This document shows, piece after piece, positions 1-64,000 of a stretch of DNA of 64,000 nt. Under the pieces are notes generated by a model. The model searched no databases, was not told the origin of the DNA, and saw only the letters and a list, made by a program, of their open reading frames with translations. Each line of letters opens with the position of its first letter. Positions within the stretch are counted from its first letter, which is position 1. The DNA is from Camelus dromedarius (Eukaryota), in NCBI RefSeq assembly GCF_036321535.1, contig NC_087437.1:120590001-120654000 (forward strand). The letters are read 5' to 3'. The position numbers and the translations under genes are program-made.

Positions 1-39
1 GTAGCAACCATCCTGGCTTCCAGGGGTCCATGAAAATTC

Positions 40-230
40 AATGAACCGTCAAGTTAAGAAGAATAAAGGGGATTTTCTTCAAGCCAAACTTTGGATTTTA
101 ACCCGGGACAGGTTCTCAGAAGCTCAGAGAGTCGCTCTGCTGCTTGGAGGTCAAAGGCACGGTCACACACATTTTCAAGACAAAGGATCGGACGTCAAGA
201 TGACATACTGGTGTTTTACATAAAGTTCCC
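40..230. mobile_element. ERV1-class LTR fragment (MER31/MER34-like)
   Basis: GCCAAACTT...ATTTTAACCCGGGA...GAGACAAAGGATCG-type motifs resemble remembered ERV1 LTR consensus. Confidence 0.4.
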
Positions 231-607
231 CAAGGGTCCAGGGTCCAGGGGAGCAGGCACAGGGCGAGCCCAGGTCACCAGGACCCCTGCAGAGCTGGGA
301 GAGAGTGATGCTGCTCTCCGGAGAAGGTCCCTTGCCAGCGTCAGAGGAGGGAAGACACACTGTTCTCCGCGGTCCAGCAGGCGCCCACCTTTGAGGAGGG
401 CTGGTTAATGTGTGGTGTGGGCGCACGCGGTGGGGGTGGGGGAGCAGACGCAGGAGAGCCACGCTTCGCGACTTTTCTCCTCCTGCCTCGAGGCGTGCGT
501 TTCATTTCATCGTTATCGCTGCCCGAGTGTTTAAACAGGGCCATACCCAGGTGTGTTTCCCTGAACCTTGTCGTTTACTCTTGTCTGTTATTTTTCAGGA
601 TGATTTT

Positions 608-1050
608 TATTGTGGTGAAACACACACACATTAACTTTACCATGAGTGACGTTTAGCACCTTCACCGTGTTGTGCAATCATCTCTGTGTAGTTCCAGAAC
701 ATTTCCACCACCCGAACGGAATTTGTACCCACGACCAGTCACTCCCCACCCCAGCCTCCTCCCCCGACACCCACTAATCTCTGTCTGCTGTTTTCTGGGT
801 ATTTCTTATCAATGGGCACGCACAGTGCGTGGCCTCTTGTGTCTGACGTCCTCCCCTCACTGAGCAGAATGTTCTCGAGGCTCGTGTGCGCCGCCCTGCG
901 GGTCTGCGCTCCTCTCTCTTCCTGCCTGAGTCTATTCTGCCGTGTGGATGGACCGCACTGTTTATCCATCATCTGCCGGTGGACATTTGAGTTGTTTCTA
1001 CCTTTTGCTGCAGTGAAAGGTGCTGCTGTGAACACAGGAGCACAAGTTTT
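608..1050 (-). mobile_element. Old L1 (L1MB/MC-type) 3' end
   Basis: TTGTGGTGAAACAC...GGACATTTGAGTTGTTTCTACCTTTTGCTG...GCTGCTGTGAACA are typical antisense L1 3' motifs. Confidence 0.75.
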
Positions 1051-1762
1051 TCCCCTCCAGCTTCACTGAGATACAACTGACACACAGTGTGTATGTATGT
1101 GTGCGTTTGAGGGGGACAGCCCCACGATCTCACCTGCATGCACCATGAAGTGATTGCCACAGTAGGTTCAGTGACCACCCGTCAGCTCCCATAGGGACAA
1201 AATTAGAGAAACGGGAAAATAATGTCCCCTTCTGGTGAGAACTCAGGGTTTTCTCTCGGCAGCTCTCATATGTAACACGCAGTGGTGTTAATTACACTTC
1301 TCACGTGGGACATTCCCCCCCGCACTTCCCTGCCTTATATCTGGACGTTTGTACCTTTTGGCCACCTTCATCTAATTCCCCCTCTGCCCACCCCTGCTCT
1401 GGTAACCACAAATCTGGTCTCTTTTTCTATGAATTTCTTTTTGAAGTATAATTGACCTGCAACACTGTGTTAATTCCTGTTACACAACACAGTCGTTCCA
1501 TATTTCTCTACATTTCAAAACACTCACCAGGATAAGTCTAGTTATGAGGTGTCACCACGCAAAGATGTCGCACAGTAATTGACTGTATTCCCCAGGCTGT
1601 ACATTTCATCCTCACAACTCATTTATTTTGCAACTGGAAGTTTGTCCCTCTTAATCTCCCTCACCTAGTTCTCTTCTCCTCTCTCCTTCCCCTCTGGCAA
1701 CCACCTGTTTGTTCTCTGCGGGTTTGTTTTCTGCGGGTTGTTTGTGGGTTCCGTCCGGCAGA

Positions 1763-2389
1763 AGTCCCACCGTGACGGAATGAATGACTCGAGACTCTGT
1801 GGAAAGTCAGGAGAGCGAGAGGGAGTTGGAGGCCAACCCCCCGAGCCTCTCAAACACTCTCATGTTTATTGTGCGCAAAGAAAAGACCACAAACAGTTGT
1901 GTCATGGAACACAGGAGCTTACGGAAAAGCAGGGGCGGGTAGAGATCGTAAATTCCACGAGTGCAAAGGCTTAATTCGCCCTCAGGGCAGTCACGGGGGC
2001 AGAGGAACAAGGTACATTCTTCAGATATAAGAAGCTGACTACAAAACAGACCACCAGCCCGCCAGCTCCTGTCCTGGGGGGTAGGCCATCTAAACAGCAG
2101 AAAGCACGCCCGGCGTTTCAGGCTGAGGGCACGGGCTGTCGCTTTGCAACGAGCAGAGTAAACCCTGGGCTGTGGACCTAAGCTTAAAACAAGCCACGTC
2201 CTGCGTTTGTAACAAGGGACACACAATGGCGCGTCCATTACGGAAGCAGCCCCAAGCTGGAACCTCAGCTGTGCAAGCAAGGCATCGTGTCTGCTTTTCA
2301 CAGCAAGGAGACAGGAGTGCGACGCACGGACGCCTGCCAGCAAAGCACGTTTGTTCTTCCTAAAGGTCGCAAGCGGCTGGGGTCCGTTA
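1763..2389 (-). mobile_element. Solo ERV LTR nested in the L1 3'UTR
   Basis: The minus strand begins TGTAACGG and ends TCCGTCA (TG...CA termini), ~627 bp, with AATAAA (rc at 1865-1870) in the expected position. No clear TSD. Confidence 0.7.
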
Positions 2390-3299
2390 CAGTGTATCAG
2401 CCCAGCCAGGGGCCCTCACCCCCGCTCGCCTGTTTTGCGTTTTAATTCCACGTGTAAGGGAAGTCATGCAGCCTTTGTCTCTCTGTGTCTGACTTACTTC
2501 CCTTAGCGTGACACCCTCCAGGTCCTCCGTGTGGTATCAACTGGCGAAACCCCATTCTTTTCATGGCTGAGGAGGATCCCACTGTGGACACAGAGGCAGC
2601 GTACAGACGGGCTTGTTTCTGGGACCATCCAGCCGCTGTGAGCGGGGCATTTCGCCCATGTGCACTTGAAGCGTCGTTGGCAGGTGCGAACTTACGGCCA
2701 CTCTGTTCGTTGTTTTCAGGTGTTTTTGGTCCTTCTTTTTCAGTCCTGTCTTCTTCCGTCCTCTTCCCTTGTGCTTTGATGACTGTGTCTAGTGTTACGT
2801 TTGGATTTCTTTCCCTTTTGTGTGTGTACCAACCGTGGATTTTTGGTTTGTGGTTGCTGTGATGTGTGTCTGTCTGTATACGCACGTATGCACGTGTGTA
2901 TACGTGATAATTTTAAGTCGCTTGTCTCTTAATTTCAAACGCATTTGGACGACCCTGCCTTTCACTCGCCTCCCGCCGCGTCCGCTGTGTTTGGGGTCCG
3001 GTTTTACGTCTGATCGTCGCGCGCCCCGTGCTGCCCAGCCTGCGGCTGATGGCCTTCCTCCTTTGTCCTTTAATTGTCCCACTCGCTTTGGGCGTGGTTC
3101 CTTCGCTGCCTTGGCTGTGCGTTCGCCTTCACGGTGAGCTTTCTCCTCTCATGATGTTCACGTTTCTAGTTGTGGCCTTTTCTTTCTCGCTCGGAGAAGT
3201 TCCTTTAACGTTTATTTTATTTATTCTTCCTTTAGCATTTCTCGTACAGCTGGCTCGGGGTGCTGAGCTCTTTTAGCTTCCGCTTGTCTGCGGAATTTT

Positions 3300-4100
3300 G
3301 ACTTCGGGGTCAGCTCGGAGGGAGAGCCTCGCTGGGCGAAGCACGCTCGGCCGCAGGGCTTTCCTTTCAGCAGCTTAACCGCGCCGGCCGCTGCCCTCTG
3401 GCCGCAGAGCTTCCGCTGAGAAGGCGGCGCGCGGCCGGCGTGCTTCCGCTGCTGCCGCGCCGAACGCGACGCCCTCCCGTGTCCCGGACTCCGCCGGCTT
3501 ACTCGCAGGGCCTCGCGCGCTGCTCTCCGGGCTGCTCCTGCGTCGGGCTCTGCGCCTCGTGGGCTGCGGCGACCGGCCGGCGCCGCCGGGGAGGCCGGTT
3601 TTCAGCGGCCAGCCTGAGAGCGCGCTCCCCGCCCGGCCCTCCGCCTGCCCTGCCGGGGGCGCCTGCACGGCGCGTGCCGGGGCGCGCCCGCCGAGGCCCC
3701 GCCGGGCCTGAAGCCCGCCTCGTTCCTTTCATCGCTCTTCGCTTCGCCTTCCGTCCAGGCGCAGAGCCTCCGCGCCGCCCAGCGCCCTGCTTCTCCTCCC
3801 GGCCTGCTTTTCATCTCGCTCGCGGTTTTCCTCGGCTCTTTGTTGTTGTTCTTCGTGTTTTCTAGCTCTTTGCTGAAAACGTCTGACTCCGGCTCTGCGC
3901 GCGCGCCGCTCTCCCGAGGCCTCTGCCCGGCCTCGCGGGTCACGGCCTGGCGCTCCTTGCAGGGAGGCTCCGGTCTCCGCCGCGCTCAGCCCTGGGCTTT
4001 TACCTGCCTCCTTCATTTGGACCGCGCTCCTCTGCTGCTCCATCGTGTCTCGTTTGCTGCTTTTATGTCCAGGTGCCCAGGAGCTTTGTTATTTTTCCTG
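3300..4100. other. CpG-island-like tract derived from L1 ORF1
   Basis: Hand counts: 49/60 G+C at 3601-3660 and 52/60 at 3661-3720, with dense CpG; overlaps the L1 ORF1 relic. Confidence 0.85.
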
Positions 4101-4204
4101 ATCCTGGACAAGGAGACTGTGGTGTCCTAAACCCTCCCTGGCGAGCGGCCCCCAGAACGCGGTCCCCTCGGCTCTCCAGAGCCACTCTCTGCCCCCATCA
4201 CCAC

Positions 4205-4345
4205 CCACGCTTTGTGGACTCACATACTAATTTATTAAAATATTGAAATAAAATATTGTTTATCTCACTGCTGAGTTTTTGGCACCCCCTTAAATTTTTC
4301 ACCCGAATGAGCAAGGCTCCCCCTGAGCCCCTCCCTTGGCCCCTG
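4205..4345. mobile_element. MER45-like hAT-Tip100 DNA transposon fragment
   Basis: TAATTTATTAAAATATTGAAATAAAA...CTGCTGAGTTTTTGGCACCCCCTTAAATTTT resembles the MER45B/C terminal region. Confidence 0.6.
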
Positions 4346-4869
4346 GGGGATGGGGGACCCCAGCCACACCCTGGGGCCTAGTGGGGTGGGAGCGTCGGGA
4401 GGAGGGGACCCTGCGGTGGGGCCTGGACGACCCGGGCGGGCGGGCAGCTGGCGAGGCCTGCGGTCCCTACCCTGTCCCTGTCCCTGTCCCCGCTGGAGGA
4501 GGCTGAGGCCGGTGACTCCGGTCCTCAGATGCCTGCCCAGCCCCAGTGCTGCGCTAACGGGTTTCATTTCCTAAGAAGTAAAAACAGAACAAAGCAAAAG
4601 CCAAACAAGGGCATGCTGGGGCAGCGAAGGAAGCGAGATGGAGCTGGTGAACGGCAGCCGCCTCCAGAGTGTGTTCACCTCCTTTCTTCTCCTCCTCGAG
4701 CTCCTCTTTGAGTAGAAAGGGCCTGGAAAGTGAGCTCGGACCCCGACTGTGAGCGTGTGAGTGTGCGTGCGGGTGTGTTAGAGTGGGGATGTGAGCGTGC
4801 AAAAAAGCCAATTCCAAACAGTTGATACAGACGCTTCCTTCTAGAAAGCATCCTTAAAATGGCACAACA

Positions 4870-5135
4870 GTGGGTACAGAGGGCAGATGGGTGGTTGGTG
4901 GGGACAGCAGTGAAGAGCTGAGGCTACAGAAGGAGAGCAGGAGGGACCTGGTGGGGACGTGGGGACCAGGGGACGGGATGGTCCGTAACAGCGTCAGTGC
5001 CAGCGTCCTGGTCTGATACTGCACTGCACTCTGCAACATGTTCCCATTCAAGGAGACTGAATAAAGAAACTCTCTGTTATTTCTTACAACAGCATGTAAA
5101 TCTACCATTACCTCAGAGTAAAAAGTTTAATAATA
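4870..5135 (+). mobile_element. L1MC-type 3' end
   Basis: TATTTCTTACAACAGCATGTAAATCTACCATTACCTCAGAGTAAAAAGTT matches the L1MC terminal motif, followed by an A-rich tail. Confidence 0.7.
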
Positions 5136-7409
5136 ATAAAGACAGACAGCAGGCAGTTAGGACCACAACAGATGCCACTGCCTCAGGGTACGTGAGACCC
5201 TTCCTGGAGTCCATGCCCACGGCTTCCACGGGGCAGGGTTTTGTCCTGCTCAGAAATTCGTAGACCAAAAAAAAAAAAAAAGAAAAGAGGGAAACAGTGC
5301 TCATTCTTCCACAAAAAAAAAAGGAGAAACTCACAGACCAGGGTCCCTGTCTGGGTTGCTTAAGATGTGCCCCCAGACATCTCTTGACCAGAGACTGGGG
5401 CGGGGGGCCCAGGGAAGAAGAGTTCTAGCTCTCACCAGTCGCCCGCCACCCCTTCTGACGTAGTTCAGCGTCGCCTTCTGTGTGGCAGAGCAACGCGATC
5501 AAAAGATCACAGCCATGACTCCTGCACATCTGAGGAGTCGGGCAGCTCCGGAGACAAAGCACTGGATCTTCTGTTTTTAATCTTGTCTCCCCTTCAGTTT
5601 GCTAGTGTTTCACGCTGATGTCACTTGGACTCTGAGCATGTTTGCAAGAGGAGTGAGCCTCTGATTCCCGGCTAAGAACGAGTCAGAAGCGGTACTGGAG
5701 GCGGAAGAGCATCCCGTGGCTGGCTTGGCCGTGGACAGCCCAGCTTGCCTTGGGCTCAGCCCGGGGGCTCCTCTCTGTGGGACCCTCGCCTGCATCCTCA
5801 CCTGCAGGAATGTGGCGTCCACCAAATGCAGACCATTGGGGGCGACCACGTGTCTCCTGGTTTGCGTCCAGGGACCCAGCGTCCTAAGCAGACGCGGAAG
5901 TGCAGATGGGGTTCCCGAGCGCGAAGCTCTGCAGTCTCACCAGATTCCGCTGACGTGAGAAGGATGGAGGCAGATGCTCACTGGGGACCACATGCAGCAG
6001 ATGCAGAGCACAGAGAATTCCAACCATGGTATTGGCAAACTAAAAAAAAAAAAATTACAAAGCAATTCCATCCTCTGATTTCTCCTGGTGGCTTATGGCT
6101 TCATCTGCTCATCTCTCCCCATTTATTTCCTTCTATTTATAAATTGCTGGCACCATGTAATTTTATCTGGTTGTAGTCACAGAGAAAAATTGGAAATTTG
6201 ATTTTAGAACTCTCAGAAGAACAAAAATTGCCGTCAGCTGGTCTGTCTGCTCCCTCTGCTTGAGGTTGAAGTCATGTGGGCAAGAACTTTCCCTGCACTC
6301 ACAGGGGCCTTCTATCCCATAAGAAGCTCTGCTGAACACAGAAAGGCTCCCACTGTTTTTCATCTCAGGGTTGTGTGTGTGTGTGTGCATGTGTTGAGAG
6401 GGAAGCAGTCGGAGATGGTGAAGAATATATGTTTTAGAATCAAAAGTCCAATGCTTGGCTCCAGAACTTACCTGCTATTTAAATTTTGGAGTCCCAGACA
6501 CTGGTTGGGAAGGCTACTTAATGTCACAAAATGGCCACTGGAGCTCCAACTGTCACAACCATATTCCAGGCACAAAGGAGAATGGAGGGGGAAAGGGAGA
6601 ATTTCTCAGCTGAGGCAGCCCTCTTTAAGGAGCTTTTATAGAAGTCTCAGCCCATCATTTATATCTCATTGGCAAACCCCAGTGCAAGGGGAGCTGAGAG
6701 ACATTTTCAGAGCTGTGCTCTTGGTGGCACCATAAATACTGGGATTAAAAGGGACGTGGGGAAAATGGATGTGGTACAGGCAGCAGTGGGGTTCCCTCAC
6801 TCGTGTGTTGAAGAAGACACCCCTGCTTGGTCTGTTTTTCTCAGTTCCTACTTGCTTTTTTCACGGCACTAACCACAGTCTGTAACTATGGGTTTTGTCT
6901 GCCCCCCATAAGAATGCAGCTCCCTGGGGATGGGTGCCGGGCTGATCTGTCCCCCAGTCCTGGCCCTGCCCAGATGGCCACGGTGGAGTGCAAGGTGAGT
7001 GTCTGCTGGAGGAGGGGTCTGAGCCCTGCTGGCACCCCGCCTCATTCAGACCTGCACCCCCCTCCCTTCCTCCCTGGTCCAGTTTTGTTTCCAGCTGGGA
7101 CCAGTCTCCGTGGCCTGGAAGTTGAGCGGAAGGAGAGCTGGGCTCACCGAAACCCACTGACCATCCTAAACTCATACTTTGCCAAAAATGTGTATTTAGC
7201 TCAAGTTACCATGGCTGTTTAGGGGGAGCGGGCTGGGATAAAGTGGGGGCCCATCACGCCTGAGTAGTTTAGGCCAAGATCCTCCCGGGGGTGTGGGGAG
7301 CACGGCCCCCAGCAGAGCTGTCTGGAGGTAAGCAGTCTGCACCTGCAGCTCTGATTTGTCTGTGATCATGAAACTGAATCTCACATTTCAAATAATATCA
7401 TGAGGTGTT

Positions 7410-7755
7410 TTAAAAAGAAGTTTTTATTATGAAATTAACCCATGTTTATTGAAAAAAAACTGCCCACTCCTCACCCCTCACATCTCTTCTCGATTTCTAA
7501 GAGGAACCACTGTTCATATAAAAATTTTATTACTTTATTACTTGATTGATTGATTGATGTATAGTTTTTTGGTTTGGTTTTTTTTTTTTATAAATGTGCT
7601 TTTAGTTTTTAAAACAACTTTATTGTGGTATAATTTCTGTACAGTAAACTCCATGTACTTCAGATGCACAACCTGATGGATTTTGACAGATGTCCACACC
7701 TGTGAAACCACCACCACCATCGGGATCGCGAACGTTTCCATCGCTCCCCCAGCGC
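7410..7755 (-). mobile_element. Old L1 (L1MD/ME) 3' end fragments
   Basis: ACTTTATTGTGGTATAATTT...GATGGATTTTGACAGATG...AACCACCACCACC motif. Confidence 0.65.
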
Positions 7756-8250
7756 TGCAGATTTCAACTCCCAATTTATCCCTTCCTGCTCTCTCCTCCC
7801 TGGTCACCGTAAGTCTGTTTTCTACATCTGCAAGTCTGTTTCTGTTTTGTAAATAAGTTCATTTGTGTCTTTTTTTTAGATTGCACATAAAAGCGACATC
7901 ATACGGTATTTTTCTTTCTCTGTCTGACTTACTTCACATAGAATGACGATCTCCAGGTCCATCCGTGTTGCTGCAAATGGCACTATTTCATTATTTTTTA
8001 TGGCTGAGTAGTGTTCCAGCGTACATGTCTGTATCACATCTTCTTTATCCAGTACTGACGTGCGGTTGATTTACAATGCTGAGTTAGTTTCTGGTGTACA
8101 GCACACTGATTCAGTCATGCACACACATACATACATTCGTTTTCATATTCTTTTCCATTACAGGCCATTACAAGGTTTTGAATACGGTTCCCTGTGCTGC
8201 ACTGTAGGTCCTTGCTGTCTGTCTATTTTGTACATGGTGGTTTACATCCA
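7755..8250 (-). mobile_element. Cetartiodactyl L1 3' end, in two pieces with swapped order
   Basis: 7755-8053 (AACTCCCAATTTATCCC...TTCTTTATCC) precedes 8060-8250 (GTTGATTTACAATG...TTTACATCC), the reverse of the remembered consensus order. Confidence 0.75.
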
Positions 8251-10489
8251 CTGTTTTTTTTCAGTAGACATTTTCATTTTGTTTTGATCGCCTATTTGTC
8301 TAGTGTTGTCTGAGCGTGGCCCCAGTGCAGGGGATGCCGGGATCGGATGCCCCATCCCCAGGCACCGCAGGTGGGGGGCTCAGGGTTCCCACACCCCTGG
8401 ACGCGTGGAGAATGGGGAGGCTACCGGGACCACCCGGCAGGGCAGGGGGCGGGAGGGAGTTTTCTCGAGGAGGGAGCGACGCCTGCAGGCTGGCAGGGGG
8501 GAGCGAACAAACGAACTGATTGAAGTGTGTGTCAGAGGGAGAGGGTGTTCTGCATCTGGGAGCTGCTGGGGGGAGAGGGTGAGGTGTGGGGTGTGTGCTG
8601 GCACGGCCACAGGATGGGGACACAGCGGGCAAGCGTGGCCGTTTTAAGTAGCACCCAGGCCAGAGAGTCCGGCCAGCTGAGAGCAGAGTGACACAGGACT
8701 GTCCCAGTTTCCCAACACAGGCTCAGGTGACAGCAGGGGCCCCGGGGCAGGGGGGGGGGACGCTGTTCCTGCCTGGCGCTGAGTCGCTGTGGCCCCACGC
8801 TTCTGCCGTGAGATAACCCCTAGCCCTCACTGCGAGTGCGACAGGACCACAGCGCAGTGGGAAATGCAGAAGGCAGCTTCCACCGTGAGAACATGGGCTT
8901 CTAGAGCCCACACGGACACGCCCAGTGGAGCCAGGGGAGCCGGAGTCCGTCCTCCCCGAGGCCCCAGGCCCACTGGCTCCAGCCTGGGGTCTGCAGGAGG
9001 CGGTTCCCACACAGCCATCCCGTCCACCGAAAGCTGCTGCCCTTGGGCTTAACTGAGAATGTCTCTGGAAGCAATTTCCCCCCCACTTTTAGGCTCTGGC
9101 AGGAGTGCCTCCCGTGCCCTCTGTCCCTGGCTGATCTATTTTTAGGTTGTTTTGGGCGGAATCAGCTCTTTTGCTCCAAGCACGGGGTCTGGAAAGCGGG
9201 CACCGGGAAGCGACCTGCTCTCCAACTCTGAGGAGTCCCAGCAGGCAGGGCCCAACGGGGGCGCCAGGGCCTCGCCCTCGGCCTGGGGCAGCAGGTTCTG
9301 CTGGCCCTGCCTGGGCCTCGGCCACAGAGGATCTGTTGTTTGCCTTCCAGAATCCTCCAGAGTTCCTAATTCTGCTCCCTTTCATGCAAACGAGGAAAGT
9401 GGCCCAGAGGGAGGCCCCTACCGGTCTAAGGCCCCTGAGGTGCCCTGCAGGCTGGGTCTGCCGCCCATGGTGGGGAGGAAGGGGCGTATCCTCGGCTCTG
9501 AGGCCTCCTGTGTGTCTGTCCCTGGAGGCCCTCACCCCACTTCATCTTGAACAATATGCCAGATCTGCAAAGAGGGCCTTAGACCCCCGCGGAGACCCGC
9601 ATGGAGAATGCATCCTAGTCAGAGCCCCGCAGACACTTAGCAACGGCCCACCCTCCCCGTCCTCGTGTCCCTAGGGCTCCTCTCAGGGCCCCCCCCCGCA
9701 TGTTCCCTGTGAGCACCACACCCACGCCCCCCACCCCTGGCCGTCCCTGGGCCCCCCAGGACGGAGGGAAGGCTCAGCCCCCTCCCTGGTCCCTCTTGAG
9801 CTGGGCCCTGAGTGTTTCTCCTCTCCATCCGGGGGAAACTCTGTCCAGGGACACCAGCGCCCAAAATCCTCTTTAGAAACCGCTCTCCAAAGGAACCCAA
9901 AATATCTGTTCCTAGAAGCACTGGCCTTCAGAGCTGCAGATGACTCACGTCCCAGCCAGCATCTCCTTCCCGGTGCCCACACCTCCGGGCCTATTTCTGG
10001 CCAGCTTGCTTGCATTCAGTGTTCAGAAACCTGGTCAGCCAGGCCCCCTTCATAACAGGACAGACCCATCGGTCAGTCTGTCCCAAGTTCAAGGTGGGCC
10101 CTTTGCAACCACATCCCTGAAGGCCGATGTGCTTCCAAGTGATAAAAGACAAATTCCTTTTTGTCCAGCATCCTTTGTCTTAACATTTTATGTGTGTTTA
10201 GTTGTGTTTTGGAGATTTTTTTTTTTTTTTTTGAAATAGACGACTGGAGTACGGAGGAGGTAGTCAGAGCAGCCTGTCCGTGTGCAGGGCCTTCAGGGCC
10301 GGGCGCGTTCCAGGTTCTGCGTCTCCCCAGGCCCGCAGGTGTTGTCCTTATTCCTAGCTCAGAGATGAGGAAACTGAGGGTCCGAGTGGTCACCTGGCTC
10401 TAGGGTCACCGCCCCTCCAGTCATCTACCCCAGTGTTCTCACCAGTGCAGTGAAGCATTACTCAGATAATAGTGCTTGTCTCCTGGGAC

Positions 10490-10513
10490 TGTTGTTGTTG
10501 TTGTTGTTGTTGT
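10490..10513 (+). repeat. (TGT)8 microsatellite
   Basis: Read directly. Confidence 0.95.
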
Positions 10514-10544
10514 CCAATTTTCTTTTTTATTTAAATTTTGTGGG

Positions 10545-10710
10545 TTTTTTTCGAAGTGCAGTGGATTCACCACGTTGTGTTAGTTGCAGGTGTACAGCAG
10601 AGTGATTCAGTCACACATATGCATATATTTCTTTTCATATTCTCTTCCATTATATGTTATTATAAGAAATTGAATATAGTTGCTTGTGCTCTACAGTAGA
10701 AACTTGTTGT
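10545..10710 (-). mobile_element. Cetartiodactyl L1 extreme 3' end
   Basis: GTTGTGTTAGTTGCAGGTGTACAGCAGAGTGATTCAGT...TTGAATATAGTT motif. Confidence 0.8.
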
Positions 10711-10719
10711 GTGGGATTT

Positions 10720-10866
10720 TTAAAAATTAATTGATTTAATTTTTGGTAGGGGGAGGTGATTAGGTTTATTTCTTATTTACTTATTCTTGGAGGAAGCAGT
10801 GGGGATTGAACCCAGAACCTCGTGCATGTTAAGCGTGCGCCCTGCCACTTGAGCTACACCCTCCCT
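10720..10866 (-). mobile_element. Vic-1-type camelid tRNA-derived SINE
   Basis: The reverse complement reads AGGGAGGGTGTAGCTCAAGTGG...GGGTTCAATCCCCA (A/B boxes), then an AAACCTAATCACCTCCCC tail. Confidence 0.85.
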
Positions 10867-12994
10867 CTGGGGATTGTTTTGAAGACACTGTTTGAGAGTG
10901 ACTCACTGCGGGCACACAGCAGGCACTCAGTGTGTGCAGGTCCCTCCCCTCACCCTTCTCAGCGTTTATAAATGCCTCCCAGGCCTCTGCCGGGTGCTGC
11001 CCCTGCTGGGATTTCAGCTCTGCTGTTCTCTCTGGGGCCCCAGGAATGTGCCTCTGGGCGCTGATCCTCACTGGACGAGGGGCTTAGAGAGGCGCCGATG
11101 GCCGATGGCTGTGAGCATGACCAGCCCCTCTGGGCCCCACCGTCATGGGCCTGCACAGCAGGTGGGACGAAGGCAGGCCAGGCAGATGGGCCTAAATATT
11201 TTAGAGTCATAAAGGAGTCAACAAATCAGTAGCAACATTTGTTCCGTCCTCCATCCTGACACACAAAGACGCTGGTGGCCAGGGGTGGGGGTGGAGGTGG
11301 CTTGGCCAGCTCGAACCTTGGAAACTGGCCGCTTTGAGGGGGTTCTGGAAGGTGGTGGCGTGGGGAGCACTGGCCCTGCTCCTCTCCCTGCCCCTGCCCT
11401 GCCGGGCCCTGGCCCTCCTGCTCCACCCCACCCCTCAGCAAGCTGCCCCCGGGCCTGGGGCAGCCCGTCCTCAGATGTTGCCCCTGGTGACTGGAATGGA
11501 GTCAGGAAGGCTGGGGAGGACTCTGGTCATCTCCTCTGTCTGTGAGGGCCTCGCCCTCTGGGGAGGCCCCCGAAGCCGGCTCTGCCCACTGTCAGGACGT
11601 GGGGAGGAAAGCAGAGCGCTGCCACCCTGTGGGCCACACGGCAGGGTCTCGCTCCCCTGCGCCGCTCTCCTGGTCCTGTCTGATGCTGCTCTCAGAGGCC
11701 CCGGACCGGCCACCCAGCCTCGCTCACCTGCGATGTCCCTGACCCGGCTGAGGAGGTTACAGCCTTTCCCCAGAACCAGAGGCCTTCCTGGATCCTGGAG
11801 GAAGCCACTGGGTGACACCTGTCCAGTGCTGGGAAGCACAGCCTTGGATGACCGACCCCGTTTGATCTTTCTGCCACGTGAGGGGGTCTCCCCGGCCTCT
11901 GAGTCTGAGCTCATCTTCTGTCTGCACCTGAAATGCAGGCTTGCCTCCCCAGGCCACCTGGTGGCCCCTCTCCTTCCAGACCCCTTCCTGCCCCATGGCC
12001 GCCAGAAGAGGGTCTGCCTACACGGAGGAGATGCACTCTTTGTCCTGCCTCTCGGGGCCTCCCAAGACTCCGAGGACCCCGGACGTGGGCTGAGGAGCCC
12101 CACACGCCCACCCACTGATGGGCAAGCTTTGAAGGTGCTCTGTCCCCAGAGAGAGTGGTCCCTCCTAGCGCGTCCTGTCACGGCAGTGAAGGGCCACACC
12201 AGGGGCAGTTCCTAGCGGTGGCCGTCTCCAGGCAGCACTGCCTATTTATTGCCTTAAATAGAGACACTGGCGGTCGGCACAGGCCCGGGAAGCCATCGCC
12301 CCGCAGGAGCCACAGCAGGTGCGGAGTAAAATCATCCTCAGACAAACCGCGGGTAACAGTTTAGTGTAAGTATGTCCCGGGCAGGATCTGAGACACACTT
12401 GTACTGACAGACGATTGTGGTTTCTCCGTGATCCCCCCCCTGAATGAGTCCTGTGTTCTCATTTAAGCCGGGTGGCACTGCCGGGCGAGCTCTTGGGGAG
12501 GCAGGTGTCCAGCTCCAACCAGAACGTCCAGCATGGCTGGGCCTGGGTGTGTACAGAGCCTCGCAGGGGCCACAGGCACCTCCGGGCTGACGACCACGGA
12601 CCCGCCGACTCCAAGCCCACGCCACCCTGTGATGGAGCAGAAGACCCGAGCCCCAGACGCAGGTGAGCAGCTGAAGGACACGCAGGTCCCGGGCCGAGGC
12701 CCGTTCACCTGGCACCGCATCGCCTGCTGGGACTGTCCCCACCGCTCTGGGAGCGTGCTCCCCCCGCCCCCCAAGAAGCAACACTGCATCCACCGCGGAA
12801 AATAGAGAGACGCTGAGAGGAGGTTACAGCCCCCGTTTCCCCTTGCAGTGCTAACAGGTGTCCCGGTACACGAGTTTCACTCATTAACCAGTCATTCTAG
12901 AATAACGATCTTACCATAGAAGCTGTTTAAATTGCTGGAACATCAAGACATTTTTGTGAGGGTCTTTGGTGAATAAATTAGAGCAGAAAGTACC

Positions 12995-13438
12995 TGCCGT
13001 GGTTTCTTGTGGCTGTGGAACAAATGATCACAAACTTAGTGGCTTAAAACAACGCAGATTTATTATCTCACTGTTCTGGAGACAGAAGTCCTAGAGTCAA
13101 GGTCAGGGCAAGGCTGTCTTCCTCCTAGGGGCTCCGGGGGAAAAAAAACACCTTCTCGTCTTTCCCTGGGCTCACGGCCCCTCCGGCACCTCCACGGCCA
13201 GCTTCCCTCTGACCTGCTTCCACCGTCTTGTCTCCTTCTCTTACTCTGACCCTCTGCCTCCCTCACAGATGGTGTGATGGCATTGTGTCCCCTCTGATGA
13301 CACTGAGTCCCCCATCGCCAGCCCGCATCCCCGCATCTCCCCATCTTTAACTTAATCCCATCTGCAAAGTCCCTTTTACCCTGTAAGGTAACATTCTCAG
13401 GGTGTGAACCTCTTTGGGGGTCATCATTCTGTTTACCA
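12995..13438 (-). mobile_element. MLT1 (ERVL-MaLR) solo LTR
   Basis: AACAAATGATCACAAACTTAGTGGCTTAAAACAAC...CTGCAAAGTCCCTTTT...CATTCTG motifs. Confidence 0.85.
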
Positions 13439-13959
13439 TGGAAACCAACCAAGAGCAAAGTGGTACCCTCTTGTCTCATTCATCCAGGAGGACGGTGATA
13501 CCAAGAGACTCTCTCTGGTGGAATTCTTTGGGGACCAAAGAGCTAGTTTTTAATCTGTTTTTCGTAAACCACATTTCTGAGCTACGCATGTTTTCTTATC
13601 TTAGTACATTTCTTCTGCCAAATGAAAAAACACTTGAAAAATTAATTTGTTCTCAAATCCTGGCCCTCAGTGAAGCATCCTTGAATTGCTCCAAATGTAG
13701 GACAGACCCGACTCATGGCCCAGAAACTGTTATCTTTGTGGGTGCTGCTGGCTCCTTCAGGAGGTGTTCTGACTAGGGGTCCCTGATAGAAATTATTTCT
13801 ATTTGCTGCACAAGAGAAACACAGAAGAAACCTATGAAAATCGGTGGTGTGTCTGTTTTCTTCCTGAATCACCTGAAGTGGAAAAAAAAATCACTCAGTT
13901 TTATTTTTCCATTACATAAACCAAGAGTAGATGTTAATTCCTCTTGGAAAATATGGGCC

Positions 13960-14900
13960 ACTCAGCATATGATACAACAGGCACTTTTATATCCTACTGG
14001 GAGGACTCTAAATCGGTTTCATTTTTTTCAGAAGAGCATTTTGGCAGTGCAAATTCAGAGCCTCAAAAAAATTCCTATTCTAGGAAACGATCCTAAGGAA
14101 ATTACTCTAAATACCAAAAAAGCATCATACATAACTCTGGTCTTTGTGGCACTTCTAAGAAAGTGAAAAGCTCACCAAAAAGAGGGAAGGATTGAGAAAA
14201 CCATGGTAAATATATCGGATGGAATATTATGCGGCAACTGAAACTGACATGTCCAGAGAATTAAGATACCTGGGGAAATGTGTCTTAGTGTGGGTTCCCA
14301 CCCAAGCTGGCCCAAGGCACGGGTGGTCCTCTTGGGTGGGAGATAGGAGAGGACTGGGAGGAGAGAAGAGGGCTCACAGGAGCGGGGAGCTTGGTCCCAT
14401 TGGGGACCCTGGAGAGACGGAGAGACGCCTCAGAATGCTTCCGTGGAAGAGACAGGCTGCTGGGGCATCCATCCAGCATCTCATCTCTGTGTTGGAGGAT
14501 TACTCCGGTGGCACCAACTCCCCAGTGCTCTGATTGCTCCATGTGCCACCCAAGCAGCCTCTGGAGCTGGAGACACCCTCGGGCAGAGATGCAAGAAACA
14601 AGTGTTGGAATCATTTTTGGAGAAGACCCAGGGCATGTAGGCCAGGCACCAACAGGGTTTGCTACAGTGAGCTAAAGTCATAAATGCAAGGTACACAATT
14701 TTACATACACAACTAACAAGCTGTGTACAACAAACAAAAACTACACATAGAAAAGACTGGGAGCAAACGCACGGGCTGTTAACAGCGGGGGTCTCTAAGC
14801 AGTGCCACAGAGTGGGGGGTTCTTTTCTGTCGTTATATCTACTTTTTTGTATTTTCCAAGTTTTACAATGAAATGTTATGAGTTTAATAATGAATAAGCT
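13960..14900 (+). mobile_element. L1ME 3' fragments interrupted by LTR16
   Basis: Degenerate ORF2 end (GGAATATTATGCGGCAA) and 3'UTR motifs (TATTTTCCAAGTTTTACAATG). Confidence 0.55.
14281..14666 (-). mobile_element. LTR16 (ERVL) solo LTR
   Basis: TGTCTTAGTGTGGGTTCCC...GCCTCAGA...GGCACCAACAGGGTTTGCTACA termini match LTR16. Confidence 0.7.
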
Positions 14901-15903
14901 GCGCACACACTAAACGACATGCTGAAAGAAATTAAAGGAGACTAAATCATTGGAGAGGTGTACCATGTTCAGTGATCTGGAAGACCCAGTATTGATAAGA
15001 GGTCAGTTCTTCTCAAATCGATATATCGATTTAATGCAAAAAACCCCAGTCTCAGCAAGCTCTGGTTGGAGCAGTTGATGAGCTGGTTTAAAATGTATAC
15101 GGAAATACAAAAGACCTAGAAAATCCAAAGTGCTCTTGAAAAAGAACAGTTGCAAGACTCACGTTACTGGATTTCAAGTTTCACCATAAAACTCCAGTAA
15201 TCAGACAGCATAGTACTGGCGAATAACAGACAATACATCACTGGTGCAAAATAGAGAACCCAGAAACAGATCCCCGTTTATACTACCATCTGATTTTCAA
15301 CAAAAGCACTAAAGCAACCGAGTGCAGGTAAGAAAGTTCTTAACAAGCAGTTCTGAAACTGCTGGATATCCACATGGAAAATAATGAAGCTTGGTCCTTA
15401 CCTCACACCTTACTCAAAGTTAAATTGTGATGGATCCTAGACAAAATGTAAGCTAAAACCATGAACCTTCTAGGAGTAAATATAGGAGCATAACTTTTTG
15501 ACTTGGTGGTAGGCAAAGATTTCTTAGAAAGTACGCAGAAAGCAATAATCATAACAGAAAATTCAACTTCATCAAAATTAAGGAGTTCTGCTCATCAAAA
15601 GCTTCATTATGAAATAAATAGGCAAGCCACAGACTGGGAGAAAATATTTGTAAAATGCATGTCTGTCAAGGACTGAGGTCCAGCATATGTAAAGAACTCC
15701 TACAACTCAACAATAAAAGGACAAATAGCTAAAGAAGTGGCAAATGATTTGAATAGATACTTCAAAATAGAAGACATAAATGGCCAAAATGTACATGAAA
15801 AAGTGTGCAGCATCATTAGATATCAAGGAAATAAAGGTAAAATCTACAGTGATCTACCACTACAGCACTCATCAGAATGGCTAAAATTAAAGAGATGAGG
15901 GGA

Positions 15904-16030
15904 GGGGAGGGCATAGCTCAGTGGTACAGCGTGTGCTTAGCACGCATGAGGTCCTGGGTTCAATCCCCAGTGCCTCCACTAAAAATAAACAAAGAAATAA
16001 AAACCTAATTACCTCCCCTCCCCCCCAAAA
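15904..16030 (+). mobile_element. Vic-1-type camelid SINE
   Basis: GGGGAGGGCATAGCTCAGTGGT...GGGTTCAATCCCCAGTGCCTCCA followed by an A-rich tail. Confidence 0.9.
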
Positions 16031-16245
16031 TTTAAAAACTAAAAACTAAAAAGACATGTTTAGCAACGGTGCGGAGCTGCCGCGGACGGGTGTGTGAAAT
16101 GTCACAGCTCTGGTAAAGAGCTGCGAGTTTCTCACGAAACTAGACACCAGCTGCCCCATAACCCAGCAGTTGCTCTTTTAGGTTTCTAAGTAAGAAAAAC
16201 ATGGAACGACATGTCACAAAAAGACTCTTGCAAGCATCTTCACAG

Positions 16246-16553
16246 TCCCTCATCTTGGCTTGGGCTGCTCAGACAAAGCATACCAAGAGCACGCGTTTGT
16301 TTCTCCAGGTCTGCAGGCCTGAGTCTGAGGCCAGGCCAGGTCCTGGGGAGGCCCCCCTCCGGTGCAGACTGCCGCCTTCCTGTCAGAGCCTCCCGTGTGA
16401 GGAGAGGCCTCTCCCTACAAGGGTACCGATCCCATTTGTGACGGCTCTGCCCTCACGACCTGATCACCCCAAAGCCCCGCCTTCTGGTACCAACGTGCTG
16501 GAGATTAGATTTCAACACATAGACTTTGAGGGGGACACAGTTGGTCCACAGCA
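16246..16553 (-). mobile_element. MLT1A/B-like MaLR LTR
   Basis: GGGCTGCT...GCCCTCACGACCTGATCACCCCAAAG...ATTAGATTTCAACACATAGACTTTGAGGGGGACACA. Confidence 0.8.
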
Positions 16554-17626
16554 CAGCTCTATTCAAAACAGCCCCAAATTAGAAAAAAAAAAGCCCAGAT
16601 ACCCATCAACAGGAAAACAGATCAACTGTGCTACCTCCATAGTATGGAATTGGAGCCAGCAGTAAAAAGGAGAGAATTACTTACGCACGCAGCAACGCTG
16701 ATGAGTCTGAAACCTGTCGTGCTGAAGGAAGCCTTACCCAGAGCGCACCCACTGTGTCCTTCCATTTGCATGAAGTTCTAAAAAGGCAAACGGGCAAAAT
16801 TAATCCGTGGGAGAGCAGGATCAGAACAATGGTGGGGGGTGGGGGCGTGAAGGACGCTTCTGGAACAGTGGCCACAGTATGTACTCGCAAGGGCCTGGGT
16901 TACACAGGGGTACGGATTTGCCAGACGCCAGCAAATCCCGTGCGTTTCACCGTGTGTAAGTTTTCATTTCAGGAGAACCGTAAGTAAACATCGAGCTTAA
17001 ACTCTAGTTAACAAAATGCATGTTGAAGTATTTTGTGGGGAGAAACATACTGATATTTGGAATTTACTTTGAAATGCATAAAAATAAGACAGATTGATGG
17101 AGGGGAGGTGGGGTAGCTGGAGGACTGGCTCTGTGATTGTGGAATCAAGACCTTGAGTCCCCTCTCTGGTTCTTTCAACTTTTCTGTTGGAGTTTGAAAT
17201 TTTTATACAAAAATGATAAAGTAAAAAAATGAGACAGACACAGACTACATTACAAGAACCATTTTTAGAAATTCTATTCCTTGACTGGGAATTAATCCCA
17301 TGGGAGTGATTTAACTGAGGTAAAACTCTTTGGTGCAAGAAAATTCTTTACAGTGTATCGACAATGGAAAAATCTAAAGTAACCCGATGTCATTAAAAAA
17401 TAGTTTTTTAATTTAAATTTATTTGTTTTAATTTTGTTGAGGGGACAATGGGGGTGTTTGGCAGGTAGCACCAAAGACTCACAGAAAAGAAGAAACATTT
17501 GGAAAAGGTCCTAAGGATTACAGCCAATGCCAGGGTCCAAGGGACACAGAGAGGAGGGCACCCAGCAGAGGCACAGCGAGCCACAGCTCGACCTCCTGCC
17601 GCTGAGATACGCAGCTGTGGACGCTG

Positions 17627-18164
17627 CGTCACCACGCCTTTTTATTTCCCGTGTTCTGATGCCTGGACACACTGGGGCCTTGCTGACCTCGGAGGGGCTG
17701 TCCCTCCCCGGTTAGCTGATCCCTAGAGATGGCAAACAACTCGCCTTCGAGTGCTCCTTTCATATGTAGACCAACCAATCCAGAACCCACACCCCAAACC
17801 CCTCCTCCACGGGGCTCTCAAACTCTGGGCCACCGTCCACCTGCCCTAATCACACAGGACGGCACGTACCTGGGGACAGTGCCTGCGCCCAGAGCCTGCT
17901 GGGCTGATTCAGACCAGCCAACCCCAAGTCTACTGACCCAGTCTCGCCTGTTCCTTTTTGTGGAAACCACCATAAAACTCCTGCCTCCGTTTTCCTCTCA
18001 TGGTCCCTGCCTCCTGACCAACCCTGGTGCTTCCCTGCGTGGCCCTGCATGGAATGCATGTCTCCTGATTCTAGGAATCGGTGAGTAAAACTTCTTCCCT
18101 TGTGACATTGTTTCCATTTCTCATTAAATACACCTCGTTAAACAAATCCTGGGCACCCTTACAG
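17627..18164 (+). mobile_element. ERV1 solo LTR (MER34/MER39-like)
   Basis: GGGGCCTTGCTGACC...GATCCCTAGAGATGGCAAACAAC...ACCAACCAATCCAGA...GACCAACCCTGGTGCTTCCC motifs. Confidence 0.75.
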
Positions 18165-18879
18165 CAGAGACAGTGAGTCACCACATGCCCGACATTTGCT
18201 GTGCTGAGCACCGAAGCTGGAAGGACACGGTCCCTCCGCCGTGGGGTTCACACACCCCTGGGGGCACAGCTGACAAGTGGGAGGATGGTGAACACGGGGA
18301 TTTCAGGACCGAGGTGGCCAGAGAGCTCCCTGAAACCAGGGGTGCTTCCCCTGCAGAACTCTGTCCTCACTGAAGGGTGCAGAAGACCCATCTCAGGTCT
18401 TTCAAGGGGACCCAGGGGAGGTCTGAACAGACCTGCTCTTTGCCTGTCACTTCCCAGCTGTGCGCACCAGCGTTAGAGGAGAATCTGATCTGGTTAAAAA
18501 TAAAATGCCACCTCCTTGTCTTGTTTAGGTTTTAGAAAGTGCACCTCTGAGCTCCAGGCTTCGCTCCAGAGTGTGAGTTCCCAGCATTTGAAATGGGCTT
18601 TAATTTCCTCCCAGGTACCTTTTAATCTACCTTCCGGCTGGTTTTTACCAACACAACTGTGAGGTGGACAGAAGATTAGTCACTGGGGCTATAATTAATA
18701 ACTGTCATTTCCAATTTTATAGGTATGTAATTACCATCCTTTCACTGTTGACTCAAAACCATCCATGCACGTCACTGTAATTGTGGATGGGAGCTAAATT
18801 CATCATGTGTCAGGAGCTGCCCCACAGGAACTGGGTAACCGGCATGAAAGCATATTTTTAAATTAAAAAATAAAATTTC

Positions 18880-19250
18880 AATTAAATAAACTTGGAGAAA
18901 TTTGGAAAACTAAAAAAAAAAAAAAGAAAAGAAAAGAAAGTAGATCAATCTGACCACGTAAAGGTAATAATTGTGAATATTTTGGCTGGTACTCCTCCAA
19001 TCTTTACCCCCAATATATAGAATTTTTTGTATCGTTGTAAAGCAGTAATACTTGATAGGCACTTAGTTGCTGTCAATTTAAACTTTGTGACAAACATCTT
19101 TGTGTACAAAGTTTTTTTTGGGATGCGGATAATTACTTTCAGGTAGGGTCCCAGATGGATTTGGGTCAAATAAAGCACTTTATTGCTCTTGGCACATAGC
19201 AAACTGCTTTTCCAAAAGAATGGTAGAGTTTAGTGCCACATATGGGAGCG
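18880..19250 (-). mobile_element. Very old L1ME fragments
   Basis: AT-rich; AAACATCTTTGTGTACA...CAAACTGCTTTTCCAAAAG motifs. Confidence 0.5.
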
Positions 19251-19287
19251 TTTGAAACTATTTTGAACCAAGAGAAAGGGGTGGAGT

Positions 19288-19925
19288 TGCTGCTAACAAA
19301 CTCAGGTTCAACTGCTCGTTGCTCAAGAATCCAACATTGAGAGAAAAGTGCTGAGTAAAAGGAAAGACAGCTTTATTGAGGAAGCCAGCAGTCCTGGGGA
19401 GAAGGCGGACTTGTGTCCCAAAGAGCCAACTCCCCCCCTCCAGGCTTTGCAGGTAGATTACACAGGGAAAAGAGGAAGGGGTTACGCGCTGAGGAGAGGG
19501 TTGTGGGGTGCATGATCAGCTGTGGACATTCTTCTGATTGGCTGGTGGTGAGGTAACCAAGAGCCAACGTCATCAACCTTCTGGTTCCAACCAGTCTGGG
19601 GTCTATGTGCTTGTGAGCTGCACACAGTTACCTTCTTCCACCTGGTGGGGGTTTCAGTGTCTGCAAAGTAGCTGGAAGGACATGGCTCAGAATATGATCT
19701 CCAGCCCTGGAGGAGGAATGGCATGTCCTTGACTTTGTTTAATGGCTAAACTATTATTATTTCATCTTGCTGACTGTTTTCCTTTGTTTCTGCATTTTCT
19801 CACTTCTCTGACTAAGTTTATTCTTTGGCTAAAGTTCTTCTACAGACAAAAGGCAGGCAGAGGACATGGGGTGGGGCGGGGGGGGGGTCTGTCCTGGGAA
19901 GGCCCAGGGGTCCTGCTTGATTACA
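19288..19925 (-). mobile_element. Cetartiodactyl ERV1-type solo LTR
   Basis: Termini TGTAATC...AGCAGCA on the minus strand, AATAAA (rc at ~19372), and a near-perfect 4-bp TSD GAGT/GAGC. Confidence 0.85.
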
Positions 19926-21488
19926 GAGCCCTACAGAGATGGCTGATGGGGGGTGACACTCCCTGATTCAGAAGAAATGGGCTGCTTTGTCTCAAGATGA
20001 AGAGACACAATGGAGAATATTAGAGGGAAAAGCAAAGCACAAGTGGAAGAACAAGCACCAAGGCCGGGTGTGGGGAAGACTCTGAAGCCCGCCCTGCACC
20101 CTGATCTGGCTCACACCAGAGAGAGGTGCAGCCAGGCTCTGAGTCTGTCTGAAGGTTGGCAGCAGGCACAGGAGATCCAGGGAGCTCTAGGAACAGACAA
20201 CCCCAAGTGTCTACCTCCCCTCTCTTCCGTGCCTCCTGAAACCTCCAGAAGAAGCAGTCAGGGGCATCCCCGTGGGGGCCCCGCAGTCCCAGGTGCCAGT
20301 CAGAGTCTGGCTGCAAGTGCTGGAAACCCAACTCCAAATGGCCAAGGGTACCTGGCGGGTCCCGCGGGGCGGACCCAGGGCTGGAGGGCGCTCTCTGCCT
20401 GTCTTGGCCTCTGGGTCTCCCTCAGCTTCCTCCCCCTCGCTCTCTCCACTTCTCTGCTCTGCTTTCCTCCGTGTGGGCCATGTCAACTGCGGCAGCCCTA
20501 GGAGCACCCAGCTTCCATTCCTTACAGCTGGGAACCCTGCAAAAGCAGAGATCAGAACTTTGGAGACATCCAGGTTCTAGAATCCCATCTCATGGGCCTG
20601 GCTCAAGTCCCCGCCCCTCAGCTGTGGCCCCTGGCCTGAGCCCCACCATCTCTGCGCAGGCGGGAGTGGAGTCAACACACCATGGCATCACACAGCCCGG
20701 GGATGGGGTGGGTGGTTTCCCCAAATCAGGGTCCATGCCCTCAACAAGAACAGCGGTTTTGCTGAAAACTTGGCCCACACGTGGGGCCATTAAAATGGGA
20801 AGGAGAGACAGGCTTGTCAGAGTTGGTTCATCTCTGGCCCCGTCGGCACTTCTCTATCTTCCCCTCCTGGGGGTGGGGCCTATGTCTGGGGTCTGGACCC
20901 CTCTCTCAGGCCCTGCCTGGTTCTCAGACTCTGGACCTCATCTCACGACAGCTTGGAACTACAACTCTGGGCTCCGTCCCCTGCACTCCAGCGGTCAGCA
21001 TCTCCCAGGGTCCTGGCCTCAGAGAGTCCTGATTTGGATGCCTGGCATCCTGTCTGCAAGTCAGTCTGCTGGCCCTGGCCCCTGAGCCTGGTGCTGGGGC
21101 TCTGTGGCCTGCTGCTCCCTGGCTGTTTGACCTGGAGTCTCCTTGCTAATGTGGTGCCTGAATGGCGACTTCCCCCAGGCATGTCCCCAAAGCCCATTTG
21201 GTCACAATGGTGGGTGGTCCAAGGCCCAAGACTCTCCCCATCAGTACCAGCCTCGCCTCCAGACTCCCTTCCCTGGAGCAACTACTGGGACTGTCTTTTC
21301 ATCCCCGGCCCCTGAACCCAGCCATGGTGAGCACAGAGCTGGCTCAGTAAACATGCAGAGCAAATAAATGTCAAAGAAGCCAGGGGAGGGACGGTGAATG
21401 TGGGGTGAGTTATCTGGAGAGAGAGGCAGGTCTGAGTGATGTCCAGCCTTGGGAATGAACGGAAGGCCTGGGCAGAGCTGGGCAGGCA

Positions 21489-21554
21489 GCCTCTCCGCAC
21501 GCGGGAAGCCTCTCCGCACGCGGGAAGCCTCTCCGCACGCGGGAAGCGTCTCCG
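21489..21554 (+). repeat. 19-bp CpG-rich minisatellite GCCTCTCCGCACGCGGGAA, ~3.5 copies
   Basis: Three perfect copies plus a partial copy, read directly. Confidence 0.95.
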
Positions 21555-22329
21555 GCGCTGGCCGTGGTGCTGAAAGCGGGGCTCCCTGCGCAGGCCACCG
21601 CTGTGGAGAGGGAACCACAGCAGGACTGCGCTGGGGTCAGGGCGAGGGAAAGAGCTGTCACATCTGAGGTCCCAGCCCTGGGACACATGCAGAATCGGGG
21701 CCTTGTCTTCTTGCCTCCCACGGACATCCTGGTGGGTTTACGTGTTTACTTACATCACAGGTGCCGGCGCCAAATCTCACTCTAGGAAAACTCACAAGCT
21801 AAGAAACAATTAAATTTAACAGCAGCCCTCTGGAGCAGGTACTGACTGTCACAGCTGCTTTTTTCAGAAAAGGACAAAAATTAGATCTTGGATTTAAATA
21901 GCACCTTCCCAGCTTCCCTTGAAGGAGCGTCACCCGGAAATAACTAAGCCAGTTAAACTTCTCTGAGAGGCACAGTAATCAGGGGCACAGCTCAAGTGCC
22001 CCGAGTTTCTGACGTCTGATTTTCCAAGCCTGCGCCATCGTAAAGGACAGAATACAAGGGACAGTCGGCTTAAGGGGACCACAAGATCTCTTCTGTGGAG
22101 CAGAACCACCACGTCGTGCGCGGACTGCAGGAGGGGCTGCCACAGGGGCTAAGCTCCCCGGGAGGCCTCCCTCGCTTGAGAGCTGTACCTCTGGGAGGCC
22201 ACCGGGAGGGGCCGGGCTGCGGCTCCGGCCTTTGGTCAGGACGGCAGTCGAGGGAGAGGCAGGATGTCACAGTGGGTCTGAGAAGCATGGGTTTCAACTG
22301 CGTGGCTGCGATCATTAAACTGTGCCCCA

Positions 22330-22900
22330 ACTTTTTAAAATAGATTTATTGGGAGATAGTGCAAACATACCAATGTGATATGCACAATTCAATGGCTTTT
22401 AGTATATTCACAGTTACAGGTAAACATCACCACAGTCAATTTCACAACATTTTCATCACCTTGAAAAGAAACCCCTCCCCATGGACAACCAGGAAGCACT
22501 TTCTACATCAAACTCATGTTTGCAATGGCTTTAAGCATAAATGTGTCAGATTCCTGTATTTTTAAATACTACTAAAAAAAGTACCCTCCTATATGGAGAA
22601 TGGTAGAGAACCCAATGACCGCATTAAAAATGGGGAAATAAAGGGGAAATTTTCAAGAAAATGAAAAAGAGGTCCCAAACCCATTAGCTACCAACCCTCT
22701 CACCCTCCCAGCCCACCCTCACCCTAGGAAGCCACCAATTCACTTTCCGTGTCTAAAGAACCACCTCTCCTGGGCTTTTGGCATAAACGGAATTGTGTCG
22801 TGCGTGGTCTCTGCCGGGCTTCCTTCGGTCAGTGTGATGAGGACTGACCTAGGGGCCCTCGTCCCGGGACCCATGCCTTCAGATGTTAACCCACCGCAGC
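22330..22900 (-). mobile_element. Old L1 (L1MB/ME) 3' fragments
   Basis: AATTCAATGGCTTTTAGTATATTCACAG...ATTTTCATCACCTTGAAAAGAAACCC motif. Confidence 0.6.
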
Positions 22901-23526
22901 GCCCTGCTCGGGGTCTCCAGCAGCTCCTGCCTTCCTCGGGTGAGGCTGAAGGCTCTCCTTGGCCGGCGAGGCCCTGCCCGCCGGGGTCCAGCTCCCATCC
23001 CACACCCCTGGCCCTGACCAGGCGCCTGGCTGCCCCCGGGTCACACCAGGGACACGCCCACCGTCCGCGCGTGCGCACTCCGCGGGGAAGCGCTTGCCGC
23101 TGCCCGGCGTTCTGCGCATCTAACTGTCGCATCTGTTATCTAGGTGACGCTCTTCCCTGCTAGAACGTCAGCTCCGCCAGCGAGGGGGCCTGTCCTCTTG
23201 GTCCCCTGCCACAGCCCCAGCTCTGGCACGCTGTGGATACAACCAGCGTTTGTTGGACAGATCAACTAGCCCCCAGGTCCTCAGACTTGGCCCCATTTGG
23301 ACGTGGGCAAGTTAGTGCCTTCTCCTCCCCACATCCCCACCCCGCTAGTCTCCCGCATCCTCCTCATCCCTGCAGCCCCGTAGGATCAGCGCAGGAAAAG
23401 CTGGGACAGAGGCTTCCCGCCAGTGCTGTCTCTGTGACACGCTGCATTCGTCTGACTTCAGGACGGAGGCCGCTCTGCCTCTCCCATGTGTTCGGCCCCC
23501 CTCAGTGAATAAAGATGCTGCATCCA

Positions 23527-23912
23527 TGCACCAGTCAGTTATAGCTGCATAACAAACACTGTGGGTCTGTGGTGCTGTGGCTTATGCCGACTCACACTCA
23601 TTTATTGCTCACAAGCCTGTGCTGGCTGTGGGCTGGCAGACGTGGGCTCCGGGAGGGGCTCAGCTCCGTCCCACGTCTTCATTCTTGACCCACCAGGAGT
23701 CTCTTCTCACTACGGGGGGAAGGAAGCTCTAAAGGGGCTACCGGAAACTTGCCGGCCTCGTACAGCCCAGCCCAGAGCCGGCTCAGTGCTTTCCCTCCGA
23801 GAACCATCAGCAGGTCTCGTGGCCACACCCCATCCTCAGGACAGGGGAGGTTATTCCATCACAGGAAGGCCAGGAGGGGAGGGTTTGTGGACAAATGGTC
23901 CGACCCACCACA
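23527..23912 (-). mobile_element. MLT1J/K-like MaLR LTR
   Basis: CCAGTCAGTTATAGCTGCATAACAAAC...CATTTATTGCTCAC...CCACCACA. Confidence 0.6.
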
Positions 23913-24254
23913 CAGGGTGAGATGGTCAGCGCAGTGCTGTTGGGAGGATGGGGGAGGCAGGAGGGAGGTATTTTGTCCCCAGGTAACATCTAGGACCTGG
24001 ACCCAGACTCCTGACTTCGGGCTGGGCTAGGCCTCGGGAACCCCCAGGTTATAGCCCCTTGGATGCTTGGAGAGGTGAAATGATGGTGGAGAGGGAGCCA
24101 GGGACCCAGGAATCAGGAGGGGACTTGGGGACGAGACTGGGCTCTGCAGGCGGTTTCTTTTCCTTCACATGAATCTTTAATCAAGTGGCTGATCCGAAGA
24201 TGCTTTATCGGGCTGGTCAGACTGCAGCCCAGGGTGATGACAGGTAATACCAGG

Positions 24255-24400
24255 TGTCCAGTGAGTACCTGCCCTGTGCCAGGCCCTGTGCTGAACACAG
24301 AACGCACATCAACTCCTTAAGCCCTATGACCCACCCAGGCAGCTGCCCTCATCACCCCACCCTACAGACCAGGAGACTGAGGCCTAAGAGGGTGAGTGCT
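24255..24400 (-). mobile_element. MIR SINE
   Basis: GAGTACCTGCCCTGTGCCAGGCCCTGTGCT...GAGACTGAGGCCTAAGAGGG core. Confidence 0.6.
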
Positions 24401-25549
24401 GTGTGGGAGCCCCCCCCACTTCCAGCAGGTGAACGTGGGCCAGGGATGGACCCCTGCGTGGCTCCCACTGTGGGCACAGCTGGTGTCCAGGAGGGTCAGG
24501 CCCCCACGGCCTCCCTGAACTGCTTCCATCTCCTGGGGAGGGAGTCCCACGCTGCAGGCTGGACCCTTTAGTCTTGTAGTCCGAGGAGGAACCGGACAGT
24601 GATGGCATCTGCCCTGCCTCGCGGATGGGGTGGCATTTGAGATGGGCAATGTGTGCTCACTGGGAAAGCCACAGGAGCGGGAGTGGGACTGTCTGTCACC
24701 AACCTGCCCTGGGCAGGGGTCGTAGGTGACCCCACAGCTGACCTGTCTGTCCACTGCTGCCGAGGGCTGGCAGGCGCTGGGGGCTCAGGGCTGGGCTGGG
24801 ACCTAATGGCAGCTCTGATCTATCCCCTTTCTGATGCTCCCAGCAGAGTGGGGTTAGGACACACGCTGTCAGGACGTAAGGATGCCACCTCAGGTGAAAA
24901 AGAAGCAGGTGGAGGTTTTGAGACCTACATGGCCCAAGCTTGCAGCGTCCCGTGGACATGAGGACCCAGGTGTTTCTGCCTCCTGGTGCTGCCCTGGCTG
25001 GAGACTGTTCCAGCCGGTGCAGCTCAGCACACCTGCTGGGAAAGCCCTGTGTTTTTCACTCCTCAGAAGCCAGATGGACCCCCACCCAAAATTCATTTCC
25101 AAAATGGAGACTAATGGCACTGCAGTGCACCCATGGGGGCCAGAAGGTTTACTTCTCCTGGGCCTGGGCTTTGGGGGGAGAGTGAGGGTGGGTTCCTGAG
25201 CAGGTCTGAACACACCCTCAGAGCCGGGGAGGTGCTGGCTGGGGTCTCGCTGCATGTGGGGTTCGGCTTGGGGAGGGTTCTCCTGGCTGGTGGGCTTCAT
25301 GCTTCCATCCTGCACCCAGGGAGGGAGCCCCTCTCGCCCAAATGTGGGGCACAGGGGGCAGCAGGAGGGGTGGGCGTGGAATCAGGCTGAGTCAGGCCCC
25401 AAGCATGGACACTGCTGCTGCCAGAGCCCAGGGACAGTGCCCTGGCCCCACGGGACCTGGGGGTCCACCATACTTTTTGTGTTTCAGGCCAAACCATTCG
25501 CTTTCTGCCGTCTGCGACTTGCTTCTTTTTTAAAGGTCTTTTGAAAAAT

Positions 25550-26195
25550 GTTAACAGAAATGCATGGCAGCCCGTGTGGAAAATGGTACTGCACTTCCTC
25601 ACGGAATTAAACATAGAATTCCCACGTGATCCAGCAGCCCCGCTTCTGGGCATAAACTCAAAAGAAGTGAAAGCAGGGTCTCAAACAGAGATTTGCACAC
25701 CCATGTCCACATCAGTGTTACTCACAACAGCCAAGGGGTGAAAACAACCTAAGAGTCCACGGATGGACGGATNNNNNNNNNNNNNNNNNNNNNNNNNNNN
25801 NNNNNNNNNNNNNNNNNNNNNNNNNNNNNNNNNNNNNNNNNNNNNNNNNNNNNNNNNNNNNNNNNNNNNNNNNNNNNNNNNNNNNNNNNNNNNNNNNNNN
25901 NNNNNNNNNNNNNNNNNNNGATCACTTACATCAGGTCCCTGGAGGAGACAGACTCACGGAGACAGAAAGCAGGGAGTGGAGGGCCAGGGGCCGGGGGAGG
26001 GAGGAGGAGTGAGTGTTTAATGGGGACAGAGTGTCTGTTGGGAAGATGGAAATTCTGGAGACGATGGTGGTGATGGTTGCCCAACAGCGTGAATGGACTG
26101 AGTGCCACTGGCTGCACTCAGCTCCCAGTGGGTAGAATGGTAAATGTCGTTAGTGGTAAATGTCGTGTTACGGATGTTTTACTCCAATGATAAAG
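25550..26195 (+). mobile_element. L1MB 3' end containing an N-run
   Basis: AATTAAACATAGAATTCCCACGTGATCCAGCA...GAGACAGAAAGCAG...TTTAATGGGGACAGAG...GTGGTGATGGTTGC. Confidence 0.85.
25773..25919. other. Assembly gap (147 N)
   Basis: N-run. Confidence 1.
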
Positions 26196-27449
26196 AAGAA
26201 ATCAAAAAAGTCAGCAGGAGTGTGGGAAAGTTTTCCATCTCCAGATCTGCAGGGCTCATTATGACCCCCACCCCACTAGCCTGCAGGGAGGCCTGTGAGC
26301 TCCGGCTCCTGCCCACAGTCACAGCGCGAAGTGACGCTGCCAGGCTTTGGGTGCAGCCTGTCTGGGGGAGGGGCGCCTCTGCCCTGCCCGCGGAGTCTCG
26401 GTGTCCTCCGGATGGAACTGACCCTGGAACCTCCCAGGGTTTCTGGCTCCCTGGGGATGGGTTCTGGGAGCCGGTCTAGAGAGAACATGTCTTCCTTAGG
26501 GTGCTGATGGGTGGGGCCATCCCTCTGGATTATGACACAGGCACGAGGACTGATGCAGGCCTCAAAAGGGGTAGAGGAAATGGAACTTCTGATTCCTGAC
26601 GTCGGCGCCTCCATTCCGTCGTTTAATTTAAGGTTCACAGGGTGCTTTCCTGCCCGGCCCGGTCCCTTCCCTGTCCCCAGGCCCTGGGGACACACCGCCC
26701 TGGGCGTGCTCCCTAGGATGGCTGCAGCGTGAGCGCCACGTGGCCCCTGGGGAAGCTCTGCATGCACAAAAGCCACACTGTCTGTGTAACTGCCAGGTAA
26801 ACACGTCTCCTCCGCACACGCCTGGGGCCGCTGGCCCGCCTTCCAGGCAAAGGATGGCCCGTGCGGCCGTGCGGACAGCAGCCCGGGACCCACAGTCTTG
26901 GACAGGGCACAGCCTTGCAAGTCGGCGCAGGGAACATTTGGCAGCTGAGGGGCAGACACACAGCCAAGATGGCCTCACTGTGGCCTCAGGGTCAAGGAAT
27001 CCGAATGATGTGACCGGGGCACAGCTGGTCACCTGGAAGAGGGCCACCGGGAGGGTGGAGGACCGGGGACAGGAGCCCTGACCCTGGTTCATCGTGACCC
27101 AGCAGCTTCAGCCCTTTCCGTGTGTTGGGTGTCACCCTGGGTGACTCATTTTCTGCAGCGGGAAGGGGGGTGTGCAAGGTCCTGACGACCGGAGAGGACG
27201 GTGCCTCTAACCCCCGAAGTATCTGAGTCACAGTGGCCACCTCGGGTCTGACCTTGGAGGATGCCTCTGGACGCCACCGAGGCCACTGTTAGCCCGTTAA
27301 CCACAGGTTCGTGTCGGACACCTGCTCTGATCGCCCCACATGGCCCGGCGTCTGTCCTGCCCACCTGACCCCTCCCGGCCACACCTGGCCCAGCACGTCA
27401 GCCTCTCTGTTCTTCACCTGCTGCCTGAGCCTCCTCCCCACTCAGGCTG

Positions 27450-27940
27450 CTGCTGGCCAGCTGGGCTGGGTGACAAACGACACAAGTGTGGTCACTTCCC
27501 AGGTTCTGTGGTCTGGGGCCCAGGGTCTCCAGAGCTGAGGTCTAGGTGCGGGCTGGCAGCCTTCTAATCCAGACCCCGGGCTCCCTCCAAGCTCACGTGG
27601 CTGTTGGCGGAGTTCAGCTTCCCCGGAGGCCACTCAAAGCACCTGCCATGGGCCCCACCCTCTTCAAACGCAGCCACAGAGCATCTGGCCCCTGTCAAGT
27701 CCCTCTCATTCTTCGGGACTCTCTGGTTCTCTGCTCTGGCCTCTGGATCCAGATTCAAAGGCCCCTGTGCTCAGATTGGATGGTCTCCCCATCTTAAGGT
27801 CGATGGTTGGGGCCTCAGTTACACCTGCAGGGACCCCTCCAAGCAGCACCCGGGTGGGTCTTGGATGGAGTAGCCGGGAGGAAGGGAAGGCACCCCAGGA
27901 GTGAGCATCTCGGGGCTCATCTCAGAATCCTGCTGCCACA
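27450..27940 (-). mobile_element. MLT1E-like MaLR LTR
   Basis: CCAAGCTCAC...CTTCAAACGCAGC...TTAAGGTC...TTACACCTGCA...CAGAATCCTGCTGCCACA. Confidence 0.55.
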
Positions 27941-28204
27941 CCGTGCACAGTGGCTGCTCTGTGGACACTTGCTGAGCAGGTGCGAGAAGGCAGAGGCGGC
28001 CGTGACTGGGAACAGTGGGATCTGAGGTCCGTCTGCCTTCTGCAGACACAGTGGGGCCGGGAGTGGGGTCTCCCAGGCTCGTGGCTGCCCAGTAGGGAGC
28101 GGGGCTGGGGGTGCAGTGGAGTTCATGTCCATTTTCTGTTTTACCCTGTGAAGGACCACTGCTCTCCCACTGCAGAGGAAGGGGCCGCAGCTTGGGGGAG
28201 AGGG

Positions 28205-28475
28205 CTTGCCCAGCTGCCAGAGGTGACGCAAGCTGGCTGGCGTCAAATGACAGAAATGCTTCCTCAGGGTGCTAGAGGCCAGATGTTCAAAATCCAGGTG
28301 TGTGCCAGGCCGCACTCCCTCCAGAAGCTCCGGGGAGAATCTGTCCTTCCCTCATCCAGCTTCCGTGGTCCAGGGCTCCTGACTTGTGGCTGCATCTCTC
28401 CAGGCTTGCCTCTGCCTTCCCGCAGAGGCCGGCTTCCCTCTGCGTCGGTGTCCTTTCTTCTGTCTCTTATACTCT
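28205..28475 (-). mobile_element. MLT1C/D-like MaLR LTR fragment
   Basis: CAGAAATGCTT...GAAGCTCCGGGGAGAATCTG...CTTGTGGCTGCATC...TCTCTTATA. Confidence 0.65.
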
Positions 28476-29399
28476 TGGCAGGAGCTGCCCACCAGAACCG
28501 CACACCCAGGACTCAGTTAACACTGGCCCGCCCCCAGCAGCCCGAGGCCAAGTCCCAGGACCCTGCCCCTGCGAGCGCCTGCTTGCAGAAGTGAGAGTTT
28601 AGTGTCCCCACCAGCGCGTGGCCACAGGCTCGACCTCCTGCCTCAGTGCACTTACTAGGGGTCCACGTTGCGGCTCCTCCTCGTGAGACGTGTGTGTGTT
28701 TGCGCATGTCTAACTCTCAGGCACCTGAAGGCCCTTTCTCTGTCGTCAGCAGGAAGGACAGGGCTCTGTGACCCTGTCTCGGGGGACGGTCGAACCCTGA
28801 CTTGACCCCGCAGCCAGCAGGCATGTGATCACACTCCCGCGGCCCACCCCCGCCCCTCACCCGGGGAAGTTGTCCTGTCCCCGCTGGCCCCCTCCCTCAT
28901 CCTCCCTTTAAAACACCCTCCGTGTCCGCTGCACAATCCGAGCGGAGCTCAGCCTCTGCAGCACGTACTGAGGAACGCAGCTCTCACCGCTGCAACCAGC
29001 GTCTGGCTTTATTTGTGATGGAATTTTTTTTTACAGTAATCAGGTTTTACTGTCATCAACAAAACCAAAATATTTCCATCATAAAAAAATTAATGTTTTA
29101 CTCTTTAGGGGTTTAAAACTCAAGCCTTTTTGTGGATTCTTGGGGGGAAATGTGTGAACAACGCCCTGGGCACAACAGGGGAGCCCGTTCCCGGGAAAGC
29201 AAGTAAACACCCGCCGCGTCTCCCGGACTGCGGCTGCGGCGCCTGTCCCGCAGGCCTCCCACTGCACAAGGCATCCGAGGGGCCTGGAACTCAGCCTGGA
29301 GGTGGCGTGGCGGCGGGCACAGCTGACCTCGCACAGCCATGTAGGTGGTAGGTCGGTAGTCCAGGCTCTGCAGGGACTCGGGGAGAGAGGAATGGGGAG

Positions 29400-29527
29400 G
29401 GAGGGACGGCTTGATGAAAAGTTCTGGAAGTGGACAGTGGTAAGTCGCGAATGCTCCCAATGCCACTGAGCTGTCCACTTCAAATCGATTAGGACGGTGA
29501 ATTGCATGGTACATGTACTTCACCAGT
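29400..29527 (+). mobile_element. L1MB terminal fragment
   Basis: GATGAAAAGTTCTGGAAGTGGACAGTGGT...AATGCCACTGAGCTGTCCACTT. Confidence 0.7.
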
Positions 29528-30219
29528 TTTCCCCGTAGGGAATGGAGTGGGTCTGCCAGCACTGGAGTTAGAACCGTGCGCCTCCCTCTCTCTCCCGAGA
29601 GGCACGCCAGTCATCCTGCCCCGTCCTTCCCGTCCCGTGTGCAGTGAGGCCAGGCAGGGGCGGGGCTGCTTTGCGGCTTTCCCTCCGGCCCCCAGGTGGC
29701 AGGGGCTGTGCCTCCGCGAGGGGGAGGAGCCCTTCTTGGATTCTCTCCCCAGGTGCCAGAAGCCGCCACAGGGGCCTCGCTCAGTGTTTGCAGGTGAGAC
29801 CCTCTCCCTGTGGGTGTGGATTTGCCCCTTGGGGACTCTGCCTGCAGCTATATTTGGGGCTCCCTGGAGCATGAAGATCTTCGTCCGCCATCATCTGCAG
29901 GATGTTGGTGGCTGGTGCGGATTTGAATCCATGACTGTTGCTTGAGACCCTCCCGAGAGCTGGATCAGGGTGGGTCCCGCCTTTCTGAAACTCCAGTCAA
30001 ACGGTGTGAGCCGTGGGGGAGTGAGAACTCGCACAAACAGCTACCATGTGCCCCAGGGAGGGAGGCCTCCCGAAGGGATAACCCCCCAGCAGCTATGCAG
30101 TTACAAGTGCCCCGAGCGCAGAGGGAGGGGAAAGAGAGGTGTGCGTGTTTGTGGAAAATGTGTTCCCTGTAAAAGCACCGAGTCCTGGTGTCAGAGACCC
30201 AGGAGCTGCCTCTCACTAG

Positions 30220-30335
30220 TTGCAAGACTTCAGGCAAGTTGTGTGTGTTCTTTGAGCCTCAGTTTCCTTAACTGTAAAATGGGAGAATGATTGTAATAAA
30301 CAAATAATTCCTACTCATGGAGTGTTTATGAGAGG
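30220..30335 (+). mobile_element. MIR SINE
   Basis: GAGCCTCAGTTTCCTTAACTGTAAAATGGGA core. Confidence 0.8.
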
Positions 30336-32270
30336 CGCATGCTCATGACCATCTCACTGGGCCCACGTGTCCGGATAAACGGTCCTGTCCTCCCACGGGA
30401 TGGGCCCCTGCATGTGGGAGGCACCTCAGGGCCCCCTCCCCAGCCGGGGAGCCCCTGAGCCTCCTGCTGTCACAGAGCACAGGCAGGACCTTGCGGGAGG
30501 GGGATGCTGGCCAGTCACCGGCGGGGAGGGGCTCCTTGGCGGCCTGGGCAGCCTCTCGTCTTACAGACGGGACTGAGACCCCCCACGCCACTGTCATGTG
30601 TCCTCCAAGGACCCTCAAAATGAGTTCTTGCCAATTCAACTCCGGGAGAAAAATGGTTTTTTTCCTCGTTAGATATACGGGTTTCCCTTACGTAGTTAGA
30701 AAGCAAAAATCCGTTAACCTAAGGCCCAGCACTTCAGGCAGAGCCTGGTGCTCCCTTGGCCACACGCACTTTCTGTCTGTGCTTTTCTAGTGCTTTTTGT
30801 TTTTATGGTTGCTGGCCTTCGAAAATGCTGTGGTTTTAAAAGGACTAATTCTTCATTATCAAAGTGATCCAGAAATGCAGTCTCCCTGTAAAAGTTTAAA
30901 CATGGAAAAGGGCAGCTCAGGGAGCTCCCGTGTTGGTGACTGTGTCTGCGTGCCAGGCGGGGCGTCGCACCCAGCTCCTCGGGGACAGGAACTCCATGCT
31001 CAGGGCCCTCGGGCCTTGTCTGTGCGCTTTTTCATCTGAGTGTTCACTTGTGCCCTTTGTGATACGGTGGGAAACATGGAAAAGCCCCAACAATTACAGA
31101 GAAAGGTTCAAGTCCGTCTATCGCCCCCAACCCTGGCCTCTTTCTCCAGTGTTTGAGAGCTGGGGTGGATCTTTCCAGATCTTTCTCTAAGGGTTGCTAT
31201 AAGGTGGCTGTGTTCATACTGTGCCTGTGGTTTCTGCAGGTGTCCCCCCCATAAATGGCGTCATATATACAGCACGCGTCACTGGGGTATTTGTTTTGTG
31301 TATCCAGCTCCACGCATTGGAGATCTTTTGAAATGTCAAATATCAGATGCTGTTTGGAGCAACGCCGACAGATTTAATCCAGAGTCAAAGCCCCTCCTCG
31401 ATCGGTCTTCTGCCCGCTGCCCTGTCTCTGTTAGCAGACAGGGACGGGGTGACGTAACCCAGCCAGCGTTTCTATTTTGCCCGTCGCCTTGTGTGCATTC
31501 CTGGGGGATCATGCTCTCTGAGGACCGGAACTGTCCCCAAGTCCATAACTTTCTTGGTCTTTAAGAGAAACATTCGCTGGAAAGCAGCAGCAGGCTTTGT
31601 GAAATTCATAGCTGAGCTCAAAGGGCCACCATCCAGCCGCGTGGGTGTCCCTCCTGGGCCCAAGTCAGTGCCGCAGGGCGAGCCTGCGCACATTACCTGT
31701 GTCAGAGGCTGACTCTGGACGCCCACATGTGGACTGTGAGCAAACAGGCGGTACCCAGAGAACTGGCCCCCGGCAAGGCAGGGCCCTGGGGGCTGCAGAG
31801 ATCTGAGGCTTGAGGAGCCCTCGGAGAGTATTGGATGCAGGTGGGGGCTGGACCAGTGGAGGCGGCAGGAAGTCCTCTCACCCCAGTGGGGACAGTGCCA
31901 GCGTCTGGGGAGGTCAGCGGGGACAGAGAGGAGGGTGAGACCAGGGGTGAGAACCTCTCCAGAGAAGCACAATAAAAAGGTTCTGTCCTGAGAGTCAGCT
32001 GGCCTGGGTCCCTGTTCTGGGACGGGTGTGGGTGGGCCTGCGAGCTGGGTGCCCCCAGCCCCTCCCCTGGCCGAGGACTGCTTCAGCTGCCTGGCCCGGA
32101 GGTCCAGAGCGGAGGCACTGCCGAGTGACCATCTCGCAGACCCCGTGACCCTGGAGTTTTGTGTCCTGCGTGTGCTTGTCACCGCCGACAAGCACAGAGA
32201 TGGGCCGTGGATGAGGAGCCCGGGGCCTGGGGTGAGGCTCACTCAGGTTGTGTCTACAATTGTCAGGAGC

Positions 32271-32690
32271 TGTGGGTTGAACTGTGTCCCAAAAAGAGAC
32301 GTATTGAAGTCCTGACCTCTACTTGTGACTGGGACCTTATTTGGAAACTGGATCATTGCAGATGTAAGAGTTCAGATGAGGTCACCCTGGAGCCAGGGGC
32401 CTAATTCAAGATGGGGTCCTTCAGTGGAGGCCGTGCGAAGGCCCAGACCCAGGGAGGAGCCCCATGATGACTGGAGCAGGGCCTGGAGTGATGTGGCCAC
32501 GAGCCAGGGGACCTCTGGATTCCCCAGAGCTGGGAGAGGCGGGGAGGACCCGCCTCTGAAGCCTCTGGCAGGAGTGCAGCCCTGCGACACCTTGGCTCCA
32601 GACTGTAGCCCCAGAGCTGGGAGAGGATGGAGCTCTGTTCTCAGCCCCTGTTGGTGGTGCTTTGTCACAGCTGCCCCAGGACACTCATAC
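32271..32690 (+). mobile_element. MLT1A/B/C MaLR solo LTR
   Basis: TGTGGGTTGAACTGTGTCCC...CTTATTTGGAAA...CATTGCAGATGTAA...GACACCTTG...TTTGTCACAGC. Confidence 0.85.
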
Positions 32691-33873
32691 CTCAGCTAAC
32701 TAGTGTCAGGAAGCAGCTTTCCTGGCTTGTCCGGACCCGTCCCCACCCCCTAGACGCCCCTGGAATGTGGAAGCTCTGCACAGGCACATCCGTAAACCTG
32801 TCCTCTTGCCCCAAGGCCACCACAGCCAAACAGACTGCACTGGAGGCAGCCAAGGAAACAGGTAGCCAGCAGTGTAGACACAGACCCGTTTCCAAAAGAA
32901 CCCAGGGCTCTGGGCAGGAAGCCTCCCTGTTGGTGACCTTCTCGGGCCTCGGGAGGCCCAGGCTCCGCAGACCCAGCTCCCTTCCTGCTCCTGCAGCTGC
33001 TGCAGCCTGGCGCTCACATTGCTCAGCTCCAATGGAAAGGACAGATCAACCCTTTGTCTACACTGGGGGCCACAGTCGTTCCCTTCTGGTCCATCTACGC
33101 CAGGCCACTGACCCCGTGCCCTGGGCCTTCTCAAGCTGGGTCCTGGCCCCCAGCACCAAGCTGAGGCCTTGCTAGGTCACATGTGTCTTGTCAGGAAACT
33201 TTCAATGGCCTGGAGTTGAGTGCCTCTCGGTCCCCACATCACCACAAGGTCAGCTGGGGGCTGCAGAGGTGGGACAGGCCCCTCGGAAGCTCCCAAGTTG
33301 GTGCCAAGGCTGCAGGCCCTAGGGGCGGCCCTGGGAGGGGGTCAGGGGCCGGGGGGGAGGGGAGGGCAGAGGCAAGTTGAAGCTGAGGCCGGGGGGGCCT
33401 CTGCCAGGAGCTGCATCCTAGCTGGGCGGCGGGCAGCCTGGGGGGAGGGGCTTATTCAGCTGTCTTCACCTCTGAGCCTGGAACCCTGGCGTCTTCCTTC
33501 CTGAAACAGACCCCACGTGGAACACACAGGTCAACCTCCCACGGGGCTTTGGTGGGACCCGAGGGCCGTGACCCCGATACCCTAGGATGTGTGAGTTGTC
33601 CTGACCTTGAGCGGACATCAGGCACAGCTGCCTCAGGATGTGCACTCTCACTCACCTCCAGAAACCAGCCCTTCCGACGCCTCAGGTCCCTTGATGTCAT
33701 GATACACACACACACGGGAGGTGACAGCGGGGCCTCGTCACTTTATCAGAACATTCTCACGTCAAGCCTGGAAGTGGTGCAGCCAGAGAGAAAGGCCGAC
33801 TGGACACTTCCGCACCGCGAGCCTGCTCGGGCTTCACAGGCGGCATTCATCTCTCTGAAGATAATGACGTTAT

Positions 33874-34003
33874 GGCGGAGGGTGAGGCTCAGTGGTAGAG
33901 CACGTGCTTAGCGTGCACGAGGGCCTGGGTTCAATCCCCAGTGCCTCCATTAGAAGAAGAAATTTTTTTAAAAATTAAAAAAAAAAAGAAAAGAAAAGAA
34001 AAG
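33874..34003 (+). mobile_element. Vic-1-type camelid SINE with TSD
   Basis: GCTCAGTGGTAGAGC...GGGTTCAATCCCCAG, an A/(GAAAA)n tail, and flanking duplication AATGACGTT / AATGATGTT. Confidence 0.9.
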
Positions 34004-34638
34004 AATGATGTTGGTTCTCTTTCTCTCACCTTTGGAGACAGCCTGCATTCTGTCCACGGAGTGCGTGTCTCCCTGAATAAACAGACTTTCGTTATAAACA
34101 AACAAACAGAAGTAATGATGTTCATGAGAGCAAATGCTACACGGATATCTGTAATTTTATTTCGCTACAGGCAGTTTGTAAATTGTGTTCTAAGCTCTGT
34201 AAAACAAGCACCGTTTTCACATCAGATTCCGTAATAAAATGAGACCTGTACCCCCACAGGGGCAACACTCCAGGGCCGCGTGAAGCTCTGGGGCAGGAGG
34301 CCAGGGCAGGGCAGCGCCGAGTCAGGGAACGGCCCCACCAGGCAGGGGGGCTGGCCGCTACCTGCTCACAGCAGAGCCGGGTGCGGGGGTGGGGGGGGGA
34401 GGAGGCCGCGAGCCCCAGCGGGGCTGGGGGCATCTGTCCAGCCTGGGCCCGGGCCCGGGGGCGGAGCCCGTTCTCAGCAGGCAGCATGCTCCTCGTACTC
34501 AGCTCCGGGCCGGAAGGTCTAAACGCCCAGCCTTGATCACTTCTACACGTCGGAGTCCTGTACCTCTCCGTGGTGGAAGGAGGGAGGCCTGGGTGTGGCC
34601 TCCATCTAGATGCCAGTGTGAAGGCGGGTGTCACTGGA

Positions 34639-35087
34639 TGTGATGGGTTGACCTGCGTCCTCTCACAACTCGTATGTAGGAGTCTTACCCCCGGTTCCTC
34701 ACAACGTGGCCTTGTTTGGAAACAGGGTCATTGCAGACGTTCTTAGTTAAGATGAGGTCATCTGGAATATGGTGTCTTTACAAAAAGGGGACATTTGGAC
34801 ACAGAGGGAAGAATATGCACACAGACAACCCCACGTGAAGATGGAGGCAGAGGTTGCGGGGTGCCTCCACAAGCGTCCCCGAGGATGCCAGCAACAACCC
34901 CCCACCCCCACCCCCGAAGCTGGGGGAGGGGCTGGGAACAATCCTTCCCAAGCATCTCCAGAGGGAACCAGCCATGCCGACACCTTGATCTCAGACTTCT
35001 GGCCTCCGGACGGCGAGGGAATAAAGTTTTGCTGTCTCTGCACGCCAGTCTATGGTATTTGCTTGCAGCAGCCGTGGGACACACACG
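34639..35087 (+). mobile_element. MLT1A/B MaLR solo LTR
   Basis: TGTGATGGGTTGA...TTTGGAAACAGGGTCATTGCAGA...GTGAAGATGGAGGCAGAG...TCAGACTTCTGGCCTCC. Confidence 0.85.
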
Positions 35088-35267
35088 CGGGCTTGGCTGG
35101 GGGCTCAGGGTCTGAGCTGGGCTGAGTGTGGCTATCTGTGATCACAAAGAAACCATCATGTTCGGTACAGGAAGAGAAAGGATGGCCATTTCTGTCTTCC
35201 TGTGCAGCCTTGCAACCTAGGAGACTGGATTTATCTTTATTTATTTTGTTAAGCTAGAGCTCTAGAG

Positions 35268-35445
35268 CAGAGGCTCTCAGAGCTCAAGCATGCATTGTGT
35301 CCTTGGAAGGCTCGTTACAATGCAGGTGGCTGGGCCCTGTCCCAGAGCTTCTGATTCAGCAGGTCTGGGACAAGGTTGGAGAACTGCTTAATGCCCAGTT
35401 CTTGTGTCAGGGCTGGTCTGGGGTCCACCTTTTTAGAACGATCAA
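35268..35445 (+). mobile_element. MER5A hAT-Charlie DNA transposon
   Basis: CAGAGGCTCTCA...GCTGGGCCC...TTCTGATTCAGCAGGTCTGGG...TTTAGAAC matches MER5A. Confidence 0.8.
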
Positions 35446-35659
35446 TGCATAAATAATTCAGATCATAAAAACAGTCCCTAAAAAAAAAAAAAAAAACCAC
35501 AGTCCCTGAGCTTCCATACTGAATGCTGAATGGAGGGAGGAGGGGCAGGTACAGTGCTCATCGACCTCGTCCCTGGTGTTGTCAACGCAGCTGATTTTAT
35601 TTCATGCTTATCCCACTCGAGGTGCCGTGTGAGGCCCTGTTGCTGCGATCTTTTTTGAT

Positions 35660-35805
35660 CTGCACAACACTTCTAAGAGGTAGGTGCTTTTATTGTCCCC
35701 ATTTGAAATGAGAAAACTAAGGCACAGAGAGGTTAAGAAACCTGCCTAAGGTCACACAGCTGTAAGTTACAAAGTCAGGACTCAAACCCAGGAGACTGGT
35801 CCAGA
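35660..35805 (-). mobile_element. MIR SINE
   Basis: CCCCATTTGAAATGAGAAAACTAAGGCACAGAGAGGTTAAG...AAGGTCACACAGC...GGACTCAAACCCAGG. Confidence 0.9.
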
Positions 35806-36364
35806 CGGGGTGGAACCAGGTCCTAACTTTCTCCGAGCACGTTTCCGAGGGGCACATGTTACTTCTTGCTGGAGCCAGGAGGGAGGAGAGACAGAGGGCG
35901 GAGGCTGCTGGGAGGAGCCGAGAGGAGGCTGGCCTGAGTTTGTGGCTGGCTCACCCTCTCCCCTCTCAGCCCATCTGGAGGGTGAGGGCTGTTTTCTTAT
36001 TTCAGAGGCCACCAGAAGCTCAGACCAGTATAATAGTGTTGATTATCTCAGTAAATAGATAGTAATTACTTACAATTTGCATTTCAATTTCTGTAAGAAG
36101 ATTGCTTCTAAATTGCTCTGAAAATCGTCTTTGAGTATTTTCAACATTCCCTCAGCAATTTGATTTACTCTATTAATTTGCAGCTGTAACACCGCATGGG
36201 AAAGTGCGTCTAACGCAGAAGCAAATCAGCCCAGGACCTCGGCAGATGACGACCAAGCCCCAGCATGTCCCTGATCACTGGTCCTGGGCTGGGTGTGCAG
36301 CAGGGAAGGGCCACGCTTTGGCCGGGGAGAGCAGCCTTGGGTCGCTCCAAAACTTTTCTGTGTT

Positions 36365-36790
36365 TATTTATTTATTTAAATTAAAAAAATTTTTTTTTAT
36401 CAAATTATAGTCAGTTTACAATGTTGTGTCAACTTCCAGTGTAGAGCACAATTTTTCAGTTATACATGAACATATATATATATTCATTGCCGTATTTTTT
36501 TTTGCTGTGAGCTACCACAGGATCTTGTATACATTTCCCTGTGCTACACAGTATAATCTTGTTTATCTATTCTGTATATGCCTGTCAGAATCTACAAATT
36601 TCGAACTCCCAGCCTGTCCCTTCCCACCCCCCGCCCCCTTGGCAACCACACGTTTGTATTCTATGTCTAGGAGTCTGTTTCTGTTTTGTATTTACGTTCT
36701 ATTTTTTTTTTTTTTTTTAGATTCCACGTATGAGTGATCTCATGTGGTATTTTTCTTTCTCTTTCTGGTTTACTTCATTCACTTAGAATG
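36365..36790 (-). mobile_element. Young camelid L1 3' end running into N-runs
   Basis: ATAGTCAGTTTACAATGTTGTGTCAA...TTAGATTCCACGTATGAGTGATCTCATGTGGTATTTTTC, with a T-rich tail on the left. Confidence 0.85.
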
Positions 36791-37177
36791 NNNNNNNNNN
36801 NNNNNNNNNNNNNNNNNNNNNNNNNNNNNNNNNNNNNNNNNNNNNNNNNNNNNNNNNNNNNNNNNNNNNNNNNNNNNNNNNNNNNNNNNNNNNNNNNNNN
36901 NNNNNNNNNNNNNNNNNNNNNNNNNNNNNNNNNNNNNNNNNNNNNNNNNNNNNNNNNNNNNNNNNNNNNNNNNNNNNNNNNNNNNAGTAGATTTCNNNNN
37001 NNNNNNNNNNNNNNNNNNNNNNNNNNNNNNNNNNNNNNNNNNNNNNNNNNNNNNNNNNNNNNNNNNNNNNNNNNNNNNNNNNNNNNNNNNNNNNNNNNNN
37101 NNNNNNNNNNNNNNNNNNNNNNNNNNNNNNNNNNNNNNNNNNNNNNNNNNNNNNNNNNNNNNNNNNNNNNNNNNNNN
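36791..37177. other. Assembly gaps (36791-36985 and 36996-37177) separated by a 10-bp island AGTAGATTTC
   Basis: N-runs. Confidence 1.
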
Positions 37178-37734
37178 TTTTAGGTCATGGAGCCAGGATC
37201 GTGGATAGCTGATGGGACCTTGCCTTGCTCCCCTGCCCTGTGAGCGGCTCTGTCCACCCGCTTGGCAGGCACTGCTGTCCTCACTGTGCTGATTTGGCGA
37301 TGCCCCTGTGTGTCCCCTCACTCCTCCGCTGGGGACTGACTGGGAGCTGGACCCTGAGGATGCCAAGGCAAGGCCAGGGCCCGGCTGCAGGGTGGGCAGA
37401 AGAGCAAGGTCCCACCAGCTCTCCAGATTTCAAATTCCCTTTCAATTCTGTTGTCCAAAGGGTGGAGGTCCCAGCTGCGTCCCGGCTACAGTGAACAGAG
37501 CAGAAGGCAGAAAGGAGCAGGGGCTCTAGGTGGCCTGGCTGATTAGCATCTCCGCTCCCCCCAGAGGAGGGAGAGTGAGAGCCCGCTTCTGCTTTCTCCA
37601 TGGCAGCTCCAGTACAGCTCACCTTCCCAGCATCCTCATGTCTATAAGACATAGGCTAATTTAAAATGCCTTTTAGCATTACATAAGGGATGCATGCTTA
37701 TTACAAAAAATAAAAAAAGAGAGAGAATGCTCAT

Positions 37735-38150
37735 ATTATGGGCTGAGGGTTTGGGGGACTGTGTCACCCCCAAATCCATCTGTTGAAGCTGTGTATTCAA
37801 CATGTGTTGAATGTGACTGTATCTGGAGGGGGGTCTTTAAAGAGGTGATTTAGGTAAAATGAGGTCACTAGGGTGGCCCTAATCCAATCTGAAAGGTGTC
37901 CTTAGGGGAAGAGGTGATCAGGACACAGACACACACGGGGGTGACCATGGGGCACACAAGGAGGAGACGGCCGTCTGCACAGCAGGAAAGGAGGCCTGGA
38001 AGGAGCTGGCCTGCTGACGCCTTGCTCTGGGCCCTCTGGTTTACAGAGTCGTGAGACAACGGGTTTCTGTTCTCTGAGCCACCGGGGCCTCTGTCCTCTG
38101 AGCCACCGGGGCCGTGGTGCCTGGTTACTGCAGCCCTCACAAACTCAGAC
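37735..38150 (+). mobile_element. MLT1A MaLR solo LTR with an internal 24-bp tandem duplication (38067-38114)
   Basis: CCCCCAAATCC...GTCTTTAAAGAGGTGAT...GGCCCTAATCCAAT; CTGT(T/C)CTCTGAGCCACCGGGGCC occurs twice. Confidence 0.8.
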
Positions 38151-39309
38151 GAGGAGTAAAGTGATGGGAACGCCCTCCCCGCGGACGCCCGCTCAGAGGT
38201 CTCCTGGGAAGCCTGGCTGCTCAGACTCCCAGGTGTGAAAGCAGGTTTGCACCTGCTCATACAGACAGTGTGCAGACGGTGGGGGGCCGGGCCACGTCCC
38301 CCAAGGGAGCCTGCCTGCAGCACAGGCTCAAGGGTCCTCCTGGGACCACCACAGCCTTCCCCACCAGTGCTGACAGCAGTCACTCCATTTATGGGGCTCG
38401 GGACACCTGAGGGCTGAGCTCCCCACCCCCAACACCAGTCCTCAAGGAATAAAAGGACATAAACGGATTTACCTCACAACTACCCAGTTCCCAGTCTACA
38501 GCCCTTCCTGATGCCGAAGGTTGAGCTTACATTTTGATGTGATGTCGTGACCGATGACAGCGGCAAATTGTTCAGAGAGACCTGACCCCGGAGGGAGGCT
38601 TCTCTCCTACGCGTTTTCCAGGAGGCGGCGCTGGGCTTGCGTTCCATGCGCTGGGAGGGGTGCGGACACGCTTCTTCCCGTGGGCCAGTGATGCTTCTCC
38701 ACAGCTCTCTGTTTATTTAGAATATTTGGGGTTTTAGTGTATTTTGTTCCCAGTCGCGTCGTGTCGTGATCTTGCATCTATGCCCAAATTCAACAGCCTC
38801 CCCTAGGCCCACCCCAGCCCTCCCCCTCCGTGCTAACGCAGCGGTCTATTGCTTTCTGGAAGCATCTCCTCAGACCCACCAAAAGCAGTGCTTGAAGGCT
38901 CCTTCCCCGTTTCTCAGGAGGTGGGCAGCATATCGGGCCTGTGAGGTCTGCTAGAGCTTTCCCACCTGCGGGAGAAACACCAAACCTGCATGGGTGAATT
39001 TTTAGGAAAAGCATGAACTTTTTCTTTTTTAACCCCAGAGAACAATTGGAAAAACAATCTGGTGCAAAGGAAAACGTGAACGATTTTGCTCGAGCGTGTG
39101 TGCGTCCGAGTTGGGGGGTGCGCAGGCGGAGAGACCTGCCCTTGAGAGGCCCTGCCCACCCCTCTGTGAACAAGCCTGTCGAGGGCGGGGGCTCCCACCT
39201 TAGCAAGGAGGCTGCATCACCGTTCGGAGCCGGACACCTGCAGCCTCGGGTCAGAGGACTGCGCATGTGCGCAGGACGCCACCTTTGTCTTGGCCTCACA
39301 ATTAATCAA

Positions 39310-39780
39310 TAAACAATCTACAACAAGAACAGAAGAAGTTTTACTGGACCCAAACCGAGAACTACAGCCCAGGAGGGCCACCTGCACAGAGGCAGGAAGC
39401 ACGGCGTTCGGCAGTTTTGCACCTTGTCAGAACAGAGAACAAATATCAAACATGACAGGGGTATGTTCCTTCCAGGCTTCAGAAGAGACAGATCAGCACA
39501 TACACAGCGAGTCAGGTGGCCTCGGCTTCCGGGGGGGCCTGATCTCTGAAGGAGCACTAGCGTTTACCCCTGTCTTTGGAGCAGACATCCTCCACTTCCG
39601 AATAACGCTTTATTTTCTTTCATGGTTAAAGCAGATGTTTGATGCAAGATCCATCAAGTACCGGCCAAATCATGCACAAGCTGGGGGCTTCCCCATACTC
39701 CAGTCTGTGAAAATTCCTTCCATCAGGCTGCAGACCTCGCAGGTGCCCTGGGCAAGTAGCATTTCTAAGTGAGGTGTGGT
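39310..39780. mobile_element. Probable ERV1-class LTR fragment
   Basis: CCAAACCGAGAACTACAGCCCAGG...AAACATGACAGGG motifs similar to the element at 40-230. Confidence 0.4.
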
Positions 39781-41544
39781 GGCCAGGTCCCTGGGTGGAG
39801 TGGGGCCTTTGGGCAGACCACACTGAGTGGGGTTGGGGTGCAAGGGGTTTGGGGCCATGGTAGCACCTGTGAAAGATAAAGGGAGGCAGGACTGGGCAGG
39901 CAAAGCCTCAGACCTTGATGCATCTGACTGACGCTCAGAGCAAAGATTGCCCCATAGGATGCTGGGCCATGGGCAGACATGTCCTGGTACCCAGCCCGCT
40001 CCGACTGGCTGGCACCTGGGGAGCCCCGATTGGGCCTCCCTGTCTCTGCCCCTTGGCCTGCTTTCTGGCCCAGCTGCCCCGCTTCTGTTTCCCATGTCTC
40101 TCCCGTGAGGCTCTGTACAAAGATGCTTCCTACAGTCCGTAGCTAATAGTTCCACGGCTCTTGTTGGAGCCAGCCCTGTGCTCAGGTCGCAGGTGCTCAG
40201 TCCCCCTTATAGGACAGCCACACACAGCAGCCACTGCCTTTCACACCTGGCCAACCACACTGCCCTCACGCTCTTCTGAGGTGCAGGATTCAAACTCAGG
40301 ACTTCACCCCCGCAGGCATGTCTTCCCTGTGTGCAGGACGAGGTCTGTCCTGGGCCGGGCGCTGGCTTCACTGCTCTTGTGAACTTGACTTTGATCTGCA
40401 GGCTGGTCAGGCCAAGCTTCTCCCTGTGCCCCCTGTATTGTATTCTCCACTGACATTCGAATGTCTGATGGACGGCAACAGTCTTGTCTGACTCTGCACC
40501 TGTAGGCCGAGCTCAGTTTCTCAGCGGCACCTCGAGGATGGGTCTCAGCGTGTGCTGGTAAGAAAAACCCTTTTGTGACTTTTGCCCTTGTAGAGCCTAT
40601 GTTTAAAATACTATGTATATTGAATATATTTAAAATAACCTGTCTTCTGAAATTCTGCACTTATCGTGGTTCCCTCCTACGTGTTAAACAGGAACCTGCA
40701 TCACTTACCCACTGGAGAGTGTGTTAACGTGCAGGAGTTAATACGTTTCCAGCAAAGTCATTATCTTAAGTGCTGGTAAATTTCTACATTTTGGGTAGAT
40801 AGGAAGTTTTGCCTTAAACTTCTAAAAATGCCTGAAGTATCCCCAAGGCTTGTGCTCCCCGGCACACACTTGGGGATCACGGAAGTGCAAGTAGGAGTCT
40901 CCTTGTTTTACGGAAAAGGAAACTAAGACCCCAAGGGGTCATGTCCTTGTTCAAGGTCAGAGGTTGGCTCTAAGCCTTGGCTCCCAGCTCCTCCAGGCAG
41001 TGGCAACAACCAGATGTCTGTGTCCTACTGCCCTAGGAGCCACCGGCCAGCTGGACGGGCCCCTCCCGGGATTCACGCCTGTACTCCGTGCACCTGAGCA
41101 GGGCTTGACGGGCAAGTTCCCGGTGAGTGTCTCAGGGCTGGAAAGACCCCTCCTGGTCTTGGAAGTGGGCAGCTGGCTGCCCTTCCATCTTGGGGTCTCC
41201 TCTCAGGCTCTGGTTTACTTGTCTATGAAATGGGATGCTAGCAAGTTCGTCCTGAGAATGAGAACCAATAATGAGCAGAGTGGAGTCCCTCTCCCAGGGC
41301 TGAGCAAACGCTCCTGGCAGGTACACAGACCCCACTTGCCTTTGGTTCCTTCATGGCAGAAATCCCCTCACTCCCTCCCTGTGCCAAGTAGCACTGCAGG
41401 TAGGCTTGTCCGTTCCCCATTTTAATTCAGCAGGCTGGGACGTGAGTGTCTCTCCTTGCAAGGAAACGTCCTGCCTGGGGCGTGAGAGGCTCCAGCCCTG
41501 CAGCCGGGGCGGGTGGGCTGTACACTGATGGTGGAAGTTACGGA

Positions 41545-41670
41545 GTTTGCTGTGCCTCGTTTCCCGCAAATGTAGAATGGGATGCCAATCATCTCTACCT
41601 CACGGCCTGTTTAGATAAGCAGCTGAAAGAACACACTCGTGTGACAGCCCTCAATAAATCTTAGCAGTGA
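41545..41670 (+). mobile_element. MIR SINE
   Basis: TGTGCCTCGTTTCCCGCAAATGTAGAATGGGAT...CTCAATAAAT. Confidence 0.6.
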
Positions 41671-41929
41671 CCACATCTCCCGTCATCTTAGCACGTGGGC
41701 CCAGGAAGCAGTCAAGGGCTGCTGGGCTGGCTTCCAAGTTCCCTTTTTGTGTTTACTCTGTTTATATGTTCAGACCTGCTTTTCCAGAGCACGTTTCTGC
41801 TCAGCTGAGGTCTGAAGATCACAGATTTAAACCAAGTCTGGATTAGATTGCTGACACTTTATGCTGTTGAGACAAAGATAGTATTTGGCGCTGACTGGAA
41901 AGCTCAGTGATGAGGTGCGTTTTTATCAG

Positions 41930-42420
41930 TTTAAAAAAAGTAATTACAAAGTGAGTGCGTATTGATACACTTAGCACACAGTAGAAGGTCCCCTTACCTT
42001 GCCCAGCCAACAAGAGTCTCATGTTTGTCCTTCCAGGACTTTCCTGGGTGTGGATGTGCAGATGTTGCTTTTAAATACAGAAAGAGGTTCATTGCATACC
42101 CATGGCTCTGCAGCTTCTCTTTGTTTTTTATTTTAACTTGAAAAATCTCAGAAATTATGTAATAGCATGCATAGGATTACTACAATAATTTTTAAATGTT
42201 TTAAAATAAAAAATATCATTAAATGAATAGCCTAGTTTATTTAATGGGGCATCTGTTGGTTGTTTCAGGGTTTTTAGGGTAAATGCGTGCTGTGAGTCAG
42301 AACATCTGTGTCCATATCTGCAGGTGGCTATGGGAATTTGTCTGTAGGATTTACATGACTGCAGTGGCAGTGAAAAGTCCACGATCTTACAAATAGGGAC
42401 TTTACACGAACATTGCAAAC
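41930..42420 (-). mobile_element. Very old L1ME fragments
   Basis: AT-rich; GGGCATCTGTTGGTTGTTTCAGG...ATGCGTGCTGTG motifs. Confidence 0.5.
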
Positions 42421-43508
42421 CATGTCTTCTTTTTCAAGGGTAAGAGAATTGTGAGTAAAACAGGTGCAGGTATGTTTATTTTATTTTAGTCTAGGTGTTT
42501 TCTGAAATAATTTGAGGAGGCTTAAAATAAGGCACAGCAGAGAGTGACAGCACCTGGTATTTTAAATAGCTTTGGGATGAAACTCATCCAAGTGCAGGAG
42601 GTCCAGCTTGGACCTGAGGGCCTGAGCAGGCGCAGGTCCCACGGAGGCAGGGAGCAGGCAGGAGAGCGGAGATGGCCCTCCGTCATCCTTAACAATCCAG
42701 TGGCAGGACAGCCCTCCCTGGCCGCTCCCCGGGTGCCTGATGGGCGATGCAGGCAGCCCTGTTCCGCGGCTCTGATGACTCTCTTCCAGGAGGGGCTGTG
42801 GTTACTGACCACAGGGGAGGGGTGGGGCTAGGAGGCCGGTTCAGGGCGACAATCCTCCCCTCAACCTCCGGGAACCCCATCCCCCCAATTCGGGAGGCTT
42901 CCTCCAGGGTCAAGTAGGATACAATGTTGCCGGGTGCCAACTATAAATAAGTCAAAGTGCGACGGGGTTGGGTCCTGATCCCCGCGTGGACCGGTGGCTC
43001 CCCAGGACCCCCCAACCCCCGAGTAACCCCGGACAGTAACATGAACTGGGGGAATCTCACGCCGGGGAACACCCCCAAGTGCCCGCAGAGGGGGCTCTGA
43101 AGAGATGAGGGCTCTGGGCGGTCCCCACTGCCCTCCCTCGCCCTGTGACTCGCCGCCTCCATGCAGTGCCCCTGGCCCTACGTCCAGTCCCCCGTCTGTG
43201 TCCCCAGCCAGACCCCCTCCCTGCACCCCCAATCCCTCCTTAGACTCACCTAGCTGAGCCCGCACCCCACGTGCTTCTGGCTCCAAGCTCGCCGGATCCT
43301 CCAGCCCCGTCCGTTTCTGGACCCCAGCCAGGCCGCCCACCCCGGGTGTCCCCTTGTTCTCCTACCGCGTCCCCTGTCCCCTGGTGCCTCGTGTCCCCCA
43401 CCCCCGCTGAACCGCTGTACCTCCCAGTCCCCCTGGCGTATCTCCCCCACGTGTTCCCCCCAACCTCCCCCCCGAGTGTGCCCCTAGCGTGTTTCCCCTG
43501 CCGGACTC

Positions 43509-43590
43509 CGTGTCCCCCTGTCGCCCCCCCCGCGTGTCCCCCACGTGTCCCCCTGTCGCCCCCCCCGCGTGTCCCCCCGCGTGTCCCCGC
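43509..43590 (+). repeat. Tandem repeat in the promoter: 35-bp unit CGTGTCCCCCTGTCGCCCCCCCCGCGTGTCCCCC(A/C), two copies plus a partial
   Basis: Read directly; further GTGTCCCC-like motifs occur at ~43345-43460. Confidence 0.85.
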
Positions 43591-43713
43591 CGCCCCGCGC
43601 GCCGGCGGAACTGTGGGATCGCCGCGCACAGGAAGTGGCGGGGCGGCGCGGCCGAGGGCGGAGGGCGGCGGGCCGGGCGGGGCGGGATGGGGGCCGGGGG
43701 CGGCGGGCGCCGC

Positions 43714-43830
43714 ACTCGCTGAGGCCCGACGCAGGGCCGGGCGCGCCCAGGGCCGGAGCGCGGCGGCCGGAGCGGCCCGGAGGCGACGCCGGGGGCCACG
43801 CGCGCGACGAGCAGGTGGCGGCGGCTGCAG
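43714..43830 (+). other. AGPAT3: Non-coding exon 1 (5'UTR) of 1-acylglycerol-3-phosphate O-acyltransferase 3
   Basis: ACTCGCTGAGGCCCGACGCAGGGCCGG...GCGCGACGAGCAGGTGGCGGCGGCTGCAG closely matches my recollection of the first ~120 nt of human AGPAT3 mRNA. It ends at a consensus donor CAG|GTGAGC (43831) inside a CpG island. TSS approximate; not database-verified. Confidence 0.75.
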
Positions 43831-44610
43831 GTGAGCGGCGGGGCCCCCGCGAGGTCGGCCCCCTCCCCTCCCCGCCGCCGGAGGTCGGGGACCCTCCCCG
43901 CTGCCCCTGTCACCACCCCCACCGCGACCCGGGCCCCGCGCCGCCGCAGTGGGCCGGCTGCGCTCCTCCTGCGGGAGGCCTGCGGGCGGACGGGGGCTGG
44001 GGTCCGCGGGCCCCGGGCTCCCTCCCGGCCTCCCCGGGGCCCCGTCCGGCCAGGCCCAGGCCTGGTCCCCGTCCCTGCCGGCCCGCCTGGGGCGCTGCAG
44101 CCGGGCGCGCTGGGCCCGGGCTGCGCGCGGCCGGGGCAGGGGCGCCCGGGAGGGGCGGGCGGGCCGCCGGGCGACCGGGCTGGGCGAGGGGCGACATCGC
44201 CGCCCGCTCCCCAAGGACTTTCGCAGGCCCGCTGCTCCCCGAGGACATACGCGCCCCTCGCCCGCCTTCGGGGCGCTGGGACCGAGGGCCCCGCGCGCCC
44301 CCGACCCTGCGCGCTGCGGCCACGGTCTAGTTTCACTTTTTGCTCAGCCCGGAGGGAGGGCTGCAGGCGGGACTGCAAGGGGGTGCGTGCTGACTCTCCA
44401 GATTTGACTTTGGCGTCTGGACCAAAGGCCGACGGTGAATCTCCACGGTTCCAGTCAGGTGATGGGGTCAGTCAATAACCTAGGAGCCCCTTAGGAGGAA
44501 AGCCACCTCCACCCCCAGGGCCGCCTGGAGGACCCGGGAACCTGGGATTCCAAGGGTCTCAGGAAAAGAGGGTGATGAGCCGTTGAAGCTACCTTGAAAA
44601 ATTGTGCAGA

Positions 44611-44660
44611 TTTCCTCCCTTCCTCCCTCCCTCCCTTCCTCCCTTCCTTCCTTCCCTCCT
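44611..44660 (+). repeat. Polypyrimidine (CCCT/CCTT)n low-complexity tract
   Basis: Read directly. Confidence 0.9.
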
Positions 44661-47489
44661 TTCAACTTTGAGAAGTTCAGTGAAATAGGGAAAATGCTTT
44701 TTATAAATGACTTCCCAAACCTTTTTTTTTTTTTAAAGCACACTAAAAACAGTCTCCTTTAAGAGAATACTAGAGCAATTAAGTCCGTTTTTGTAGGAAA
44801 TATGATCTTATGAGAAGGGGAAATGAGGGCTGTTCCCCCTGAGGCAGACAGGAATGAGTGGTACCACCCACGTCAAGGGTGACAGTTGCCCAGAGAGCCA
44901 GCCCCACCAGTGGTGGGGCTGGTGGGGGATGACAGTGTGCTGGTGCGAACACCTGGCTGGTGCTGAGGGACTAAACCAGGAAGTCCCCAACATGCTTTAA
45001 ATTAGAGCTCTGCAGGGCCATAATATTCTTTTAGGGATTGCTAATCAATGTTTTTTCCATTTAAAAACTTCCTAAGGGGTCTCAGTGAGATTCTGAACAT
45101 TCTCTAATTTGATCATTTCCTGACTGCCACCTCCCCCTTTCTAGATAATCCTGACCCCGCCCCCCCTTCCCTCAAAGTTTAGGAGTTAGGCTGTTACAAC
45201 TCACTTCTGTATCCTTTTCTCAGTCACTCAGGGCATCTTCTTGATTACATTGTTTTAAAAAAAGGAAGTTACATGTGATTGAGATTCTTACACACCCTGG
45301 TTGACATTCAGAATGGACGGACATGTGATTGGCGGTCAGAACACACAGGGCCTCTTCTTGGCCTCGGAAAGGGTAGGTGCCTTAATGTTTTGAACCAGAC
45401 TTCCCACGCACCCAGACTGGTTGTGCTGGCTGGAGGGTGCTGGTCACCCTACCCAAGTGGGACTCTGCCCAGACATCACTGCCCAGTGATCTGAGGCTTA
45501 GCAGCAGCCTGGGGAGTTCGCAGGGGCAAGTCGGTGTCGTGGGATGGTAAGGAAGTTGGGGGAGGGCTCCTTGAGCTGCCAGGGTGTGGCTTCCAGGGGC
45601 TACTGCTGCGCCCAGGCCAGCCTGCTGGTGTTCCTGTGCTGCACACCCGTCTGCGGGCCCGGCTGGGGAGGCAAACTAAGAGTCCGTGTTTCTTTTGGAT
45701 GTTAGAAAATGCGTATCTGCCAGAGTGACCTGGTCTGCCCTCTTTTACTTCTGTTTCCGTGTTCACCGGCAGTGGGTCTCCATACACAGGGTTAGTCCTG
45801 GACGTGGGTCACCTCGGATGACACTTCAACCTGGGAAAACACAGAGGTTAGTTACCTCCTGAAGGTTCGGTCACAAATCGGCATGGCCAGGATTTAAACT
45901 AAGATCCATGGACTCCAATCTTCTCCCCTCATTCGGCTCAAACTCTGTAAACCTTTATCTCTGGTCAAATCAAATGTTGAAATCCTTATAAACAGGGAAC
46001 ATGAGACATAGAAATTGTGTCTGAGAAGAGCCAAATTTACTGCGTTTTCCTGGGGGTGGGGGAGGTGGGGTTAACTTTTCCAATCATATTTGACCCCAAA
46101 GCACACAACTGCCATCGGCTCCAGCCGACCTGGCGTGGGAGACACAAGAAGGCGTTTACGGTGCCGGTTAGGGGCCCGGGCTCGCCGTTAGCAGCTAGTC
46201 TCTGTCTCAGTCAGAATCCACCTGTGGAAAAGCAGTGGCTTCTGCTCCCCTGTTTCTTCCTTCTCTTGGGCTTTGTCAAACACTCTTAATATTTTACCAT
46301 GCAAGTTGTGGCCGATTGATACGTAGAGAGCCAAGCATTGGATGCAACTGACCGCACCTGCCTGTTCCTCTTTAACTGATTTGTGCTATGTGACGCGAGA
46401 CCTTCAGTTGCTCAGCCTTCTCACTGAGAAATTCACGTCACAGCGAGGTTAGACTGAATTTTGTAAAACAATTGCTCAGAAATTCCGTTGATTTTACTCT
46501 TGGTTAAGCAAGGCGTGCTCGGGGTTTTACATGAGTTGTTTCCCATTGCATAGTGAAATGGCTATGACTTCATCTGTTGTTCCTAAAACCGCTTTGTAAT
46601 AATCTTAAAATTAATCCTACATTGCTGATTTCAAAATGTTGCATTTTAGGGAAACATCTTAGTGGTCCATCCTTGGACAGTGTCTCATTTAGTTATTTAG
46701 GAGAATTCATCATGTTTTGATTATCTTTGTGGAGCAAAGCTTGAGAAAACTGATGCACAGGTAATCTTGGGGTGGCATCGGTTTCTCTTTGGAGGTGGAG
46801 GAGCAGGTGCCTGGGGAAAGTTGGCCCGAGTTCCCACTGCAGGGCTGGAGTCTTTGACCCTGGACATGGGGCTTTAAATGGCCATGTCTTTTCCCAAGTG
46901 TAGCCAGAAGGTCACGGATAAGATATATTTTGGAGGTTAGTGCTACTAAGTTGAAAGAAACGTGTCCTTCAGCAGTGACAGGCAGAATTCTCCTCCCTGG
47001 CGGGAGTGCTTGGCGTCACTAGGAACTGGGCGCTCGTGGTGGGAGCTGCCTGCCAGCAGCCGGAGGCCTGTCCCCAGGCGGCCTGGGGAGGCCATGCATC
47101 ATTGATGTGGCTCCTCTCAGTTCCTTTCTGAAAGTGGGTGGGGGATGGAATCAGTGACGGGAGGGACAGAGAGGAGTCCCAGAGCCCGCAGAACGCCGAG
47201 CGGGGAGAGCGGGGAGCTCCTCCACCCAGATCTGCTCTCAGGGCGCCTGTGAGCCTGAGGGTCACACACCCGGGGGCTCGGCGGGAGGGGCCTGCATCCC
47301 GAAGCTGCAGGAACGCTGGCTCTTTCTCTTCGTCCCATCGTTTGCTGACCTGAAACTTTCTAAGTAGATGCTGACGTTAAACGTGTCCCTGCTTCGAGTT
47401 TTATGACAGCAGCTGCAATGACTGCATCTCTGTGGGGCGTTGCGTGTGCTCGTTATGTTGTCTGCTTCTCAGAACAGCCCTGGAAGGAC

Positions 47490-47580
47490 GGGTGCTGCCC
47501 TGTTACACAGGTGGAGAAACTGAGATGGGAAAGCCATGAATCTTGATTTCGAATAGAGGTCTGATTGAATCCAAACCAGC
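47490..47580 (-). mobile_element. MIR SINE fragment
   Basis: TTACACAGGTGGAGAAACTGAGA core. Confidence 0.55.
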
Positions 47581-47870
47581 TCAACACTCAAAAAGCCCAA
47601 TCAATGTATGAAAATCTTCACCTTTAAAACAGAAACTCGGTGACTGACTTCACGGAAGTAGTCATGACAAGCCTTTTTACTTGTAGAAGCTGGACTTGGT
47701 GACTGGGGTTCAGAAATCCCCCTAGGGTGCTGGGAACAGGTCCGTGCTGGCGCGATGGTGTCTGGGGAAGGCTGGGGGTAAACTCAGCGTATGCAGATTC
47801 GCCTGTGCCCGGCTTTTCGTCTGAGACTCGGTGGGAGTGAAGGGAAGAGCTGTCTGTTGACTCTTCTGTT

Positions 47871-48008
47871 GGTTTATTTTTTGTTTGTTTTGCGGGGGGT
47901 GGTAATTAGGTTTATTTATTTATTTATTTTTAATGAAGGTGCTGGGGGTTGGACCCAGACCTGGTGCGTGCCGAGCGCACGCTCCGCCGCTGAGCTGTGC
48001 CCTCCCCC
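47871..48008 (-). mobile_element. Vic-1-type camelid SINE, unusually GC/CpG-shifted
   Basis: The reverse complement reads GGGGAGGGCACAGCTCAGCGGCGGAGCGTGCGCTCGGCACGCACCAGGTCTGGGTCCAACCCCCAGC, then an AAACCTAATTACC tail. Confidence 0.85.
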
Positions 48009-48962
48009 GGCTACCGACTGTCAATATGGAGCACGTGCTGCTGTTGGGTTGTGCTTTTCCTGCAGAGATTTCTACTTAGGCCGTGGTCCTAGCTGACTGG
48101 AGTGAGAGTGACTGAACCAGTGAGCAGGTGTACCTTGTATTAGGAAGTCGCGCATAATCCTCGTGTTTAGAGAGAAATTAAACAATGGGTGTGCCTTGCA
48201 AAGTATGGCTTGCCAGCAGTGATTCTTGCCAAACGAAGACAAGAGGCAAGTTGTTGGTGAATGAAGCTGACATCAGTCCGGGTCACTCGGGAAGGAGGTG
48301 CCGAGGCGCGGGGTGCAGGGCGTGTGGGAGGCTTGCTGGGAGGGGCTGCGGAGGCACAGGAGGAGGTGGTCCGACCCCCCAGGCGAGGGGCTGCGGAGTG
48401 GGGAGGGCAGGAGGCTGGCCTTGGGCCTCAGAGGCAGCTCTGGGGAAGCCTCCTCCTGGGGTCCCCCCGCCAGGAGTCCCTGTCCCTCAGCTCCCCGCCC
48501 TCCCCGCCCCAGGTGAGGCTGGAGGGTGGCAGGGACATGCCCCCATGGCAGGTTCCCTCTTGTGGGGGGTCTGAGTGTGCAGGGTCCATGATGGCCTCAG
48601 AGACAAGAGTTCAGTGACTTGGAACCCACACCAGCAGAAGGACAGTAAATTAATCCCAAACCGCCAACAGTCCTGAGCCCGGGCAGCGCCCCGGTTTAGT
48701 TTGAGGTCCTGGCGGGGCCGGTAGGTGTTACTTCGGCTCTCTGTGTGACAGGGGTGAGCTGGTCCAGCCACGGAGAGAGGCGGAGGGCTCCTGGGTTCCA
48801 GCAGAGACCAGGACATGGGCCTGTCTTCAGCTTCCTGAGCCCAGGCACTTCCCATGGGAACTGAAGTTCCAGAACATTTGTGAGGAAAGCGTGGTCCGGG
48901 CTCCAGGCGAGCAGGGCTTTTTCCGGGGCCCTGCTGCTTTGCACTGACATTTCTGTTCCTCC

Positions 48963-49098
48963 TTTTTTTTTTTTTTTTTTTGAGGTAATTAGGGTTATTT
49001 ATTTAATTATTATTATTTTTTTAATGAACACACAGGGGATTGAAGCCAGGACCTCCTGCATGCTAAGCACACACTCAACCACTTGAGCTGTACCCACC
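48963..49098 (-). mobile_element. Vic-1-type camelid SINE
   Basis: The reverse complement reads GGGTACAGCTCAAGTGG...GGCTTCAATCCCC, with tail and poly(A). Confidence 0.85.
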
Positions 49099-49266
49099 AT
49101 CTTTAAATTTTAATGGGTATAAATGTTTTGGGTATAAATATTTCTTTTTTGGTAAACAAAAGCTATGTGTGAAAGTTGTAAACGCAGATCCGACAGGTGC
49201 CAGGCAGGGGTGGCCGTGTGAACGTGAGTGATGCCCGAGTGCCTCTTCTTTCGGGTGGGTCGTGCT

Positions 49267-49318
49267 TGACCCCCACCTCTGACCCCCACCTCTGACCCCC
49301 AGCCTCTGACCCCCAGCC
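49267..49318 (+). repeat. 13/14-bp tandem repeat TGACCCCCA(G)CCTC, four copies
   Basis: Read directly. Confidence 0.9.
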
Positions 49319-51374
49319 GACATGCCAGGCGGGGAGGGGAGCAGAGTCACTAGGTCTTTGGTCTGCTGAGACAAGTCAGAAATCTGGATCTTTATATGCA
49401 GTTACTTATCTTTAACAAACTGTGCAGGCAAATGAAAAATGTTCCTGCCTGGATTTAGCCTGTGGGCTACTATTTTTACAATTTCTGGTCTAAAATGCTT
49501 ATTTAATTTTCAAAATAAAGTGAGCCAATTAAATGAGGACAAAGTGGGCACTTTCAAAATGTGTGGGAAAAGCAAAGAACAGAAACCCAAGACTCTGTGT
49601 ACAGATGAAAACTGATACAACTGTCTTTTGCGTCTGAAGCACGGCTGCTGGGAGCAGGGTGGGTCCGTGGAGCTGGCGGAGGGGAAGGGCAGGTAGAACC
49701 CAGAGCAGCGTCTGTTGAGGAATGCAAGAGCTCCTAGGTCTCCGTGTACAGGTCGGAGGCCCTAAGAGCCATGTGAGGATGGAATCTGCAAAAAATAATG
49801 TTTACCAAATGCACCCGTACATTTACCAGAAGGCAGGTGGAACGTTCTGCGTCCACCCTCCTGGTTCACTAGTAGAGTCGTGCGGCCCTCGGGTGTGCTC
49901 GGAGTGGACCGCTGGGCGGGCAGGTCCAGGTGGGTTAGAATTTACACGGTGATCCTGGGCTGTTTCCCAGAACGATGGCCCCGGACTACACAGCCACCCC
50001 TAGTGTGTAAGTGGACCCACGTGCTCTTCAGCACATGGTGTTGGCAATAATTTTTGCGAATAGAATGGATGCAAAATACGTGACTGTGGCCTTGCTCCAC
50101 ACCCCTGCCCAGTGCAGCCGGGCAGCTCCCGTGCTCACCTAGATGCGCGCGCTCCTCCGCGTGCTCCTTCGCCCCCTCCGGCTGGGCGGGAGCCTTGTCT
50201 CACGTGTGCCCTGTAGCTCTAGGTGCCGTGCCTTCTTACACATTCAGGTTGGGTCCTTTGTCGTAACGCGTGCGTCTGGCGCCTTTCCTAGCCACGTCTT
50301 GTCTTTTTACTTTACTTAATTTTGACGAATAGAAATTCTTAATTTAATGTAGAATTTGGCTTTTTTCTTTTACGGGTAATGCCATAAAATAATGTGGGGA
50401 CAGAGGCCCCCTACTTGCCACCACACAGAGTCCACTCCTGGGGGACTCAGGGCTTCAGTGTGGAAAGCAAACCGCACAACTTCTGGAAGGAAACACAGAA
50501 TGCGCCAGCGAGCCCAGGGCGGGAGGGGCTTCTTAGCGGCGCTCAAAAGAGGCGTTGCCCGTAACAGGAGTCCTGCCTCCTGTCCTCAGCGAGTCGGCCC
50601 TCCTTCCCTGCCGGCCCCAGATGCCACTGCAGCCACAGGCCCAGTCCCCTCCGTTCGGCTCTCTGTCCCGCCGGGCGCCCCCCGCCCGCTGCTTCTTGCT
50701 TTTTGCCTTTCTGTGTGCGCGTTTAAACGGTTTGTCACATTCATGGAAACCTTTGTCAGGATTTGGAATGAAGCTGTACGGATCCTGCGGACCTGCTGAG
50801 GGGAGCTCTCATCTTTACGGCTGAAGTCCTCCTGCTGTGAACCTGCGTCTGCCTCCGTCAGTGTAGCTTTTAGACGGCGTCCGACGAGGCTCCATGTGCC
50901 CTGTTCCACAGGCTGCCCTGCACCCCACGGGCACGTTTATTCCCAGCTGTCCTTAGTATTTTTGTTGCTTTCTTAAGTGGTATTTAAATTTTTTATTTTA
51001 AAATGTTTCTGATTCTCGGTGCTGAACAGAAACGCAGTTGATTTGGGGAATCGGTTTGACAGCTGGCCACCTTGCCAGTCTCTGTTTCTGAAACTCTGTT
51101 TGTAGGTTTGGGGATTTTCTGTGCGGACATCCCTTTCATCTGGGAATGGTGGCGGCTTCGTTTCTTCCTCCTGCCTGTAACGGTGCCCTCCTGCTTTCCT
51201 GCCTGGGCCGGGGCCGTCAGGGCCGTGCCAGGTGGAAGTGCGGTGAGGCATTCCTGTCTCGCTCCTGGTTTTTGGGAAATGCTGTTCAGCCGTCCCGTGT
51301 TGGTACAGACACCGAGGCTGCCCGGCTCTGAAGCCTCCGCCTTCCCCTGGGAACAGGGGAGCAAACAAACAGAG

Positions 51375-52010
51375 AAGATAGAGATGAAGAGCTGAAAGAC
51401 TTACCTTCACCGGTCACCAGGGAGATGCAGAAATAAGAGCACAGTGAGAGGCCGGCCGGCCTGTGAGGGCACAGGGAGCGCGGCCACGATGCAAAGAGGC
51501 TGCCGGGGCCCCGGGGGTGCTCAGACGTGCGCAAGCAGAGTGCTGGTGTAAGCGTGAACAGGTGTGCATTAGAGACTTGCCGGCCGTGTCTGCAAAGGAC
51601 TTTCACACCTGGGTGCCCCTCGTGTGTGCTCCCCCGGACGTCTGGGCGCCCCCGGGCTGGGCCGAACGCCCACAGCAGCACACCTAACAATGGCAGACCC
51701 TGCAAACGCTCCAAACAAAAGGAGAAATAGCTCACACAGCGGGAAGTGGCTCCAACCCCAGGTGAATGTGCATGAATCCGGCCTGCGGGCTGAGCAGGGA
51801 GTGCGGCCCTGGGTGCTCGCCCTGGATTCTGTTCACGTGGCCAGGTGTCTGTGCCACTGGCGTCCAGGGTGCGGCTGTCAGCAGGCTGGGCGGCTGGGCG
51901 GGGACACTGGGCTTGTAGGGGCACTGGAAACGTTTTCTCTCTCCATCCAGGTGTTGGTGACACGGGTGTGTCTGAGGGGGTGGATGTGTAAGCTGACCTT
52001 GACCCGGGCG
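51375..52010 (+). mobile_element. Second L1 (L1MC/ME) 3' fragment nested in the antisense L1
   Basis: GTCACCAGGGAGATGCAGAAATAAGAGCACAGTGAGA and GGTGTTGGTGACACGGGTGTGT motifs. Confidence 0.65.
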
Positions 52011-53587
52011 GGGCCACAGGGGCCTCTCCTGGCAAATATGGGAGGCCCAGGTTCAGCCTCCCGAGGGGCCAAGAGATGGCCACCTTCAAGGAGAGAAAAG
52101 CAGGTGGCCGGCGACTCTTCGGGAGAGCAACCAGTGCCCGTTAGACACGAGAGGGACTCAGGAAAGAAAATGGGCCACAGACTGTGTCCCTACGCTGCCC
52201 TTCTGGGGCGCATGGAGCTCAGGGGCCGCGTTTGTAGAAGCCCTTCTGGGAGGCGTCTGAAGGACAGGCTGCCGCCCGCTACACAATGACAGGGGAGTCG
52301 GGGCCGGTTACCCCCAGGTGGGGTCAGCTGGGCGGTGACAAGCACTGTCCCAGGAGACGGCTGGTGTGAGAGTGGAGGGACTGGAGGGAGGTGGAGAGAG
52401 GAGGGCCCGTTGCCAGGTTCTGTGGCTGGGGACCAAAGTAGACAGACCCTGCATGGCAGTTGGTGTGTTTCGGAGTGAACTGGGGAGCCCTAACATTGTC
52501 GGCACAGCTGGGAAGAAAGGGGAGGGGCTGTCGTTCCTCAAACCCAGCCATTCCACATCCCTGAGCTGGGCACGCTCTGCCCAGGAGGCTCTGGAGGAGG
52601 GGCGGGGGGGCTTCACCGCTACACGGCCCCAGGGCTTCTATCCTTGGGCTGGGCAGCCGCACGCCTGGGGCCCTTTACAGGTGTGAGGCGACCTAGGCAG
52701 GGCTGTGCGTCTCAGCGCTGGTGACTCGGGGGCCTGTCTCGGGGCCCTGGCCGGAGGAGCAGGAAGTGCCCACAGACCTGGACGCTGTGCACCTTGAGGA
52801 TGAGGCCGCCCTCCTGCCTACAGGGGACCCAGGGCAGAGGGCAGGGCTTGGAGCCCTGTGTGTGGAATGGGGGAGAGGTGAGACCACCCCCGGGGGAGAC
52901 CCAGGGGATAAGCAGTCACTTCTCCCAAGGGCTGGGACGGCGCAGCAGGGCGGGGTCACAGCGTGTTGATGCGTCTTGGATTGAGTTACCCGTTTAAACC
53001 CATGATGTTTACAAGAAAGAGAACGCTTAGTTTTCTGTAGATCCCCCTTTCAGCTTGAGAAGGTTCCCTTGTTTATATGAATATTTTACTGAAAAAGTTG
53101 TTTTATCAAAGACTTTTTCTGCGTGTGTTAAGCTGACCCCGTAAGATTTTCTCCCTTTAATGGTTAGTTCGTGAAGTACTGAGCAGATTTCCTTGCTTCT
53201 CAGGAACCGTCCCGTCTTGGCCATGACACATCACTCTTTGTTGCATTACTGTGTTTGGTTTGTCAGTACTTTGCTTAGCATTTTTCGCACCTGTGTCCGG
53301 AAGTGCACGCGCCTTACAGTTGTCCGTCACTGTGCTGTCCCCGTCTGGGTTTGGTGCTGGCTCGCGCTGGTCTCACCGCGAGTGGGCGGCGCTGCCACCG
53401 TCGCTGTTGTCCAAGGAGCACATGTGAGACCGAGGTTGTGTGTTTCTTTCGCAGCTTCTTGGTCTGGGCCTGGCTTTCATGCAGATAGATTTTCTCGTCC
53501 TGGTCCATCACTTTAATAGTTGCAGGTTTGTTCAGCTTTTCCAATCCTTTTTGCGTAAGATTTGGCATTATTTTTCTAGTGGTGATA

Positions 53588-54098
53588 TGCATCGGTTATC
53601 TGTTGCTGTGTAACAAATGACCTCCACACTTGCTGGCTTTAGACAACAACAGCTACCAGCTCTCGCGTCTGTGGTCCAGCAACCCAGCAGCCTCGCTGTG
53701 TCCCCCGGCTCAGGGCCCCTCACGGGCTGGGACGGAGGTGCTGCCGGGGGCTGTGGCCTTATCTGAAGGCTCAGCAGGGCAGGGTCCCTCTTCAAGTTCA
53801 CTCATGGGGTTGTTGTCAGGACTCGGGTCCTTGCCAGTGGGTGTCCTGAGGGTCCCCGCAGCCTGGCGACTTGTCCGTCAGAGTGAGGTGGTGGGGAGAG
53901 AGCGGGGAGGGGAGAGGGGAGCGAGCTCGCCAGCAAGACCAGGACCAAGAGCTTGTAAACCTCGTCTCGGGGGCAGCCCCCCTGCTTTTGTGGTACTTTT
54001 TGTTGGGAGCCAGTGACCAGGTCTAGCCCCACCTCAAGGGTGCAGGTCTCACAAGGATGTGACCCGTGGGGCCATCTGAGAGCTCTCCGCCCCGTATC
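53588..54098 (-). mobile_element. MLT1F/G-like MaLR LTR nested in L1
   Basis: TTATCTGTTGCTGTGTAACAAAT...CTTCAAGTTCACTCA...CCCACCTCAAGGG...ACAAGGATGTGA. Confidence 0.75.
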
Positions 54099-56569
54099 CA
54101 TGTCAGTAAAGCTGTCAGTGCCTTGCTACAGAGGTCATAATCTCCCAATTTTTAAATCTCTGCCGCAGCTGACATCAGGCTCGCCTCCCACTCCTGGTCT
54201 TGGTTTTGCTTTTCTTTTCTGTTGATTCACCTCGGCAGGGCTTCACAGGCTCACTGCTGTGCACACGGAGCTTCGTAGATCCACCCCTCGTACTTCTGTT
54301 TCCTGTGTCGTTAACTTTTCCTTTTGTTGTCAGCGTTTCTTTCCCCGCTTCTTGGGTTTTTTTCTGGTGTTCTCTTTATAGGTTATTGAGCTGAAAGTGT
54401 AACTTCTTTTTTACTTTTTCTAAGCATAATTTCTTAATTTTCAGACTTCATTTCTATCATAAGCATTTAAGGCTGCAACATTCCTTCCTGATTTCCATCC
54501 TGCCGTCCTGTGCTTTGTGTATCTTGGTGTGCAGTAATGACACTGTTCAATTCCTGAGAATTTAAAAGCTTGTTGTTACTCTCCTGCACCCGCCAAGTCC
54601 TCATGCCTGTGGTTCTGTTCCCATCTGATTCACTCCCTACTGTGTGTCCAGGTTGCGTCTCAGTAGCCCCTGACCTGTCCCTGTCACTCCCCTGCCCCCG
54701 GGCCCCGTGGTGATGCCTGCTGAGGCCACCTCCTCTTCCTTGGTGCCCCCTACACTGGCCTCGGGTTCTCCACTGAGTCGCGCTGCACCTCGGACCTTGG
54801 CCTGGGGAGTTTGTGCTCGACGTGCAGCCTGCTGTCACGAGGCTGGAGGCCTCCCCCACCGCAAGTCTGCCCCTTGGGCACACGCGCCCCGTACGATCAC
54901 ACAAGCACACATGCACACGCACACGCGCACACGTGTGGACCACGTCTGCGGACCTTCTTCACGGCCCACTTCCATCAGGCCCATCCCACAGCTGACCCTC
55001 GCCCTCCTCCCCAGCCCTGCCCTGAGCGCTGCCCTGACTCCCTGTGTGTACTGAGGCTGCCTCCCTGCCTGGGAGCAGGTGAGGGCGAGGCCTGCCTGCG
55101 GCCGCTGGGCACAGGCTCAGCTCACCGGGGGCTTGACCGGCACGTGGCCGACTCTCCCCGGGACAAGACCGCGCCTGCGCCCCCACCAGGAGCGACTGAA
55201 CGAACACCCCACTCTGGGTGCCTAACAGTTTCCTCGTTTCTGCTTCACTTTCCAGTTCTGGGATGTAACGTGCTGCGAGTGTGTGAAATTCACAGGCACC
55301 TAACCGATGCTGGCCCCCGTCTGTGAAGGCCAGCGGCGCCCGTAGGTGGCGGTGACTGGCCTTTCCTCTGTGGGGGTGTGGGATGGACCACTGGGGCGTC
55401 TCCCCCAGGAGTTAGCGAGGGTCAGAAAGCATCACGTGTGAAGGGGCTTCGTAAGGCGGGGGTGCTGCTCATGGGGTGAGTGGCCAGGCCTGGGGGCTGC
55501 CCAGGGGTGACGGCTCGGAGGGCAAGCAGGAACAGACACGGGCTGAGCTCTGCCCTGCCTGTCCCCAAACTGGCCACCGTGTCCTCGGGCAGCTGACAAG
55601 GGTCCCAGCCGCCTCTCCTCTGATGCCTCCCCTCGGGTGCAGAGCAGACAGTGGTGGGTTCTGTCCATCCGTGTCACTCTCTGTTCTGCAGAAGCACGTG
55701 GCAGGGGACTCGGCCGTGTCCGGGAGAGGCGGGTTTCCCTTGCCGGGCCACGCTGGGTGCCTGGCTGTCCCCGCGGTCAGCGCGGGCCGGGGCCAGCTTC
55801 ACGCTCCCTTGCTGCTGAATCGTCTCCTGGCTCAGCACTTCTGGGAAGAGCGTCTCTTCCCCGGAACCGCCGGCCCGAGGGCAGCAGAGCCGTTGGCCCG
55901 AGCTCCCGGGGAGGCACCTGCAGGGCCGTGGAGCGGGAGCAGGGCAGGCGCCCGGTCCATCCGTCCCTGAGCGGCTCTGAGGCTTCTCCCCAGGGATGTG
56001 AGGCTGCGTTTGTGCGCCCCTGGGAGAAGCCGAGCTCAGCGTCAGGCTTTCGGTGACGCGGGCCGAAGCGGGCCTGCCCCGCTGTGCGGTCAGGGTCTCT
56101 GCTGGGCTCAGAGGACAATCGCGCCTCCTCAGCAGTTTTATTAGTGTGCGTGTGGGTGTCACATAGACACCTGTGGCCTTTTGAAAATAAATGTCAAAAT
56201 ATGCAACCACACTTACGGGAGGGCGGTTTTATGTAAAACGGTGACTTTTGCCACTTACTCTATTTATTTACACACACATCCACCAAAAATCAGAACAGGC
56301 ACGTAGGTCGACGGCAGCAGCGACCCCCGCACCCGCGCCGACGCCGGGGGAGCAGGCAGTGACGCCTGGACGTTTCTGACGCGCTTTCCCTGGTGTTGCG
56401 TCTGGTTCGACCCACGTGACACGTAGCGGGGTGTCTGTCAACCGTGCTCAGCAGGAGAGGTTTGTTAGAGGTGGGGGGGTGATTGCAGAGCAGATCCTTC
56501 CCAGCTGGGAGGTAGGGGGCCAGGGAGACAGAGACGCGGGGTTGGGGGGAGCAGTGGTCAGGAGTTGTC

Positions 56570-56780
56570 GGGGTGGGTTGCACACTGATTTCACAATGTG
56601 GGGAAAAAAGTAAAATGTCTCCCTGATGTTCTTTTATATGAATACACGTTGAAATAATATGTTGGATGCATTGGGTGGGATAAAATGTAGTACCAAGTTG
56701 CGTTTGCTTGCTTCTTTGTGCGCTGCTGCTGGGGGATTTAAGGTTGCACTCTAGGCCCCGTCGTGTGTCCCTTGGACGTT
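56570..56780 (-). mobile_element. MER33 hAT-Charlie fragment
   Basis: GTAAAATGTCTCC...ACACGTTGAAATAATATGTTGGATGCATTGGG...TAAAATGTAG matches MER33. Confidence 0.6.
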
Positions 56781-58689
56781 AATTATCAGTAATGGGCTAT
56801 TTGGGAATGTCTTCTTTACTGTGTGGAAATGGGTTTCAGTGCTTGTCCACCGCCAAAATTTCAAAAGGATGTGTGCTACAATCTGGACATGCTCTGCGTG
56901 TGGGAACCCCGGGCCCTGGTGGGCGTGGCGTGGTGGGGGTTGGGGGAGACAGGCTGGGGACGTCTCCCGGTCGTGTCTGGCAGGCACCTGCTTTCCTGGA
57001 CCGGTCATTGTGTGTGATGACAGGGCTCTGCTGTGTTTGCTCTGAGTGGGGTCAGGCTCTGAGCTCTGAGAGCAGGAGCCCAGTGAGACGCAGGGTGGGA
57101 CCCACCCTTCAGAACTACCAGCTGTGCTGCAGACACCAGCCCCCAGTGACACAGAAGTTCCTGTGCAGCGAGTGGGAAGGTCTGGGAGACTCACCGGCCC
57201 TCGGGCCCTCGATGTGGCCCAGCCCCACTGCCGTCATCTGTCCTCGGGGCCCTGGGGCCTCCGTTTGTCCTTGTCTTGCGGCCCATGTGGGTTCCCCGGA
57301 GGCACCACGACCGGAGGAGCAGCCGCCTTCCTTGGCTGGGAGCGTTTTGCACATGGACGTGTTGGGGAAGAGGTGACCAGGCAGTTGGGAAAATGACACA
57401 GCGGGGTTCCCTCTTGTCCCCTCTGGGTGGCGATTCTGGGCCTGGGCTCAGGGGCCCCCTGGAGGCCAACCTGCATGGATTGGGTCTCTGGGGAGGGCGC
57501 ACATGGCCCAGAGCGAGGTGGCCACAGCTCTGGGCTCCCCAGGCCACTCTGGCCCCGGGACAGGAAGGCCATCAGCCCAGGGCAGCTGCTCCTCCTGCTC
57601 AGCCGCTGGTCCTGGAGAGTCGGCCATGGTCCTGGCTCAGCAGCCCCGAGGAGCTTGAGGTCCCGTGTTGGGACCTCTCTGCCGCGGGCCTGGGTGTCTG
57701 TCTCCCAAAGGGACACCCTTGACCAGCTGGTCCTTACTGTCACCAGGTCATGGATGTCCCAGAATAGTCTTGGGGTTGGGGGGCCCACGTGCAGCCCCCA
57801 CCACGTGTGTCATGAGGACACTTGACTGCAAGCGGGTGACGCAGGAGATGCCTCTTTCAGTAAATCAGCTTTTCATACTCAACTCATTCGTGTAAGACGA
57901 ACAACATGTAGAACGGGAGTCTCTCGTTCCGTCCGTATTTCCCACAGTCTCTCAGCGGAGCCACCAGGCAGCCCCTCCCTGACCCTCGGCCGGCCTGCGT
58001 GGACCGTGCAGTCAGGGCGGCCACCCTGGACCGGGCGGCAGGCCGCGTGCGGCTGGGGCTGGGCTGGGACAGCCAAGGTGGGGCAGCCTGTGTTGGCGGC
58101 GTGGCTCCTTGTGCGCTGTGACCCTGTCTGCTCCCTTCTCCTCCGACCCTTGACAATCCGTTAACAGCAATGCCCTCTGTTTTCTTCAAAGCAGAGTCTT
58201 CGCCCTTTGTCGGGAAACACTGGTCTTCCTGAAGAACAGGGGTTGCCTTGGGCCTGTGACTGGGCGTGGCAGCAGGACTGTGGGTCTGGACGGTCAGTGT
58301 CCCCTGGGCCCACAGCGGTGTGGTGGCTGCCTCCCTTCAGGTTCCCTGCAGGGTGGGGCTGGGACCAGCGCAGAAGCTCCGGGGTGTCAGACACTCTCTT
58401 CACGCCTGCTGTCAGCCCTCCACCCAGATGCACACCGGCTCTCCCAGCCCTTCCTTGGTTCTTGAACAAACAACGCTCAGGTAAATTTCTCCTCTCCTTC
58501 TGAGGAGGGAGACGATGTCTCCTGTCCTGCGGGTCTGAGGGCCCGGCTCCGGCCAGGCAGGCCCGGAGGTGCCAGGGGCCTGCGAGGGGGGCGCTCCCAG
58601 GTGAGGGGCCACGGTGGAGGGCCTGGGTTTGTGGTGACCTCTGCTCCAGCTGTTTAAGGGCTGCAGTGTTCACTGGGCTTTCTGCATCT

Positions 58690-60780
58690 TCTTAAGGTTT
58701 TGTCAGTTATTCTTCCTAGGAACTTGCCCTGAGCTAACACTTTCAAGCGTATTACTCTAAGCTGTTCACAGTTCCCTCTTGTTTAGACAAATCCGCAGCG
58801 TCTGGCTGCGCCCTCTCCTCTCTCTGGACGCCATCCGTGACGCCTCTCTCCATGTTGGTCCTTTGGCTGAAACTGCCAGTTTCACTGATTCTTTCAAATG
58901 ACCACCTTCGTGGCTTTCTCTGTTTTTTTTTTCATCAGTTTCTGTTTTCTAAATTATTTCCTTCCTCTCTTTTGTCTTTCTAACTTATGTTTTTCGTTTT
59001 TCGCTCTCAGCCTTCTGACGTTTTCTAGCACACACTCAGCGTGACCCTTAGCCGCGGCCTCAGGGACGTGATGTTATATCTTCTTGTTACTGTTCCGTTC
59101 AATAGATTTTCTAATTCCGAATTGATTTATTTTTGATTGTTGATAACTGTTTTGAATTTCTAAGCATATGAGGACTTTTCCAAATATCTTTTTGTGGCCT
59201 TTCTTTAAGTGTCCGTGCGTTTTGGTCAGAGAATATGCTCTGATTGGTGCCTGTGTTTTGGCATTTGTTGAGACTCGCTCTGTGGCCCAGCATGTGGTCA
59301 GATTTTGGAAGTACTCTGTGCTTCTTTGAAAAGACTGTGTTCTGCAGTTGGTGGGGTTAGTTTTTGGTGAGCTCACTAAGTTTATTAATCGCGTTGTGTA
59401 AACCTTCAGTATCAGGCATTGGCAAACTGCAGCCCATGGGCCAAATCTGGCCCACCACCCGTTTCTAGAAATAAAGTTTAATGAGATCCCAGCCACACCC
59501 GTTGGTTTATGTATTGTCTGTGGCTGTTTCGCAGTATGACTGGCTAAGTTGTTTCAACAGAGACCACCTGAAGAACTCAAAATATTTGCTCTCTGGCCCT
59601 TTCCAGAAAACGTCTCCAACTCTTGCATCCTCATTGGTTTCTCATGTCTACCTGCTTTATCGACTACTGAGCGAGGTCTGTTAGAATCCCCAGCTATCAC
59701 GGTGGATCTGCCTGTTCAGTTGTGCGTTTCTGTCAAGTTTTGCTTTATGTGTTTGGGGCTGCGTTACCAGTGGCACAGGTTTACAATTGCTGTATCTCCT
59801 TTGTGAACGACGTGTCTGTCACGTGAAGGCATCTGTCTCCTGGGGGGGTTTCTGCCCACAGTCGGCTCTGTCAGAAGTTCACGTAGCTGAACCTTTGGGA
59901 AATAACTGCCTTGTATCCTCCTTCTGTTTTATTTTTACCCTTTTGTATCTTTATATCTTAGATGTAGCTTGTGCACAGCCTATGATTAAAGTATTTTTTT
60001 AATTGAAGTTTGGTTAATCTTTTTAAGTCTGACAATTAAAAACTTTTAACAGGAGTTTTCATTTGGTTTACTTTAAATGTGATTACAGATGGATTTGTTT
60101 AAATCTGCTGTCTTATGTTTTGTTATCTGTGCTGTATTTTTTTCTTTCTTTCTCCTTTCTTGTTTTTTTCAAGTTAATTATTGATCCTTTCATTTTTTGG
60201 ACCATTTTTTCTACAATTAGGAAGTTATAGACTCTTACTGTTTTTCTGATGGTTTTCCCAGAAATTACAACATTCTTACTTGTCAGAAATCTGAGATCAC
60301 CTAGTACTTTACTCCTCAGGGTGCCGAGGGCCCGACAACACCCCTGACCCCCCCCCCCGCGGCTTGCTGGGGGCCTGATTTTTCACCCCACGAGCCTTCG
60401 TTGCTGCGCCCTCAGTGTTGCTTAATAACCCACAGTATTGCTTTTTTTAGATTTGTAGATGGACCTGCCACTTTCTTTGCTCCTCATTCTTTTTGCATCT
60501 CTGACTTTCCATCCGAGGTCATTTCTTCTGGCTTGAAGTGCACGTGTGAGACGTCCCTTTAGTTCGATTCTGCTGGTGGCAAGCTCTCCCCTTCCCCCTT
60601 CTGTTGAGTTTTACTTGCTCCTTCAGAGATGCATTGGGGGCTGTAGAATCTGGGCTGGCTGCTGAGTTCTTTTAGCACATTGACGACGTCATGCACTGGC
60701 CTTTGACGTCCTTCGTCTGCTAACAGGTCCTTGCCAGGCTGACTCTCCTTTGAAGATAATCTGCTTTTTTTTCTGGCTTT
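58690..60780 (-). mobile_element. Old L1 (ORF1 to endonuclease/linker), antisense
   Basis: TGGTCAGAGAATATGCTCTG...TTTGTTGAGACTCGCTCTGTGGCCCAGCATGTGGTC...TTTGAAAAGACTGTGTTCTGCAGTTG; translation MLGHRASLNKCQ. Confidence 0.8.
59413..59625 (+). mobile_element. MER58A hAT-Charlie DNA transposon nested in L1
   Basis: CAGG...GGCAAACT...GGGCCAAATCTGGCCC...AATAAAGTTT...AAAATATTTGCTCTCTGGCCCTTT. Confidence 0.9.
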
Positions 60781-60781
60781 G

Positions 60782-61200
60782 AGATCAAACTTAAAAACCT
60801 CTGTACTTCAAAGGACACCATCCAGAAAGTGAAAAGACAACACACAGGATGGGAGTAAAAAAATTGCACATCCGAGAGGGGCTTGTCCCAGGGCGTAGAA
60901 GGAGCTCGGGTGCGTCAGAGCCGCCCCTGCCTGAGCGCCAGCGATGCCCTCGGCGTGCTCAGCGTCTCGGGAACAGACACAGACTGAGAAGGGGGGACGG
61001 GGGCGAGCTAAACGCTGCTGTGCTTCTGAGATGCGCCCTCCTGTCCTGTGCTGCCCCTGCCCCCAATACCTAACCGAGTGCAGGAGGGTCGCTGGACACC
61101 TGTTGAGAATTCGCAGGCATCACCCCTTCCGTGCAGCCCCAGCCTCTGTCTCGAGGTGCTGCCCAGTGCTTCTCAGATAAGGTGCAGCCGTCAGATCTGT
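60782..61200 (+). mobile_element. L1MB-type ORF2 fragment
   Basis: AAAAACCTCTGTACTTCAAAGGACACCATCCAGAAAGTGAAAAGACAAC; becomes GC-shifted toward the right. Confidence 0.7.
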
Positions 61201-61209
61201 TAGGGGAGC

Positions 61210-64000
61210 TGCCCTGGCTGAGTGGGAAATGGGGTGCATGATTCTAGCATCCACTGCTAACCGTGATGGGATGACAGGGACTGGATTTCACCCCCAACTG
61301 AAACATGGGAAAACCAAACCAAAGTACGTGAAGCTGCAGACTTCAAACAGTGCACAACAGGAGCCCGGGGCGGTGACCCCTGACAGGGCAGGAGTGGGGG
61401 GCCGCCCTCCAGCTTAGCACCGGCAGCATCCGCGGAGCACAGGGCGGCGGGGCAGACCACGTTGGGCTAGAATCAGTGGACAGGAGTACTGGAGAGGCTA
61501 GGACTGCATGAATAAAATGCTCTGGGGAGCCGAGGGGCCCCAGGCTGAGGCTGCTTGTTGATCCGCGCACGTGTGTGGGAATCCCACCAAGGTTGGGAGA
61601 GCCTCGAAAGGAGGAGGTGAACAAGTCCCTTAGTTCACACAGGGCTGCAAGGAAGTTAGTGTTCTCACCCGCCAGGTGGAAGGAGTCCCAATTCAAAGGG
61701 CATCGGCTAGGGTCCCCATAGCCCTCAACACAAGCCCCCCCCAGGACTCACCTAAACAAAGCTTGAAACAAGCCTTGAAAGGGTCAGACCACTCTGAGTA
61801 AGGTAACTGCACCCCTGAAAAGAGCCTGACAGCGTTTGAGGGGCTGCAGCAAAGCCGGGCCTTCAACACATCGTGTTCACAGTGTCCCGGAACCAAGCAA
61901 GCAGCACTCGGCATACACACGAGTGGAGAAGCGTAACCCAGAAGATGAGAAAAGTCAGTTATCAGAAACAGATCTGGGTGGATCCACAACCTCCCAGATG
62001 ATAGAATTGGCAGAAAAGGATGTTAAAATGTGTGTTATAAATGTGCTGCGTGTGTTCAATGTCACAGAGAAAATACGAACAAGATGGGCAAATGGAGGCT
62101 ATAAAAAAGACCCGAGTCTCCTGAAGAGGAAGACATAGTGGGCGGGGTCACAGCAGGTCCCACGCTGCAGAGGCGGGGTCAGGGTTCTTGAACATCCAGC
62201 ACTGGGAACTTTCTAACACGAAACACAGGAAAAAGACAGGGGAAAAAGGAATGGCACCAGCGCACCACGAGAAGAGAAACAGGTATGAACGTGGATTCCA
62301 GAAAAAGGCGTGTGTGGTGGAAAATGTTTGAAAGAAATAATGGGTAAGATTTTTGCAAATTTGATGAAAACTTATTTTTCAAGATCAATCAATCCTAAGC
62401 AGAAGAAATATAAAGAAAACAAACCAATCATAATCAAATTTCTGGAAATCTTAATAGCAGAAGATCTTAAAAGCAGTCAGAGGCAAAAACCTACAGTGTT
62501 CAGAGAAAACCAAGGTGAAATCTCAGCGGACTTCTTACCAGGAGCTCTGCAGCCAAAGACGGTGGAGGGGCATCTTTAAAATGCAGCCTGCAGTCCCACA
62601 GCCACAGAATCCCTTTCCAAAGTGAAGGCAAAATAAAGACTTCTTCAGATATTCGGAAGCTGAAAAAATTAATCATCCCTGACTTTGCAAACCCAGATAG
62701 GACAGGTAGAAAGAGGATAGATTTAATCCCGGCCATGTCAATGATCACATCAAATTGTGGATGGCCTGAAAACTCCAAATAAAAGGCATTGTGTCAGAGT
62801 ATCAGATCAGATTAAAAAAACATTAGGTAAAAGTGCTTTCCACATTAAATATAAAGACACAGATAGGTTAAAAGTAAAAGGTTAGAAAAATAGATACCAT
62901 TGATTGCAAATATGAGTCAAAGGGTAATCCAAGTAGATAGATGAGTATGGGACAAGGCAGATTTCAGGACAGGAAATGTTACCAGGGATGAGAGCGGTAC
63001 CTCGTGGTGATCAGAGGGCTCCGTTCACCCAGAGAACGTAGCACTGAGTGAGTACGCGCCTAATGAGAGCTTCAAGATACACAGAGCGAAAACTGACAGG
63101 ACTGAAAGGGGAGTTAGGTGAACCCACCACTGTAGCTGGATATTTCGACACTCCTCTTTCAATAATCGAGAGGAAATCAGTAAAGATGTGGAAGGCTTGA
63201 ATAGCACCACCAATCCATGGAGCACCCCGTCCAAACAGCAGAATGCGTACTCTTTGCATGTACGTGGACCTTTCACCAAGGTGGACCAAATTTGGGCCGA
63301 AAAGCAAATCTTTTTTTTTTTTTTTTTAACATTTTTTATTAACAAATCTTGATAAATGAAAAAGGACTGAAACCTTACAAAGATTTCTCTGACCAACAGA
63401 GAATTAAACTAGAAATCAGTAATTAAAAGGTATCTGGACCCCCCCCCAAATATTTGAAAACTAAATGAACACACTTCTAAATAACCCAGAGGGAGAATCA
63501 CGAGGGAGACTGGACAGCGTTTTGAACTGACTGAGAATTACAACAACGCAGCAGGTTTTGTGGAATGCGAGTAAAAGCAGTGCTTAGAAATGAGTAGCAT
63601 TATTATATCAGAACATAAAACAGGCCTCAAATCAATGATTCAAACTTCAACCTTAAGAAAAAATAAAGAGCAAAGAGCAGAAATCAATGAAATAGAAAAT
63701 GAACAAAAGAAGAAAAATCAATGACACTGAAAGCTGTTTCTGTGAAAGAATCATTAAAATTGATAAACCCCTAGTTGGACTGATCAGAAAAAAGAGGGAG
63801 AGAAGAGGAAGTACCACAATCAGGAATGAGAGAGGAGGCATCGCTACGAGCCCTACAGGTGCTACAATGGTGGTCAGGGAGTATCATGAAGCACTCGATG
63901 CTGAGAAATGTTTGCCACATGGACGAAAGGGGCAGATTCCTGGAACAAAACAAATCACTAAAACTCACTCAAGTCAAAGTAGACAACCCAAGTAACCCTG
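61210..64000 (+). mobile_element. Old L1 (L1MC/MD-type) 5'UTR, ORF1 and ORF2 start, continuing past the window
   Basis: Translations QMIELAEKDVK, IMGKIFANLMK and KINDTESCFCERIIKIDKPLVGLIRKKRE...IRNERGGI align to L1 ORF1p/ORF2p; frameshifted. Confidence 0.85.

What the first reader, a model, noticed from the sequence alone, without database searches (positions are those of the whole stretch)
3300..4100. L1 ORF1 relic turned into a CpG-island-like tract by directional A/T-to-G/C change
Seen: the minus strand still translates to L1 ORF1p motifs, yet the DNA is 82-87% G+C at 3601-3720 with dense CpG, and falls to ~30% GC at 3181-3240 within the same element. Established: L1 ORF1 is A-rich (around 40% GC) and old L1s normally lose CpG; the CpG-rich part of L1 is the 5'UTR, not ORF1. 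Against a remembered consensus the differences include A>G, T>C and A>C (TTTTTCAGCAGAAACTTTGC becomes CTTCTCAGCGGAAGCTCTGC; CCTACAACCAAGAATAC becomes CCTGCGGCCGAGCGTGC). Inference: a ~0.8-kb peak of weak-to-strong substitution fits a long-lived recombination hotspot with GC-biased gene conversion in germline-unmethylated DNA. This would be a CpG island, and possibly a promoter, born from a TE coding region.
Basis: partly seen in the sequence, partly recalled or inferred. Interest (0 to 1): 0.75.

Follow-up and report, generated by a model that had tools for sequence, protein, structure and literature searches.

The report
L1 gene relic rewritten into CpG island
In this camel genome, about 0.8 kb of a dead L1 retrotransposon gene (ORF1) has had more than half of its A/T bases replaced by G/C, creating about 100 new CpG sites; this is a clear new example of a process already described in dogs and other mammals, most likely GC-biased repair at a long-lived recombination hotspot.

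Summary
Positions 3601-3720 are 84% G+C and 3181-3240 are 32%. Positions 3300-4100 are 70% G+C with CpG observed/expected 1.05.

The L1 ORF1 origin is now tested. Pfam, a PDB search and protein searches see nothing in the relic. But six natural L1 copies fetched here, whose ORF1 Pfam recognises, align colinearly with the minus strand from 4112 to 2838 (E 4e-8 to 2e-33). The GC core also aligns better than shuffles (z about 5-6).

Those copies have ORF1 at 36-40% G+C with 3-10 CpG. The relic has 69% G+C and 107 CpG, nearly all of them new.

At sites where the copies agree, the relic shows 131 A/T-to-G/C changes against 8 the other way. The control copies show 4-15 against 5-20. Equilibrium GC is 0.92 for the relic and 0.32 for the controls. 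The changes are strand-symmetric and include transversions, which excludes RNA editing.

GC-biased gene conversion in germline-unmethylated DNA is the best explanation (about 0.7). It is inferred: recombination, methylation and promoter use were not measured.

The CpG-rich zone is larger than reported (1679-4180).

First readers of this scan noted similar GC spikes in other L1/MIR relics of this genome; those notes are unchecked.

This is a known kind of process, described in dog and other placentals, with a new member here.

The parts
1679..4180 (.). CpG island by sequence criteria (2502 bp, 59% G+C, 199 CpG, o/e 0.92). It contains the whole L1 relic.
   Evidence: Sliding 200-bp scan with G+C>=0.55 and o/e>=0.65. 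CpG o/e falls to 0.2-0.5 beyond 4200 although G+C stays high at 4301-4500.
3221..4043 (-). Relic of L1 ORF1, from the aligned start codon at 4041-4043 to the stop near 3221-3223. It is broken by frameshifts and in-frame stops (3729-3731, 3375-3377, 3273-3275). 70% G+C, 105 CpG.
   Evidence: Colinear BLASTN matches to Pfam-verified ORF1 copies L008-L013; shuffle tests for the core; alignment blocks; frames; composition.
3400..3720 (.). Main core of weak-to-strong replacement: 65-80% of ancestral A/T sites are now G/C; G+C 75-88%.
   Evidence: 80-bp profile against L009; composition.
3880..3959 (.). Second core (72% of A/T sites replaced, 78% G+C). A dip at 3800-3879 (35% replaced, 47% G+C) separates it from the main core.
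4044..4112 (-). Last ~69 nt of the L1 5'UTR. The alignment to L1 ends at 4112, so the element is 5'-truncated or unalignable beyond that point.
   Evidence: BLASTN 3794-4112 against L009 892-1211, with the L009 ORF1 start at 961. No match of 4100-5070 to any reference.
2700..3220 (-). L1 spacer between ORF1 and ORF2 (a long-spacer type of L1). It is also shifted: W>S 32-55 against S>W 11-12 per bin.
   Evidence: BLASTN to L013 (2838-3422), L009 (3048-3422) and L010 (2818-2938, 3126-3207); counts.
2567..2671 (-). Possible first ~100 nt of L1 ORF2 (weak).
   Evidence: Local alignment to L007 6927-7032, z=3.7, with the largest shuffle score slightly above the observed score. Inconclusive.
2441..2586 (-). 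Fragment of the 3' end of L1 ORF2, joined to the piece above. This is either an internal deletion of about 3.6 kb or a second fragment. It shows a milder shift: G/C here against A/T in the paralogue at 24 sites, the reverse at 7.
   Evidence: BLASTN to window 7874-8018 (72%, E 7e-18) and to L007 10573-10721; asymmetry count.

Best explanation
An L1 element inserted on the minus strand tens of millions of years ago. It was 5'-truncated just upstream of ORF1 and now lacks most of ORF2. The DNA around it came to lie in a kilobase-scale zone that stays unmethylated in the germline and receives meiotic double-strand breaks generation after generation. This would be a stable hotspot of the promoter-like, PRDM9-independent kind. 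Repair of heteroduplex DNA favours G/C over A/T alleles, so weak-to-strong mutations of every type were fixed far more often than others. Because the DNA was unmethylated, the CpGs made in this way (CA>CG, TG>CG, TA>CG) did not decay. The result is a sequence-defined CpG island written into a former coding region.

Shown here: the L1 ORF1 origin; the direction, size, strand symmetry and local extent of the substitutions; the de novo origin of the CpGs.

Inferred: recombination as the cause, the unmethylated state, and the long life of the hotspot.
For: 1. Direction and size. At sites where at least 5 natural L1 copies agree (relic 3227-3800), 131 of 237 A/T sites are now G/C and 8 of 124 G/C sites are now A/T. 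Six control copies scored the same way show 4-15 and 5-20. Fisher p = 1e-88 for W>S. Equilibrium GC is 0.92 against 0.32.
2. All weak-to-strong classes rise on both strands: A>G 0.37, T>C 0.42, A>C 0.16, T>G 0.13, with no strand difference (p 0.48 and 0.70). A fixation bias for G/C predicts this. A single mutational process does not.
3. The effect is local. The replaced share is 0.65-0.80 at 3400-3720 and falls to 0.2-0.5 toward both ends. Seven other L1-derived stretches in the same window have 36-49% G+C, six of them with CpG o/e 0.23-0.51.
4. CpG o/e is about 1 over 2.5 kb, even in AT-rich parts of the relic (3201-3300: 42% G+C, o/e 1.14). About 100 CpGs are new and the references have 3-10.
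5. From the two rate ratios, e^B = 24.9/0.97, so the time-averaged B is about 3. This lies in the range the literature treats as strong hotspot gBGC (values quoted in PMC4510005).
6. The same process is documented elsewhere. In dogs gBGC generated many new CpG islands, mostly away from genes (PMC4350167). PRDM9-independent hotspots in hypomethylated DNA act in many placental mammals (PMC11161765).
7. A second organism label holds 99% of the sampled words of the stretch, so the state is shared by at least one close relative and is not an assembly artefact. DNA runs of several studies hold it in full.
Against: - No recombination map, DMC1 or H3K4me3 data, methylation data or polymorphism spectrum was available, so the cause is inferred from its footprint.
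- S>W at ancestral G/C sites is not lower than in the control copies (0.067 against 0.069 per site). Pure gBGC over equal time would lower it. The fit needs a 2- to 10-fold larger mutation input or age for the relic.
- G<>C changes are also raised (20 of 124 sites), which gBGC does not predict.
- The profile is not a smooth bell.
- The high CpG o/e zone ends where the L1 relic ends (about 4112-4180). This could mean something bound to the element rather than a hotspot placed at random.
- The references come from contigs of unknown hosts, not from a curated camel subfamily consensus.
Confidence: 0.7

Rival explanations
1. The island is above all a working promoter or enhancer (for example of a transcript expressed in reproductive tissue). 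Selection for CpG-island function, not a neutral conversion bias, drove or maintained the G/C gain.
For: - RNA runs from three studies hold 32-64% of the sampled words of 2600-4600 although each run is only 0.18-0.85 Gb. That is hard to explain by DNA carry-over.
- The G-rich strand is the minus strand over 3600-4200, as seen downstream of many CpG-island start sites (my knowledge).
- An AATAAA with a U-rich stretch lies on the + strand at about 4249-4285.
Against: - More than 130 substitutions spread evenly over all W>S classes and over 1.5 kb is not what selection on binding sites gives.
- The shift also covers the spacer and a separate ORF2 fragment.
- Two protein word-searches with long open frames of the core, one per strand, found no called product from any assembly.
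- Promoter-like chromatin is also the expected cause of a PRDM9-independent hotspot, so this reading overlaps with the best explanation rather than replacing it.
Confidence: 0.12
2. A local mutational bias without any fixation bias. Error-prone repair of recurrent breaks, or another lesion-repair process in open unmethylated chromatin, produced mostly A/T-to-G/C mutations that then drifted to fixation.
For: - G<>C changes are raised about 9-fold and S>W is not lowered relative to controls, so mutation input does seem raised.
- Dog CpG islands mutate 2.6 times faster than the genome average (PMC12465969).
- Meiotic break repair is mutagenic (PMC7615360).
Against: - W>S is raised about 25-fold but S>W about 1-fold. 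No known break-repair spectrum is that one-sided in all four W>S classes (my knowledge).
- A<>T changes are raised only about 2-fold (5 of 237 sites against 14 of 1477).
Confidence: 0.1
3. The L1 RNA was hyper-edited (ADAR, A-to-I) before reverse transcription, so the copy was G-rich from the day it inserted.
For: A>G is the most numerous single change on the L1 sense strand (86 sites), because that strand is 46% A.
Against: - Per-site rates are the same for T>C (0.42) as for A>G (0.37), and transversions to G/C are common (47 sites).
- The shift grades within the element.
- It also affects a separate ORF2 fragment.
Confidence: 0.02
4. The relic belongs to an L1 subfamily whose ORF1 was GC- and CpG-rich, or the core is a foreign GC-rich insert inside an L1.
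For: - No curated camel subfamily consensus could be consulted.
- BLAST cannot align 3423-3793 to any reference.
Against: - All six closest copies have ORF1 at 36-40% G+C with CpG o/e 0.10-0.30.
- 2010 ORF1 proteins found by homology (E<=1e-10); all 120 listed carry the ordinary Pfam ORF1 domains.
- The core matches the colinear ORF1 stretch in length (371 against 436 nt). It scores z=6.1 and 5.2 over shuffles, while unrelated stretches give z<=0.5.
- The relic keeps the purine-rich sense strand of ORF1 (A+G 0.62 against 0.66-0.67).
Confidence: 0.03

Closest known systems
gBGC-generated non-promoter CpG islands and GC peaks of the dog genome (Berglund et al. 2014/15, PMC4350167)
   Same: Kilobase-scale G+C and CpG peaks away from known genes, produced by a weak-to-strong substitution excess in DNA that keeps its CpGs. 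The islands are 'detected' because gBGC raised their CpG richness.
   Different: - Dogs lack PRDM9. The state of PRDM9 in camels was not examined, and I found no paper on it in the library.
- The dog work is genome-wide statistics with an LD map. Here there is one locus, resolved base by base against its transposon ancestry, with no recombination data.
PRDM9-independent ('default') hotspots in germline-hypomethylated regions of placental mammals (Joseph et al. 2024, PMC11161765)
   Same: High equilibrium GC in narrow peaks at hypomethylated DNA, read from substitutions. Such hotspots persist over long times, and that persistence is needed to replace 55-70% of A/T sites.
   Different: - That study centres on loci homologous to mouse Prdm9-knockout break hotspots, mostly promoter-like features.
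- Camels are not named in its text.
- Whether this locus is such a hotspot is not known.
Biased clustered substitutions and gBGC tracts in primates (Capra et al. 2013, Katzman et al. 2011, as cited in PMC4510005)
   Same: Dense local runs of W>S substitutions that mimic selection.
   Different: Those tracts come from short-lived hotspots and change a small fraction of sites. Here more than half of all A/T sites over about 0.6 kb are replaced and a full CpG island results.
L1 5'UTR CpG-island promoters
   Same: CpG-rich L1-derived DNA.
   Different: The CpG-rich part here is ORF1 (start codon aligned at 4041-4043). Only about 69 nt of 5'UTR remain. In relatives this part has 3-10 CpG.

Membership tests
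L1 (LINE-1) ORF1 relic | Protein-level match to the ORF1 RRM-like domain (Pfam Transposase_22) and C-terminal domain (Tnp_22_dsRBD) | tested here: not met
   No Pfam family at E<=1 in any of ten stop-to-stop pieces. No PDB match. The best tblastn hit is a 43-residue stretch, 50% identical, E 2e-5. The coding sense has been destroyed by the substitutions.
L1 (LINE-1) ORF1 relic | Nucleotide homology, colinear over the gene, to bona fide ORF1 sequences | tested here: met
   Reference ORF1s carry both Pfam domains (E 1e-18 to 1e-22; and the gene tables). BLASTN gives E 2e-33, 4e-33 and 4e-8 on both sides of the core. The core is supported by shuffle tests, z 6.1 and 5.2.
L1 (LINE-1) ORF1 relic | L1 order of parts: 5'UTR, ORF1, spacer, ORF2, all on one strand | tested here: inconclusive
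   5'UTR end, ORF1 and spacer are in order on the minus strand. The ORF2 start is only weakly supported (z 3.7). The ORF2 3' end follows directly.
CpG island (sequence definition) | At least 500 bp with G+C >= 55% and CpG o/e >= 0.65 | tested here: met
   1679-4180: 2502 bp, 59% G+C, o/e 0.92. 3300-4100: 70% G+C, o/e 1.05.
CpG island (functional definition) | Unmethylated in the germline; start site of transcription | not testable with these tools
   Only indirect evidence: about 100 new CpGs persist, and RNA runs hold part of 2600-4600.
gBGC hotspot footprint | Excess of W>S over S>W in all classes, transitions and transversions alike, on both strands | tested here: met
   131 against 8. A>G 0.37, T>C 0.42, A>C 0.16, T>G 0.13. 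Equilibrium GC 0.92 against 0.32 in controls.
gBGC hotspot footprint | S>W substitutions lowered relative to neutral DNA | tested here: not met
   0.067 per site against 0.069 in the control copies. This fits only if mutation input or age is several-fold higher in the relic.
gBGC hotspot footprint | Kilobase-scale local peak | tested here: met
   Profile. Other L1 pieces in the window are ordinary.
gBGC hotspot footprint | Raised recombination or break frequency at the site; W>S alleles skewed to high frequency | not testable with these tools
   No map, ChIP or population data within reach.
ADAR-hyperedited retrocopy | A>G on the sense strand only | tested here: not met
   T>C per site equals A>G, and transversions are frequent.

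The most novel reading that the evidence does not exclude
Camels, like dogs, may run much of their meiotic recombination through stable hotspots in unmethylated DNA. If so, new CpG islands are being written into dead transposons across the genome. This one is transcribed in reproductive tissues and could be a promoter born from a transposon coding region. The conversion of the A-rich ORF1 sense strand into a G-rich strand may itself help to keep the island open.
Probability: 0.3. Interest if true: 0.65.

Novelty: new member of a known kind. Interest (0 to 1): 0.45.

Why it matters
It is an unusually clean case in which the ancestral sequence of a CpG island is known almost base by base, because the island was once a transposon gene. 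That lets one read off what made the island: about 55-70% of A/T sites replaced, equilibrium GC 0.92, nearly every CpG new, both strands alike.

It shows that sequence-defined CpG islands in camel annotation can be by-products of recombination rather than promoters.

Together with the other spikes that first readers noted in this genome, it points to a testable question: how much camels rely on long-lived, PRDM9-independent hotspots.

Tried and rejected
- Pfam on ten pieces of the relic and five pieces of an old L1 elsewhere in the window: nothing.
- PDB sequence search with four pieces: nothing.
- Protein word search with a minus-strand and a plus-strand open frame of the core: no relatives, hence no orthologous or RNA-derived products.
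- Exact look-up of five ATG-started ORFs: not in the collection.
- DNA pattern from the spacer: only chance hits in viral contigs, none in metagenome contigs.
- Self-comparison of the window by blastn and tblastx: only compositional hits to the island at 43.5 kb. The old L1 at 61.8-64 kb is too distant to serve as a reference.
- The first reference obtained (L007, bat-like L1) aligns only at 3200-3367. It gives z 4.7 for 3368-3720 and no signal for the N-terminal half. It was replaced by closer copies.
- A purine/pyrimidine-tolerant score was no better than plain matching.
- The transition:transversion ratio in the core is not independent evidence, because shuffles give a similar ratio from strand composition alone.
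- Tandem repeats, Rfam and bacterial promoter scans: nothing relevant.
Where the RNA lies, and how organism B differs, could therefore not be seen.
The local BLAST databases, on the closed machine, still held the whole window.
- N runs were left alone.
Only counts were made at sites where natural copies agree.

Full report
**What is there**

Positions 3601-3660 are 81.7% G+C, 3661-3720 are 86.7% and 3181-3240 are 31.7%. The stated range 3300-4100 is 70.4% G+C with 103 CpG, observed/expected 1.05 (searches give the same picture). The whole window is GC-rich (54.3%). Even so, only two places reach 82% G+C over 120 bp: this one and a large island at 43.5-44.2 kb. The tract is not a tandem repeat and matches no Rfam family.

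A scan with the usual island criteria (G+C >= 55%, o/e >= 0.65) gives one island of 2502 bp at 1679-4180, with 199 CpG and o/e 0.92. The feature is therefore larger than reported. CpG o/e stays near 1 even in the AT-rich parts of the element (3201-3300: 42% G+C, o/e 1.14). It drops to 0.2-0.5 beyond 4200, although G+C is high again at 4301-4500.

**Is it L1 ORF1?**

By eye the minus strand recalls ORF1, but that is a memory, not a test, and profile tools see nothing:
- Pfam gives no family at E<=1 for ten stop-to-stop pieces.
- PDB phmmer gives nothing.
- Word-based protein searches with open frames of the core on either strand find no relative.

I therefore needed real L1 DNA from a tool.
- An old AT-rich L1 at 61.8-64 kb in the same window supplied an ORF2 piece.
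- An exhaustive protein search with that piece led through one hit to locus L007, an NCBI assembly.
- L007 holds a full L1 whose ORF1 carries Pfam Transposase_22 and Tnp_22_dsRBD (E about 1e-22).
- The C-terminal half of that ORF1 found 2010 ORF1 proteins.
- I ranked the 120 listed proteins against the relic and fetched the contigs of the closest ones, L008 to L013. These come from ENA and JGI assemblies of unknown host. Their ORF1 products (182-288 residues) are closest to peccary, pig and horse entries. None was taken for human.

Against these copies the relic aligns on its minus strand and in order:
- 3794-4112 with L009 892-1211 (57%, E 4e-8). This is the end of the 5'UTR and the start of ORF1.
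- 3048-3422 with L009 1648-2006 (64.5%, E 2e-33).
- 2838-3422 with L013 (61%, E 4e-33). This is the end of ORF1 and the spacer.

All BLAST alignments stop at 3422-3428, where the GC core begins. The gap between the anchors is 371 nt in the relic and 436 nt in L009. A global alignment of these two stretches scores z=6.1 above 300 block shuffles that keep local composition. The same core against two unrelated stretches gives z -1.7 and 0.5. When the shuffled core is re-added to the multiple alignment, it yields 137.5 +/- 6 identical sites (maximum 147) against 169 observed. The core is therefore eroded ORF1, not a foreign insert.

The start codon aligns at 4041-4043 and the stop near 3221-3223. 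Frameshifts and three in-frame stops break the frame. Only about 69 nt of 5'UTR remain, so the CpG-rich part is not the L1 promoter. Below the spacer there is a weak match to the first 100 nt of ORF2 (z 3.7). After that comes the 3' end of ORF2 directly (2441-2586).

**Direction of change**

Over the ORF1 columns:

| | G+C | CpG | CpG o/e | Base shares |
|---|---|---|---|---|
| Six references | 36-40% | 3-10 | 0.10-0.30 | 45-46% A |
| Relic | 69% | 107 | 1.06 | A 23%, G 39%, C 31%, T 8% |

Pairwise, every reference and every bin shows the same thing. Against L009 in the well-aligned 3227-3422 there are 47 W>S, 2 S>W, 0 W<>W and 4 S<>S differences.

At columns where at least five references agree (relic 3227-3800), the relic and the controls compare as follows. 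Each control is one reference scored against the other references.

| Change | Relic | Six controls |
|---|---|---|
| W>S | 131 of 237 A/T sites (93 transitions, 38 transversions) | 4-15 |
| S>W | 8 of 124 G/C sites | 5-20 |
| A<>T | 5 | not broken out here |
| G<>C | 20 | not broken out here |

Corrected for saturation, W>S is 0.80 per site against 0.032 in controls (Fisher p 1e-88). S>W is 0.067 against 0.069. Equilibrium GC is 0.92 against 0.32.

Per-base rates on the L1 sense strand are symmetric: A>G 0.37, T>C 0.42, A>C 0.16, T>G 0.13 (p 0.48 and 0.70).

Of the roughly 100 CpGs in the relic, the reference dinucleotide is CA (27), TA (19), TG (12), AA (11) or AG (10). It is CG in one or two cases only.

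One caution. In the core the W>S count is partly forced by composition, and the transition:transversion ratio is no independent proof there, because shuffles give a similar ratio. The well-aligned flanks carry the argument for direction, and the shuffle tests carry the argument for homology.

**Extent and shape**

The share of ancestral A/T sites now G/C:
- 0.29-0.51 in the spacer
- 0.20 at 3160-3239
- 0.36-0.51 at 3240-3399
- 0.65-0.80 at 3400-3720
- 0.35 at 3800-3879
- 0.72 at 3880-3959
- 0.37-0.50 at the 5' end

The separate ORF2 fragment at 2440-2581 differs from its paralogue at 7874-8018 by 24 sites where it has G/C against 7 the other way. Seven other L1-derived stretches in the window have 36-49% G+C, six of them with CpG o/e 0.23-0.51. 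The old L1 at 61.8-64 kb has 40-44% G+C and o/e 0.44-0.48.

**Mechanism**

A process that raises all four W>S classes alike on both strands, is confined to about 1.5-2.5 kb, and leaves new CpGs intact is what GC-biased gene conversion in unmethylated DNA predicts.

If the relic and the controls differ by a common factor k in mutation input or age, then e^B equals the W>S ratio divided by the S>W ratio, that is 24.9/0.97. This gives a time-averaged B of about 3.2 and k of about 7. My inference is that the bias is strong and sustained. For comparison, genome-wide B in humans is given as 0.2-0.36 and hotspot values as 5-6.5 (quoted in PMC4510005).

Replacing more than half of all A/T sites needs a hotspot that lasts. 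That points to the PRDM9-independent kind sited in hypomethylated, promoter-like DNA (PMC11161765), not to the short-lived PRDM9 kind.

The factor k, the raised G<>C changes (20 of 124 sites; 4 of 46 in the well-aligned part) and the unreduced S>W all suggest extra mutation at the site. That fits reports that meiotic break repair is mutagenic (PMC7615360) and that dog CpG islands mutate 2.6 times faster than average (PMC12465969). Some misalignment in the core may add to the G<>C count.

Recombination, methylation and hotspot age were not measured here.

**Rivals**

- RNA hyper-editing before insertion is excluded by strand symmetry and by the transversions.
- A GC-rich subfamily or a foreign insert is excluded for the copies available and by the shuffle tests. 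A curated camel consensus was not at hand.
- Pure mutational bias cannot easily give a 25-fold rise of W>S with no rise of S>W.
- Selection for promoter function does not explain an even rise of all W>S classes over spacer, ORF1 and a separate ORF2 piece. Promoter-like chromatin may, however, be the reason the breaks fall here.

**Transcription**

Six RNA runs of three studies (reproductive-tract samples and one further organism label) hold 32-64% of the sampled words of 2600-4600, though each run has only 0.18-0.85 Gb. DNA carry-over at such depth would not assemble a third or more of a 2-kb stretch, so part of it is probably transcribed (inference). The promoter idea is therefore open.

**Dating**

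A second organism label holds 99% of the words, so the state predates that split. Apart from W>S and G<>C changes the relic is about as far from the shared state as the reference copies are. Those copies differ from each other by 14-24%. This suggests an insertion tens of millions of years old (inference).

**Known or new**

- Placentals in general: PRDM9-independent hotspots depend on hypomethylation, and this explains the GC-richness of CpG islands (PMC11161765).
- Camels: they are not mentioned in that paper's text, and I found no paper on PRDM9 or hotspots in camelids.

Earlier first-reader notes of this scan describe similar GC/CpG spikes in L1 and MIR relics elsewhere in this genome (s1-178593, s1-172650, s1-182980). 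They are unchecked and I did not test them. Other notes name the genome as dromedary (for example s1-196063).

**Verdict**

A real, striking and now well-documented instance of a known process. It is a new member of a known kind, of moderate interest, with a testable genome-wide question behind it.

- N runs were left untouched.
They were masked in scripts; the local BLAST databases on the closed machine still held the whole window.
Only counts were made at sites where natural copies agree.

Noticed in passing
window 43215-44501: Large CpG island (1287 bp, 77% G+C, o/e 0.82). It is the only other place in the window with 120-bp stretches of at least 82% G+C, and is probably a gene promoter or first exon. 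Its long open frames are compositional.
   Followed up: no
window 61830-64000 (+): Old L1 with ORF1, the start of ORF2 and the ORF2 part up to about residue 420. It runs off the window end. It is AT-rich (40-44% G+C, CpG o/e 0.44-0.48), so it has decayed in the ordinary way 58 kb from the rewritten relic. Pfam does not see its ORF1 either.
   Followed up: partly
window 2567-2590 (-): The start of L1 ORF2 appears to be joined directly to the last ~150 nt of ORF2. This is either an internal deletion of about 3.6 kb in one element or two fragments in the same orientation.
   Followed up: partly
window 4230-4290 (+): Just past the island and the end of the L1 relic there is an AT-rich stretch with AATAAA followed by a U-rich run. 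It is a possible polyadenylation site for a plus-strand transcript crossing the island.
   Followed up: no
window 3227-3800: G<>C transversions are raised about 9-fold over control copies, while A<>T is raised only about 2-fold. This may be a footprint of break-repair mutagenesis, and partly an alignment effect.
   Followed up: partly
window 933-1038 (-), 7888-8022 (-), 25568-25771 (+): Further fragments of the 3' end of L1 ORF2. Where measured (the second and third) composition is ordinary (40-49% G+C).
   Followed up: no
window 2600-4600; runs X15-X20: RNA runs from reproductive-tract samples of three studies hold a third to two thirds of the sampled words of this stretch. Position and strand of the RNA could not be seen.
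   Followed up: partly
L007 5977-10717: The NCBI locus used as first reference holds a young full-length L1 with an open 1273-residue ORF2 and an ORF1 split into two overlapping frames. The annotated 84-kb 'gene' there is a chimera of L1 pieces.
   Followed up: no
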